In this document: piece after piece, positions 1 through 32,000 of the stretch
Layout: the number at the start of each line of letters is the position of its first letter
Numbering within the stretch: the stretch's first letter is position 1
Source of the DNA: an uncultured Alphaproteobacteria bacterium
GTDB taxonomy: Bacteria > Pseudomonadota > Alphaproteobacteria > Rs-D84 > CACZYB01
Direction of reading: 5' to 3'
Length of the DNA stretch: 32,000 nucleotides
NCBI GenBank assembly: GCA_934246625.1
Contig: CAKQHZ010000002.1
Location: 150,001-182,000 of the forward strand
Notes under the pieces: model-generated
Told to the model about the DNA's origin: nothing
The model's input: the letters and a program-made list of their open reading frames with translations, nothing else
Database searches by the model: none
Translations under genes and position numbers: made by a program

Positions 1-392
1 GTTTACTTGTGGATCAATTAGATGTGTCAAATAATTTTAAAATGACTGCAACAGAAGTGATGGAAAGAATAAATCAAATATCTCGTGTGTTGGGGGCAAC
101 CTATGGCAGACTTCAATCTGAATTTTTGACACCTGTGGTTATTCGTGCAATTTCTATTTTAAAAAGACGTGGTGAAATTTCAGATATACTTGTTAATGGA
201 TATGAAGTTGATTTGAAATATCAATCTCCACTTGCTCAAAATCAAATTGTTCGTGATGCAGAAAATATTTTGAATTGGATAAAAACTTTGTCAGAAGTGT
301 GTGGTGATGCAACAAGTGTTATTGATAAAAAAGCGGTTGCGTTATATTTGGGAAAAGTTTTTGGTATTTCAGAACGATTGATTTGTGCATAG
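1..392 (+). CDS. phage portal / head-to-tail connector protein, C-terminal part (5' end outside window)
   Basis: The frame is open from the left edge, with no stop before nt 9. 'MTATEVMERINQISRVLGATYGRLQSEFLTPVV' follows the xTAxE...LGxxYxRLxxExxxP pattern I associate with T7-type podovirus connector proteins. Stop TAG at 390-392. Confidence 0.55.
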   Translation, partial: LLVDQLDVSNNFKMTATEVMERINQISRVLGATYGRLQSEFLTPVVIRAISILKRRGEISDILVNGYEVDLKYQSPLAQNQIVRDAENILNWIKTLSEVCGDATSVIDKKAVALYLGKVFGISERLICA

Positions 393-402
393 TGAGGATA
401 TT

Positions 403-1281
403 ATGGAGGAAGATTTTAGCTTGCCTTTTTTGGCTGGGTTTGATGTCCTTAAAATTCCAGTTATTGAAAATGGGATTCCTGTATGGCCTGAAAAATTCCC
501 GATTGAAAAAATTGAGGAATTAAAGGTTCGGGTTGGAATGACAAAATTTTCTTCGCAAATGCTACTTAATCCTGTGCAATTAAATAAAGGGCGATTTGAT
601 ATAAACAAGTTAAAATTTTATAATTCTGATTTGTGTGTAGAGGAACATAATCACCTTTTGACCTTTACAATAAATGGTAAAAAAGTTGTCAGTTGTTCGT
701 GTTGGTGGGATCCTTCGTATGGTTCAATCGGTGGTGATGGAAGTGTTATATCTGTTGTCTTTATTGATGTGGAAGGGCATTACTATCTTCATGACATAAA
801 ATATCTTTATCATTCGGATAAGAAAAAGGAAGAAATTCAATCGGCATTGGAACAATGTCAGCAGGTTGGTGAGTTTGTTAAGGCAAACTATATACCTTCG
901 GTTTATGTTGAAACGAATGGTATTGGTAAATTTTTACCAGAGTTTTTAAGAAATGAGTTTTTGAAAATGGGAATTTCCGCTGGGGTTGTTGAAAAGGTTT
1001 CTAGGGTTTCAAAAAATCTTAGGATTTTAGATGCTTTTGATGTGATTACTTCGGCAGGATATTTATATGTTAATGAAAAGGTGAAAAATACCCCTTGGGT
1101 TGCGGAATTTTGTGATTGGGGTGTTGATTCAAAAGCTCATGATGATGGACTTGATAGTGTGGCTGGTGCAATTTCGTCTGTGCCAGCCAAGTTGCCTATT
1201 TCTGTGTTGGCAAAACAAAGAAAAGTAAGTTTTGCAGGGAAAACGTATAGGGTAAAGACAAATTTTGATATAGACTTTTGA
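403..1281 (+). CDS. phage terminase large-subunit fragment: RNase H-like nuclease domain only, ATPase domain absent
   Basis: 'CWWDPSYGSIGGDGSVISVV', 'VYVETNGIG' and 'KAHDDGLDSVAGAI' resemble the three acidic-residue motifs of TerL nuclease domains. No Walker A/B is present anywhere in the ORF. A GAGGA SD lies 5 nt before ATG 403; the ORF-track GTG at 385 overlaps the portal stop. Confidence 0.6.
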   Translation: MEEDFSLPFLAGFDVLKIPVIENGIPVWPEKFPIEKIEELKVRVGMTKFSSQMLLNPVQLNKGRFDINKLKFYNSDLCVEEHNHLLTFTINGKKVVSCSCWWDPSYGSIGGDGSVISVVFIDVEGHYYLHDIKYLYHSDKKKEEIQSALEQCQQVGEFVKANYIPSVYVETNGIGKFLPEFLRNEFLKMGISAGVVEKVSRVSKNLRILDAFDVITSAGYLYVNEKVKNTPWVAEFCDWGVDSKAHDDGLDSVAGAISSVPAKLPISVLAKQRKVSFAGKTYRVKTNFDIDF

Positions 1282-1300
1282 TTTTTTAGACAAATTATTA

Positions 1301-1329
1301 TTGACAAATAATGTTTTTAAGTTTATATT
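1301..1329 (+). promoter_or_regulatory. sigma70-like promoter TTGACA-17-TATATT
   Basis: Perfect -35 at 1301-1306, a 17-nt spacer and TATATT at 1324-1329, about 30 nt upstream of ATG 1359. Confidence 0.5.
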
Positions 1330-1358
1330 TAAGCTATATTTAATAAAGAGGTCAAAAT

Positions 1359-2000
1359 ATGGATATAAAGAAAAAAAGATATTATATTGTTTTTACTGGA
1401 TTATTTCTTATAATTCTAGGTATGCTTATTTATGCTTTGCGACCTGTGAAAAAAGTTAAAAAAGAATCTAATGTGTTGACAAAAGTGTCGGCAGTAAAGA
1501 CTGTAAAGGTAGTAAAGGCTGAAAAAGCAAAGGGATTGCCTCTTAATTTTGTTTATGATGTGCCAAGTGATTATAAAAGAACTATACCTCATTATGTTGG
1601 TATGAAACGACATATTGAAGATATGGATAATATGCAAATTGTTTGTAATGGTAAAAATTGTAAAAGACAGGTTCTTACAACTTCAAAGGTAAAAGTTTAT
1701 CATACCAAAAAAGCAAAGAAAACTTTGAGTGTTGTAAATGGAAATGTTGTTTTTTCAAAAAATAATTTAAAATATCTTAAAAGTGATGTGAAAATTATTG
1801 GTGATTTGTATATTAAGGATATAAATTTCCTTAAAATTCCTGATAATTTTATTGTGCTTGGTAATATTTACCTTATCAATTCAGAAGGTTTGACTTTTAT
1901 GGGTAAAACATATATTGATGGTCATATTTTTGTTAAGGGTAAAAGTAGTGTTAGGGCTTTGCCTTATAATGTGAAATTAACAGGACAGATTTTTATTTAA
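1359..2000 (+). CDS. hypothetical N-terminally membrane-anchored protein
   Basis: AGAGG SD before the ATG. One hydrophobic helix (YYIVFTGLFLIILGMLIYAL). The C-terminal part has short repetitive strand-like segments (GDLYIKD..VLGNIYLIN..IDGHIFVKG). No family recognised. Confidence 0.6.
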   Translation: MDIKKKRYYIVFTGLFLIILGMLIYALRPVKKVKKESNVLTKVSAVKTVKVVKAEKAKGLPLNFVYDVPSDYKRTIPHYVGMKRHIEDMDNMQIVCNGKNCKRQVLTTSKVKVYHTKKAKKTLSVVNGNVVFSKNNLKYLKSDVKIIGDLYIKDINFLKIPDNFIVLGNIYLINSEGLTFMGKTYIDGHIFVKGKSSVRALPYNVKLTGQIFI

Positions 2001-2024
2001 GTTTTTAAAATAAATTTTATTATA

Positions 2025-2051
2025 GGGAGTTTTTTTAAACTCCCTTTTTTT
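2025..2051 (+). terminator. rho-independent terminator
   Basis: GGGAGTTT / AAACTCCC hairpin followed by a T7 run. Confidence 0.7.
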
Positions 2052-2064
2052 ATTGGAGGAATAT

Positions 2065-2304
2065 ATGGAAGACAGTTTGAAAATTTTGTTAAAAGATAGC
2101 AAAGAAGATTTTTCAAATATTGAAATTGATTTTTTGCGAACTTTTAATTCACTATCAGGGAAAAAAGTTTTGAAGTATTTGGTTGCCTTAACATTAGGGC
2201 GATATTTACCTTCGAATTCGTCAAATGAAGAACTTCGTTATTTGGAGGGTGAACGTTTTATTGTATCATTTATTATCAATATGATAAAGAAAGCAAGACA
2301 ATGA
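2065..2304 (+). CDS. small phage-associated protein (possibly Bbp19-like), function unknown
   Basis: GGAGGA SD before ATG 2065; the ORF-track TTG at 2053 lies inside the SD. 'TFNSLSGKKVLKYL...LRYLEGERFIV' resembles small proteins I recall from BPP-1-type podophage clusters, but this is a weak recollection. Confidence 0.4.
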   Translation: MEDSLKILLKDSKEDFSNIEIDFLRTFNSLSGKKVLKYLVALTLGRYLPSNSSNEELRYLEGERFIVSFIINMIKKARQ

Positions 2305-2406
2305 AAGCATTTATACTTATTGCTATAATGTGTTTTCTTTGTTATTTATAAAATATATTTGTTTCAATTTTATATGTAATTTCTTTTTATTTTATAGGAG
2401 GAAATT

Positions 2407-2658
2407 ATGGTAAAATCTATTTATTCGGCGAATTACGACTTTATGATAAATTTGTTGATTGAAAACAGAAAAAGTATTGGGCTTACACAAACAGAGTTGG
2501 CAAAATTGCTTGATAAACCTCAATCATATATTTCAAAATATGAAAGCAAGGAAAGGAGAATTGATTTGTGTGAATTTCTTACTATTGTGAAGGCTATTAA
2601 CAATAAAGATGCCTTAAGTTTGATTTCAACTTTGCTTGATAATTGGGTTTTGGAATAA
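2407..2658 (+). CDS. XRE-family helix-turn-helix transcriptional regulator
   Basis: Canonical HTH_3 signature 'GLTQTELAKLLDKPQSYISKYESKERRIDLCEFLTIVKAI'. AGGAGG SD. Confidence 0.85.
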   Translation: MVKSIYSANYDFMINLLIENRKSIGLTQTELAKLLDKPQSYISKYESKERRIDLCEFLTIVKAINNKDALSLISTLLDNWVLE

Positions 2659-3474
2659 TTATTTTTTAAGGTTTTTAAGTGGAATGTTGATAGTGTTTAA
2701 TACTGTCAATAATTCATTTTTTGCAGCAATGTGTGAAAGTGAAATTTCATCTTTGCCAATTTCCATTAAGTCAAGAATTGTTAAGCCCTTTAAAAACATT
2801 TCGCGGTAGACAACTCGTTCGCCAATGCCTGAAATGTATGTAAAACCAATTTCTGTTTGAAGCAATTTTAATATTGCGTCAATTTCACGTTTGTTTTTTG
2901 CATCTATGTGTGAAATACGATTTCTTAAAACTATCCAACGAAGGTCTTGTTTGCCAAGTTCCTTTCTTTTCTTTTGTATATCACGAATATTGTTTGTGTA
3001 TTGGGATTCTGATATAATCTTTTTTGTGTATGGGTCAATGTTTGCAATAACATCTATATCAACAAGGCTGTCATTTACAGGAGTTATCAAAATGTCTGCA
3101 TTTTTGTGTCCTGCATTTGAAAGATGATTGAATGTTCCTGGTGTATCAATAATGATTATATCGTATTCCTTTTTTAAATCTTGGATTTCTGCATCAAGTT
3201 GTTCTTCGTCCTCTGCAGAACTACGTTTGTTAGAAAATTGTGATGGAGTTACAACAAGATGTTCTGGCATAGGCAATTTTAGATGATTGTCATTTGCATA
3301 GCGAATACGATTTTCAATGTAATGAGTAAGTGTTCCTTGACGACCATCTAGGTCAATAGTTGCAACTTTGTATCCTGCATATAGATAAGCTATAGCAAGA
3401 TGGATTGAAAGTGTGGATTTTCCACTGCCACCTTTCTCATTACCAACGACAATGACATAAGAATTATTGCTCAT
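2659..3474 (-). CDS. mipZ: MipZ-type ParA-family ATPase (division-plane positioning)
   Basis: Collinear with my recollection of Caulobacter MipZ along the whole length: 'VIVVGNEKGGSGKSTLSIHL', 'IDLDGRQGT', 'IIIDTPG', 'WIVLRNR', 'ERVVYREMF..GLTILDL'. ATG 3474 has a GGAGAG SD; the ORF-track start 3501 adds 9 aa without an SD. Confidence 0.8.
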   Translation of the reverse strand: MSNNSYVIVVGNEKGGSGKSTLSIHLAIAYLYAGYKVATIDLDGRQGTLTHYIENRIRYANDNHLKLPMPEHLVVTPSQFSNKRSSAEDEEQLDAEIQDLKKEYDIIIIDTPGTFNHLSNAGHKNADILITPVNDSLVDIDVIANIDPYTKKIISESQYTNNIRDIQKKRKELGKQDLRWIVLRNRISHIDAKNKREIDAILKLLQTEIGFTYISGIGERVVYREMFLKGLTILDLMEIGKDEISLSHIAAKNELLTVLNTINIPLKNLKK

Positions 3475-3558
3475 TTTTTCTCTCCAGTCGCTATTATACA
3501 TTTTTTTTATGTTAAAATAAAGAGATTTGTTTAATGTTTTTATATTTTTTTATCAATT

Positions 3559-3635
3559 TGGAGCACCCAAGAGGATTTAAACCTCTGACCTTTGGTTCCG
3601 GAAACCAATGCTCTGTTCAACTGAGCTATGGGTGC
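3559..3635 (-). tRNA. tRNA-Arg (anticodon CCG), encoded CCA
   Basis: The reverse complement folds as a cloverleaf: GCACCCA/TGGGTGC acceptor, anticodon stem TTGGT/ACCAA, loop TTCCGGA, T arm AGAGG-TTTAAAT-CCTCT. Confidence 0.9.
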
Positions 3636-3646
3636 ATAAATTGAAA

Positions 3647-3907
3647 TTAAATCAATTTTGTAATTATATCTTCATCAGAGTCTATACAGATGGTTTTATC
3701 TCTGCTTGTTAATCCCTTTACAACTTCAATATTTGATTTTGCAATTTTTAATTTCTTTGAAAGAAATTTTATAAGTGCTTCGTTTGCCTTTCCATCAATG
3801 GGTGGCGTTGAAATTGCTATTTTTATCCTTTGTTCATCATACATTCCGCAAACTTCTTCGCGTTTTGCATTTGGTTGAAGATGTATGTAAATTAACCTTT
3901 TTGACAT
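3647..3907 (-). CDS. yggU: DUF167 / YggU-family protein
   Basis: 'IDGKANEALIKFLSKKLKIAKSNIEVVKGLTSRDKTI' is the characteristic YggU motif (DGKAN...G..SR.K). Confidence 0.8.
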   Translation of the reverse strand: MSKRLIYIHLQPNAKREEVCGMYDEQRIKIAISTPPIDGKANEALIKFLSKKLKIAKSNIEVVKGLTSRDKTICIDSDEDIITKLI

Positions 3908-4449
3908 ATTTCACTAAGGTGGTTTAAGATAATTTGTTTTGTTTGTTCTGGTGAAAGGTTTGAATTATCTATTTCCAATTTGTTTTTATTTTTTATTTCA
4001 ATCATATCATATTTGTAGACTTGTTTTGCAATGTCGGTATTTGTTAATTTCATTTTTTTTGCACGTTCTTCGTTCACAACTCGTGAAAGCAAAGTTTTTT
4101 CGTTTGGTTTAAGTATTACAGGAACATAAGTATGATTGATGTCCTTTGCAAATTTTGTTATAAGTTTATAAAATTCTTTATCATCTTTGGAATTTGTAAG
4201 AAAGTTTGTGAAAATAAGGTCATCTTTTATGTCAAGTTTTGTAAAATATTCAAATGCAACTTCGTATAATTTATTTATGTATTTGTCCTTGAATGCAGGA
4301 AGGGTTGTTGACAAGTCAGTTAAACAGAAAAGGACATTGTTTATTGTGTGATTATCAAAAATTTTGAAATTTCCGTCCTTTGCAATTTCGTTTGCAATAG
4401 TTAATTTTCCAGCTGCAGGGTATCCAATAAGATGTGTTATAAATTTCAT
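3892..4449 (-). CDS. P-loop NTPase / AAA_33-like kinase-fold protein
   Basis: N-terminal 'LIGYPAAGKLT' is Walker-A-like, with GKL instead of GK[ST]. It overlaps the downstream yggU-like gene by 16 nt, suggesting an operon. Confidence 0.55.
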   Translation of the reverse strand: MKFITHLIGYPAAGKLTIANEIAKDGNFKIFDNHTINNVLFCLTDLSTTLPAFKDKYINKLYEVAFEYFTKLDIKDDLIFTNFLTNSKDDKEFYKLITKFAKDINHTYVPVILKPNEKTLLSRVVNEERAKKMKLTNTDIAKQVYKYDMIEIKNKNKLEIDNSNLSPEQTKQIILNHLSEICQKG

Positions 4450-4460
4450 TTTTTAACCTT

Positions 4461-5204
4461 TCAATATTGAGCTTTTTCAAAATAAAGACCGCAAGCAGGG
4501 GCGGTTGGACCAGCAACTTTTCGGTCCTTTGCATTAAGTATTTTTATAAAATCTTCCTCTGTAAGTTTATGACGACCGACCATTTCAAGTGTGCCGACAA
4601 TATTTCTTACCTGATGATGAAGAAAGGATTTTGCATTTACCTTTATTTCTATTAAATCGTTATATCTTTCTACACTTATTTTGTCAAGTGTTTTGATAGG
4701 GGATTTCGCTTGACATTCAGAGGCACGAAACGATGAAAAATCGTGTTTGCCGACAAGGTTTTGTGCTACTTTGTCCATAAAATCAACGTCCAATGGGTGA
4801 TATACCCACCATACACGATTTTTTTCAATAATGGGGCGTGATGGACGATTTAGGATTTTGTAAATGTAATATCTTTTTTTGCATGAAAATCTTGCGTGGA
4901 AATCATCATCTACTTTTTCAACATTAAGTATGGTTATATCTTCGTTTGCAGATTGAAGATGAAAATTTGTTGCCATTAAAATTTTGTATGGGTCGTATTC
5001 CTTTGAAAGTTCTATGTGTGCGGACATTGCGATTGCGTGAACGCCAGCGTCTGTGCGGCCTGCAGAATAGCACTCTGTTTTTTCACCACAAAATTTGAAT
5101 ATGGCGGTTTCTATTGCCTGTTGTATAGATGGGCTGTCGTCTTGGATTTGCCAACCAGAATATTTTGTTCCGATATATTCTATTTCAAGTTTGTATTTTG
5201 CCAT
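4461..5204 (-). CDS. truA: tRNA pseudouridine(38-40) synthase TruA
   Basis: 'YIGTKYSGWQIQ', the catalytic 'GRTDAGVHA', and 'FLHHQVRNIVG'. Confidence 0.95.
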   Translation of the reverse strand: MAKYKLEIEYIGTKYSGWQIQDDSPSIQQAIETAIFKFCGEKTECYSAGRTDAGVHAIAMSAHIELSKEYDPYKILMATNFHLQSANEDITILNVEKVDDDFHARFSCKKRYYIYKILNRPSRPIIEKNRVWWVYHPLDVDFMDKVAQNLVGKHDFSSFRASECQAKSPIKTLDKISVERYNDLIEIKVNAKSFLHHQVRNIVGTLEMVGRHKLTEEDFIKILNAKDRKVAGPTAPACGLYFEKAQY

Positions 5205-6116
5205 TTATTTTAAAACTTCGCCTACTGTAAATTTATATCCGTTTGTAAAATCCTTTGTTGTAAGTGGTTTGCCACCAGATTTTTGAAGTTCTTCTATTTT
5301 AATAACTTCACCATTTTGGCATGCAATTTTTAAATCAGGAGTTAAGATTGTCCCCGCTGGTTTATCGGTAGTTTCGTTTTGAATAGTTGTTTTTAATACC
5401 TTTATTTGCATATCGTTGTGTATAAAAAATGCCTTTGGTGCAGGCATAAGTCCACGAACTAAATTATGAATAACTTGTGCTGGATTGTTCCAGTTTAGTT
5501 TTGCTTCTTCCTTTGTTAATTTAGGGGCAAGTGTGAATACTCCTTCTTGTTTTTGTGGAAGAATGCTATCCTTGTTTTCAATATAATCAAGTATCATTTC
5601 ACCACCAAGAATTGACATTTTTTCTTCTAATTCTCCATAAGTGATTTCATTTGTGATAGGGAGAACTTCTTTTAATAACATATCGCCTGTATCCATACCT
5701 GCGTCCATTTGCATAATGGTGATACCTGCAACTTTGTCGCCATTTAATATTGCACGTTGAATTGGGTTTGCACCACGAAGTTTTGGAAGAATTGATGCGT
5801 GAATATTTATGCAACCCATTGGAGGAATATCAAGAACGGATTGTGGTAAAATAATTCCGTATGCGGCAACAACAATCATATCAGGGTGAAGTTTTTTAAG
5901 TGTGTCAATATCCTCTTGATTTTTAAAATTTTTTGGTGTGAAAACAGAAATGTTATGTTCTTCGGCTGTGATGTGTATAGGTGATTTTGTTAAAATCATT
6001 TTGCGACCTTGAGGTTTTGGTGCCTTTGTATATACACCTATCACATTATATTTTTTTATTAGGTTTAATAATGCTGGAACTGCGAAATCAGGAGTTCCCA
6101 TAAAAACTATATTCAC
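5205..6116 (-). CDS. fmt: methionyl-tRNA formyltransferase
   Basis: 'IVFMGTPDFAVP', 'INIHASILPKLRGANPIQRAI', 'ITIMQMDAGMDTGD'. It abuts truA and lies downstream of def. Confidence 0.95.
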   Translation of the reverse strand: MNIVFMGTPDFAVPALLNLIKKYNVIGVYTKAPKPQGRKMILTKSPIHITAEEHNISVFTPKNFKNQEDIDTLKKLHPDMIVVAAYGIILPQSVLDIPPMGCINIHASILPKLRGANPIQRAILNGDKVAGITIMQMDAGMDTGDMLLKEVLPITNEITYGELEEKMSILGGEMILDYIENKDSILPQKQEGVFTLAPKLTKEEAKLNWNNPAQVIHNLVRGLMPAPKAFFIHNDMQIKVLKTTIQNETTDKPAGTILTPDLKIACQNGEVIKIEELQKSGGKPLTTKDFTNGYKFTVGEVLK

Positions 6117-6118
6117 TT

Positions 6119-6670
6119 TTATTTTCCAAATTTTATTTTTCTTAGTTTGTTTATTATAAGTTTCTTTTTTAATGAACTTAGGTAATCAATAAAAAGTTTT
6201 CCATTAAGGTGGTCAATTTCGTGTTCTATACAACGGGCAAGAAGTCCGTCTGCTTCCAATTCTATATTTTTGCCATTTTCATCTGTGTATGAAATTTTTA
6301 CAGATTTTGGTCTTTCAATTTCATAATAAATTGTTGGCACAGAAAGACAACCTTCTTCCTTTACACATAATTCCTTTGATACAGAAAGTATTTTTGGATT
6401 GATAAGTTTTAAATATCTTTTTGATGGAAGAGTTTGACCTTCTTCTTTTGCAATAGTTTCAGCATCAATTACAATTATTTTTTTAAGACAGCCAACCTGT
6501 GGTCCAGCAAGTCCAATTCCATCGAATTGTCCCATTATTTTAATCATATCATCAAATAAATCCAATAAATCATCAGTAATTTGGTCAACTGGAGTTGTTG
6601 GTTTTCGAAGAATTGGGTCTGGTTCAATACATAATGTAATCGGTTTTTTATTCTTTTTTAAGTCTTCCAT
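6119..6670 (-). CDS. def: peptide deformylase
   Basis: All three PDF motifs are present: 'GIGLAGPQVG', 'EGCLSVP', 'HEIDHLNG'. Confidence 0.95.
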   Translation of the reverse strand: MEDLKKNKKPITLCIEPDPILRKPTTPVDQITDDLLDLFDDMIKIMGQFDGIGLAGPQVGCLKKIIVIDAETIAKEEGQTLPSKRYLKLINPKILSVSKELCVKEEGCLSVPTIYYEIERPKSVKISYTDENGKNIELEADGLLARCIEHEIDHLNGKLFIDYLSSLKKKLIINKLRKIKFGK

Positions 6671-6728
6671 TTTATAAATCTTTCTGTTAATATATCTATA
6701 TTATTTAATATAAAGGGAATTTTGTAAA

Positions 6729-7910
6729 ATGACAATAGTTTTTATTATTTTAATTTCAGTATTTATCTCACTTTCCATTTATTTATTTTTGAAAAATCAA
6801 AAATTATCACAAAGGAATTTTGAACTTAAGATTTCTTTGGAACAGGAGGTCAAAAATAACGAAGCAAAAATTTCAGAAATGTTAAAAATCAAAGAACAAT
6901 TTTCAAGGGAATTTGAAAACATTTCCAATCGTGTGATTAAAATGCAAAAGGAGGATTTTGATAGAGAGCAAAGACAATCTTTGACAACTTTGCTTAATCC
7001 TTTTCAAACTCAGATAAAAGATTTTCGTGAACAAATTGAACGAACAAATCTTAAAAATGAAAATGATAAAGGTGTATTGAAGCGAGAGCTAGAAGAGCTT
7101 AAAAATATGAATACAACACTTTCAAAAAATGCTGATGATTTGGTAAATGCCCTTAAAGGTAATAGCAAAGTTCAAGGTGATTGGGGTGAACATCAACTTA
7201 AAACTATACTTGATATGTCAGGACTTAACGAAGGGATTGATTATCAAATGCAATTTAATACAAAGGGTGAAGTGGGACAAAATCTTCGCCCTGATTGTGT
7301 TATAAATCTTCCAAATGGGAAAAAGTTGATTGTGGATTCAAAGGTTTCTATTACAAACTATATTGATTTCGTAAAGGAGGAAAATGAAGAAAAGAAAAAG
7401 CAATATTTGAATCTTCATATATCTTCTATTAAAAAACATATTGCTGAACTTTCAAATAAGGAATATCAAAAATATCTTTCCGATATTGATTTTGTTTTTA
7501 TGTTTATTCCGAATGAACAGGCATATATAGAAGCATTAAAATGCGATAATAAAATTTATGATACTGCATATAAAGCAAATGTTGCGATTACAACACCATC
7601 TTCTATTTTACCGATACTTAGAACTGTGAAAAATTTGTGGAATATTGAAAATCAAAATAAAAATGCTTCGTTGATTGCGGAAAAGGCTGGAAAACTTTAT
7701 GATAAACTTGTCGGTTTTGTTGAAAATATGAAAAAGATTGATAAGAATTTGATAAATGCAAAAAGTGCATACGATGATGCCTTTAATCAACTTTCTGATG
7801 GAAGAGGATCTGCGTTATCGATTGCCGAGGATATGAAAGAAATGGGTGCAAAGACAACAAAGCAAATAAAAGTTGAAAATAAAAGTTTGCTTTTGGACGA
7901 AAATAAATAA
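6729..7910 (+). CDS. rmuC: DNA recombination protein RmuC
   Basis: An N-terminal TM helix, then coiled coil, then 'VQGDWGEHQLKTILDMSGLNEGIDYQ' and 'DSKVS...' nuclease-like core typical of RmuC. Confidence 0.9.
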   Translation: MTIVFIILISVFISLSIYLFLKNQKLSQRNFELKISLEQEVKNNEAKISEMLKIKEQFSREFENISNRVIKMQKEDFDREQRQSLTTLLNPFQTQIKDFREQIERTNLKNENDKGVLKRELEELKNMNTTLSKNADDLVNALKGNSKVQGDWGEHQLKTILDMSGLNEGIDYQMQFNTKGEVGQNLRPDCVINLPNGKKLIVDSKVSITNYIDFVKEENEEKKKQYLNLHISSIKKHIAELSNKEYQKYLSDIDFVFMFIPNEQAYIEALKCDNKIYDTAYKANVAITTPSSILPILRTVKNLWNIENQNKNASLIAEKAGKLYDKLVGFVENMKKIDKNLINAKSAYDDAFNQLSDGRGSALSIAEDMKEMGAKTTKQIKVENKSLLLDENK

Positions 7911-7962
7911 TTGCACCAGATTGGCTTTTGTGTTATTATGTAAAAGTTATTAGGAGATAAAT

Positions 7963-8622
7963 ATGTTTAAAAAATTTTTAATTTTGTTTTTTGTGATTGG
8001 GTTTGGTTTTGTCTTTGATGCTTTTTCACAAACAAGGACTAGAGCCCATTATGGACGTGGAAATGGTTTTACTTTTTCTCAAGATGCAAAGGAGCGAATT
8101 AGACTTGGTTGTCCAAATGTTTTAAGACGTGCAAATCAATTTTCAAAGGATATGAAAACAAAGGGTGCATCAAATATTGAATCTGAAATCATTTATATGT
8201 GTTCAGTTAATTCTATTGAACTTGAAAAGGGGGATTTGGGTCCATGGAAAAAATTTGTTCATGCCCTTGAAAAGGTATTTAAGCAATTCAGAAATCTTAT
8301 TTATCTTGCCGCTATATTTATGCTTCTTTGGATTATCGTAAAGGCTATGTATGAAGGTGATATGAAGTGGATGCATATTGGTATGATGGTTTTGGGTATT
8401 ACTATGCTTTCGTTTGCAGAGGTGTTTTTGGATATTGCAACCAATAGAGTTACCATAGATGATATTCGAAATAGTGAAATTTATGTTGATTGTCGTGAAC
8501 CTGATAGAGGTCTTTATATTTGTTCTGTGGATACAGATGGTGCGGTTGATAAAGAATCTGTGTATTTATATGATGTGAATCACAAGGCAACTAAAACCAA
8601 AGTCTTTAAAGGACTTTATTAG
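7963..8622 (+). CDS. hypothetical secreted/membrane protein (signal peptide plus two TM helices, several Cys)
   Basis: AGGAGA SD. Signal-like N-terminus 'FLILFFVIGFGFVFDAFSQ'. Two adjacent hydrophobic helices (LIYLAAIFMLLWIIV; IGMMVLGITMLSFAEVFL). No family recognised. Confidence 0.6.
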   Translation: MFKKFLILFFVIGFGFVFDAFSQTRTRAHYGRGNGFTFSQDAKERIRLGCPNVLRRANQFSKDMKTKGASNIESEIIYMCSVNSIELEKGDLGPWKKFVHALEKVFKQFRNLIYLAAIFMLLWIIVKAMYEGDMKWMHIGMMVLGITMLSFAEVFLDIATNRVTIDDIRNSEIYVDCREPDRGLYICSVDTDGAVDKESVYLYDVNHKATKTKVFKGLY

Positions 8623-8657
8623 ATTTTAGTAATATTTACATAAAATATATGACAAAT

Positions 8658-8690
8658 GGAGTTTTTTAGTTTAAAAACTCCGTTTTTTTT
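8658..8690 (+). terminator. rho-independent terminator
   Basis: GGAGTTTTT / AAAAACTCC hairpin followed by a T8 run. Confidence 0.7.
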
Positions 8691-8731
8691 GAAAAATTTG
8701 TGGTTTTTTATGAGAAAATAAAGATTTTTTA

Positions 8732-8761
8732 TTGACTTATTGTGTTTTTTATAAGTAGAAT
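8732..8761 (+). promoter_or_regulatory. sigma70-like promoter TTGACT-18-TAGAAT (HU gene)
   Basis: Hexamers at 8732-8737 and 8756-8761, about 60 nt upstream of ATG 8822. Confidence 0.45.
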
Positions 8762-8821
8762 CAGATTGTGTGTTGCAAAATACAATACATTAACTTTAAA
8801 GGTAAACAAAGGAGATAGATT

Positions 8822-9097
8822 ATGAATAAAAATGATTTAATCAATGCTATTGCAGATTCAACAGAACTTTCAAAAGTTAAAGTTGGTGAAGTTCTTGACA
8901 GCTTTGTTAATGTTATCACAAAAGCTTTGAAAAAAGGTGAAGAAGTTCGTCTTATAGGTTTTGGAACTTTTGCTGTTTCAAAAAGAAAAGCAACAAAAGG
9001 TCATAACCCAAGAACTGGTGAAGAAATTAAAATACCTGCTTCTAAACAACCTAAATTTAAAGCTGGTAAAACTTTGAAAGAAGCTGTTAACAAATAA
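8822..9097 (+). CDS. hupB: HU-family nucleoid DNA-binding protein
   Basis: 'MNKNDLINAIA', 'GFGTFAVSKRKATKGHNPRTGEEIKIPASKQPKFKAGKTLKEAVN' is the canonical HU arm. GGAGA SD. Confidence 0.95.
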   Translation: MNKNDLINAIADSTELSKVKVGEVLDSFVNVITKALKKGEEVRLIGFGTFAVSKRKATKGHNPRTGEEIKIPASKQPKFKAGKTLKEAVNK

Positions 9098-9116
9098 GCT
9101 ATCTTTTTTAATTAAG

Positions 9117-9147
9117 TCCCCCGCCAATCGGTTGGGGGATTTTTTTA
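9117..9147 (+). terminator. rho-independent terminator
   Basis: GC-rich hairpin TCCCCCGCC...GGTTGGGGGA followed by a T7 run. Confidence 0.7.
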
Positions 9148-9168
9148 TTCTATTATTTATTTTTTTGT

Positions 9169-9197
9169 TTGATATTATTCTTAAAATGAGATATTAT
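9169..9197 (+). promoter_or_regulatory. sigma70-like promoter TTGATA-17-TATTAT for cassette 1
   Basis: Hexamers at 9169-9174 and 9192-9197, 35 nt upstream of the SD-served ATG at 9232. Confidence 0.45.
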
Positions 9198-9244
9198 ACA
9201 TATAAGTTTAACCAATGAGAAAGGAAAAAATATGTTAGACAAAT

Positions 9245-10738
9245 TTGACAAAACGGGGGGGGGTAAAACAGGTAAATAATTCTGAAACTTCTCTTAAAAT
9301 CAATTCTGGTTTTAAATCAATAAAATTCGGTTTGGTTAGTTTTTTAACCATTGCAACCTTGATAGGTGCAACATCTGTAAATGCAAGTCCTCGTAGAAAT
9401 AGAAGACAAGGTAAAACAACCCTTAACCAAAATAATACAAGAATTAATGCTGGTATGACTTCTGGTTATAGTAATAAATTTTTTACAAATACTCTTATTA
9501 CATTTATGGAACAAAGACAAATTGATGTTGATACAGTTATCAATGCAGGAACAACAACAGGAATAGCTTTATTAAAGGCAGATGTTGTTGGTAATAAACC
9601 AGCATATAAACTTTGTTTCCCTTGCTCTTCTATTGTTATGAAAGGTAATGTTGAAGAAGCAACGAGTATGACTGGTGAAAAATGTTATACTTTAAAGGCT
9701 GGTGATTTTAAATCTCAAATAGTTATTCCTGCAAATGCACAAAAAACTTGTGGAGATTTATCTTCAAAACGTTTAACAATTCGTTCAAATGATGAATTTG
9801 AAACAATCGCGGATAGTGCAAATTTGGCAATAGTTCAAAATGATTTTGGTGTGGATTATGATAATATTGCTCTTTCTGAAGATACTGAAACAAAGGAACT
9901 TTCTCAAGTTTTTCTTGATGCAAAAGCAAAGGCAGTAGAGGCATGTGTAAATTCTGATTTTTCAAAATCTTATGATACTGTAAAGGGTTTATTTATTGGT
10001 TCAACTGTTGCTTCTGGTGTTGCAACTGGAACTGGTGCTGCGGGAACAGCTATTAGTGCTCTTAATATAAATAAGGGACAAAGTGCAACAGTAGATTATG
10101 ACAAACTTAAAAAACTTGTTGATGTAGATGTATCTGTGAAAGATTATTTTAAATGTGAAACAAAGAAAGCTCTTAACACTATTGTTGATACAGATGAAAC
10201 TTGTGATATTACTTCTGGAACAACAGATAGTAGTGTAAAAACTGTATTTGCTAAGGCTTTGGCAATGAAAGATTTAAACAATGAACTTTTTTCTGAAAAA
10301 TTTATGTCTTTTGTTGATAAATATAAAACTGAAACAGATGAGACTAAAAAAACAGAATATGCAAATGAATTAAAGTCAAGAAAATCTTCTTTGATTAAGG
10401 ATTTTGAAAATGTTGATGATTTAGTTGCAAATGTAGTTTCTGCACAAAAATCACTTGAAACAAAACTTTCTTTTGTGGAAGAAAATCTTATTGATAAAAT
10501 TGAAAGTGATAAAAATTTAAAGAAAAAGTATGCAATGACAGGAGCAAATATTGCTAATGTGGCTTTGTCTGGTGCAACATCTGTGTCTGGTGTAGCTACT
10601 TCTGTGATGGGATTTAGTGCTGTTGGTGAAATTGATAAACTTATCAATCGTGTAAAAGAATGTAAATCTGCAGCGTCAAAAATGTATGATGCAGGTCTTG
10701 CTCTTGAAGCTCAATTACAAGAATTAAAAGGAGAATAA
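9245..10738 (+). CDS. large secreted Cys-framework protein, paralog A (currently out of frame with its probable ATG at 9232)
   Basis: Signal peptide 'FGLVSFLTIATLIGATSVNA'. Collinear with 11266..12261 at 'SGYSNKFF/SGYNDKIF', 'YKLCFPC/YKLCIPC', 'KCYTL/SCYSL', 'EACVNS/EACTSS', 'EIDKLINRVKECK/QLDKLVSSLDKCK'. Two Gly/Ala/Ser/Thr-rich hydrophobic segments. The TTG at 9245 has no SD. Confidence 0.8.
   Translation: MTKRGGVKQVNNSETSLKINSGFKSIKFGLVSFLTIATLIGATSVNASPRRNRRQGKTTLNQNNTRINAGMTSGYSNKFFTNTLITFMEQRQIDVDTVINAGTTTGIALLKADVVGNKPAYKLCFPCSSIVMKGNVEEATSMTGEKCYTLKAGDFKSQIVIPANAQKTCGDLSSKRLTIRSNDEFETIADSANLAIVQNDFGVDYDNIALSEDTETKELSQVFLDAKAKAVEACVNSDFSKSYDTVKGLFIGSTVASGVATGTGAAGTAISALNINKGQSATVDYDKLKKLVDVDVSVKDYFKCETKKALNTIVDTDETCDITSGTTDSSVKTVFAKALAMKDLNNELFSEKFMSFVDKYKTETDETKKTEYANELKSRKSSLIKDFENVDDLVANVVSAQKSLETKLSFVEENLIDKIESDKNLKKKYAMTGANIANVALSGATSVSGVATSVMGFSAVGEIDKLINRVKECKSAASKMYDAGLALEAQLQELKGE
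9255..9263 (+). repeat. homopolymeric G9 tract (candidate slipped-strand phase-variation switch)
   Basis: Nine consecutive G, the longest G/C run I can see in this AT-rich window. It lies between ATG 9232 (AAGGA SD, 6-nt spacing) and the 497-codon ORF, which sits in a different frame. Confidence 0.85.
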
Positions 10739-10739
10739 T

Positions 10740-11141
10740 ATGAAAATTTCCAAAATAGTTTTAATGGCTGTTGCAATGTTTTCTTTGACTGCAAATGCAA
10801 ATACTAAATTTACAGTTAATGATAAAGATGCAGCAGAATATTGTAAAAATTTAGATGTTAATAAAATTGAAAAACTTAAAAGTTTGGCTACAACCTCTGC
10901 TATTGGTGGAGTTGTTGGTGCTGCTTCTGGTGCATCTGGAGTTGCGACTTCTTTGATAAGTGGTTCAAAACTTTCTGATGAAAAAGGTAAAAAAGGACTT
11001 GATATTGCAACCACAATTACCTCTGGTTTAGGGGCAACAGCTGGAATTATGTCTGTGTCAACCAGTGGTGCTGGGCTTGCTGAAATTGAAGGTATCTTTG
11101 ATACAATCAATAAATGTAAGGAAAAAATGTCAAAAATTTAA
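10740..11141 (+). CDS. small secreted Gly/Ala/Ser-rich hairpin protein, paralog C (partner of A)
   Basis: AAAGGAGA SD; the start is 2 nt after the stop of A. Signal peptide 'VLMAVAMFSLTANA'. 'AIGGVVGAASGASGVATSLISG' - charged loop - 'ITSGLGATAGIMSVSTSGAGLAEIEGIFDTINKCK'. Paralogous to 12273..12704. Confidence 0.8.
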   Translation: MKISKIVLMAVAMFSLTANANTKFTVNDKDAAEYCKNLDVNKIEKLKSLATTSAIGGVVGAASGASGVATSLISGSKLSDEKGKKGLDIATTITSGLGATAGIMSVSTSGAGLAEIEGIFDTINKCKEKMSKI

Positions 11142-11163
11142 TTATTATTTCGTCTTTTTTATA

Positions 11164-11200
11164 AAAACAAACTCTTCGTTTTGAGGGGTTTGTTTTTTTT
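11164..11200 (+). terminator. rho-independent terminator (imperfect stem)
   Basis: AAAACAAACTC...GAGGGGTTTGTTTT hairpin with a small bulge, followed by a T run. Confidence 0.55.
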
Positions 11201-11201
11201 G

Positions 11202-11230
11202 TTGTTTATGTCTAAATTTTATGATATAAT
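11202..11230 (+). promoter_or_regulatory. sigma70-like promoter TTGTTT-17-TATAAT for cassette 2
   Basis: Hexamers at 11202-11207 and 11225-11230, 36 nt upstream of ATG 11266. Confidence 0.45.
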
Positions 11231-11265
11231 ACAGATAATTTTGTATAAAAAGGAAAGGAAATAAT

Positions 11266-12261
11266 ATGAAACAAAAAGTTAGTTTAGTTTCTTTGGCTTT
11301 GCTTCTTGCCTTTACATCTGTTGATGCAGGTGCAAGGGTTTCTCGTTCAAGACATGCTTCTTCAAAGAAAATTAGTTCAGGTTTGGTCTCTGGATATAAT
11401 GATAAAATTTTCGTTAATCCATCAATCACATTGATTGAAAAGCGTTCTATTGAACTTGCTCCACTTATCAATGTTGGTGAAAATGGTATCGGAAAAATTA
11501 CAAGAAAAGCAGATGGCACAGAGCCATATTATAAACTTTGCATACCTTGTGCAAATATATTCTTAGAAGCAACTTTGGCTGATGGAAGTTTTAAATCTTT
11601 GACTGCTAATGGAAGTTGTTATTCTTTGGAACCTGGTGCAAAATATACTATTGCAACAGCTGATGGTGCAATTAACACTTGCGGTTCAAAGTTAAGAATG
11701 ACAATCAATGATATGAGAAGTGCTGCAAAAACAGAAGTTGATAGTGTTGTTTTAAATCTTCTTCCAAACAGCAGTGCTTATGATTACACAAATATTCAGC
11801 TTGGTCAAGATACTTTGATGACAGATTTGATTACTGATTATAATGATGCAAAACGTGAAGCGATTGAGGCTTGCACTTCTAGCAACATTATGGAAACATT
11901 GGATATTATCAAAGGTTGGATGATTGCTTCTGTTTCAGGAAGTGGTGTTGCAACTGTAACAGGTGCTACTGATACTGCTTTTCAAACTATTGAAACTGTG
12001 AAAGGTGATACTAAAGTAGGAAATGGTGTTCTTCAAGGGACATTGTCAGCAGTAAGTGCAACAGGTAATACTTTGTCAATGACTGGTGCAATCGTTTCTG
12101 CAGTGCAACTTGATAAACTTGTTTCAAGTTTGGATAAGTGTAAAAAAGCTGCTCAAAAAATGAACAATGCTGGTGTTGCTTTGGAATATGGATTGGCTGA
12201 CTTGATGTCTGCTGATGAAAGCAATGTTAAAACATCAACAGAAACAAAAACTGAAGAATAA
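11266..12261 (+). CDS. large secreted Cys-framework protein, paralog B
   Basis: GGAAAGGA SD. Signal peptide 'LVSLALLLAFTSVDA'. Same conserved Cys positions and motifs as paralog A, but lacks A's central ~150-160 aa charged insert. Confidence 0.85.
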   Translation: MKQKVSLVSLALLLAFTSVDAGARVSRSRHASSKKISSGLVSGYNDKIFVNPSITLIEKRSIELAPLINVGENGIGKITRKADGTEPYYKLCIPCANIFLEATLADGSFKSLTANGSCYSLEPGAKYTIATADGAINTCGSKLRMTINDMRSAAKTEVDSVVLNLLPNSSAYDYTNIQLGQDTLMTDLITDYNDAKREAIEACTSSNIMETLDIIKGWMIASVSGSGVATVTGATDTAFQTIETVKGDTKVGNGVLQGTLSAVSATGNTLSMTGAIVSAVQLDKLVSSLDKCKKAAQKMNNAGVALEYGLADLMSADESNVKTSTETKTEE

Positions 12262-12272
12262 AGGAGTTTAAT

Positions 12273-12704
12273 ATGAAAAAATTATTTATACTTATGTTTT
12301 CATTATTATCTGTTGCTGTAAAAGCAGAAAAGCCAGTTTTCCCAAGATATACTGAAAATGAAAAGGCAACAGTTAATCATTGTAGAGCAATTAATACTTC
12401 AAAAATAGAAGAAATCAAAGGAAGAATGATTGCAGTTGGTGTTGTAAGTGGTATTAGTGCTGGTGCAAATACTTATTCTGCTGTTGTTAACTATGCTAAA
12501 TTCGATAAGGCAGGAGCTGATGCAGATGAGAAGAAAAAAGCCTCAGCTACGGCTCACGGAATTGCATCAAATATTGCAACTGGTGTGGCTGCGGCTGGTT
12601 CTATTACTTCTACTGGTTTGACTGGTGCAAGTTTGGCAGATTTGGAAAACATTATTGATAATGTTAAAAAATGTCAAAGCGGTTTAAACTCACTTAGCTA
12701 TTAG
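12273..12704 (+). CDS. small secreted Gly/Ala/Ser-rich hairpin protein, paralog D (partner of B)
   Basis: AAGGAG SD. Signal peptide 'LFILMFSLLSVAVKA'. 'NHCRAINTSKIEEIK', 'AVGVVSGISAGAN', 'IATGVAAAGSITSTGLTGASLADLENIIDNVKKCQ' are collinear with 10740..11141. Confidence 0.85.
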   Translation: MKKLFILMFSLLSVAVKAEKPVFPRYTENEKATVNHCRAINTSKIEEIKGRMIAVGVVSGISAGANTYSAVVNYAKFDKAGADADEKKKASATAHGIASNIATGVAAAGSITSTGLTGASLADLENIIDNVKKCQSGLNSLSY

Positions 12705-12740
12705 AATATAGATAGAAACTGTTTCTAATTACATATTTTG

Positions 12741-12762
12741 CCTCCCAATTGGGAGGTTTTTT
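12741..12762 (+). terminator. rho-independent terminator
   Basis: Perfect CCTCCC-AATT-GGGAGG hairpin followed by T6. Confidence 0.75.
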
Positions 12763-12824
12763 ATATTTCCTTTTACATTTTTGCTTTTCGTTGTTATACT
12801 TTATTGAAAACAAGGGAGATAAAT

Positions 12825-13292
12825 ATGCCAAAAGTAAAAGCAAAGATTTTTTATTTACCAAATTATGATATGAATGCGTGGGGACCAATGAAGTATGTTC
12901 ATGAAAGTGATACTGGATTTGATGTTCGTGCATGTGTAAGTGAAGATGTTGTGCTTGCCCCTATGGAAAGAAAGATTATCCCGCTGGGGTTTAAGATTGC
13001 TCCTTCGTTGGGATATGGTTTTGAATTAAGGGCACGAAGTGGTAATGCGATTAAACTTGGGCTTTGCCCTGTGAATGGTGTCGGAACCATTGATAATGAA
13101 TACCGTGGTGAAGTTGGTATTATATTGGTGAATCTTTCATCTGAACCAGTGGTTATTGAACGTGGTATGCGTGTAGGTCAGGGTGTTGTTGAACCAGTTT
13201 ATCAATTTGATTTTGAAGAAGTTGATTGTGAGGAAAAACTTGGCATTTCACAAAGAGGTGAATGTGGGTTTGGTTCTACTGGTAAAAAATAA
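12825..13292 (+). CDS. dut: dUTP diphosphatase
   Basis: 'SDTGFDVRA', 'ARSGNAIKLG', 'GTIDNEYRGEVGIIL', 'GMRVGQGV', 'RGECGFGSTG'. ATG 12825 has a GGGAGA SD. The ORF-track start 12738 would read through the upstream terminator. Confidence 0.92.
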   Translation: MPKVKAKIFYLPNYDMNAWGPMKYVHESDTGFDVRACVSEDVVLAPMERKIIPLGFKIAPSLGYGFELRARSGNAIKLGLCPVNGVGTIDNEYRGEVGIILVNLSSEPVVIERGMRVGQGVVEPVYQFDFEEVDCEEKLGISQRGECGFGSTGKK

Positions 13293-13363
13293 TTATACAA
13301 AAAATATTGACAAAATAAAATGACTTTATAAAATATTTATATGTTTTATAAAGGAGTTTTGTT

Positions 13364-14647
13364 ATGCAAGTAGTTGAACAAATTGAAGAACATAGCTTTG
13401 GTGTAAGTTTGATTCTTTCATATAAACCTGAGTCTGGTATTGGGCAAAGGATTGCTCGTTCTTTGGATAATAAGTTTGGTTGGAAAAAAAATGTGGTTTC
13501 AAAACAACTTAATTTTGATAAGCCTATCGTTCTTTGTTTTGGTGGAGCAGGGATTGATGATGATAAATCCGCAAATGGTATTGCAAAGATTGTTCAGGGT
13601 ATGCTTGGAAGAAACAATATTTATGATAATGATGTTCAACTTTTTTCTGTTGTGTATCCAAAGGATTTGGAACGACTTGGCGATGAAAGAGCTAAATTCC
13701 TTCGTGGAGAAATTAAGAAAAAAATCGATTACATAGGACGAATTTATGAAACTATATTTATCCCAATGTTGCGATTTATTATTGAAAATGGTGATGATAA
13801 ATCTTCACTTGATATAGTCAGAAAGCAATTTCGTAATATTACAATATTTTCACATTGTCATGGAAGTTTTGTTGCATGTGAGCTTATAAATTATTTAAAG
13901 GAAGGTTTTGAAATCCTTTGTAAAAAAAATACTATTTCAAAAGAAAATGCGGATAGCTTGATTGGTGAAATTACCAATATAATGCTTAGCCCTCGTGATG
14001 GGGTGCAATATAGCTATGGTGCACTTAATCTTGGTTTTACTATGGCGACGGATAATCTTGAAGGTGGTATAAAGGAACCTCAACGTAAGGGATTTAATGT
14101 TGGTATTTCGAATTTTGCGGATAAACTTTTGGCTGGAAAAATTAAAGGGTGTGAAAGTTTTGGATTTAAAGATGGTGCCTTTTTTAATTTTTGGGATACG
14201 GACAGATTTGGTGCCGATATTAAATTTATTGATGATATGGACGACTCTTTTTGTGGAAATGTTTCTGAAATGATTTATTCCAATATTTTTATGGGTAATC
14301 ATTTCCATCTTTTTGAAAATTATTGTTCTTTGAATGGTGGTTTTGATGAAGATGGTGTTGGTGCAATTCTTAAAAATGAAAAGGGTAAAAATTTTACTTA
14401 TATGATTGCGAGAGCTTTGCAAAATGCGGTTTCTCTTTCTTTGGCAGGTAAAAAACGCACCATTGAAAATGTTGTTTCAAATGCTACTCCGATTATTTAT
14501 AATAAAGGAGATAAAGAAAGTAATCTTGATTTTTTTGATGTGAAGTTTGATGGTTCACTTGAAACTTTGTTTGCAAATTATAACAAGATGATTGGTGGGT
14601 CAAAAACATCTTTGACTTTATCTGAAATTTCACAAAATCAAAGATAG
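13364..14647 (+). CDS. hypothetical protein, possible alpha/beta-hydrolase-like fold with Cys/Ser nucleophile elbow
   Basis: AAGGAG SD and a TTGACA-16-TAAAAT promoter upstream. No signal peptide. 'PIVLCFGGAG' and 'ITIFSHCHGSF' resemble an oxyanion strand plus a small-x-Nuc-x-small elbow. No family recognised. Confidence 0.6.
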   Translation: MQVVEQIEEHSFGVSLILSYKPESGIGQRIARSLDNKFGWKKNVVSKQLNFDKPIVLCFGGAGIDDDKSANGIAKIVQGMLGRNNIYDNDVQLFSVVYPKDLERLGDERAKFLRGEIKKKIDYIGRIYETIFIPMLRFIIENGDDKSSLDIVRKQFRNITIFSHCHGSFVACELINYLKEGFEILCKKNTISKENADSLIGEITNIMLSPRDGVQYSYGALNLGFTMATDNLEGGIKEPQRKGFNVGISNFADKLLAGKIKGCESFGFKDGAFFNFWDTDRFGADIKFIDDMDDSFCGNVSEMIYSNIFMGNHFHLFENYCSLNGGFDEDGVGAILKNEKGKNFTYMIARALQNAVSLSLAGKKRTIENVVSNATPIIYNKGDKESNLDFFDVKFDGSLETLFANYNKMIGGSKTSLTLSEISQNQR

Positions 14648-14653
14648 TCGATT

Positions 14654-14685
14654 AAAAAAGAGGAGTTTGTGGCTCCTCTTTTGTT
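14654..14685. terminator. bidirectional rho-independent terminator
   Basis: AGAGGAG-TTTGTGG-CTCCTCT hairpin flanked by an A run upstream and a T run downstream, between convergent genes. Confidence 0.6.
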
Positions 14686-14885
14686 TATCGTTTCATATAA
14701 AAATAATGCACAAAAAAATGAAAGAGTATCAGAAATTTCATAGTTTTGGATTATTTTGTTTATAAATGTAATGTTTAAAATAAAACTGAAATATAGTGAT
14801 AGTATAAAGATAAATTTACGGCTTGATATTTTTAAATCTTTTAATATTTTAGCTCCTTTGATAAAGGTGATATCTGTGATTAGGT

Positions 14886-15182
14886 TTAATTTTTGTGATG
14901 GCAACAATCACATTCACATTCATCATCATCTTCTTCATCGTGGTTGCAATCGCAATGTTCACAATGACAATGATGGTCGTTGTCGCAATCACAGTCGCAA
15001 TGATTTATTGGGTCTTCTTCTTCATCAGGATCTAAATCTTTATCGATTTGAACGGTAAATGAAGTGCAATCATCCATAAAACCATATTTTTCAGCATCTT
15101 TTTCATTTTTGATGAATTCGGCAATTTCTTCGTCAGAGATGCCAAGTTCCTTTGCTTTTTTCATAAGTTCTTCATTTATCAT
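14886..15182 (-). CDS. small acidic protein with Cys/His/Asp-rich C-terminal tail (putative metal-binding)
   Basis: AAGGAAAA SD. N-terminal helical part 'MINEELMKKAKELGISDEEIAEFIKNEKDAEKYGF', followed by 'HCDCDCDNDHHCHCEHCDCNHDEEDDDECECDCCHH'. Confidence 0.7.
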   Translation of the reverse strand: MINEELMKKAKELGISDEEIAEFIKNEKDAEKYGFMDDCTSFTVQIDKDLDPDEEEDPINHCDCDCDNDHHCHCEHCDCNHDEEDDDECECDCCHHKN

Positions 15183-15256
15183 TTTATTTTCCTTGTTTGT
15201 GTTAGGATATTTTACTTAAAAATGTAAAAAAAATCAATATTATTTTAAAATAGTGC

Positions 15257-15285
15257 TTGCATTTAGAAAAAAGATATATTATAAT
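15257..15285 (+). promoter_or_regulatory. sigma70 promoter TTGCAT-17-TATAAT for tRNA-Val
   Basis: Hexamers at 15257-15262 and 15280-15285. The -10 ends 13 nt before the first tRNA nucleotide. Confidence 0.6.
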
Positions 15286-15298
15286 CGGTCTATCTTTT

Positions 15299-15375
15299 GG
15301 GTGATTAGCTCAGTTGGCTAGAGCATCTCGTTTACACCGAGGAGGTCTGGGGTTCGAGTCCCTAATCACCCACCA
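15299..15375 (+). tRNA. tRNA-Val (anticodon UAC), encoded CCA
   Basis: GGGTGAT/ATCACCC acceptor, D arm GCTC-AGTTGGCTA-GAGC, anticodon stem TCTCG/CGAGG with loop TTTACAC, T arm TGGGG-TTCGAGT-CCCTA. Confidence 0.92.
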
Positions 15376-15385
15376 AGTTTGAAAG

Positions 15386-15408
15386 GCTTCCGAAAGGGAG
15401 CTTTTTTT
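15386..15408 (+). terminator. rho-independent terminator after tRNA-Val
   Basis: GCTTCC-GAAA-GGGAGC hairpin followed by T7. Confidence 0.7.
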
Positions 15409-15511
15409 ATTGTCTATGAGAATTTAGTTTTTATTAGTATGTGTATATATTGGATAAGTAAATATTCTTTAATTCCTTGATTTTACTATTAAATATTTTA
15501 TTGAAAAGTCT

Positions 15512-15648
15512 CTCTACAAAAACGAACGTTTAGATTTAATATATATTCATATTACGAATAATATCCTAAAAGTCAATAAATTTATACACTTATATCCTCC
15601 CCATTTACCTCTTATTTCTATATCAAATAAACGTTGGTTTTTGTAGAG
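15512..15648. promoter_or_regulatory. candidate invertible DNA element: 21-bp inverted repeats (20/21 match) flanking a 95-bp AT-rich core with promoter-like hexamers
   Basis: IR-L is 15512-15532 (CTCTACAAAAACGAACGTTTA). IR-R is 15628-15648 (TAAACGTTGGTTTTTGTAGAG). Each IR has its own dyad AAACG-AA-CGTTT. The core carries TTGACT(15576-15571)-16-TAATAT(15554-15549) on the minus strand. See findings. Confidence 0.5.
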
Positions 15649-15819
15649 GCAAAATCGCTGAAATCGGCTGGGTTTAGTATGGATTTTAACTATAAAATAG
15701 GAGATAAATATGAAAAAGTATGCTTAATTTTAGTAAAAAAATTTGTATGTATATTATCTTTACAAAAGTTTAAAAATATAAGATAATGCTTTTATTAACT
15801 TAAAAATAAGGAAAAATAA

Positions 15820-16560
15820 ATGAATAAACCAGTTATAAAAAATATTATGTGGGATGTTGATGGTGTTCTTGCAAGTCTTGATCATGCATACTATCGCTTT
15901 TTAACAGAACACCCTAACTATAAGGAAACATATAAGGATTTAAAGTGGGAGGATTTGCCAAAGGCTCTTCCAATCGATCCAAAGTTTGGTTCCCTTGAAC
16001 TTACTTCTCATCCAACTATGGGAAAGGCTTTTAATGAAGATTTTTGCCACAACAGTGGTGAAATTTATTTCGACAGACCTTTGTATCCTAATGTCGTTGA
16101 AACATTGACTGAACTTCATAAAAAAGGATATTTGCAACTTACTATGTCTTCTGGTTTTAATGCAGAAGTCAAAAGAAAAATGATTGCCGATACTTTGGGT
16201 AGTGAACTTTCTTTTGTTAATATTGAAGTTGTTGAACATCAAAAATCAACTAAAGATGCAAGTCATGGTAAAGCAATGGTTGGTGAAAAAGAACAAAGAA
16301 TTATTGAATGTTTAAAAAAATACAATCTTAAACCAGAAGAAACTGTGCTTGTTGATGACCGAATTTTTAATTGTGAAACTGCATTAAAAGTTGGTATGCA
16401 CACAGTTCGTTGTCGTTCAGGTTTTACAACAGATACTCCTCCTGAAATAAAAGAAAAACTTGATGCAGAAGTAAAATCAGTTGCAGAATTTAAAGATTGG
16501 CTTTTAAATAATACAACATTTTATAATACTAACGAATTAAACAAACAAAATGAAAGATAA
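15820..16560 (+). CDS. HAD-superfamily hydrolase (phosphatase/nucleotidase-like)
   Basis: Motif I 'MWDVDGVL', motif II-like 'LQLTMSSG', motif IV 'VLVDDRIFN'. It ends 2 nt before kdsB. Confidence 0.7.
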   Translation: MNKPVIKNIMWDVDGVLASLDHAYYRFLTEHPNYKETYKDLKWEDLPKALPIDPKFGSLELTSHPTMGKAFNEDFCHNSGEIYFDRPLYPNVVETLTELHKKGYLQLTMSSGFNAEVKRKMIADTLGSELSFVNIEVVEHQKSTKDASHGKAMVGEKEQRIIECLKKYNLKPEETVLVDDRIFNCETALKVGMHTVRCRSGFTTDTPPEIKEKLDAEVKSVAEFKDWLLNNTTFYNTNELNKQNER

Positions 16561-16562
16561 AA

Positions 16563-17336
16563 ATGAGTAAAGTTATTACAATGATTCCTGTCCGAATGGC
16601 AGCAACTCGTCTTCCAAATAAACCTCTTCTTGATATAAATGGTAAATCACTTATACAAAGAGTTTTCGAAAATGTTCGTAAAGTTATTCCTGGAGATGTC
16701 GTTGTCGCAGCTGGGGATAAAGCTATTGTTGATGAATGTGCAAAGTTTGGTGCAAAGGCTGTGCTTACTGACCCAAGTCTTCCAAGTGGAACTGACAGAA
16801 TTGCTTCTGCATTAAAGGAAATTGACCCTGATGGCACAAAGTATGACATAGTTGTAAATTTTCAGGGAGACAACATCAATGTTGATCCATCTGTATGTCT
16901 TCCACTTGTAAAAATGGTTGAAGATACCGGTTGTGATATTGCAACTTGTGGTATGGTCTTTAAATCTGAAAAAGATGTAAATGATCCAAATATGGTAAAA
17001 ATTGTTATGGGAATCAAAGATGGTGAAGATGAAGGTCGTTGTATATATTTTACACGAGCTCCTGCTCCATTTATAAGAAATCCAGAGAAATCAAAATCTC
17101 ACAATTTCTATCATCATATAGGTATCTATGTCTATAAGGCAGAATCTTTGAAACGTATGGTATCACTTCCTGTTGGTGTATTGGAAGATAGAGAAGCTCT
17201 TGAACAACTTCGTGCAATCGAAGATGGTATGACAATTCGTGCCAAAGTTATTGGTGGAATGAAACTTGTTGAGGAAGCTCCTGCTGACATAAATACTATG
17301 GAAGAATATGAAGAAGCCAAAAAATGGATTAAATAA
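16563..17336 (+). CDS. kdsB: 3-deoxy-manno-octulosonate cytidylyltransferase (CMP-Kdo synthetase)
   Basis: 'IPVRMAATRLPNKPLLDINGKSLIQRV', 'SGTDRIA', 'VVNFQGD', 'HHIGIYVYK', 'LEQLRAIEDG'. Confidence 0.92.
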   Translation: MSKVITMIPVRMAATRLPNKPLLDINGKSLIQRVFENVRKVIPGDVVVAAGDKAIVDECAKFGAKAVLTDPSLPSGTDRIASALKEIDPDGTKYDIVVNFQGDNINVDPSVCLPLVKMVEDTGCDIATCGMVFKSEKDVNDPNMVKIVMGIKDGEDEGRCIYFTRAPAPFIRNPEKSKSHNFYHHIGIYVYKAESLKRMVSLPVGVLEDREALEQLRAIEDGMTIRAKVIGGMKLVEEAPADINTMEEYEEAKKWIK

Positions 17337-17358
17337 ATTATTTTATTGTAAAAATTAA

Positions 17359-17382
17359 GCCCTCAATTTTGAGGGCTTTTTT
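17359..17382. terminator. rho-independent terminator between convergent kdsB and the HTH gene
   Basis: GCCCTCA-ATTT-TGAGGGC hairpin followed by T6. Confidence 0.7.
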
Positions 17383-17403
17383 GGTTGGTAAACTATTTTG
17401 TTT

Positions 17404-17637
17404 CTACCCCTCTAAATACTTAGAGAATTGCTCCCATGAAAGACCAGTAGCCCTCATAACCTTACAAATACTCTCCGTAGATGGCCATCTGAATTTGCCA
17501 CTAGGATAAAACCTTTTACTCTTATTAAATGCTGTAGCATCAAGACCTGCCTTTTTAGCCAAAGCAGAAACAGAAATACCGTTTATGTATGCAATCTTGT
17601 CAATAGTCCCCCAGATTTTAGAATGTTCTGTATCCAT
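17404..17637 (-). CDS. small HTH DNA-binding protein resembling the N-terminal domain of alphaproteobacterial LexA/CI-type repressors (copy 1)
   Basis: 'GISVSALAKKAGLDATAFNKSKRFYPSGKFRWPSTESICKVM' matches the ..LAR.AGLD.T.FNKSKR....R.RWPSTESI.K pattern. ATG 17637 has an AAGGAG SD. A TATAAT box lies inside the ORF-track's 16-aa N-terminal extension. Confidence 0.75.
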   Translation of the reverse strand: MDTEHSKIWGTIDKIAYINGISVSALAKKAGLDATAFNKSKRFYPSGKFRWPSTESICKVMRATGLSWEQFSKYLEG

Positions 17638-17714
17638 AACACAACTCCTTTGATTATAGTTCTCTCTTACGACAATCTCATACAATACATATTACAACTT
17701 ATACTAGAAAATAA
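17404..17714. repeat. left copy of a 311-bp inverted repeat (pairs with 19088..19398)
   Basis: My manual alignment of its reverse complement against 19088-19398 gives 301/311 identities. Seven of the 10 mismatches fall in the last ~60 bp at the gene 3' end. Confidence 0.9.
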
Positions 17715-17859
17715 ATATAATTGCAAGTCAAATATTTAAAGGAGAAATAATGACAGAGGAGAAAATGAACCTAATGTATTGAAAAGACGGAATAAAGCAA
17801 AGGTGTGAGAATAAAAACCTTTGGTGCCGGAATTGGGTGAGTAGGTGTGATTTAGAGAT

Positions 17860-17889
17860 AAAAAAAGGAGGAGATTCGTTTTCTCCTCC
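17860..17889 (-). terminator. rho-independent terminator of kdsA
   Basis: GGAGGAGA-TTCGTTT-TCTCCTCC hairpin. On the minus strand it is followed by T7 (the A run at 17860-17866). Confidence 0.7.
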
Positions 17890-17918
17890 CTTCTTATACA
17901 TAGAAATGTTGTTTATTG

Positions 17919-18806
17919 CTATATAGCCTGACCTTCTTGAACCCAATCTTCAAGACGAGGAAGGTTTGCCTTTGCAACTGTATCTATCGCCTTTAATTGA
18001 GTTAAAACTTCCTCCATATACATCAAAGGAATTGCATTCCAAATATCGGAACCTCCTTTTAATGGCTCTGGGTGAGTTTCAATAAATACTCCAGCAATAT
18101 GACCAGTAGATAATGCTGCACGAGCAATAATTGGAGCCATACGACCTTCTCCACCAGAAGAATCTCCCATAGCAGCAGGTTTTTGCACAGAGTGAGTTGC
18201 ATCAATAACAACTGGGTATCCTGTTTCAGCCATAGTAATTAAGCCTGTATTATCAACAATCAAAGCGCCATATCCGAATGAAGTTCCACGTTCGGTTAAG
18301 CAAAGGTTTGTATTTCCATTTGCTTCATATTTACCAATAACATTTTTCATATCCTTTGGAGCCATAAATTGAGCTTTTTTAAGATTACATGCTTTACCAG
18401 TTTTTGCAATCGCACTTGATAAATCTGTTTGACGAATCAAGAATGCAGGTTGTTGAATCATATCAACATGAGGAGCAATAATACTTGCTTGTTCTTCAGT
18501 ATGAACATCGGTAATTACAGGAATATGAAATGTAGAACGGATTTCATCAAAAATTTTGATACCAGCTTCTATACCAATACCTCTTGCACCATTAACAGAA
18601 TTTCTATTAGCTTTATCAAAGGAAGCCTTAAAAATATAATTTATTCCAAGTTTTTCAGTTAAATTCTTCATATATTCAGCAATCTTTAATGCCAAATCAC
18701 GATTTTGAAGTTGGCAAGGTCCTGCAATCAAAGTAAATGGTAAATCATTACCCATTGTAATTTCCTTTGTAATACCACCACCAACTTTTATATGTTTATT
18801 TTCCAT
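17919..18806 (-). CDS. kdsA: 3-deoxy-8-phosphooctulonate (Kdo-8-P) synthase
   Basis: 'LIAGPCQLQ', 'KASFDKANR', 'VITDVH', 'IQQPAFLIRQTDL', 'NLKKAQFMAP', 'LTERGTSFGY', 'DATHSVQ', 'GVFIETHPEP'. Confidence 0.95.
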   Translation of the reverse strand: MENKHIKVGGGITKEITMGNDLPFTLIAGPCQLQNRDLALKIAEYMKNLTEKLGINYIFKASFDKANRNSVNGARGIGIEAGIKIFDEIRSTFHIPVITDVHTEEQASIIAPHVDMIQQPAFLIRQTDLSSAIAKTGKACNLKKAQFMAPKDMKNVIGKYEANGNTNLCLTERGTSFGYGALIVDNTGLITMAETGYPVVIDATHSVQKPAAMGDSSGGEGRMAPIIARAALSTGHIAGVFIETHPEPLKGGSDIWNAIPLMYMEEVLTQLKAIDTVAKANLPRLEDWVQEGQAI

Positions 18807-19087
18807 TATTTAAAATCCTTTCAATTATTTATAATTAAAAATTATATCATAAGGTAATTAAGTTAGCTATAAAAAAATAATTACATTATTTATCTTTATT
18901 ACATAGTTAAAATATAAGATGAAAATTGAAATTTTTATTAAAAAATTTACTGATTGATAAAAATTTTTCTTATTCTTAAAAGATATAACTTTGTAAAAAA
19001 TATAGTAAAATCAAATACAAGGTTCAATTATTTAACAGAACTTTTCTTATCCCCCACGATAAGAATATCTTCCTCTTGTATTTCTTC

Positions 19088-19398
19088 TTATTTTCTAGTA
19101 TAAGTTGTAATATATATTGTATGAGATTGTCGTAAGAGAGAGCTATAATCAAAGGAGTTGTGTTATGGATACAGAACATTCTAAAATCTGGGGGACTATT
19201 GACAAGATTGCATACATAAACGGTATTTCTGTTTCTGCTTTGGCTAAAAAGGCAGGTCTTGATGCTACAGCATTTAATAAGAGTAAGAGGTTTTATCCTA
19301 GTGGCAAGTTCAGATGGCCATCTACGGAGAGTATTTGTAAGGTTATGAGGGCAACAAATCTTTCATGGGAGCAATTCTCTAAATATTTAGAGGGATAG
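19088..19398. repeat. right copy of the 311-bp inverted repeat
   Basis: See 17404..17714. The repeat starts at TTATTTTCTAGTATAAG and ends at the HTH stop codon. Confidence 0.9.
19165..19398 (+). CDS. small HTH DNA-binding protein, copy 2 (near-identical paralog of 17404..17637)
   Basis: Within the Met-17 CDS it is identical to copy 1 except 'ATNLSW' versus 'ATGLSW'. Same SD and -10 context. Confidence 0.75.
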   Translation: MDTEHSKIWGTIDKIAYINGISVSALAKKAGLDATAFNKSKRFYPSGKFRWPSTESICKVMRATNLSWEQFSKYLEG

Positions 19399-19427
19399 GA
19401 ATAGAAAGAACCAATTATGTAGAATTA

Positions 19428-19461
19428 CCACAAGAGGATATACTCCTCTTGTGGAGGTTTT
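19428..19461 (+). terminator. probable rho-independent terminator
   Basis: Perfect 11-bp stem CCACAAGAGGA-TATAC-TCCTCTTGTGG followed by AGGTTTT, a weak T tract. Confidence 0.5.
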
Positions 19462-19542
19462 AGCGACATATTTTCATAGCATACATAAGGTGAAATCTGA
19501 TAATTCTTATAATTTTAATAATCAAAATTATAGGAGTAAAAA

Positions 19543-20136
19543 ATGATTTATGGATATATTCGAGTTTCAACAGAACAGCAAAATACCGAAAATCAATATC
19601 ACGAAATTTTAACCTTTGCAAAACATCAAAATTTAATTATCAATAAATGGATTGATGAAGTTATTTCATCAAAAAAATCACTTAAAGAAAGAAAACTTGG
19701 CAACCTTTTAAAACATCTTAAAAAGGGTGATATTTTGATTGCATCAGAGCTTTCTCGACTTGGTAGAAATCTTTTGGAAGTCATGGGAATTTTACAAAGT
19801 TGTTTAGAAAAAGATTGTCAAATTTGGACCATAAAAGAAAACTATCGTTTGGGTTTGGATATTCAATCAAAGGTGCTTGCTTTTGCATTTTCTTTGGCTG
19901 CAGAAATTGAAAGACAACTTATTTCTCAACGAACAAAAGAGTCGTTGAAACGGTTAAAAGATGAAGGCAAACATCTTGGTCGTCCAATAGGTTTTGCGCA
20001 TAAAAAACTTGATTCAAAATGTGATGAAATAAAAGAACTTCTTTCAAAAAATATTTCCAAAGCCGAAATTGCACGACTTATGAATTGTTCGTGGATTACT
20101 TTACATCGATATATACAAAAAAGGAATAAAAGATAA
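19543..20136 (+). CDS. serine recombinase, small DNA-invertase type (Mpi-like)
   Basis: 'MIYGYIRVSTEQQ' contains the catalytic Ser. Also 'ASELSRLGRN', 'NYRLGLDIQSKVLAFAFSLAAEIERQLISQRTKESL' and a C-terminal HTH 'ISKAEIARLMNCSWITLHRYI'. At 197 aa, its length and central motifs match my recollection of Bacteroides Mpi-family invertases. Confidence 0.85.
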   Translation: MIYGYIRVSTEQQNTENQYHEILTFAKHQNLIINKWIDEVISSKKSLKERKLGNLLKHLKKGDILIASELSRLGRNLLEVMGILQSCLEKDCQIWTIKENYRLGLDIQSKVLAFAFSLAAEIERQLISQRTKESLKRLKDEGKHLGRPIGFAHKKLDSKCDEIKELLSKNISKAEIARLMNCSWITLHRYIQKRNKR

Positions 20137-20162
20137 GATATTCTTATTGTGGAAGAGTTTGT

Positions 20163-20891
20163 TTATTCTTGTGTTGCAGGTTCGTCGGGTTTTACCCAAA
20201 TCATTTTATCGCCAAGAGAGGCAATAAATTCGTCGTGATTTTTTAAATCTTCTTCTGGTATTGGAAAGTTTCGTGATTGATGAAACTCCCTTTTTTGTGC
20301 CTTGACTTCTTTGGTTGTTGCCTTTACTTCGGTTTCTTCGTTTGAAGTTTTGAAAAAGTCAATTTCCTTTCCACCAAGAAGTTCAATATAGACTTCGGCA
20401 AGCAATCTGGCATCAAGTAAAGCGCCGTGCAAATCACGGTGAGAGTTATCAATTCCATAACGATTGCAAAGTGCGTCCAAGCTGTGTCTTGCAAGATGAG
20501 GATTTTTCTTTCGTGAAATGGCAAGTGTATCAACCATTCTGTCGAATGAAATTTCTGGAAGATTTAGTCTTCGAAATTCGGCATTGATAAAGTTCATATC
20601 GAATACAGCATTGTGAGCAACCATATCTGCATCACCAATAAAGTCAATGAAACTTTGTGCAATTTCCTTAAATGTAGGTTTATCGGATAAGAATTCAGTT
20701 GTTAATCCGTGGACCTTTACAACTTCCTCTGGAACTTCTCGTTCAGGATTTATGTAGCAATGAAAAGTTTTTCCAGTTGGTGTATGATTTATCATTTCAA
20801 CACAACCAATTTCAACTATTCTGTCATCGCCAGAATAATTAAAACCTGTTGTTTCGGTATCGAATACTATTTCTCTTATTGCTTCACTCAT
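20163..20891 (-). CDS. dnaQ: DNA polymerase III epsilon subunit (3'-5' exonuclease)
   Basis: Exo I 'IVFDTETTG', Exo II 'MVAHNAVFDMNFI', Exo III 'HGALLDARLLAEVY'. Confidence 0.93.
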   Translation of the reverse strand: MSEAIREIVFDTETTGFNYSGDDRIVEIGCVEMINHTPTGKTFHCYINPEREVPEEVVKVHGLTTEFLSDKPTFKEIAQSFIDFIGDADMVAHNAVFDMNFINAEFRRLNLPEISFDRMVDTLAISRKKNPHLARHSLDALCNRYGIDNSHRDLHGALLDARLLAEVYIELLGGKEIDFFKTSNEETEVKATTKEVKAQKREFHQSRNFPIPEEDLKNHDEFIASLGDKMIWVKPDEPATQE

Positions 20892-21010
20892 AATTGGTTA
20901 TTTTAACCCAAAATATTATTTTATTGCAAGGGATAAATTATTTTTAATACCTTGTTATTTTTTTTAATTCGCTTTATAATTAAAAAAGTTAACTAAGAAA
21001 GGAGATTGTA

Positions 21011-21550
21011 ATGCTTGAAAGAACACTTATAATACTTAAACCAGATGCTGTTAAAAGAAAACTTTGTGGAAAAATAATCTCTATGTTTGAAGAGGCTGGC
21101 TTTGATATAGTTGAAACAAAAATGGTTGTTCCATCAAAGGAATTAGTTGAAAGACATTATCCAAATAATAATAAATGGTATGTGGCTGTTGGTAATAAAT
21201 CTATTTCCAATTTCGCAGAACAAGGTTTGGATATTGTGAAAGTAATGGGAACAGATGATGCTTTGACTATTGGTAAAAAAATAAAGGAATGGTTGGTTGA
21301 TTATATGACTTCTGGTCCAGTTATTGCTATGGTGTTAGAAGGTAATAATGCAATTAAAAATGTTCGTAAGATGTGCGGTAATACTATACCTTCTGTGGCT
21401 GATCCATCTACTATTCGTGGAAAGTTTTCATTAGATTCTTCTGATGTTGCAAATGCTCAACACAGACCAGTTCATAATCTTATTCATGCAAGTGGTGAAC
21501 CAGAAGAGGCAAAATATGAAATTTCTCTTTGGTTTGGAAGTGAGAACTAA
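21011..21550 (+). CDS. ndk: nucleoside-diphosphate kinase family protein (long form with internal insertion)
   Basis: '[12 protein letters not shown]', '[13 protein letters not shown]', '[15 protein letters not shown]', 'NLIHASG' (active-site His). It is about 35 aa longer than the ~140-aa canonical Ndk. Confidence 0.75.
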
Positions 21551-21552
21551 TT

Positions 21553-21801
21553 ATGTTTGAAGATATACAAAATTTATCATTTGAAGAGGCTTTGGCTGAA
21601 CTTGAATCCATTATCCATAAAATGGAAGCAGGGGATATAAAACTTTCTGATTCAGTTAGCTTTTATGAAAGAGGAATTAAGTTGAAAAATCATTGTGAAG
21701 AGATTTTGAAATCTGCACAATTAAAGATTGAAAAAATACAACTTAAGCCACTTGAAAATGGCGATGTGGAAATGGAAACTGTTCCTTTTGAAGTGAAGTA
21801 A
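21553..21801 (+). CDS. xseB: exodeoxyribonuclease VII small subunit
   Basis: '[44 protein letters not shown]' is the canonical XseB helix hairpin. Confidence 0.9.
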
Positions 21802-21825
21802 GTATATTCTTTGAATGTGAAAATG

Positions 21826-21856
21826 ACTCCTTGTCTTTTGATGAGGAGTTTTTTTA
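21826..21856 (+). terminator. rho-independent terminator
   Basis: ACTCCT...AGGAGT hairpin with a 12-nt loop, followed by T7. Confidence 0.55.
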
Positions 21857-21918
21857 TGTTTGCATTTTTTTATAATGATTATAATAAATTATTGATAGAA
21901 AAATGAAAATCAATTAGG

Positions 21919-22113
21919 TTAGTTGCCTAAACGATTATCAAGTTTTTGTTCCATATCTTTCATTATCTTTTTTGCTTGGGCTGGATTTTTTGCTTTGACT
22001 TCAATCTTTTCTGTTTTGGTAAGTGTTGTTGTTGCATCAGCCGATGAGATGATAGCTATGCTTGTTGAAAGAATAAGTATTAAGATAAGTGCCTTGATAA
22101 TTTTGTTTTTCAT
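21919..22113 (-). CDS. small secreted protein, unknown function
   Basis: AAGGAGA SD. Signal peptide 'ALILILILSTSIAIISSADA'. Preferred over the mirror ORF 21923..22117, which lacks an SD. Confidence 0.6.
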   Translation of the reverse strand: MKNKIIKALILILILSTSIAIISSADATTTLTKTEKIEVKAKNPAQAKKIMKDMEQKLDNRLGN

Positions 22114-22223
22114 TTGAATCTCCTTTATTTTATTTTACGAAAATTAAATGAAAAATATATAGGTTAATATTCTTTGTTTGTGTTGGTTGGCTTTTAACCT
22201 TTGTTTAAGACGATTTTATAAGA

Positions 22224-23603
22224 TTATTTTCTTTCAAGAATTGAAACAGGATTGATTGATTTTGTTTTTTGACGAACTTCGAAATGAAGTTGTGGTGTTG
22301 TTACACGACCAGTTTTTCCAACGGTTGCAATGGTGTCGCCACGTGAAATTTTTTCACCCTTTTTTACACGGAGTTCATCATTGTGAGCATATATAGTCAT
22401 ATAATCCTTGTCGTGTTTTATAATAATAAGGTTGCCAAGTCCCTTTAATTCATTTCCAGCATAGGCGACGATACCATTTTCAACGGCCTTTACCTTTGTG
22501 CCAATAGGTGCAGAAATATTTATACCATCATTTCTTTTTCCATTATTTTTGATACCAAATTCGGAAATGATTTTGCCGTTTATTGGCCACATAAATTTTT
22601 TTGATGTCAAAGGTTCTGGTTTGATTATTATTTTTTCAACCTTTTCCTTTGTTTCTTCCTTTATTTTATTTGATGATGTAATTTCGATTTCTGTTTCTGT
22701 TGAATTATCCTTTGCATCATCTTTTTTTATAATTATTTCTTTTGTTATTGGTGTAGTTGTTTTTGTTTTTTGCTTTTCCTCATCGGTAAGTTCAACATTT
22801 ATATTTGATGCAGGAAGATTTATTTTTTGTCCTGGGATTATTGTGAATGGTTCCTTTAGGTTATTTAATTTTACAAGAGAATTTAAGTTCACATTATATT
22901 TTCGAGAAATTGAATAAACCGTATCTTCCTTTTGCACAATATGAAATGCAGTGTTAGGTATGAAAATTTTTTGACCGATTGAAAGAATATAAGGTGGTGT
23001 AAGGTTATTCCTTATAATTAAATCCTTTAATGGCACATTATTATTTTTTGCGATAGAGTATATTGTATCACCCTTTTTTATAATAACAAAATTAACCTTA
23101 GGTTCTTCGATAAAAGATTTTGTTTTATCAAGATTTGTTATTACATTTGTTGTTTTTTGTTTTATTGTTATTGGCGTGTTTGAATGCTTGCTTGGTATAG
23201 AAATTATTTGTCCGACCTTTAGTGTAAAAGGTGCAGAAAGTTTATTGTAATCGGCAAGCTCATAAACCTTTATGTTTTCGGATTTCGCAATGGAATATAA
23301 TGTGTCGCCAGATTTGATTTTTATCTTTTTTTCAACGGTTGGTTTAAGTTCGATTTCTTCCTTTACAACCTTTTCTTGTTCAATATTATCAGGAGATACA
23401 ATTTCAATTTCGTATTCTGGAGTATGCCTTAATGCAGAAGGAATAAATAAATTTTCCCTATCTGATGAATAAATTTCTTCTTCGGTTGCTGTTTTTATGA
23501 CTATGTTTTCAGGTGTATTCGCAGAAACAGCCATACAACCATTTACATTGAAAATAAATGGAGCCACGATAAGCAACAATTTCTTAAGATTTTTTTCTCT
23601 CAT
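22224..23603 (-). CDS. LysM-repeat M23 family peptidase (NlpD/EnvC-like murein hydrolase or activator)
   Basis: Four LysM units (e.g. 'IKSGDTLYSIAK', 'IKKGDTIYSIAK', 'VQKEDTVYSISRKY') and a C-terminal M23 domain 'NDGINISAP.GT.V.A...G.V..AG......GN.IIIKH...Y.T.YAHN..L.V..G..I..G..IA.VG.TG..T.P.LHFEV'. Confidence 0.9.
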   Translation of the reverse strand: MREKNLKKLLLIVAPFIFNVNGCMAVSANTPENIVIKTATEEEIYSSDRENLFIPSALRHTPEYEIEIVSPDNIEQEKVVKEEIELKPTVEKKIKIKSGDTLYSIAKSENIKVYELADYNKLSAPFTLKVGQIISIPSKHSNTPITIKQKTTNVITNLDKTKSFIEEPKVNFVIIKKGDTIYSIAKNNNVPLKDLIIRNNLTPPYILSIGQKIFIPNTAFHIVQKEDTVYSISRKYNVNLNSLVKLNNLKEPFTIIPGQKINLPASNINVELTDEEKQKTKTTTPITKEIIIKKDDAKDNSTETEIEITSSNKIKEETKEKVEKIIIKPEPLTSKKFMWPINGKIISEFGIKNNGKRNDGINISAPIGTKVKAVENGIVAYAGNELKGLGNLIIIKHDKDYMTIYAHNDELRVKKGEKISRGDTIATVGKTGRVTTPQLHFEVRQKTKSINPVSILERK

Positions 23604-23644
23604 ACTTTGTATAATACAATATTTTTTTTTGAAAATCTATATAT

Positions 23645-24484
23645 TTATTTCTTATGTCTTTTAAAAAAATGTAAATCAAAATGAAGGTTTTTGATTGAAA
23701 ATTTTTTAATTATTTTTTTGTTATTTATCTTTGCCTGTTTTTGTAATTTATCCTTTGTTAAAATGATTGAAATTTCATACATAAACATAAGTGGAATTGC
23801 CAATAAAATTTGTGATACAACATCGGGTGGTGTGAGTATTGCTGATATTGTAAATATTATTATTATAGCATATTTGCGATTATTTATTAAACTTTGACGA
23901 GTTAATATTTTAAATTTTACAAGTAATATCAATAAAATAGGTGATAAAAAGCAAATCCCAAATGCATTTAAAAGGGTGATTGTTAAGTCAATATAATCTG
24001 TGATTTTTGCCTGTAGTATAAGGGGCATTGCTTTTGTTTCACCACCGGCAAAGGAAATAAGAAATTTGAATGCTTCTGGAAGAACCAAAAAATAACAAAA
24101 TATTACGCCAGAAAGGAATAGTATTGGTGTTAAAATTAGGTATGGAAGAAAATGTCTTTTTTCATTTTTGTAAAGTGCTGGGATTATAAATAGCCATAAT
24201 TGTATTCCAAAATATGGTATGGAAATAAAAAGTGCAGATGAAAATGTTATTGAAAGAGTTGAAGTAAATGCTTCGGTAATCTTTGTATAAATAAGGCTGT
24301 TTGCGGAATGATTATTTTTAAGTGTTGTTATTAAAGGGTAGGTGATAAGGTTATAAATATCGTCCTTGAATGAATAACAAAATACAAATGCAAATATAAA
24401 AAAAAGCAAAGAATTTATAATTCTTGACCTTAATTCTGTTAAATGTTCGATTAGAGGAAATTCCCTTAATTGTTCCTTTGTCAT
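23645..24484 (-). CDS. tatC: twin-arginine translocase subunit TatC
   Basis: 'PLIEHLTELRSRII', six hydrophobic helices and 'LTPPDVVSQ'. ATGA overlap with the tatB stop. Confidence 0.92.
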   Translation of the reverse strand: MTKEQLREFPLIEHLTELRSRIINSLLFFIFAFVFCYSFKDDIYNLITYPLITTLKNNHSANSLIYTKITEAFTSTLSITFSSALFISIPYFGIQLWLFIIPALYKNEKRHFLPYLILTPILFLSGVIFCYFLVLPEAFKFLISFAGGETKAMPLILQAKITDYIDLTITLLNAFGICFLSPILLILLVKFKILTRQSLINNRKYAIIIIFTISAILTPPDVVSQILLAIPLMFMYEISIILTKDKLQKQAKINNKKIIKKFSIKNLHFDLHFFKRHKK

Positions 24485-24813
24485 TTCTTTTTTCTTTTTG
24501 GTTTATCAAATTGAAGTTTTGGGGTTATTCGTTCATAGTCATCATCAAAGAAATCAATTTCCTTTTCATCATCTTTTATTTGTTTGCGAAGTTTTTCAAT
24601 TTGTTCGTGAAATGATTCATAGGTTTCAGTTTTGGTTTCATCAATTTCATTTGTGATATTGTGAATTTGTGTGCGGATTTCTTCAATGAAAGCCTTTGTC
24701 TTTTTCCAAAGTTTGGCAATGGCATTTATTACTGATGGAATATCCTTTGGTTTTACGAATATCACCATCAGTAATAATATAACAATTAGTTCGTTTAAAC
24801 TTATGCCAAACAT
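24481..24813 (-). CDS. tatB: twin-arginine translocase subunit TatB (TatA/B family)
   Basis: 'MFGISLNELIVILLLMVIFVKPKDIP' is an N-terminal TM helix plus hinge, followed by an amphipathic helix. It looks closer to the TatB (FxIGxxEL) pattern than to TatA. Confidence 0.7.
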   Translation of the reverse strand: MFGISLNELIVILLLMVIFVKPKDIPSVINAIAKLWKKTKAFIEEIRTQIHNITNEIDETKTETYESFHEQIEKLRKQIKDDEKEIDFFDDDYERITPKLQFDKPKRKKK

Positions 24814-24820
24814 TTACAAC

Positions 24821-27649
24821 CTATTCAAACAAATCTGTTTTTATTTCAGATGAGGGAGAAGAAGTTGTTTCTTCTGTTTTTGTTTCAACAGGAGTAGGTG
24901 TTGTATCTTCTGATGTTGGTGCATTGTTATCTTGTGTGATTGTTTCACCTTCATCTTCATCATCATTTTCAGCAATGATTGCAGCGGATACAACCTTTTC
25001 ATCTTCGGCTGTTTTAAACAAAGTTACACCCATTGTTTGACGACCAGCAATACGGATTTTATCAACGCCAAGTCTTATCATCTTTCCACCATCTGTTACC
25101 ATCAAAATGTTATCGGTGTCAAGAACAGGGAATGATGAAACGATAGCCTTTGTTTTATCAGCAATCTTTATGTTTGCGATACCTGAACCACCACGGTGTG
25201 TTGTTCTGTATTCATAAGATGATGTGCGTTTTCCGAAACCTGTTTCACTTACGGTTAAGATGAATTGTTCCTTTGATTCAAGAGCTTTGAATTCGTCTTC
25301 GGATAAAGTCTTTGTTGTTTCAAGAACTTCTTCACCTTCTAAATCTTCAAATTCTGTGTGGCGAAGAGCACGTGAAAGTTTTAAATAAGCTGCACGGCTA
25401 TCTTGGTCAACATCTACGTGATTGATTATTGACATAGAGATAACTTTATCGCCATTTTCAACTTTGATACCCTTGATACCTGTTGAATTACGGCTTTGGA
25501 AGACACGAACTTCTGGAACAGGGAAGCGGATACATTTTCCACCACGAAGTGTCAAGAATACATCTTGGTCTTCACGACATGGCTTTACAGCGATAAGCTC
25601 ATCACTTTCCTCTTCAAACTTCATTGCGATTTTTCCGTTTTGACGGATATTTAAGAAGTCAGAAAGTTTGTTTCTTCTTACGGTTCCCTTTGATGTTGCG
25701 AACATTACATAAAGTTTTTCCCATTCGCTTTCATCTTCTGGAAGTGGCATAATTGTTGAAATTGTTTCACCTTGTTCAAGTGGAAGAAGGTTAATTAAAG
25801 CCTTTCCTACAGATTGAGGGGTGCAAAGTGGAAGTTTATATACCTTCATTTGATATGCAATACCCTTATTAGAGAAGAATATAACTGGTGTATGTGTGTT
25901 TGCAACAAATACATCGGTTACGAAATCTTCTTCCTTTGTATTCATACCGGTTCTTCCCTTTCCACCACGATTTTGAGCTTTATAAACATTTAATGGAACA
26001 CGTTTGATATAGCCAGTGTTTGTGATTGTGATAGCCATATCTTCACGAGCAATTAAATCTTCTAAATCTGTTTCAAGTTCAGATGGAACAATTTCAGTTT
26101 TTCTTGGGGTGCCGAATTTTTCTTTTACTTCTAATAATTCGTTCTTTAAAATACCCATAAGTTTTGCTTTGTTCAAAAGAATTGATAAGAATTCTTGGAT
26201 TTCAAGACCTGTTTGTTTGATTTCTTCGGCAAGTCTGTCTTGTTCCAAACCAGTAAGTCTGTGAAGTTTCAATTCAAGAATTGCTTTTGCTTGGGCTTCT
26301 GATAAACGATATGTTCCATTGACAATTTTGCTGTCTGGGTCATCGATTAAGTCAATTAAAGCCTGCATATCAGTTGCTTTCCAATCACGAGCCATAAGTT
26401 TATCCTTTGCATCGATTGGGTCCTTTGCATTACGGATAAGGTTTATAACATCGTCAAGGTTTGCAACGGCGATTGAAAGTCCAACTAAGATATGAGCTTT
26501 GTTTCTTGATTTATTAAGTTCAAATGTAGTTCTTCTTCTTATAACCTCTTCACGGAATTCTATAAATGCGTCAAGTATTTGCTTTAGGTTCATAAGTTCT
26601 GGACGGCCCTTGTTAATTGCAAGCATATTGATACCAAAACTTACTTGAAGTTGAGAATATTTGAAAAGTTGATTTAAAACGACATCTCCGTTTGCATCTT
26701 TTTTAAGTTCGATTACAACACGGACTCCTTGACGAGAAGATTCATCACGAATGTCTGAAATGCCTTCAATACGTTTATCCTTTACAAGTTCGGCGATTTT
26801 TTCAATCATAACCTTTTTATTTACTTGGTATGGGATTTCATCAACTATGATAGCTTGTTTTGTGCGAACTTCTTCAAAATGAGTTTTTGCACGAATAATT
26901 ATTGAACCACGGCCTGTTGTAAATGCAGAATATGAACCAGAAAGTCCAAGGATTAAACCTCCCGTTGGAAAATCAGGAGCAGGAACATATTTTATTAAAT
27001 CTTCTGATGTTAATTCAGGATTGTCAATTACAGCACAACATGCGTCAATAACTTCGCTTAAGTTGTGGGTTGGAATATTTGTTGCCATACCAACAGCGAT
27101 ACCGCCACTTCCGTTCACAAGAAGGTTAGGAAATCTTGCTGGTAAAACTTCTGGTTCCTTTGTTGATTCATCATAGTTTGGACGCCAGTCGATAGTTTCC
27201 TTGTCCAAATCTTCGACCATATATGCGGCAGCCTTTGACATTCTTGCTTCGGTATAACGCATAGCAGCGGCACTATCTCCGTCCATAGAACCAAAGTTTC
27301 CTTGTCCATCAACCATTGTTATGTTCATTGAGAAATCTTGGCTCATACGAACCATAGCATCGTAAATTGCAGCATCACCATGTGGGTGATATTTACCCAT
27401 AACATCGCCGACTACACGAGCAGATTTTCTGAAAGGTTTTCCATATTCAAATCCGTTTTCCTTCATAGAATAAATAATTCTTCTGTGAACTGGTTTTAAA
27501 CCATCGCGGACATCAGGAAGAGCACGAGATATAATAACACTCATTGCGTAATCAAGATATGATGTTTGCATTTCGTGAACGATAGGTGCAATTTTGATGC
27601 TTTTATCAACGTTATTTATTCCATTTTCGAGATTGTTTTGATTATCCAA
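24821..27649 (-). CDS. gyrA: DNA gyrase subunit A
   Basis: '[28 protein letters not shown]', '[16 protein letters not shown]', 'AMRYTEARM' (catalytic Tyr), C-terminal beta-pinwheel repeats and an acidic tail. The probable start is TTG 27649, 6 nt after AAGGAGA. The ORF-track TTG at 27673 would put that SD inside the gene. Confidence 0.93.
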
Positions 27650-27892
27650 TTTTATTCTCCTTTTCGTTATCAATCTTATAGGCTAATCCTAGCAATTTTG
27701 TGTTTTAATTGCAAGGAAAAAAGACATATTTTTTTTGATTTTTAAAGAGAAAAAATCAATCTTTTTTATTGTGTAAAATCAACGTGTTAAAAATGTAAAT
27801 TTTTCTTGATTTTTCGTTTTTTTTATAACAAAAATTATTTTTATAAAAAATAGGGCGAATCTTTGCAGAATCGTTTCTATTTTTTATTAGTT

Positions 27893-28534
27893 TTAATATA
27901 TTTTTGTATCAAGGAAATTTTCCATATCTATCACAAGATTAAATGTGCTTTTATATTTTGGATTTGTCATATCAGTTGCGGTGATAGTAAGTTGGATAAC
28001 CTTTTCATTGTGGTTTTCACTTAATTCCAAATATGCTTTCTTTTTATTGACGATTTCCCATAAGTTATCGTCCATTTTCTTTGCATCTGTGATTGTGGAA
28101 TGTTTTGGCGTTCCTTCTATTTCAAATTTGATATTTCTTTTCTTTGGATTTATTACACGAAATTCCAATTCGATTTTGTTTTCATTTATGATGTCGTGTC
28201 TTACATTGATAAATGGACCTGAATTTAATTTTTTATTTTCGTAGTGTATGTTTGAAATGAATTCGCGACTGGAGAAACTTTTGTATATTAATAAAAATTG
28301 AAAAATGTGAGCTTTTGAAATTTTTAAAATATTTGAGTATTGCATTTCTTTGTAAGATGTGGACCAAAATCCCTTTTCATATATCTTTCCTGAGGAAAGT
28401 TTAAATTCTTTGGCGTTTGGAAAATATACGAAGAATCTTGATTTATTTTTAAGTTTTAAATTTTTTGGAAACTCTATATCTAATGGTATTTTTTCACTAT
28501 CAGTTTCCCAAGTATTCTTTAGGATTATTCCCAT
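27893..28534 (-). CDS. hypothetical protein (no signal peptide, beta-rich), orphan
   Basis: A long ORF with codon usage like its neighbours. No motif recognised. A 23-bp palindrome sits in its upstream region (28579-28601). Confidence 0.5.
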   Translation of the reverse strand: MGIILKNTWETDSEKIPLDIEFPKNLKLKNKSRFFVYFPNAKEFKLSSGKIYEKGFWSTSYKEMQYSNILKISKAHIFQFLLIYKSFSSREFISNIHYENKKLNSGPFINVRHDIINENKIELEFRVINPKKRNIKFEIEGTPKHSTITDAKKMDDNLWEIVNKKKAYLELSENHNEKVIQLTITATDMTNPKYKSTFNLVIDMENFLDTKIY

Positions 28535-28651
28535 TTTGACTCTCTGTTTTTTTTGTTGTTGTTTATTTCTACTAAAAGTTGTATTTGTATATCAAATACA
28601 ATCTTAGTTTATAACAAAAAGAAAAATAAAACAATAGAAAATATTGTATTT

Positions 28652-29074
28652 TTAGCGAGTTATATGAAATTTTCTTATATTATCCTGATTAAGGATTTTT
28701 ATTTTGATAGGATTGAAGTTTTCAGTTATGTAATCTTCAATTATTTCTGGCCATTCAATTATGGTTATATTGTTTTTAAGAGAATTATCTATATCTAGTT
28801 CAAAAAGTTCATTTGCGTCTTCTATACGATATAAGTCATAGTGTGATATAGTGCCTGCTGGTGTATCATAATTTTGCACTATTGTAAAAGTTGGACTTGG
28901 AACAGGTGTATTTGAATTTAAAAGTGTTTGTATAATACTTCTTGTAAAAAAAGTTTTACCAACACCTAAAGTTCCATACAAAAGAACTATATCACCCATT
29001 TTAAGAGTTTTTGCAAATTTTTTTGCAAGTTGTTTTGTTTCTTCTTCGGTTGATATATTTATTACATCTGTCAT
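28652..29074 (-). CDS. tsaE: tRNA t6A37 biosynthesis ATPase TsaE
   Basis: 'LLYGTLGVGKTFFTRSI', 'VPSPTFTIVQNY', 'HYDLYRI', 'IIEWPE'. Confidence 0.9.
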   Translation of the reverse strand: MTDVINISTEEETKQLAKKFAKTLKMGDIVLLYGTLGVGKTFFTRSIIQTLLNSNTPVPSPTFTIVQNYDTPAGTISHYDLYRIEDANELFELDIDNSLKNNITIIEWPEIIEDYITENFNPIKIKILNQDNIRKFHITR

Positions 29075-29075
29075 T

Positions 29076-29708
29076 TTAGTAATATTTGCTTTTGCTTTTT
29101 GTATTGTTGAAACTTTTATTCCTTGAAATTTTAAACAAAGAAGAGCTTAAATTTGTTTCTGGTTTTATGTTTGATAGGGTTATTGTTGTTGTTATTCCCT
29201 GTGGGTCCTTTACCTTCCAGCCAATAAGGGATAATGGTTTTTTTGAAAATAAGATTGTTATTTTTCCAGATTGTTTTTCAGTTGGAGTTGAAAGTTCGAT
29301 TTCCAAAATTTCGTCATCGGTTTCTGTGATGTTTGTGATTTTGGCATCTGGGTTTTCACCAGTTAATTTTATTTTTCCATTTAATATTATTGATGCAGGA
29401 TTTGATTCTAATGCAATGTATGAAATTTGGTCTAGCTTTTTATCAAAATATACTATTGATGAACCATCGGCTACTAATAAAATAGGACTTTTGTATTCTA
29501 ATCTCATTCTACCTGGTTTGTTGATGTAAAATACGCCAGAATCTTTTGCTCCATTTGAAGATATTTGATTAAAATTTCCACTTATGCTTTGAAGTGAATT
29601 TACATAGCTTTCTATATTCTTTATAAGTTTTGTGTCATTTGTGTAGTTGGTATTTGCAAATGATGTGTTTGTGAAAAGCAAAAATAGAATCAATAATATT
29701 GTTTTCAT
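29076..29708 (-). CDS. lolA: outer-membrane lipoprotein carrier protein LolA
   Basis: Signal peptide 'ILLILFLLFTNTSFA'. 'GNFNQIS..G....SGVFYINKPGRMRLEY' and 'LVADGSSIVYFD' are LolA-typical. Classic position next to ftsK. Confidence 0.85.
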   Translation of the reverse strand: MKTILLILFLLFTNTSFANTNYTNDTKLIKNIESYVNSLQSISGNFNQISSNGAKDSGVFYINKPGRMRLEYKSPILLVADGSSIVYFDKKLDQISYIALESNPASIILNGKIKLTGENPDAKITNITETDDEILEIELSTPTEKQSGKITILFSKKPLSLIGWKVKDPQGITTTITLSNIKPETNLSSSLFKISRNKSFNNTKSKSKYY

Positions 29709-29809
29709 AGTATCTCCTTTATAAAGAAATATAATATTTTAGCTTGGAGATTTTATCAAGTTATTTTTGTTTTATATTTTGTAAATAGGAATTTATTATT
29801 TGTTTTAAA

Positions 29810-30289
29810 TCAGTTTTTTTTGGAACTTTCTGCTTTTTTAAATAATTCTTTGAATACAAGTTGTTTTGAATTTTCGTTATTTATTTTTTTTGAAGCATTG
29901 ATAAAGTTTTTCATTTTTTCAATGTCTTTGTTTCTTTCTTCTTTTAAATGTTCGTGAATTGCCTTTATTTGATTATTAACAGAGTTGATTTTTGAATAAT
30001 TGAATGAAATGAATTTATCGTCCTTTAACAATTTGTCCTTGAATAAATTAAGGCTTTGTATCTCTTTATTAAGATATTTTATTTTGATTGTATTTTCTTC
30101 AAATTCGGAGCTTTTTGGTTGAAGGTTGTTTTGGTCATTTGAAAGTAGGTTTATTTTGTTTTGCACAGATTTTATTTTTTTTGAAATAATGCTTTGTGCG
30201 GATACATCAATTGTTCTGCCTTCTTCTGTTTTATTTAAAGAATTTATGAATTCTTCTATTTCTATAATATCTTTGTTTGAATTTGCCAT
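29810..30289 (-). CDS. hypothetical coiled-coil protein
   Basis: Lys/Glu/Asn-rich heptad-like sequence with no signal peptide, sitting between ftsK and lolA. Confidence 0.5.
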   Translation of the reverse strand: MANSNKDIIEIEEFINSLNKTEEGRTIDVSAQSIISKKIKSVQNKINLLSNDQNNLQPKSSEFEENTIKIKYLNKEIQSLNLFKDKLLKDDKFISFNYSKINSVNNQIKAIHEHLKEERNKDIEKMKNFINASKKINNENSKQLVFKELFKKAESSKKN

Positions 30290-30358
30290 AATATATTCCT
30301 TTGTTTATACCTATATAATAAACTTTTTTGTTATATTATGCAATGAGTTATTTTTCCT

Positions 30359-31774
30359 TTATTGGTTTTTAGTCAAGATTGTGCGTTTGCCAGTTGAATC
30401 TGGAGCAGAAAGAATTCCGTTTTCTTGCATTTTTTCAATAAGGTTTGCGGATTTGTTGTATCCTATGCCAAGACGACGTTGAAGATATGAGATTGATGGT
30501 CGGTCGGCTTCTAAAATAATTTGAACGGCTTGGTTGTAAAGGTTTTCATCTTTGTTTTCCTTTGTATCATTGAATACGGTTTTATCAAGAAGACTTAATG
30601 CAGAATCCTTTGTCGGTTTTTCTGATGTAATATTTCTGACATAGTTTGGTTTTGCCTGAGCCTTTATAAATGTAACAACGTGTTCAATTTCGTCTTCGGA
30701 TACAAATGCACCGTGAATACGGATAAGGTTGCCACCCATAGCCATATAAAGCATATCTCCCTTTCCAAGCATAAGTTCAGCACCTTGTTCATTGATAATG
30801 GTTCGGCTGTCGATTTTGGAAGCTACACGATAGCTTATACGATTAGGAAAGTTTGATTTGATTGTTCCAGTGATAACATCGACAGATGGTCGTTGTGTAG
30901 ACAGTATTAAGTGTATACCAGCAGCACGTGCCATTGCGGCAAGTCTTGCGATGGCGGCTTCAACTTCCTTTCCCGCAACAAGCATAAGGTCAGCCATTTC
31001 ATCGACAATGACAACAATATATGGAATAGGTTTGATTTCGATTTTTCTTTCTTCCATTATTGGTTCGCCAGTTTGTGGGTCAAAGCCAGTTTGAACTTCA
31101 CGTGTAATGAATTGTCCAGCCATTGATTTTGCCTTTTGGTTATAGGATTCAATGTTTTTTGCACCAAGGGCGGACATATTTCTATTTCTTTCTTCCATTT
31201 CACGAACTGCCCATTTAAGTGCAGCGACAGCCTTTATTGGGTCTATTACAACAGGGATAAGTAAGTGTGGAATGTCGTTATATACTGAAAATTCCAACAT
31301 CTTTGGGTCAATCATTATGAATTTGCATTCGTCAGGTGTGAATTTGTAAAGAAGTGAAAGTATCATTCCGTTCACACCAACTGATTTACCAGAACCAGTT
31401 GTTCCAGCAATAAGTAAGTGAGGCATTTTTGCCAAATCTACGAATACAGGATTTCCACTTGTATCACTTCCAAGTGAAATAGGAAGAGTGTGTTCGGTTT
31501 TTGCAAAGGTTGAGCTTTCGAATTGTTCGCGAAGATATACCATTTTTCGGTGTGTGTTTGGAAGTTCTATACCAATTTTGTTTGTTCCTGGAATAACTGC
31601 AACACGGGCAGAGAGGGCTGACATATTTCGTGCAATATCTTCGGATAATGCAGTGATGCGAGATGTTTTTATTCCACGGCCAGGTTCCATTTCAAAAAGG
31701 GTGATAACTGGACCTGTTTTTATGCTTGTGATTTTACCTTCTATACCAAATTCGGTGAGAATGTTTTCAAGCAT
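30359..31774 (-). CDS. ftsK: DNA translocase FtsK, alpha/beta/gamma motor portion (separated from the upstream part by a frameshift)
   Basis: 'GPVITLFEMEP', Walker A 'AGTTGSGKSV', Walker B 'IVVIVDEMADL', 'LILSTQRPSVDVITG', 'GKGDMLY', and the gamma winged helix 'SISYLQRRLGIGYNKSANLIEKME'. Confidence 0.9.
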   Translation of the reverse strand: MLENILTEFGIEGKITSIKTGPVITLFEMEPGRGIKTSRITALSEDIARNMSALSARVAVIPGTNKIGIELPNTHRKMVYLREQFESSTFAKTEHTLPISLGSDTSGNPVFVDLAKMPHLLIAGTTGSGKSVGVNGMILSLLYKFTPDECKFIMIDPKMLEFSVYNDIPHLLIPVVIDPIKAVAALKWAVREMEERNRNMSALGAKNIESYNQKAKSMAGQFITREVQTGFDPQTGEPIMEERKIEIKPIPYIVVIVDEMADLMLVAGKEVEAAIARLAAMARAAGIHLILSTQRPSVDVITGTIKSNFPNRISYRVASKIDSRTIINEQGAELMLGKGDMLYMAMGGNLIRIHGAFVSEDEIEHVVTFIKAQAKPNYVRNITSEKPTKDSALSLLDKTVFNDTKENKDENLYNQAVQIILEADRPSISYLQRRLGIGYNKSANLIEKMQENGILSAPDSTGKRTILTKNQ

Positions 31775-31791
31775 TTTTGCCTTTTTTACAT

Positions 31792-32000
31792 TTATTTCAT
31801 CGTTAATGTTTGAATTTTTATCTGATTTAATAGGGTTAAGTAAATCAGTTGTTGGAAGAATGTATTTTGGTTTTGTGTTTATAATTTTTCGTTCAATTTT
31901 TGGCTCAGTTGGTTTTAAATCTTCTACAGAAGAAATTGATTTTTCAGTAGGTGTTTTCCTTTTTAATTGTGCAATCTTTATAGTTTGTTTTTTTAGTATT
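31792..32000 (-). CDS. ftsK: FtsK linker region, in a different frame from the motor ORF (5' end outside window)
   Basis: My translation of the minus strand gives '...DLKPTEPKIERKIINTKPKYILPTTDLLNPIKSDKNSNINMK*', open to the right edge, with stop at 31792-31794. 'Y.LP...LL' is the conserved element that precedes the FtsK motor. Confidence 0.7.

Follow-up and report, generated by a model that had tools for sequence, protein, structure and literature searches.

What are the proteins encoded by four neighbouring genes of an uncultured gut alphaproteobacterium, and how did two pairs of such genes come to lie side by side? In the window of 32,000 nucleotides that was analysed here, the four genes are arranged as two consecutive operon-like pairs, each with a large protein followed by a small one (A with B, and C with D; Table 1). 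A preliminary description had reported two tandem two-gene cassettes with small intrapair gaps, and the open reading frames and Shine-Dalgarno sequences are as it claimed: the gaps measure 1 nt between A and B and 11 nt between C and D, with an AGGAG-like Shine-Dalgarno sequence ahead of each. Its further claim, that each operon has its own promoter-like hexamers and terminator, stands for both terminators and for the promoter-like site of pair 1, but the consensus scan listed no -35/-10 pair for pair 2, whose extended -10 element is absent from the list because it lacks a good -35. Terminator-like hairpin sites number 8 in the region, against 1.9 expected.

Table 1. Positions in the window of the two gene pairs, their putative expression signals and their variable sites.
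Feature	Position	Strand	Details
Promoter-like site of pair 1, TTGATA-17-TATTAT	9169..9197	+	consensus scan, 10/12 matches; consensus match only
Shine-Dalgarno AGGA (9222-9225) and ATG (9232) of gene A	9222..9234	+	sequence read
Gene A, alternative form	from ATG 9232	+	501 aa if tract totals 8
Gene A, putative large subunit of pair 1	9245..10738	+	497 aa from TTG 9245
Poly-G tract (G9), candidate translational phase switch	9255..9263	+	codons 8-11 of gene A
Gene B, putative small subunit of pair 1	10740..11141	+	133 aa: signal peptide and one module
Terminator-like hairpin closing pair 1	11163..11197	+	16-pair stem, then T run
Extended -10 element TGaTATAAT upstream of pair 2	11222..11230	+	perfect; read directly from sequence
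Gene C, putative large subunit of pair 2 (ancestral-type copy by identity)	11266..12261	+	331 aa
Strain-variable patches of gene C	11905..12138	+	residues 214-221 and 255-291
Gene D, putative small subunit of pair 2	12273..12704	+	143 aa: signal peptide and one module
Hypervariable module loop of gene D	12492..12551	+	residues 74-93
Terminator-like hairpin closing pair 2	12740..12757	+	GCCTCCCAATTGGGAGGT, then T run

The paralogy of the two pairs is confirmed to be far beyond chance, with 36% identity between A and C over 244 aa (E 6e-39), an additional C-terminal segment at E 2e-07, and 26% identity between B and D (E 3e-14). The large paralogs had been described as collinear, with shared motifs and conserved cysteine positions; the motifs hold, and six cysteines are invariant among nine large proteins. 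The suggestion that the family is unrecognised also agrees with our results, since profile and sequence searches of Pfam, NCBIfam, PHROGs, PADLOC, PDB sequences and phage and plasmid records assigned A-D nowhere. Only 49 relatives were found among 1.84 billion representative proteins, and the named ones are all "hypothetical" proteins from MAGs of Alphaproteobacteria or "Rickettsiales." A-D look like a new, previously undescribed family of exported proteins that would be restricted to uncultured host-associated Alphaproteobacteria.

Common to all four proteins is a module of about 110 aa, which consists in this order of an invariant cysteine, an uncharged segment rich in Gly, Ala, Ser and Thr (GAST), a charged loop, a second GAST segment and a second invariant cysteine. 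A local HMM built from B and D matches A-D at E-values from 1.5e-12 to 2.5e-37 and no other open reading frame in the window. The matches cover residues 26-133 of B (E 7e-30), 28-143 of D (E 2.5e-37), 194-301 of C (E 1.5e-12) and two stretches of A, 225-348 (E 1.6e-10) and 362-482 (E 1.9e-24); in A, a signal peptide and a Cys-rich N-domain are followed by a module split by an insert of about 150 aa with two extra cysteines. Across 30 aligned modules two cysteines are invariant, and the cysteine counts of the whole proteins are even (8 in A, 2 in B, 6 in C and 2 in D). The loop measures anything between about 10 and about 150 aa in different members of the family. The large proteins carry an extra Cys-rich, beta-rich N-domain that is weakly modelled (residues 45-170 in C, where 10-residue AlphaFold blocks have pLDDT values of 53-86).

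The small proteins share their ancestry with the C-terminal half of the large ones, as profile comparison of the two families indicates (hhalign, 94.9% probability). Furthermore, three fused relatives (P0023, P0025 and P0027) combine the N-domain with two modules in one chain, of which the second is B-like; in P0025, this C-terminal module matches B at 34% identity (E 1e-10). The N-termini of all four proteins have a basic n-region, a hydrophobic core and an AxA-type site (VNA/S, ANA/N, VDA/G and VKA/E), in agreement with the cleavable-looking signal peptides noted earlier. There is no cysteine in or adjoining these signal peptides, and with no cysteine at +1 none of the four is therefore a lipoprotein.

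A single large-plus-small pair lies between the genes for HU and dut in four MAGs of related bacteria, which come from at least three other assemblies (L009, L010 and L011; L012 was matched at dut only), and among the related MAGs compared two pairs were found only in the window lineage. The search thus bears out the proposed tandem duplication of the cassette, and the second pair is lineage-specific because the related MAGs have no more than one where HU and dut adjoin the cassette. C is 40-53% identical to the large proteins of other species and A at most 33%; to judge from these identities, A/B is the derived, lineage-specific copy and C is of the ancestral type. Across these MAGs the identity is 98-99% for HU and 72-79% for RmuC, but only 45-48% for the large protein, which by this measure evolves fast relative to its neighbours. 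Three points had escaped the preliminary description, namely the homology of small and large proteins, the fused relatives and the derived position of A/B.

The long GAST segments described earlier are indeed present in all four proteins, with 48-76% G/A/S/T and 0-3 charged residues, and they had been compared to the glycine-zipper hairpins of pore-forming toxins and some surface antigens. One possibility is a binary toxin or bacteriocin, secreted and alpha-helical, that forms pores: the large N-domain would bind the target, the GAST segments of both partners would insert as glycine-zipper helices and the loop would vary through an arms race with the target. This would suit two adjacent paralogous genes that each have paired uncharged, small-residue-rich segments of 20-30 residues, as well as the number of glycine-zipper patterns, which is twice the shuffled level (100 in the modules versus 50 +/- 7 in shuffled modules). 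The N-domain is weakly similar to Ig-like binding domains, and the segments, with a predicted insertion energy of +4.4 to +6 kcal/mol, are too weakly hydrophobic for retention by Sec, as expected of soluble-to-membrane proteins. Yet this energy and Kyte-Doolittle values of 1.05-1.45 also mean that their hydrophobicity is no more than moderate, there is no sequence match to any toxin, pore or glycine-zipper family and no confident fold, and the supposed insertion segments are themselves variable. In the loci examined, no gene for immunity or lysis and no export system is linked to the pairs, and the genes are chromosomal and syntenic, with a single pair kept across related MAGs. A pore-forming hairpin is not supported by these results, and we consider a toxin unlikely.

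The Pfam families Gly-zipper_Omp, Gly-zipper_OmpA, Gly-zipper_YMGG and Rick_17kDa_Anti gave no match to A-D at E <=1, and the Pfam glycine-zipper families gave none in ten relatives at E <=0.1; a lipoprotein of the 17-kDa antigen or SlyB type was rejected on the missing lipobox cysteine. The likeness to the VacA N-terminus, Gly-zipper_Omp, the Rickettsia 17-kDa antigen and SlyB lies in small-xxx-small runs, about two-fold enriched here, but our segments are paired, with a variable loop between them and invariant cysteines on the flanks, and their predicted membrane insertion is unfavourable. For the ClyA superfamily (YaxAB, Hbl/Nhe and AhlABC), the sequence searches gave no match in Pfam or NCBIfam and no PDB sequence match to profiles A1, A2 and A3. 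YaxAB/XaxAB, AhlABC and Hbl/Nhe would resemble our pairs in that neighbouring genes encode related helical proteins, each with a hydrophobic hairpin, whereas the modules here are one third the size and occupy a conserved chromosomal single-copy site.

Yet another possibility is that A-D serve a type IV secretion pilus or a similar envelope machine as accessory subunits, namely VirB5- or VirB2-like adhesin and pilin variants that were duplicated and diversified as in the Bartonella Trw locus. Pilus subunits duplicated in tandem are known from alphaproteobacteria, the small proteins resemble conjugative pilins in size and in their two-segment layout, and a conserved gene two upstream (7963-8622) has a weak TrbC/VirB2 Pfam match (E 4e-4, 20.9 bits). 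That match is below the Pfam cut-off of 27.9 bits and concerns a different gene, with hup and its own terminator intervening. Furthermore, A-D match no TrbC/VirB2 (PF04956), VirB5 or other type IV secretion model at E <=1, no type IV secretion gene was found in the window or in the flanks of the relatives, and the segments of B and D are far less hydrophobic than those of membrane-stored pilins. We regard this explanation as very improbable.

Comparisons between strains gave real support to the earlier idea of a variable system. In the strains compared, the flanking genes are 98.5-100% identical, whereas change in C and D is confined almost entirely to the module loop and its surroundings. Relative to L003, 13 of the 15 amino-acid differences in C fall inside the two patches, at the entry to the first GAST segment and in the second such segment, beside the loop, and all 13 nucleotide differences in D (10 amino acids) fall within the 20-codon loop. 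For C, dN and dS are both 0.034 (dN/dS about 1), and for D 13 of 13 changes are non-synonymous with a dS of 0; these values come from few substitutions, clustered as multi-nucleotide changes, and recombination or gene conversion could therefore contribute. Omega is 0-0.25 for A, B and the neighbouring genes (0.05-0.25 in the neighbours set against C), and in C dN is raised 10-30 fold at a dS equal to that of the neighbours. Among six alleles of D, 24 of the 34 variable columns are in residues 72-98, and in a second lineage P0004 and P0005 share 210 of 212 residues N-terminally and 53 of 151 in the module, an abrupt fall from 99 to 35%. Variability also reaches the GAST segments themselves, which fits neither buried arms with an exposed tip nor a conserved membrane anchor. 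The target of a diversity-generating retroelement was rejected: the window has no second copy of the C/D variable regions that could act as a template repeat (best off-target blastn hit E 0.014, 20 nt), and no reverse transcriptase was found among its open reading frames scanned.

Another explanation for such variation is that A-D reside in the periplasm or at the inner face of the envelope, where their role would be housekeeping or structural, the loop being under relaxed constraint and the G tract in gene A an incidental mutational hotspot. LolA, KdsA/B and TatC indicate a diderm host, and proteins with Sec signal peptides but no lipobox, barrel or known surface anchor by default end up in the periplasm of such cells. 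The charged loops look disordered, and housekeeping genes surround the locus. Against it stand the wholly non-synonymous changes of D, the raised dN of C and the abrupt drop between P0004 and P0005; relaxed constraint alone would give omega values of at most 1 spread along the gene, and no cluster.

The G tract itself also speaks against an incidental hotspot. No other G/C run in the window exceeds 5, the length of the next longest, and 0.006 runs of at least 9 are expected there. A G9 run is about 180-fold rarer than chance expectation in this genome, and the position of the tract is precisely that between ATG and signal peptide. As read from the consensus of short-read assemblies, in which homopolymer errors could be included, the total tract length is 7, 8, 9 or 10 (G7, G9, G10, A+G9, T+G9 and T+G7 in other assemblies), but the in-frame T+G7 allele recurs in five independent contigs, counter to such error. 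In the window ATG 9232 is out of frame with gene A, and G9, the commonest state, leaves only a poorly placed TTG start. With a total of 8, the ATG would open a 501-aa form that begins MLDKFDKTGGVKQ... and was found as P0088. Called products are 468, 496, 497 or 501 aa long, the 501-aa ATG-start form being present on 17 contigs, while many others carry the forms of 468 and 497 aa; the tract thus occurs in all three frames, and in-frame and out-of-frame forms coexist in nature. The body of gene A is 99.6-99.7% identical between strains with differing tracts. The phase switch suggested earlier for one copy finds a basis in this polymorphism, which sets the reading frame of gene A in the assemblies, and remains a candidate. 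We consider an ordinary periplasmic role, with both kinds of variation incidental, to be unlikely.

We put it at about an even chance that the two pairs encode alternative forms of a single heteromeric structure, exported by Sec and either secreted or part of the envelope, that varies by loop sequence and by on/off switching. The module would be an antiparallel helical hairpin, its base closed by a disulfide between the two invariant cysteines, with a single Ile/Val/Leu stripe on the uncharged GAST stretch of each arm and the interarm loop as a tip that could tolerate such different lengths. The small protein would be one module and the large one a disulfide-bonded beta-rich N-domain with one module, and one module per partner could pack together as within the single chain of the fused relatives. 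The loop region would face an outside selective agent, an antibody, phage or competitor, with C/D varying by sequence diversification, and slippage of the G tract near the start of gene A would shift A/B between reading frames. Because the AlphaFold models are of low confidence (mean pLDDT 51 and 56), the helical hairpin, the disulfide and the heteromer are what we infer, and the same applies to exposure and biological purpose. No secretion system, anchor motif or beta-barrel was found near the gene pairs. In this gut alphaproteobacterium, the locus seems to encode a new family of proteins that serves variation at the surface or towards the host.

Several known systems resemble the one proposed. 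The simple-sequence-repeat contingency loci of host-adapted bacteria, with poly-G/C tracts in surface genes of Campylobacter, Neisseria, Haemophilus and Helicobacter, are alike in that a homopolymeric G tract lies near the start of the gene, that of a secreted protein here, and in that strain-dependent tract lengths set the frame. What marks a contingency gene is seen here, an over-long homopolymer in codons 8-11 and frame-changing length differences between near-identical strains, but in an undescribed family of an uncultured gut alphaproteobacterium, and as read from assembled consensus sequences. In VlsE, OspC and Vsp of Borrelia and in the trypanosome VSG, a conserved helical scaffold displays loops that differ between strains, and only one end of the molecule varies, as would be the case here; these proteins carry a lipid or GPI anchor and owe their variation to recombination with silent cassettes, whereas no anchor was found in A-D and no donor cassette for the C/D variable regions in the window. 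Membership in the PE/PPE/WXG100 families was rejected, with no such family in the Pfam scan and ESAT-6 at E 4.3 against the module profile, and Sec signal peptides and paired cysteines here stand against type VII export signals there. PE/PPE and EsxA/EsxB nevertheless offer an analogy of layout, in that adjacent small and large genes encode helix-turn-helix hairpins of about 100 residues that pair with each other, as they would here, and in that the pairs are duplicated and variable.

The four genes are arranged as two pairs, each of a large protein followed by a small one (A with B, C with D). The intra-pair gaps are 1 nt (A/B) and 11 nt (C/D), and both B and D are preceded by an AGGAG-like ribosome-binding site. 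The large proteins had been described as collinear paralogs with conserved cysteine positions, which was borne out by the alignments: A and C are 36% identical over 244 residues (E 6e-39), with a further C-terminal block at E 2e-07, the motifs quoted for them were found, and six cysteines are invariant in nine large proteins. B and D are also paralogous (26% identity, E 3e-14). The expected signal peptides, of Sec type and with AxA-type sites, are present at all four N-termini, a lipobox is present at none, and the cysteine counts are even (8 in A, 2 in B, 6 in C and 2 in D).

The pairs are flanked by housekeeping genes, namely def, rmuC, a gene for an unknown membrane protein and hup (HU), and then dut, kdsB, kdsA, tatC, gyrA, lolA and ftsK. 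A MipZ gene places the organism in the Alphaproteobacteria, and LolA, KdsA/B and TatC show that it is a diderm. The GC content is about 31%. Besides the tRNA genes for Arg(CCG) and Val(TAC), no Rfam family reached the gathering score in the window.

Features of the two gene pairs and of their surroundings, in window coordinates
Feature	Position	Strand	Remark
Phage portal (head-tail connector), C-terminal part	9-392	+	E 7e-26
ORF after portal fragment	385-1281	+	no Pfam family match
ORF after portal fragment	1359-2000	+	no Pfam family match
tRNA-Arg(CCG)	3559-3635	-	
orf219	7963-8622	+	219 aa
Promoter-like TTGATA-17-TATTAT	9169-9197		ahead of pair 1
Gene A	9245-10738	+	497 aa
Gene B	10740-11141	+	133 aa
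Terminator hairpin	11163-11197		16-pair stem, end of pair 1
Perfect extended -10, TGaTATAAT	11222-11230		ahead of pair 2, read directly from sequence
Gene C	11266-12261	+	331 aa
Gene D	12273-12704	+	143 aa
dut, mechanical ORF call	12738-13292	+	
GC-rich hairpin	12740-12757		end of pair 2
orf427	13364-14647	+	427 aa
tRNA-Val(TAC)	15299-15375	+	
Serine resolvase	19543-20136	+	HTH_7 domain

All four proteins contain a module of about 110 residues bracketed by cysteines. A profile HMM, made from B and D alone and refined in one round on the family, matched residues 26-133 of B (E 7e-30), 28-143 of D (E 2.5e-37), 194-301 of C (E 1.5e-12) and two segments of A (225-348, E 1.6e-10; 362-482, E 1.9e-24), and had no match among the remaining ORFs of the window. 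The large and small families were also matched in a profile-profile comparison, at 94.9% probability. The module starts with an invariant cysteine and a short amphipathic stretch closing on a conserved I-K, continues with an uncharged segment rich in Gly, Ala, Ser and Thr (GAST; consensus aS.v.SG.G.A), a Lys/Glu/Asp-rich loop and a second GAST segment (lNiA..i.SG...S), and ends with an amphipathic stretch that closes on the second invariant cysteine. Its large hydrophobic residues are spaced i, i+4, i+8, with a helix-like periodicity peak near 110 degrees, and AlphaFold modelled it, at low confidence, with helices only.

The helical prediction, the periodicity, the cysteine at each end of the module, the even cysteine counts and the exported location together suggest an antiparallel hairpin that may be stapled by a disulfide at its base, although confidence is low in both AlphaFold models. 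If so, the loop between the GAST segments would be the tip of the hairpin. The GAST segments have Kyte-Doolittle values of 1.05-1.45 and a predicted insertion energy of +4.4 to +6 kcal/mol, and with such weak predicted hydrophobicity they should pass the Sec channel and not halt in the inner membrane. The large proteins have an additional Cys-rich N-terminal domain, modelled as beta-rich at residues 45-170 (pLDDT of 53-86 in 10-residue blocks). Its likeness to Ig-like sandwiches is weak (Foldseek E ~6e-4, TM only ~0.2), and we refer to it solely as a putative beta-rich domain.

The preliminary description could not assign the proteins to any family, and our searches led to the same view. A-D and 10 distant relatives remained at noise level in Pfam, NCBIfam, PHROGs and PADLOC, sequence searches of the PDB with three profiles gave no match, and a search of the literature for a description of the family yielded nothing relevant. 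Among 5.8 billion clusters, a word-indexed search recovered eight relatives of C and seven of D, and when the large-family profile was run with HMMER against the full set of 1.84 billion representatives, 49 were recovered at E <= 0.001; a scan of JGI metagenomes for further loci with profile A1 recovered none. The module alignment (A3) was too diverse for pattern scans. All named relatives are annotated as "hypothetical protein" in MAGs labelled Alphaproteobacteria, Rickettsiales or "bacterium". We also considered that the pairs might encode a binary pore-former, which seems unlikely, or an accessory of a type IV pilus, which seems more improbable still; neither has positive support from sequence or fold.

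Distant members of the family retain the module alone, in one or two copies, after differing N-terminal regions. In three relatives (P0023, P0025 and P0027), a single chain contains the N-terminal domain, the module and a second, B-like module, and B is 34% identical to the second module of P0025 (E 1e-10). These fusions are the best evidence at hand that the large and small proteins probably act together. The MAG that encodes P0023 also has a separate large and small pair, and genomes can thus contain several loci of the family; such loci have unrelated housekeeping genes as neighbors, and no secretion system is close by. Two-module relatives were also seen in more distant MAGs with a GC content of 37-41% (locus L024, 5530-6498; locus L025, 4044-4975). 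Both are interrupted: the former has an in-frame stop codon within the module 1 loop and the latter a frameshift, and these interruptions could reflect decay, error or another switch. The gene in L025 slightly overlaps the next one, the product of which has YkuD/Tlde1 L,D-transpeptidase-like domains.

A search of related genomes for copy number identified a single large and small pair in four related MAGs. It is located at the same site, rmuC - orf219 - hup - pair - dut, in L009, L010 and L011, and dut was the only flanking gene matched in L012. The window has two pairs, as do 13 nearly identical loci that were retrieved from other samples. The other large proteins are all nearer to C (40-53% identity) than to A (33% or less), and A has no orthologue beyond its own 90% cluster, which indicates that A/B is the derived copy. 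Judging from these comparisons, the presence of a second pair is a lineage-specific duplication. Across the related MAGs, identity is 98-99% for HU, 72-79% for RmuC, 60-74% for dUTPase and only 45-48% for the large protein. An origin from a mobile element was rejected, as a tblastn search of phage (50,697) and plasmid (72,556) records returned nothing and the contigs in which the locus is syntenic are chromosomal.

Strains with flanking genes 98.5-100% identical to those of the window show a 3% difference that is confined to C and D. The dN/dS ratios were taken between strains and not between paralogs, the synonymous sites of which are saturated at 26-36% identity. In comparison with locus L003, the ratio was 0 to 0.25 for rmuC, orf219, A, B, dut and orf427. 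For C, dN and dS were both 0.034, and 13 of the 15 amino-acid changes are located at residues 214-221 and 255-291. All 13 nucleotide changes in D are non-synonymous (dS 0), resulting in 10 amino-acid changes at residues 74-93. The changes in both genes are multi-nucleotide substitutions in clusters. Since dS in C is not above that of its neighbors, the pattern argues for selection on these patches over the import of an old divergent allele.

Residues 72-98 contain 24 of the 34 variable columns, and every indel, among six alleles of D. In another lineage (L001/L002), the related proteins P0004 and P0005 are identical at 210 of 212 positions in the N-terminal part and at 53 of 151 (~35%) in the module, with many indels, and this sharp mosaic boundary suggests that alleles may have been replaced by recombination. 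The variants of C and D assort independently, with L018 combining an L003-type C with a window-type D. Loop length ranges from ~10 residues in C to ~150 in A, where the loop also contains an additional pair of Cys. A diversity-generating retroelement was rejected, since neither a template repeat in the window nor, among the scanned ORFs, a reverse transcriptase was found. The variable patches might also belong to a protein that is confined to the periplasm and has a loosely constrained loop, an unlikely explanation that likewise has no positive support from sequence or fold.

The good start codon of gene A is ATG 9232, located 6 nt past an AGGA, and the sequence then continues ...GAC AAA AC into a run of nine G residues (9255-9263). 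This is the sole G/C run longer than 5 in the 32 kb, where 0.006 runs of at least 9 are expected. A total tract length of 8 opens a 501-aa protein from the ATG. With a length of 9, as in the window, the ATG frame stops after 15 codons and the sole in-frame start is TTG 9245, 19 nt from the ribosome-binding site, and with 7 or 10 there is a stop just upstream and the sole start left is inside the signal peptide. The tracts in other assemblies are G7, G9, G10, A+G9, T+G9 and T+G7; some strains have A or T in place of the first G (L017 and L019, at ~position 700; L026-L030, at ~position 420).

Among the listed members of the 90% cluster of A, products of 497, 468 and 496 aa were found on ~49, ~26 and 7 contigs, respectively, and a 501-aa product, P0088, on 17. 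The N-terminus of P0088, MLDKFDKTGGVKQ, is an exact match to the predicted ATG-start form. Five of its contigs have AAAAC-T-G7, which is in frame with its total length of 8, and one in-frame contig is from a Hadza human-gut metagenome. The tract lengths and product forms thus indicate that all three frames probably occur in nature on a gene that is 99.6-99.7% identical, and some length calls in the assemblies may be sequencing error. The in-frame T+G7 allele, with its shorter pure G run, may represent a more stable "on" state.

We hypothesize that the locus encodes two versions of one heteromeric structure that would be exported and exposed. Pair 2 would represent the ancestral version, which may evade something by altering residues in and around the loop, and pair 1 an additional, diverged version, conserved in sequence and switchable in frame, whose loop contains a large insert. 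A far more speculative hypothesis, to which we attach little weight, is that the module provides a new, helical way for diderms to display proteins at the outer membrane, as an alternative to beta-barrel-based display and coupled to antigenic and phase variation. The disulfide-stapled hairpin, rich in small residues, would then clear the inner membrane, being too weakly hydrophobic to be retained, and the hairpins could oligomerise via their glycine-zipper faces and span or embed in the outer membrane. The tip, or the whole domain inserted there in gene A, would be presented on the outside.

Contingency loci with hypervariable exposed proteins are already well known as a type of system; what appears to be new is the protein family with its module, in fused as well as split forms, which is in no library searched. 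Hardly any work has been done on the low-GC uncultured Alphaproteobacteria of the gut, and the locus provides a first candidate for a host- or phage-facing structure in them, with a readable population signature in which one pair diversifies the loop of the module and the G-tract length of the other sets the frame. No relative of the family was found in the curated libraries. A helical device for display at the outer membrane or surface would, if true, represent a new principle for diderm surface biology, and even otherwise the locus offers a clean, small and testable case of phase and sequence variation combined, beyond the classical pathogens.

Some observations were also made on other genes in the window. 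In the orf219 product, a signal peptide and a soluble stretch with Cys are accompanied by two strongly hydrophobic helices, and the protein is syntenic in related MAGs with 72-77% identity. It has a sub-threshold match to the Pfam TrbC/VirB2 pilin family (E 4e-4, 20.9 bits, cut-off 27.9), and a search for a relative in the PDB found none. The orf427 product has no signal peptide and no match in Pfam, NCBIfam, PHROGs, PADLOC or the PDB; the gene is located 3' of dut in the lineage of the window (L003-L007) and is absent from the related MAG L001. The portal fragment, the two adjoining ORFs and the serine resolvase are possible remnants of a prophage or mobile element. Finally, the mechanical call for dUTPase begins at TTG 12738, within the terminator of pair 2, and the true start is almost certainly ATG 12825, giving a 155-aa product as called in all related loci.

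Follow-up and report, generated by a model that had tools for sequence, protein, structure and literature searches.

The window, meaning the entire 32-kb stretch of DNA analysed here, contains two paralogous cassettes downstream of an HU-like gene, and each cassette pairs a large open reading frame (ORF) with a small one (Table 1). The terminator of the HU-like gene, whose C-run and T-run lengths differ among the strains at the aligned loci, is predicted to isolate the first cassette from upstream transcription. Beyond it lies a promoter-like TTGATA-17-TATTAT element, a candidate by its consensus match, which was unchanged across five aligned loci and ends 35 nt 5' of ATG 9232. An AAGGA(G) motif placed 10–13 nt before the ATG precedes about 60% of the window's genes, the remaining 40% or so lacking a Shine-Dalgarno sequence (SD), and represents the normal ribosome-binding arrangement in the window. 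The motif serves all three other genes of both cassettes as well, and at the paralogue starting at 11266 it has the same sequence and the same position as at ATG 9232.

Table 1. Coordinates of the features around the G tract (positions within the window)
Feature	Position	Strand	Remarks
HU-like gene, upstream	8822-9097		
Intrinsic terminator of the HU-like gene	9117..9146	+	C5 stem 9118-9122, loop, G5 stem 9134-9138, T7
Sigma-70-like promoter candidate, TTGATA-17-TATTAT	9169..9197	+	10/12 consensus matches
Shine-Dalgarno AAGGA	9221..9225	+	6 nt 5' of ATG 9232 (9232-9234)
Short frame from the SD-served ATG, G9 state	9232..9279	+	MLDKFDKTGGGKTGK, stop 9277-9279
Long ORF, 497 codons	9245 (TTG)..10738	+	+1 frame relative to ATG 9232
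G9 homopolymer, putative hypermutable switch	9255..9263	+	codons 8-11 from ATG 9232
Predicted signal-peptide coding region	9314..9385	+	KSIKFGLVSFLTIATLIGATSVNA, then SP; read from the translation
133-aa secreted partner	10740..11141	+	own SD, starts 2 nt after the large-ORF stop
Terminator-like hairpin closing the first cassette	11163..11197	+	
Paralogous cassette	11266..12704	+	331 aa (11266-12261) and 143 aa (12273-12704)

A G9 tract in the start region of a predicted secreted-protein gene

Translation from the SD-served ATG does not lead into the long ORF in the present state of the sequence, as the ATG frame ends after 15 codons with nine G's and would end after 11 codons with ten. When we re-read the start region, all sequence elements of the original prediction were recovered, namely ATG 9232 with its AAGGA at a spacing of 6 nt, the promoter-like element 35 nt before it, a short frame stopping at 9277, the 497-codon ORF in the next frame, and a signal peptide encoded downstream of the tract. 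Translation of the altered sequences likewise bore out the claim that a tract of G8 or G11 fuses ATG 9232 to the long ORF: the G8 version is a predicted protein of 501 aa starting MLDKFDKTGGVKQVNNSE... and the G11 version one of 502 aa. A change of one G thus toggles the gene between a full-length ORF and an early stop. TTG 9245 was likewise borne out as an SD-less start, the nearest AAGGA being 19 nt away and the TTG itself sitting within the ATG-initiated frame. Ahead of the mature protein there is just one further in-frame start, TTG 9332, which lies within the signal-peptide region.

Apart from the nine G's, no G/C run in the window, which has a GC content of 31.6%, exceeds 5. Runs of at least 9 are expected 0.006 times in the window under an independent-site model and 0.015 times under a first-order Markov model. 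The initial judgement was that such a tract is very unlikely to be neutral in AT-rich sequence; its retention across lineages, described below, points the same way. Contingency loci built on simple sequence repeats (SSRs) are recognised by a repeat above the instability threshold, for a G/C run at least 7–8, located in the 5' coding region, and the G9 tract exceeds this length. The paralogous cassette lacks the tract, as had been noted before, and also the N-terminal extension that goes with it; no G/C run of at least 5 occurs at its start.

The product of the long ORF is made up of a β-rich N-domain that contains Cys, a helical region, and two hydrophobic segments rich in Gly/Ala/Ser, each with a Cys-containing helix after it. 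An N-terminal extension of 30 residues precedes the predicted signal peptide, which is of the classical type (KSIKF-GLVSFLTIATLIGATSV-NA, then SP) and conserved in homologues, leaving a mature protein of roughly 450 residues. In the homologue alignment, four or more Cys residues are conserved, four of them invariant. Searches of Pfam, NCBIfam and PHROGs returned no match for the four cassette proteins. An AlphaFold2 model based on a 13-sequence alignment was poor overall (pLDDT 57, pTM 0.35), outlining a β-rich domain at residues ~80–200 (block-mean pLDDT 67–86) and a long helical region; a Foldseek search with this model against the PDB gave no match at an E-value of 0.001 or better, and a profile search against PDB sequences gave only coiled-coil noise. 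By sequence, the large ORF appears to define an orphan family of exported proteins. The 133-aa and 143-aa proteins each represent one module of a Gly/Ala/Ser-rich segment plus a Cys-helix, and in a distant clade the large protein ends in a fused copy of this small-ORF module, so that the large and small proteins point to a functional pair.

As for the genomic surroundings, the nearby genes include rmuC, def, fmt, truA, dut, gyrA, ftsK, kdsA/kdsB, a proteobacterial-type dnaQ and a gene for a MipZ/ParA-like ATPase. An upstream ORF of 219 aa gave a weak TrbC/VirB2 match (E 4e-4, below the cut-off), and an Rfam scan of the window returned only two tRNAs, both far from the tract. GyrA is 99–100% identical across dozens of public contigs, and its nearest named relatives are entries labelled 'MAG: Alphaproteobacteria bacterium' (91%) and 'MAG: Rickettsiales bacterium' (78%). 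The source organism is thus an uncultured, Rickettsiales-like alphaproteobacterium of the gut, low in GC and highly clonal.

Tract length and gene divergence in public assemblies

Homologues of the window protein fell into four 90%-identity clusters among 5.8 billion sequences, and the loci that we compared came from contigs of human-gut metagenomes, including Hadza and Nepal samples. The tract following ...GACAAAAC was G9 in the window, L001 and L002, G8 in L018, and G10 in L015 and L016; a second set of loci carried T-G8 (L005, L006), T-G7 (L007–L013) or T-G9 (L014, L017), and L004 carried A-G6. In L003, everything after ...GACAA in the tract stretch was replaced by ATGGGGG. Not one difference was seen among eleven loci, taken from different samples and projects, over 400 nt upstream and ~1800 nt downstream, and within this set the tract was T-G7 in seven, T-G8 in two and T-G9 in two, covering all three reading frames. 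The window (G9) and L018 (G8) differed at 1 of 2200 flanking positions, plus the one G. Differing tract lengths also occurred within single sequencing projects, and, taken together, copies in public metagenomes that are identical outside the tract span 7 to 10 G's and all three frames. Tract length therefore varies far beyond the background of substitutions among very close genomes. These data imply that mutation of the tract outpaces that of the flanking DNA by orders of magnitude; we consider it hypermutable because a consensus miscall rate of such size is not credible.

The same variation was visible in the predicted proteins. A single 467-aa core allele occurred with four N-termini, MTKLGG... 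in 21 contigs, MLDKFDKTGGV... in 17, an internal start in 11 and MTKRGG... in 3, which between them represent all three frames. Grouped by length, the N-terminal classes were 497/498 aa (MTKRGG.../MTKLGG...), 501 aa (MLDKFDKTGGV...), 468/469 aa (from an internal TTG), 496 aa (MTKQGV...) and 413 aa (MGVKQ...). The exact protein predicted for the G8 'ON' state (MLDKFDKTGGVKQ..., 501 aa; P0006) is present in public assemblies. The TTG frame (G9, T-G8) was the commonest with ~65 contigs, followed by the third frame with ~31 and the ATG frame with 20, these counts referring to the members listed (15 of 37 for the cluster) and to non-independent samples, some of whose contigs had a coverage of 2–3x. 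The window's own 497-aa protein (P0005) is in the cluster table, and its contig look-up gave no record.

Some alleles depart from the uninterrupted tract. The tract is shorter and interrupted in the A-G5 allele (P0010, 7 contigs), which is in the TTG frame, and in the A-G6 allele (L004), which is in the third frame; the ORF is intact in both. The 413-aa group has ATGGGGG in place of the tract, which creates a new in-frame ATG that lacks a well-placed SD and overlaps the stop of the leader ORF. Translation of the long ORF may thus not strictly need ATG 9232. Exact-pattern scans of the 5' region with a variable gap, run over genome and metagenome contig collections, gave no match, and relatives of the P0007 locus were not found in the genome-contig collection, from which either the species or this gene is therefore absent.

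The gene body is itself unusually variable. Between the window and L001 it diverged by 10.4% (dN 0.090, dS 0.163, dN/dS 0.55), as compared to 0–1.3% in 9 of 11 flanking genes (rmuC, dN 0 and dS 0.009), a divergence at least eight times that of these nine. For the paralogue, the divergence was 3.5% with a dN/dS of about 1.3. The diversity further comprises an allele with an 84-residue deletion and two mosaic alleles, P0021 and P0024. Such a pattern is typical of exposed, targeted proteins and would be consistent with exposure here; together with the predicted signal peptide and the conserved Cys residues, the strong allelic diversification would fit a surface protein, albeit one with no recognised domain or fold.

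Position of the tract in distant homologues

Only 15 family members were identified when 1.84 billion representatives were searched exhaustively with a profile. The paralogue-type homologues (P0033–P0037) start with MNKKIS... and are devoid of the tract. Three distant homologues (P0040, P0041, P0043; 19–23% identity) have N-termini that are either truncated or Arg-Gly-Gly. Their loci reside in other gut alphaproteobacterial MAGs and adjoin rodA-pbp2-mreC, unlike the window context. At these loci, an SD-served ATG is followed by six to eight codons, a G9 or G10 tract and then TAAAT. In L019 the G9 tract is in frame with the ATG, whereas L020/L021 (G9) and L022/L023 (G10) are out of frame and require G8 or G11; L022 retains the ATGTTAGACA opening of the window gene. 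A fourth lineage (P0044, P0045; 440 aa, '...HPMGGVNS...') has a Gly-Gly(-Gly) N-terminus, and here the same allele is represented both by the 440-aa (ON) protein and by 408-aa forms starting at an internal Met.

The distant homologues also bear on which start codon is used. Initiation at the internal Met would leave only ~11 residues of signal peptide, and the upstream ATG must therefore be the functional start of these proteins. Out-of-frame copies of the distant homologues have no other start ahead of the signal peptide from which the long frame could be read, and thus TTG 9245 looks incidental to the window's lineage. Judged by start position, the switch would be all-or-none for export in the distant clade. 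In every lineage, both out-of-frame readings stop within 1–6 codons of the tract. The tract occupies the same place in homologues, in ON as well as OFF forms. That a G8–G10 run was maintained at one position while the nearby codons diverged speaks for the tract itself being under selection. The comparison of tract length in related strains and MAGs had been proposed as a test of the original prediction. Its outcome, namely that human-gut samples differ in tract length where the DNA is otherwise identical and that the tract is conserved in distant relatives, supports the idea of a slipped-strand phase switch.

A proposed switch, its alternatives and its known relatives

We thus favour, with a probability of roughly 0.8, an SSR contingency switch operating by slipped-strand mispairing at the 5' end of the coding region in a gene for a secreted protein, with the G9 copy of the window most likely off or low. 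Translation would begin at the SD-served ATG 9232 and cross the G tract eight codons on, and replication slippage that gains or loses one G would set the frame. With G8, G11 or T-G7, the ATG would be joined to the 30-residue extension, the signal peptide and the mature protein, giving the ON state; with G9 or G10, translation would stop within 1–6 codons, giving an OFF state in which G9 would allow no more than weak initiation at the SD-less TTG 9245. The orphan, rapidly diversifying exported protein would act together with the adjacent small protein, and the 133-aa partner, in spite of its own SD, might drop by polarity in the off states. Stochastic switching would let a highly clonal gut population evade an agent that targets the protein, for example host antibody or phage. 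That expression follows tract length we infer from the placement of the SD and the reading frames, and the reversibility and rate of switching, the expression levels and the selective agent should likewise be read as elements of the model. The window copy is probably off or low, being in a non-ATG frame, and its description as 'currently OFF' presumes that TTG 9245 would be a poor start.

This presumption is where a different reading departs. Some protein might still be made in the G9/TTG frame, whether by initiation at TTG 9245 or because ribosomes reinitiate once past the 15-codon leader. The hypermutable tract would then select between high, low and no expression, and 'low' would describe the window copy better than 'off'. 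The model for such graded control is lic1 of H. influenzae, in which a 5' repeat and alternative starts reportedly yield strong or weak expression or none at all (Weiser, Love and Moxon 1989); the lic1 repeat is the tetranucleotide (CAAT)n and its alternative ATGs are documented, whereas the window has a homopolymer and, as second start, an SD-less TTG. Graded control would fit the prevalence of the TTG frame among the assembly members listed, the A-G5 allele P0010 that is fixed in this frame with its ORF intact, the ATGGGGG alleles, which seemingly use a start without a well-placed SD, and the sizeable SD-less fraction (~40%) of the window's genes. Weighing against it, TTG 9245 is 19 nt from the SD and buried inside the ATG-initiated frame, and distant homologues that are out of frame offer no alternative start before the signal peptide. 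We therefore regard graded control as possible but rather unlikely.

Three further explanations fared worse, and each was rejected as the main one. G/C homopolymers of 8–10 are error-prone and several contigs are covered only 2–3x, and the true length could in principle be fixed, for example at G8, with the other lengths miscalled. Such an artefact is extremely improbable given that three lengths occur on two backgrounds (G-n and T-G-n) in dozens of contigs from several projects and assemblers, contigs at 6x and 19x coverage included, that lengths differ within one project, that the same polymorphism recurs in a separate lineage, and that a consensus miscall rate of ~50% is implausible for Illumina assemblies. 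The variation could instead mark a neutral hot spot in a decaying gene, a chance tract whose frameshifted copies are pseudogenes on their way to being lost; most copies are indeed out of frame with the SD-served ATG, and the family is tiny and lineage-restricted. We consider decay very unlikely in view of the roughly 1.5-kb ORF that is intact in every frame state and all alleles, a dN/dS of 0.55 rather than 1, a tract position kept in at least four diverged lineages despite changed flanking codons, and the prompt stops in both out-of-frame readings. Long homopolymers also permit slippage of RNA polymerase and of tRNAs, and GGG-to-GGG re-pairing in the +1 frame would be perfect, so that programmed +1 frameshifting or transcriptional slippage might produce the full protein constitutively from ATG 9232 with the DNA unchanged. 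The shift site, on the other hand, has no slow codon, stop codon or stimulatory SD. A programmed ribosomal frameshift site would combine a slippery sequence with a stimulator, such as a slow or stop codon, an upstream SD or a downstream structure, and would be fixed in its DNA across strains; the tract was discarded as such a site, no stimulator being seen in the sequence and the DNA length not being fixed. Clonal copies differ in DNA length, and some DNA versions are in frame, so that the locus can be explained without recoding; we give recoding very little weight, and its effect would be limited to some leakiness of the OFF states.

The slipped-strand switch that we favour belongs to a familiar type of device. 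A poly-G tract in the N-terminal, signal-peptide region of Neisseria pilC is said to act as a translational on/off switch (Jonsson et al. 1991). It resembles the window gene in placing poly-G in the N-terminal coding region of an exported protein, whereas Neisseria belongs to a different phylum, the protein is unrelated, and switching rates and phenotypes have been measured there. More generally, homopolymer switches are known in Neisseria (PMC5084427, PMC5320596). In Campylobacter jejuni, intragenic poly-G/C contingency genes switch surface-structure genes (PMC8355987, PMC3025981). This organism, like that of the window, is AT-rich (about 30% GC), so that G8–G11 runs are conspicuous, and occupies a gut setting; it has some tens of tracts per genome, mostly in glycan-modification genes, unlike the single tract within 32 kb found here in a structural secreted protein. 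The closest known analogue appears to be the G9 tract of badE in Bartonella krasnovii, which encodes a trimeric autotransporter adhesin with mononucleotide SSRs (PMC11466379). The badE tract lies early in the ORF, gain or loss of one G causes a frameshift, and the gene was toggled during rodent passage; natural isolates vary between ON and OFF while the SSR is conserved (PMC11466379). Both cases concern an alphaproteobacterium with nine G's in the first part of an exported-protein ORF. They differ in that badE is a recognisable adhesin of the trimeric autotransporter type whose switching was demonstrated by experiment, as against an orphan family in an uncultured organism with evidence from sequence comparison, and in that the window tract, unlike that of badE, precedes the signal peptide and is reached just 8 codons after the start.

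Whereas the type of device is already known from the homopolymer switches of Campylobacter, Neisseria and Bartonella, what is new is that the host is an uncultured gut alphaproteobacterium, that the proteins form an orphan family in two parts, and that the switch is conserved between species. To our knowledge, repeat-slippage phase variation, although well known in cultured pathogens, has scarcely any documented case among the uncultured commensals or symbionts of the gut. Here, the state of the switch would be readable straight from public metagenome assemblies, in which clonal copies from different people are in different frames. This offers a concrete, testable way into an orphan family whose proteins are probably the main variable antigen or receptor exported by the organism. 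It also carries a practical warning, as gene callers assign three N-termini (497, 501 and 468 aa) depending on tract length. We tentatively suggest a broader scenario, to which we assign a modest chance, of an ancestral and lineage-wide poly-G switch in uncultured Rickettsiales-like Alphaproteobacteria of the human and rodent gut. It would control an undescribed two-part exported system, specific to these bacteria and composed of the large protein and its small Gly/Ala/Ser-rich partner, which are fused in sister lineages, and would act at three levels, with the ATG frame high, the TTG frame low and the third frame off. If this were true, surface variability in a near-clonal, globally distributed gut species would stem mainly from the switch, whose ON/OFF state in public metagenomes could record host or phage pressure.

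Alleles of the switch gene in a clonal species

The allele structure of the switch gene was described from the window (9245–10738) together with the protein records P0004, P0021 and P0024–P0029. Two main allele groups exist, as do mosaic recombinants between them. In the 413-aa allele group, a stretch of ~84 residues flanked by two VDYD motifs is missing; most members of this group also have ATGGGGG in place of the tract. The variability of the switch gene contrasts with GyrA: dozens of contigs, recovered from numerous human-gut samples, encode it with 99–100% identity, indicating that the species is very clonal. Close to the G9 switch, further short homopolymers also differ in length among strains; of these, the change from A6 to A5 in the spacer shortens the Shine-Dalgarno spacing from 6 to 5 nt.

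Features around the switch gene and elsewhere in the window
Feature	Position	Strand	Remark
ORF resembling phage large terminase, C-terminal part	385–1281	+	NCBIfam NF033889, phrog_38
219-aa ORF, signal-like N-terminus	7963–8622	+	weak TrbC/VirB2 pilin match
HU terminator stem homopolymer	9118–9122		C5 vs C6 among strains
HU terminator tail homopolymer	9140–9146		T7 vs T6 among strains
SD-ATG spacer homopolymer	9226–9231		A6 vs A5 among strains
Inverted repeat, 18 nt	19054–19071 and 20135–20152		two arms 94% complementary
Serine recombinase gene, 197 aa	19543–20136	+	best match 'master DNA invertase Mpi family'
gyrA	24821–27673	-	GyrA 99–100% identical in public contigs

Exported proteins of the two cassettes

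Each large gene is followed by a small ORF (10740–11141 and 12273–12704) that represents a free-standing Gly/Ala/Ser-rich, Cys-helix module. Because distant homologues carry this module as part of the large protein itself, by fusion (P0040, from another MAG, residues 196–303 and 343–431), large gene and small ORF suggest a candidate two-component exported system. The paralogue at 11266–12261 (+), which lacks the tract, diverges by 3.5%, compared to 0–1.3% in 9 of 11 flanking genes, and has a dN/dS of ~1.3 (window vs the homologous gut locus L001), suggesting that this second exported protein is under diversifying selection. Upstream of both cassettes, with the HU gene in between, lies the 219-aa ORF, whose pilin match is weak and below the cut-off (Pfam, E 4e-4).

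Terminase-like ORF and putative invertase

The terminase-like ORF (NF033889, E 3e-35; phrog_38, E 5e-34) suggests that the window's left end holds a prophage remnant. The serine recombinase scores just under the cut-off of its best-matching family (271.5 vs 272 bits; E 4e-81), and the arms of the inverted repeat enclose its gene plus ~470 nt 5' of it. Given the Mpi-like gene and its bracketing repeat, DNA inversion may provide an additional route of phase variation in the same genome as the poly-G switch; alternatively, recombinase and repeats may constitute a small mobile or invertible element.

Follow-up and report, generated by a model that had tools for sequence, protein, structure and literature searches.

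Introduction

Gut Bacteroidales are well known for phase variation that depends on invertible promoters, and the repeats of the Mpi-controlled promoters of Bacteroides fragilis reportedly share the core ARACGTWCGT. The Din family of DNA invertases, with the enzyme and site pairs Hin/hix, Gin/gix, Cin/cix, Pin/pix and Min/mix, turns over larger segments, which are about 1-4 kb in length and carry genes. Din-family crossover sites consist of a 12-bp half-site, a 2-bp core at which strands are exchanged, and a second 12-bp half-site (PMC3241671). Inverted repeats (IRs) of Bacteroides invertons include TGTTTCAAAAAACGTTCGT, TGTTTCAAAAGACGTTCGTCT, ATGTGTTTTTAAACGTACGTTTA and TTTTAGACGTTCGTTTA, the last of which adjoins upxY, and all four fit ARACGTWCGT (PMC10939037 supplement). 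The PhaseFinder and DeepInverton surveys have found invertons across Proteobacteria.

The locus described here lies in a window of 32 kb, by which is meant the whole stretch of DNA that was analysed, from an uncultured, AT-rich alphaproteobacterium of the human gut. MipZ, GyrA, FtsK and TatC are also encoded in the window and fit an alphaproteobacterial chromosome. The element of interest sits between a tRNA-Val gene and an operon for the activation of Kdo, and is probably, taken as a whole, an inverton of the Mpi/Din type that is served by a serine recombinase. The features of the locus are as follows.

15299-15375, plus strand: tRNA-Val, left boundary of the locus
15381-15406, plus strand: intrinsic terminator of tRNA-Val, left boundary of the locus
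15513-15538, plus strand: left crossover site, with outer half-site TCTACAAAAACG, core AA at 15525-15526 and inner half-site CGTTTAGATTTA
15527-15633, no strand: invertible segment, 107 bp between both core dinucleotides, exactly inverted in metagenome contig L007
15549-15576, minus strand: predicted outward sigma-70-type promoter, with -35 TTGACT at 15576-15571, a 16-nt spacer and -10 TAATAT at 15554-15549
15622-15647, plus strand: right crossover site, inverted, with inner half-site ATCAAATAAACG, core TT at 15634-15635 and outer half-site GGTTTTTGTAGA
15759-15787, plus strand: predicted fixed promoter-like site, TTTACA-17-GATAAT, not part of the switch and 33 bp short of the start of HAD
15820-16560, plus strand: HAD-IA family hydrolase, first gene of the downstream operon
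16563-17336, plus strand: kdsB, CMP-Kdo synthetase (NF003952, 219 bits, cut-off 193), 2 bp after HAD
17919-18806, minus strand: kdsA, Kdo-8-phosphate synthase (NF003543, 355.7 bits versus 242)
19543-20136, plus strand: probable Mpi-family serine DNA invertase (Resolvase and HTH_7, 197 aa), candidate enzyme of the switch

Results

Inverted repeats and crossover sites

The 21-bp inverted repeats named in the original prediction are confirmed in the window sequence: CTCTACAAAAACGAACGTTTA (15512-15532) and TAAACGTTGGTTTTTGTAGAG (15628-15648) match at 20/21 positions and are separated by 95 nt. A search for the 21-mer (S at the variable base, three mismatches at most) found two places in the 32-kb window, which are the two arms, and none of 100 dinucleotide-preserving shuffles of the window gave two matches. 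The short dyad AAACSNNSGTYT occurs within the window at both arms only. By our own rough estimate, an AT-rich window of 32 kb would contain, with a chance of about 0.1-0.2, an inverted repeat of this quality (20/21) with its arms within 1.5 kb of each other; this is not vanishingly rare, and so the repeat alone is not decisive. A further copy of the crossover site was sought in the 32-kb window and none was found, which counts against the model.

The two arms are the repeated parts of longer sites, each of which, when extended into the core, forms a 26-bp imperfect dyad. These sites have the Din-type layout of inverted 12-bp half-sites around AA, and exchange maps to this AA. The original prediction had recognised a dyad around a central AA/TT in each arm, and the mapping of exchange to arm positions 14-15 agrees with that architecture and with the Din-family layout. 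The reverse complement of the right site reads TCTACAAAAACC-AA-CGTTTATTTGAT, and within it AAACC-AA-CGTTTAT is identical to pixR over 15 bp (PMC3241671 table). Like Din-family sites, those of the window are 26 bp long with an AA core flanked by AAAC(C/G) and (C/G)GTTT; AAAC-S-AA-S-GTTT is common to hix, pix, mix and the window sites, and exchange takes place at the 2-bp core. The outer ends of the half-sites differ, being TCTAC here and TTC or TTATC in the Din family.

A likeness to the Bacteroides repeats is equally apparent. The left arm, which is AAACGTTCGT when read from the minus strand, fits ARACGTWCGT, and the right arm, AAACGTTGGT, agrees at 9/10 positions; the core named in the original prediction is consistent with the Bacteroides IR tables. 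The cassettes of both are short and promoter-bearing, with an IR core of A-R-ACG-WW-CGT-Y-T after an A-tract (TGTTTCAAAARACGTWCGTYT in Bacteroides versus CTCTACAAAAACSAASGTYTA here). Bacteroides IRs with an Mpi-type core have CAAAARACG-WW-CGTYT in common with the window sites, and the window arms share with the Bacteroides IRs the pattern of A-tract, ACS, WW and SGTYT. The core dinucleotide, read from the A-tract side, is AA here but TT or TA there, and the element measures 137 bp, whereas the IR pairs in the tables span 161-233 bp. The string CAAAAACGAA is absent from the Bacteroides IR tables (PMC10939037 supplement).

The candidate recombinase

The product of the gene at 19543-20136 matches NCBIfam NF009949 ("master DNA invertase Mpi family serine-type recombinase") over its full length with 271.5 bits, and the next-best NCBIfam family scores 33 bits. 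The curated cut-off of NF009949 is 272, and the shortfall of 0.5 bit counts against the model. The product matches PF00239 (E=3e-30) and, with 23.1 bits, falls just below the cut-off of 23.8 for PF02796, and it is thus a small serine recombinase with a C-terminal HTH. The best match among solved structures is 4m6f, a 193-aa chain deposited as 'DNA-invertase' (E=6e-13), which aligns end to end with the product, N-terminal RVS motif included. Relatives of the recombinase in gut metagenomes number in the thousands, and homologs with 84% identity in Alphaproteobacteria MAGs already carry the NCBI name Mpi family. The Mpi-like character proposed for the serine invertase is upheld by this curated model, at a borderline score. 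Its association with the element, together with that of its paralog and ortholog with the further invertons described below, suggests that this enzyme acts on the site, and the 3.9 kb that separate the two count against the model. An 18-bp inverted repeat (19054/20135) flanks HTH2 and the recombinase and is, by our own estimate, near chance expectation in AT-rich DNA.

Both orientations in gut metagenomes

Contigs were sought by the exact HAD or KdsB of the window, the 98-aa left-hand ORF, or a resolvase paralog, which yielded, among the contigs listed, about 30 from human-gut metagenomes of the Hadza and of other cohorts. Places with identical neighbouring proteins were merged in this census, so that the orientation counts are limited. 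The element is present in 20 of the listed contigs, 19 of them in the window orientation, including a diverged allele (L130), and one (L007) in the flipped orientation. Both orientations, as anticipated for an invertible element, are thus found among assembled contigs, and the restriction of the flipped state to 1/20 element-bearing contigs counts against the model. The crossover sites are intact in all strains of the contig set.

In the flipped contig L007 (ERZ27241620), 6.7 kb run collinear with the window, except that positions 4693-4829 match 15648-15512 in reverse. The arms of contig L005 read ...ACGAA|CGTCTA on the left and, as the reverse complement, ...ACCAA|GGTTTA on the right, whereas those of L007 read ...ACGAA|GGTTTA and ...ACCAA|CGTCTA, and are reciprocally chimeric relative to L005. 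L005 was inverted in silico at every symmetric breakpoint and compared with L007; the best reproduction of L007 (532/537 positions) was obtained only with 13, 14 or 15 outer arm bases left unmoved, which places the exchange within the central AA (15525-26) and the TT that is paired with it (15634-35). The flanks of L005 and L007 are identical at 396/400 positions and the cores differ by one SNP, indicating that the inversion is recent.

A second line of evidence comes from an independent sample, in which contig L157 (ERZ28613922) stops at ...CTCTACAAAAACGAA, at the central AA, and its end is the last base common to both orientations in that strain type. If both orientations are present, an assembly graph must branch at the point of divergence. 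The k-mer length of 141 suggested by the contig names far exceeds the 21-bp arms, making a flip introduced by assembly unlikely. The original prediction of an invertible element is therefore borne out by the exact inversion in L007 and by the end of L157 at the predicted crossover, and the segment is very probably a genuine site-specific invertible element. Two Logan contigs, L137 and L140, were also considered as evidence of inversion and were rejected, given that they end in the T-run after the tRNA terminator and not in an arm.

Paralogous invertons and related genomes

Strains of the L004, L009 and L129 type possess a 195-aa recombinase paralog with 85% identity, about 310 bp to the left of the element. 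Directly upstream of this paralog, in strains of the L004/L129 type, lies a second inverton with the same type of site (inverton B), the arms of which read CTCTACAAAAACC-AC-CGTCTA and TAGACG-GT-GGTC and the core of which is homologous to that of the window. The point at which L004 and L129 (ERZ4559348) come to differ is exactly the centre of a site. A MAG labelled Alphaproteobacteria, JAZSQL01, contains an ortholog of the recombinase (70.6% nucleotide identity) and at least five invertons that are bounded by CTCTACAAAAACC-AA-CGTTTTTGTAGAG and CTCTACAAAAACG-TT-GGTTTAAACG, with the same half-site. Each of these precedes, by about 80 bp, a gene for a paralogous signal-peptide protein and is a point at which contigs break. 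In a related MAG, lpxA adjoins an inverton.

A scan of genome contigs with ACSWTSGTTTTTGTAGAG, a pattern that proved too loose, gave about 118 mostly single chance matches, and one MAG was matched five times. A scan of JGI metagenomes with CTCTACAAAAACSAASGTYT returned 14 unrelated single matches, none of which was similar to the window or to the recombinase.

A broader reading, which is tentative and on balance improbable, is that the switch belongs, as a single node, to a network of Mpi-like recombination that spans many sites in uncultured Alphaproteobacteria of the human gut. Recombinase paralogs would then lie behind invertible promoters of their own, as for inverton B, exchange between non-partner sites would re-join promoters to other gene sets, and the core LPS pathway would come under the influence of the network. 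If so, CMP-Kdo supply and envelope-core chemistry would be phase-variable, and not just accessory surface structures.

The predicted promoter within the cassette

A scan for promoter-like sites found eight, against 7.6 expected from shuffles; matches to the hexamers alone therefore carry no weight, in keeping with the caution first attached to such matches in AT-rich DNA. Conservation is more informative. When the inverton of the window (inverton A) is aligned with inverton B, both core ends, ATTGACTTT and ATTATTC-N-TA(A/T)AAT are conserved, and the remaining core has diverged. The equivalent of the core promoter is TTGACT-17-TATAAT in inverton B and TTGACA-17-TAATAT in the L130 allele, and the invertons of JAZSQL01 possess TTGCTT-17-TATACT with similar geometry. 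On the strength of the hexamers conserved in inverton B and L130, the promoter is accepted as the likely payload of the cassette, and the initial choice of TTGACT-16-TAATAT is upheld by the paralogous inverton and the diverged allele. Between the end of the -10 and the arm that the promoter would read through lie 16 nt.

In the window, the core promoter is directed toward the antisense side of tRNA-Val and away from HAD-kdsB, and in L007 it is directed toward HAD-kdsB. No terminator-like site was found by the scan between 15649 and 15819. Given this leftward promoter in the window and the rightward one in L007, with no intervening terminator, the orientation of the window can reasonably be regarded as the OFF state.

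The HAD-kdsB operon

The downstream operon appears to end after kdsB, where a hairpin and T-run at about 17359-17385 are terminator-like by eye. The kdsA gene sits on a 1347-bp segment between 332-bp inverted repeats, and this segment is flipped in L001. In L130, kdsA comes immediately after kdsB and shares its strand, which suggests that HAD-kdsB-kdsA is the ancestral unit.

Between the element and HAD, the TTTACA-17-GATAAT site that had been listed as a separate promoter is present and is the best promoter-like match of the region in the scan. Orthologs with 83% identity retain HAD-kdsB but lack the inverton, and a counterpart, TTTACA-16-TATAAT, precedes their HAD-kdsB. The conservation of a fixed promoter in relatives without the inverton indicates that the switch is not needed for expression, and it probably modulates or boosts expression of HAD-kdsB rather than gating it. 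The original OFF reading thus stands as far as direction is concerned, given that the invertible promoter points away from the operon in the window and toward it in L007. The switch was probably added upstream of an operon that already had its own promoter.

HAD orthologs at 86%, 78% and 69% identity exhibit neither linkage to kdsB nor such crossover sites and, together with the inverton-free orthologs at 83%, indicate that the element is lineage-restricted. A role for HAD as a Kdo-8-P phosphatase finds no support in conserved synteny, since the more distant orthologs are unlinked to kdsB. With available alleles that are 95% identical, phylogenetic footprinting of the region from the arms to HAD yielded no information.

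Discussion

Proposed mechanism and alternative explanations

The model that best accommodates these observations begins with an Mpi-family serine invertase, which would synapse the two inverted 26-bp sites. Staggered 2-bp cuts at the core dinucleotides, strand rotation and religation would then flip the 107-bp cassette. The best candidate for the enzyme is the product of the gene at 19543-20136, and in some strains the 195-aa paralog located about 310 bp to the left may serve instead. In the window orientation, the promoter would fire leftward on the antisense side of tRNA-Val, with no obvious target; in the flipped orientation, it would fire through the right arm into HAD-kdsB. The switch would thereby, most likely, toggle a CMP-Kdo-forming operon between basal and boosted expression, and not between none and all. 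The distance of about 109 bp from core to core is short for synapsis and counts against the model. The model in full, with promoter control of HAD-kdsB included, is considered likely.

The alternative that survives best, though unlikely, accepts the cassette as invertible and disputes the target. The promoter would act leftward, either into a 98-aa Cys/His-rich ORF (15182), running antisense to tRNA-Val on the way, or, in L129-type strains, antisense to the 195-aa paralog, or else the element would be a relic kept as a substrate of the recombinase. HAD-kdsB keeps its conserved fixed promoter, and the invertible promoter points leftward in 19/20 of the listed element-bearing contigs; moreover, the scan flagged no terminator on the minus strand from 15512 to 15182, and the 98-aa ORF has a good ribosome-binding site. 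To reach that ORF, however, transcription would have to cross about 330 bp and an antisense tRNA, and the ORF has a promoter-like site just upstream on its own strand. What lies to the left also depends on the strain type, some having tRNA-Val with the 98-aa ORF and others the resolvase paralog. On the right HAD-kdsB is constant, and this contrast favours it as the regulated target.

It is appreciably less probable, indeed very unlikely, that the two orientations represent a fixed strain polymorphism left by a one-off historical inversion, without ongoing phase variation. Such a polymorphism would be consistent with L007 being the single flipped assembly among the listed contigs, but the near-identity of L007 and L005 across flanks and core makes the inversion very recent, and L157 ends at the point of divergence, as expected if both orientations occur in one sample. 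An intact Mpi-family gene nearby and the intact sites of all strains likewise argue for a switch that remains in use. Finally, that the repeats are the terminal repeats of a miniature transposon, a protein-binding palindrome or a structural hairpin, with L007 a re-insertion or an assembly artefact, is extremely improbable: short AT-rich repeat-bounded elements are common and base pairing between the arms is predicted for single-stranded DNA (z = -4.9), but re-insertion would move whole arms, whereas L007 swaps the inner bases and leaves the outer 13-15 in place, the 21-bp arms are far below the k141 suggested by the contig names, an Rfam search gave no family matching the element, and the site matches the crossover sites of serine invertases.

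Relation to known systems

As an invertible promoter upstream of HAD-kdsB, the element resembles the B. fragilis Mpi system in several respects. The enzyme, a small serine invertase, lies at the border of that system's curated family (271.5 against the cut-off of 272), its gene is not adjacent to the target, the same type of site is found at several loci (here in relatives), and both orientations occur (L007 versus 19 contigs). The host, however, is an AT-rich gut alphaproteobacterium and thus falls outside the Bacteroidales, HAD-kdsB takes the place of upxY-led capsular polysaccharide operons as the probable target, and the downstream operon keeps a fixed promoter. The enzyme also resembles those of the Din family in size (about 190-200 aa) and in its catalytic N-terminal domain and C-terminal HTH, but its similarity to 4m6f is distant (E=6e-13). 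In contrast to Din segments, the invertible segment here consists of 107 bp that carry a promoter only and no gene, the invertase is encoded 3.9 kb away instead of adjacently, and the core spacing of about 109 bp would be too tight to house, as in Hin, the Fis-bound enhancer that Din systems require in cis. With the invertons catalogued by PhaseFinder and DeepInverton, the element has in common an IR-bounded promoter cassette beside envelope or surface genes in a gut bacterium.

The element is neither a strict member of the Bacteroides system, in view of its host, target, borderline recombinase score and core dinucleotide orientation, nor a classical Din system, in view of its tiny gene-free segment and the lack of adjacency and of a known enhancer. 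It is a known type of switch in a new host and before a new target; the mechanism is not new, and the name of the recombinase family is itself already in public annotation. The searchable literature, which is not exhaustive, yielded no account of this element, and in it neither Mpi-type invertons from gut Alphaproteobacteria nor any inverton that precedes kdsB were found.

Biological significance

The locus brings an Mpi-family invertase and hix-like sites to uncultured, AT-rich gut Alphaproteobacteria, in a compact system of a site pair of about 137 bp and a 197-aa enzyme, and public assemblies alone resolve its point of strand exchange to the 2-bp core. The switch fronts a Kdo-activation operon, and not a capsule or fimbrial locus, which suggests heterogeneity within the population in the supply of LPS or Kdo-glycan. 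Such heterogeneity could affect immune recognition and susceptibility to phage.

A second inverton 5' of the resolvase paralogue

A second inverton, inverton B, belongs to the same family as inverton A, the invertible promoter cassette upstream of HAD-kdsB, and lies directly 5' of the 195-aa resolvase paralogue in the following metagenomic contigs:

L004, 3580-3715: inverton B
L009, 141-277: inverton B
L129, about 340-470: inverton B
L155-L158, about 2290-2425: inverton B

A promoter-like TTGACT-17-TATAAT within inverton B is oriented so that it would drive the 195-aa resolvase. The left site has the centre AC, and all sequence to the left of this AC is unlike between L004, where a gene for a 475-aa product stands with a SlipAM/Slam gene, and L129, which carries an HTH_73 gene and a weakly PhiKZ_gp35-like gene. 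It looks as if recombination had occurred between non-partner sites.

In the window, the region 5' of the recombinase (19407-19542) holds a mere remnant of the right outer half-site of inverton B (GGAGGTTTTAGCGACAT versus GGTGGTCTAGTTGTCAT), together with a perfect hairpin at 19421-19447. The corresponding region of the recombinase orthologue in the related MAG (L073, 330-485) retains a site-like TAGACG-TT-GGTTTATGAAGAG at 463-483, with a possible partner near 335-355. The HTH2-recombinase module of the window is flanked by an 18-bp inverted repeat with 17/18 matches (19054-19071 and 20135-20152; CCACGATAAGAATATCTT and AAGATATTCTTATTGTGG), which by a rough estimate is near chance expectation in this AT-rich window.

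Invertons of the related MAG JAZSQL01

Five invertons, near-identical to one another, are present in JAZSQL01:

L031, 55-245: inverton
L073, 7120-7310: inverton
L097, 828-1018: inverton
L118, 7598-7788: inverton
L127, 156-346: inverton

Their sites are CTCTACAAAAACC-AA-CGTTTTTGTAGAG and CTCTACAAAAACG-TT-GGTTTAAACG, and contigs break off at these invertons. The proteins encoded approximately 80 bp downstream are paralogues of about 246-250 aa that carry a signal peptide and match Lcl_C weakly. In L127, an lpxA-like gene lies on the other side of the inverton, followed by two ORFs that by eye resemble lipid A genes.

Repeats around kdsA and HAD-kdsB

In the window, kdsA lies within a 1347-bp segment flanked by long inverted repeats:

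17396-17727 and 19075-19406: 332-bp inverted repeats, 95% complementary
17919-18806, minus strand: kdsA

Each repeat of this locus (17396-19406) contains an HTH ORF of 77-93 aa. The segment is flipped in contig L001 relative to the window, which could reflect homologous-recombination flipping or assembly ambiguity over the 332-bp repeat; in the diverged allele, L130, kdsB is followed directly by kdsA on the same strand. In a related species, whose HAD is 83% identical to that of the window, a pair of approximately 50-bp GC-rich inverted repeats (…GAGCCCGCCCGCGGGGCGGGGGTTCGGGCGGGCGC…) surrounds an AT-rich core of approximately 90 bp (L167 and L168, about 10-200), roughly 450 bp 5' of HAD-kdsB, and may be another kind of invertible or mobile element.

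The tRNA-Val junction

To the left of tRNA-Val lies a small ORF with a good ribosome-binding site:

14886-15182, minus strand: 98-aa ORF

Its tail is strikingly Cys/His/Asp-rich (…HCDCDCDNDHHCHCEHCDCNHDEEDDDECECDCCHHKN), and its sole domain match, at the N-terminus, is SinI-like and below threshold.

In strains with the 195-aa paralogue, homology with the window begins at 15366, within the tRNA, and a fragment that by eye resembles a tRNA 3' end (…TTCGGGAATCCTGTAATCTC(T/A)CCCACCA; L004, 4530-4560; L155, about 3235-3265) immediately precedes the terminator that also stands behind the window's tRNA-Val. Together, the fragment and the start of homology inside the tRNA suggest that tRNA-Val is the insertion point of an element.

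Follow-up and report, generated by a model that had tools for sequence, protein, structure and literature searches.

A kdsA segment bracketed by inverted copies of a dispersed HTH-gene repeat occurs in both orientations among strains of an uncultured gut alphaproteobacterium

The DNA analyzed here, a stretch of 32,000 nucleotides (the window), comes from an uncultured gut alphaproteobacterium found commonly in human gut metagenomes, including those of the Hadza. In this window, kdsA lies between two inverted copies of a 311-bp repeat, each of which carries a small gene for a helix-turn-helix (HTH) protein (Table 1). To the left of this structure, a HAD-kdsB operon (15820..17336) sits between a candidate promoter inverton and the left HTH copy, while a gene for a small serine recombinase is located beyond the right copy. 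An Rfam search of the window returned two tRNAs and nothing else.

Table 1. Features of the kdsA locus in window coordinates.
Feature	Position	Strand	Description
Candidate promoter inverton	15512..15648	.	21-bp inverted repeats (IRs) CTCTACAAAAACGAACGTTTA / TAAACGTTGGTTTTTGTAGAG, 95-bp spacer
HAD-family hydrolase	15820-16560	+	domain and family profile matches
kdsB	16563-17336	+	domain and family profile matches
Downstream module x	17337..17403	.	spacer between kdsB and left copy; terminator-like bidirectional hairpin 17357-17378
Left 311-bp core repeat	17404..17714	-	HTH gene 17404-17637 (G allele) plus 77 bp upstream
Upstream module a	17715..17860	-	146 bp, from kdsA terminator to left core; common to the polA (L038) and gltX (L053) copies
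kdsA intrinsic terminator hairpin	about 17858-17895		strong hairpin
Invertible unique cargo	17861..19041	-	kdsA terminator, kdsA, 235 bp of AT-rich upstream DNA
kdsA	17919-18806	-	NF003543, 355.7 bits
kdsA promoter-like site	18873-18846		within AT-rich upstream DNA
Upstream module b	19042..19087	+	46 bp, hairpin 19044-19065; common to the glycosyltransferase and Cas9 copies
Right 311-bp core repeat	19088..19398	+	HTH gene 19165-19398 (N allele) plus 77 bp upstream
Downstream module y	19399..19466	+	perfect 11-bp-stem hairpin 19428-19454; common to the Slam and Cas9 copies
Small serine recombinase	19543..20136	+	N-terminal catalytic Resolvase (3.4e-30), C-terminal HTH_7
dnaQ-downstream sequence like inverted module b	20118..20165 (approximate)	-	alignment and direct reading

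Aligned without gaps, 17404-17714 and the reverse complement of 19088-19398 are identical at 301 of 311 positions, and an identity of 97% over such a length is far beyond chance, which rules out a chance origin. A repeat search of the window delimited the inverted arms as 17396-17727 and 19075-19406 (332 nt, 95% complementary). Homology between the arms stops abruptly at each end, and their longest identical stretch is 144 bp. Both copies consist of a 234-nt ORF plus 77 bp of upstream sequence, the latter including an SD and the promoter-like site ATGAGA-17-TATAAT (17681-17653 in the left copy). The arms are arranged head-to-head, with the same gene pointing outward from either side of an interval of about 1.35 kb, and the two 77-aa proteins are one residue apart (G versus N). 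The conserved motif AGTATAAGTTG is present in the HTH gene's own promoter.

These observations agree with an earlier note on this DNA, which had described the inverted 301/311 copies at these positions, the composition of each arm as a 77-aa HTH gene plus 77 bp of upstream sequence with TATAAT and SD, the single G versus N protein difference, an inter-arm segment holding kdsA, its terminator and an AT-rich upstream region alone, and a serine invertase gene starting 145 bp beyond the right arm. Its account of the mismatches stands in part. The 10 mismatches do cluster towards the outer end of the arm, where the gene has its 3′ end; counted from there, their offsets are 4, 16, 41, 42, 43, 46, 91, 112, 257 and 285, with six falling within 46 bp and seven within 91 bp rather than seven within ~60 bp as had been claimed.

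The HTH protein matches the Pfam family HTH_26 weakly, close to its 22-bit cut-off (left copy 22.2 bits, right copy 20.6 bits), and searches of NCBIfam, PDB and PHROG sequences with it gave no match. Close homologues carry the JGI annotation ‘phage repressor protein C with HTH and peptidase S24 domain’. The 77-aa protein, a putative Cro/C1-like HTH regulator, is related to the N-terminal domain of alphaproteobacterial COG2932/S24 ‘phage repressor’ proteins, although, unlike these, it has no peptidase domain. In many Alphaproteobacteria the homologues are small single-copy chromosomal genes, whereas ~7-8 near-identical copies are present here.

The kdsA segment occurs in both orientations among independent gut-metagenome assemblies. 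kdsA is opposite to kdsB in the window and in L004, L008, L029, L028 and L031, and it is co-directional with kdsB in L001, L002, L003 and L050 and, at the right-hand junction, also in L009 and L010. Strains that carry the inversion keep collinear flanks; their middle segment has its two ends exchanged precisely where the core begins on the inner side, and the breakpoints fall inside the core. Each haplotype's orientation is reproducible across different samples, individuals, studies and assemblers, the calls being drawn from metaSPAdes NODE contigs, MEGAHIT k141 contigs and MERR22 scaffolds. No sample with both orientations was seen in these consensus assemblies, where minority orientations are invisible. 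Opposite orientations occur between haplotypes that are ~1% different, and the fixed orientation of each haplotype looks like a strain polymorphism with no visible on/off switch. Since both orientations are found in natural populations, recombination across the repeats does flip kdsA, which the earlier note had foreseen.

No SNP fixed between the two orientations was found within the kdsA segment. The window's nearest kdsA segment has the opposite orientation, and the relationships are reticulate. A single origin of the window-type orientation was set aside, as the monophyly that a neighbor-joining tree of the kdsA segment suggested for it is undercut by the absence of fixed differences and by this nearest segment.

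Deletion variants also exist, in which an arm is missing in whole or in part or the recombinase is gone. In one of them (L030) the left arm is absent, the gap between kdsB and kdsA is 16 nt, and TAAATAA is present at both edges of the indel, while another (L006) is missing the right arm together with the recombinase. No microhomology was found at the junction where the truncated-arm variant has a 213-bp deletion. Rearrangement was seen solely at the closely spaced inverted pair around kdsA, and the other loci that carry the repeat are structurally stable.

These other loci show the kdsA arms to be two members of a dispersed family of near-identical repeats with roughly 7-8 copies in this species. 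The same 77-aa protein and 311-bp core (95-98% nucleotide identity) are present at polA, Slam, glycosyltransferase, Cas9 and gltX loci, with the right core sharing 97-98% nucleotide identity with the polA, glycosyltransferase, Slam and Cas9 locus copies. Five repeat copies reside on one 714,895-bp contig. In total, 323 contigs have the exact HTH protein and 41 have kdsA. A scan of JGI metagenomes with a 29-mer from the core yielded just two short contigs.

The repeat copies have mosaic flanks: module a or b precedes the core, and module x, y or z follows it. At the polA locus, the copy (L038) matches window positions 17404-17860 at 97.6%. Alignment and direct reading indicate that module b resembles the DNA just downstream of dnaQ, and module x is 100% conserved in all strains. 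Module y, whose hairpin is likely the terminator of the HTH gene, stops at the point from which (19470) the window is homologous to DNA upstream of paralogous recombinases; matches extend to 19466 in L040 and to 19459 in L042, and the match of L036 starts at 19470.

Core copies cluster by genome rather than by locus, which points to concerted evolution. Moreover, both arms of a genome share private variants, such as a signature unique to L028, and this supports the gene conversion between the arms that the earlier note had proposed. Two of its other readings were not borne out. The 3′ mismatch cluster does not single out the kdsA pair, being an allelic region in all copies of the family, shuffled across all of its loci, and the arms do not form a pair dedicated to switching, as the family has seven or more dispersed copies. 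Mapping of crossovers from arm SNPs was ruled out, because homogenization of the arms within genomes makes the crossover point unmappable by this means.

The recombinase encoded beside the right arm matches NF009949 (‘master DNA invertase Mpi family’) at positions 1-195 of 197 with 271.5 bits (E = 4e-81), just short of the cut-off of 272, and it also matches phrog_125, DNA invertase. Its paralogues and orthologues number in the hundreds, share 82-86% identity and belong to the Mpi family by NCBI name. Candidate short promoter invertons are present at several of the same loci. The spacer of the unit at 15512-15648 holds TTGACT-16-TAATAT on the minus strand; this unit is located upstream of the HAD-kdsB operon and 1.8 kb upstream of the kdsA arms, and its own arms are conserved in strains. 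Related units are found at the Slam, Cas9 and gltX loci. In L028 and L036 an inverton lies immediately upstream of a recombinase paralogue, and in L044 the central dinucleotide is changed from AA to AT in both inverton arms. A flipped inverton state was found in 0 of ~24 contigs, the spacer orientation being constant relative to conserved flanks in these assemblies, which hide minority states.

The IR consensus of the Mpi system in Bacteroides fragilis is ARACGTWCGT, and the core AAACGAACGT of the inverton at 15512-15648 resembles it. As with Mpi, several elements have short IRs (21-bp arms, roughly 80-95-bp spacers) and a sigma-70-like promoter, and the window recombinase matches the family model over its full length. 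However, the host here is an alphaproteobacterium and not a member of the Bacteroidales, the invertons are unflipped in the ~24 contigs, and the 311-bp kdsA arms are not of the promoter-inverton type. The master invertase Mpi of B. fragilis is cited in PMC7641763 (reference 5: Coyne et al. 2003).

In four related species kdsA is followed by xseB and ndk, both in the opposite direction, and then by dnaQ and HTH in the same direction as kdsA; one HTH gene is present and the recombinase is absent. From the sequences of these species it can be inferred that a single HTH gene directly downstream of dnaQ is the putative ancestral state. The sequence at about 20118-20165 may be what is left of the stretch between dnaQ and HTH in this ancestral arrangement.

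We consider it probable that the kdsA inversion polymorphism arises by homologous recombination between dispersed repeats, and most likely it is this process, not the invertase, that makes the flip. An HTH gene that is single-copy in relatives would have been amplified in this species, and one copy with module a and another with module b would have come to lie inverted, 1.35 kb apart, around kdsA. Homologous recombination would homogenize the copies by gene conversion, and occasional crossover resolution between the inverted copies would flip the kdsA cassette. Both orientations of kdsA would then circulate as a strain-level polymorphism beside deletion derivatives, while the Mpi-family invertase would serve another class of sites, the short 21-bp-IR promoter invertons.

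The kdsA locus, with arms of 311 bp that are ~97% identical, shares with inversions by homologous recombination between dispersed repeats (rrn operons, IS copies, duplicated genes) the long, highly similar, inverted and multi-copy repeats, the breakpoints inside them, the gene conversion and an orientation that varies among strains and is apparently fixed in each. In contrast to rrn and IS inversions, the repeat here consists of a 77-aa regulator gene that is intact, has its own promoter-like site and is apparently functional, and the segment is just 1.35 kb long, contains one essential-pathway gene and is adjoined by the gene for a site-specific invertase.

This adjoining gene brings to mind a programmed site-specific inversion, an explanation we regard as rather unlikely, in which the invertase acts at a site within or at the edge of the HTH repeat and the kdsA flip is a phase-variation or shufflon-like switch. 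Salmonella Hin/H, phage Mu Gin/G and phage P1 Cin/C are invertible segments served by serine invertases, and the inverted repeats of the P1 C segment, at ~0.6 kb, are a precedent for long arms. As in this classical layout, a small serine recombinase gene is found immediately outside one repeat (145 bp from the arm), and both orientations of the segment occur naturally. In contrast to the Hin, Gin and Cin systems, however, no recombinase-type crossover site was found in the kdsA arms, the arms belong to a genome-wide repeat family, neither promoters nor alternative coding ends are swapped, and no mixture of orientations within a population was seen in the consensus assemblies.

Scans of the 311-bp arms for an invertase site (the 26-bp inverton site, a 12-2-12 dyad and AAACS-NN-SGTTT) gave nothing above chance and no sites resembling the inverton arms of the family. 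The best arm match to AAACS-NN-SGTTT has two mismatches, which is the chance level, with 63 such matches in the 32-kb window. The sole dyad found in the arms is CTCTAAATATTTAGAG, a perfect palindrome of 16 bp at ~10 bp from the right arm's outer end. It could be an unrecognized site, but it is unrelated to the inverton site, its left half is polymorphic among repeat copies, and the palindrome is not conserved in related species. Some linkage between repeats and invertons does exist that would favor programmed inversion: at four loci HTH copies are one or two genes from an inverton unit, and at the position equivalent to the end of module y (19466) paralogous recombinases have an inverton arm. 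Confinement of rearrangement to the kdsA pair would also fit a recombinase that acts in cis, yet the repeats at five or more other loci would carry the same site and are stable. The orientation is, moreover, uniform per haplotype over several samples, which speaks against a switch. These findings suggest that the recombinase most likely serves the 21-bp-IR promoter invertons, such as that at 15512-15648, and not the kdsA arms.

The expected consequences of the flip also argue against programmed inversion. Inversion alters neither promoter-gene nor coding junctions and changes read-through partners alone, a possible effect of a switch being to redirect kdsA read-through between HTH-recombinase and the kdsB-side HTH. 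A flip should change little, since kdsA is furnished with a promoter-like site and a terminator of its own and the two arms are symmetric. A small functional consequence is therefore to be expected, the promoter-like site and terminator of kdsA traveling inside the segment. The kdsA flip is probably nearly neutral and not a regulatory switch.

We judge it improbable that the HTH unit is, or once was, a small mobile or mobilizable cassette of which two insertions bracket kdsA in a composite-like manner. Such a cassette would explain both the differing place of kdsA relative to related species, among which its neighbors vary, and the presence or absence of arms among strains, as in the variants without the left arm (L030) or without the right arm and recombinase (L006). 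It would also fit the seven or more near-identical copies here against one in relatives, and a polA-locus copy that carries module a and half of a terminator like that of kdsA, which gives it the look of a copy made from the kdsA locus. However, no constant termini, terminal inverted repeats or consistent target duplication were found in the repeat copies, and the upstream modules have the appearance of native intergenic sequence that was captured from the 3′ sides of dnaQ and kdsA. The same loci are filled in every strain sampled, and thus there is no sign of current mobility. A composite IS or other transposon was rejected, as a transposase is absent in or near the structure, its ends are not constant and its flanks are mosaic, in line with the earlier note's statement that this is not a composite IS.

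Chance or an assembly artefact, in which collapsed or mis-joined contigs created the repeat or its orientation, was rejected as scarcely credible: the repeat is multi-copy, has 144 bp of uninterrupted identity and is where many contigs break off, and in L004 and L059 the copy on the kdsA side runs on into the downstream flank of the glycosyltransferase locus, a join that looks chimeric (the 45-nt odd end of L004 being the z flank of another repeat copy), but the structure is reproducible across assemblies, each orientation is recovered repeatedly per haplotype from different individuals, studies and assemblers, the arms have phaseable differences, and the window agrees with three 100%-identical assemblies.

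A broader and doubtful proposal is that HTH repeats, short promoter invertons and Mpi-like invertases belong together as one modular system, with one or two cargo genes enclosed between an inverton and an HTH unit at several loci. The bracketed cargo comprises HAD-kdsB, a 183-aa gene, bPH_2-DUF488 and a 171aa-345aa pair, and these loci are often at the edge of strain-variable islands of defense or surface genes. If this were true, the near-identical HTH units would be portable anchors for recombination and regulation, the invertase or invertase-guided recombination would flip or exchange cassettes, and kdsA would be one captured cassette.

If homologous recombination between the dispersed repeats is indeed the cause, the locus would be a natural example of an essential LPS-pathway gene placed in a small flippable cassette, with recombination between amplified regulator copies flipping the cassette or removing its arms. 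It would also caution that inverted repeats with a neighboring invertase gene need not mean a programmed switch. Possibly of more weight than the kdsA flip are three features that, as far as we could find, are apparently undescribed: a regulator that concerted evolution maintains at ~7-8 near-identical copies, Mpi-type promoter invertons that form a family in a host outside the Bacteroidales, and the repeated co-location of the HTH repeat and invertons beside strain-variable genes.

The region around kdsA holds one outstanding inverted repeat, in which a repeat search pairs 17396-17727 with 19075-19406 over 332 nt at 95% complementarity. An ungapped comparison of the left arm (17404-17714) with the reverse complement of the right arm (19088-19398) yields 10 mismatches in 311 positions; identity runs unbroken for up to 144 bp, and past both ends similarity drops abruptly. 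Recomputation bore out the locus described in an earlier note, with inverted arms carrying small HTH genes, kdsA between them and an invertase gene nearby. The mismatched offsets, counted from the outer end, are 4, 16, 41, 42, 43, 46, 91, 112, 257 and 285. Their clustering at the 3′ ends of the genes, as proposed in that note, is real, although the count is 6 within 46 bp and not 7 within 60. The two encoded 77-aa proteins differ by a single residue.

Features of the kdsA locus, flanks of dispersed HTH copies and inverton units (window positions, except where a handle such as L040 denotes another contig)
Feature	Position	Placement or strand	Details
Arm contents		each arm	77-aa ORF plus 77 bp upstream with ATGAGA-17-TATAAT promoter-like site
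kdsA	17919-18806	minus	NF003543, 355.7 bits
Strong intrinsic-terminator hairpin		directly downstream of kdsA	
AT-rich kdsA upstream region			promoter-like site 18873-18846
Module a (upstream flank)	17715-17860	right after kdsA terminator	also at polA, gltX loci
Module b (upstream flank)	19042-19087		also at glycosyltransferase, Cas9 loci
Module x (downstream flank)		kdsB side	
Module y (downstream flank)	19399-19466		perfect hairpin; also at Slam, Cas9 loci
Module z (downstream flank)			at polA, glycosyltransferase loci
Small serine recombinase ORF	19543-20136	starts 145 bp beyond right arm	Resolvase 3.4e-30, HTH_7
Candidate Mpi-type promoter inverton	15512-15648 (unit ~15420-15672)	between tRNA-Val and HAD-kdsB operon	
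Inverton unit copies	L040 4395-4553, L044 4393-4552, L048 4393-4539, L042 4840-4900, L053 6-109		

The main revision of the earlier picture is that these arms belong to a dispersed repeat family. In the same species, the exact 77-aa protein is also encoded elsewhere, at the unrelated polA, Slam/TPR gene, LPS-type glycosyltransferase, cas9 and gltX loci, and five copies, including the two that flank kdsA, lie on one 714,895-bp contig. The exact protein occurs on 323 contigs and kdsA on 41, counts that suggest about eight copies of the HTH gene per genome. Common to all copies is the 311-bp core, at 95-98% identity, whereas the flanks are mosaics. In a tree of 25 core copies and a table of their variable sites, grouping by locus is not seen and grouping by genome is frequent, and the kdsA arms of one genome have private variants in common. 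These sequences indicate concerted evolution of the copies through gene conversion. Exchange between the two arms had already been proposed on the basis of their 3′ mismatches; the private variants of the arm pair speak for it, but the mismatch cluster is a family-wide feature, since the variable positions toward the 3′ end form an allele set shuffled among all loci.

By sequence, the protein is a weak Cro/C1-type HTH, with an HTH_26 score at the cut-off, and sequence searches of PDB and PHROGs returned no relatives. Its homologues are small single-copy genes in many Alphaproteobacteria, labeled COG2932-like at JGI.

Contigs encoding exactly the window kdsA, kdsB or HTH protein were compared with the window segment by segment. 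The window order, kdsB> <HTH <kdsA HTH> recombinase>, recurs in contigs from three other samples that are 100% identical to the window (L004, L008 and L029) and in a second haplotype (L028/L031). The opposite order, kdsB> <HTH kdsA> HTH> recombinase>, is present in L001, L002, L003 and L050, and the right-hand junction shows the opposite kdsA orientation in L009 and L010 as well. Flanks are collinear in every oriented contig, and the middle segment has its two ends swapped, the exchange lying at the inner boundaries of the 311-bp core. The kdsA segments of nine haplotypes have 5-30 differing sites. Because none of these is fixed between the two orientations, and because the segment closest to that of the window (L010, 12 differences) is oriented oppositely, a neighbor-joining tree of the segment that had pointed to a single origin is judged unreliable. 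At least one inversion event is required and more are possible, the count being blurred by recombination among strains. The window bin 18001-19000 is the sole 1-kb bin with a clearly negative GC skew (-0.125; neighbors +0.03 to +0.15), which would fit a recent kdsA inversion in the window strain, with coding-strand bias alone as an alternative.

Sequence is exchanged between the two arms and between these and the rest of the family, the inversion breakpoints fall inside the arms, and each haplotype keeps a stable orientation. Homologous recombination of the kind that homogenises the copies would also produce crossovers between the arms that flip the kdsA segment, and the outcome would be a nearly neutral inversion polymorphism. 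We consider this the simplest explanation and a reasonably probable one. A flip leaves promoter-gene and coding junctions unaltered, and the sole asymmetry of the two states is the DNA beyond the arms. Read-through from kdsA, if any, would run into the HTH-recombinase pair in the co-directional state and into the kdsB-side HTH copy in the window state.

It is rather unlikely that the segment is instead inverted by the invertase, a reading favored by the recombinase gene adjoining an arm, by the rearrangement being seen in this close pair only, and by a palindrome of 16 bp close to the outer arm end. This palindrome, the sole dyad in the 311-bp arms, is made up of the last codons of the gene, and a search of the arms for an inverton-like site found nothing similar. 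Origin of the arms as mobile cassettes, which would account for copy number and for presence or absence, is improbable, as element-specific ends are lacking. An assembly artefact is very unlikely: the same haplotype has the same orientation across individuals and assemblers, which also argues against rapid switching visible at the consensus level.

The recombinase scores 271.5 bits over its full length against the NCBIfam ‘master DNA invertase Mpi family’ (cut-off 272) and matches phrog_125, DNA invertase; these bacteria hold hundreds of homologues at 82-86% identity, named Mpi family by NCBI. Its likely substrates are short promoter-bearing inverted-repeat elements. One of these, with arm core AAACCACCGTCTA, a spacer of ~80-110 nt and a TTGACT-type promoter inside the spacer, lies directly upstream of a paralogue in L028 and in L036. 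The candidate inverton in the window has 21-bp arms, CTCTACAAAAACGAACGTTTA and TAAACGTTGGTTTTTGTAGAG, with the dyad core AAACG-AA-CGTTT; its 95-bp spacer carries TTGACT-16-TAATAT on the minus strand, directed away from HAD. These arms are conserved across all strains, and the whole unit (at least 190 bp) has copies, 87-94% identical with ~30-70 bp of flank included, at the Slam, Cas9 and gltX loci, in every case with an HTH copy one or two genes away. In L044, AT replaces AA as the central dinucleotide of both arms, a paired change of the kind that would be expected of serine-recombinase crossover sites. No flipped state of the candidate was seen among ~24 contigs.

Downstream of its outward-facing promoter, with tRNA-Val between, lies a 98-aa ORF (14886-15182, minus strand) whose N-terminal half is acidic and whose tail is rich in Cys, His and Asp (HCDCDCDNDHHCHCEHCDCNHD...). 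A conserved 427-aa protein without a Pfam match is encoded at 13364-14647; in L028-type strains this region is replaced by an island in which a further recombinase (195 aa; nucleotide identity 78%, amino-acid identity ~85%) sits immediately upstream of the HAD operon (L028 1-3100; also L034, L035), together with HTH_73, 349-aa and 474-aa genes and with an inverton of its own upstream. At L036 2700-3600, a recombinase homologue with an upstream inverton of the same type adjoins a Hachiman (HamA/helicase) defence system.

Four related species (L016-L018 and L021) have the order kdsA> <xseB <ndk dnaQ> HTH>, with one HTH gene (~90% identical) and without the recombinase; the L016 surroundings are housekeeping genes, including pfk, map and typA. 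Alignment and direct reading indicate that, in the window species, DNA immediately 3′ of dnaQ resembles inverted module b. We infer that module a natively flanks kdsA on the 3′ side and that the co-directional orientation is probably the older state, because the b-linked copy there keeps its ancestral orientation relative to dnaQ. In other relatives kdsA neighbors typA (L012) or glycosyltransferases (L015), and synteny is therefore fluid in this clade. Some strains carry a 203-aa GNAT acetyltransferase gene inserted after xseB (L001 9941-10552, L009 4242-4853) that is missing from the equivalent spot in the window (~21801-21919).

Several other structural variants exist. In L005, L007 and L041 the recombinase-side arm is reduced to its outer 98 bp, with an identical junction on three different kdsA-segment backgrounds. 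L006 lacks both this arm and the recombinase; ~105 nt of unrelated AT-rich DNA substitutes (1400-1580), and homology returns in the last 17 nt of the recombinase gene. In the most divergent strain, L030, both the kdsB-side arm and the 281 bp upstream of kdsA are missing, and kdsA comes 16 nt after kdsB as an operon (4740-4830); TAAATAA stands at either edge of this 660-bp indel. Two independent contigs (L004 1-45 and L059 1-780) join the z flank of the glycosyltransferase locus to the b-HTH-kdsA side, loci that lie ~55 kb apart on the 714,895-bp contig bearing both. This join is either a chimera via a 357-bp shared repeat or a genuine recombinant of distant copies.

Exact look-up places the window proteins in assemblies of human-gut metagenomes from the Hadza and other cohorts, and NCBI MAGs with these proteins are labeled ‘Alphaproteobacteria bacterium’. 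Among species of the genome collection, the nearest are uncultured Alphaproteobacteria of gut and rumen (kdsA identity 75-91%), and window G+C is ~31%.

In its working, the kdsA locus is comparable to inversions mediated by rrn or IS repeats, whereas its likeness to Hin/Gin/Cin segments is superficial: of four defining features that were tested, two are absent. The HTH repeat co-occurs with Mpi-type inverton units and strain-variable genes, including Mrr, an ICEA/methylase pair, cas9 and Hachiman next to a paralogous recombinase. A limited literature check found no prior description of such an amplified HTH repeat with Mpi-type invertons in an alphaproteobacterium. What is unusual is the nature of the repeat, an intact regulator gene with apparently about eight near-identical copies, its co-occurrence with Mpi-type invertons and strain-variable genes, and the presence of all these in an alphaproteobacterium.
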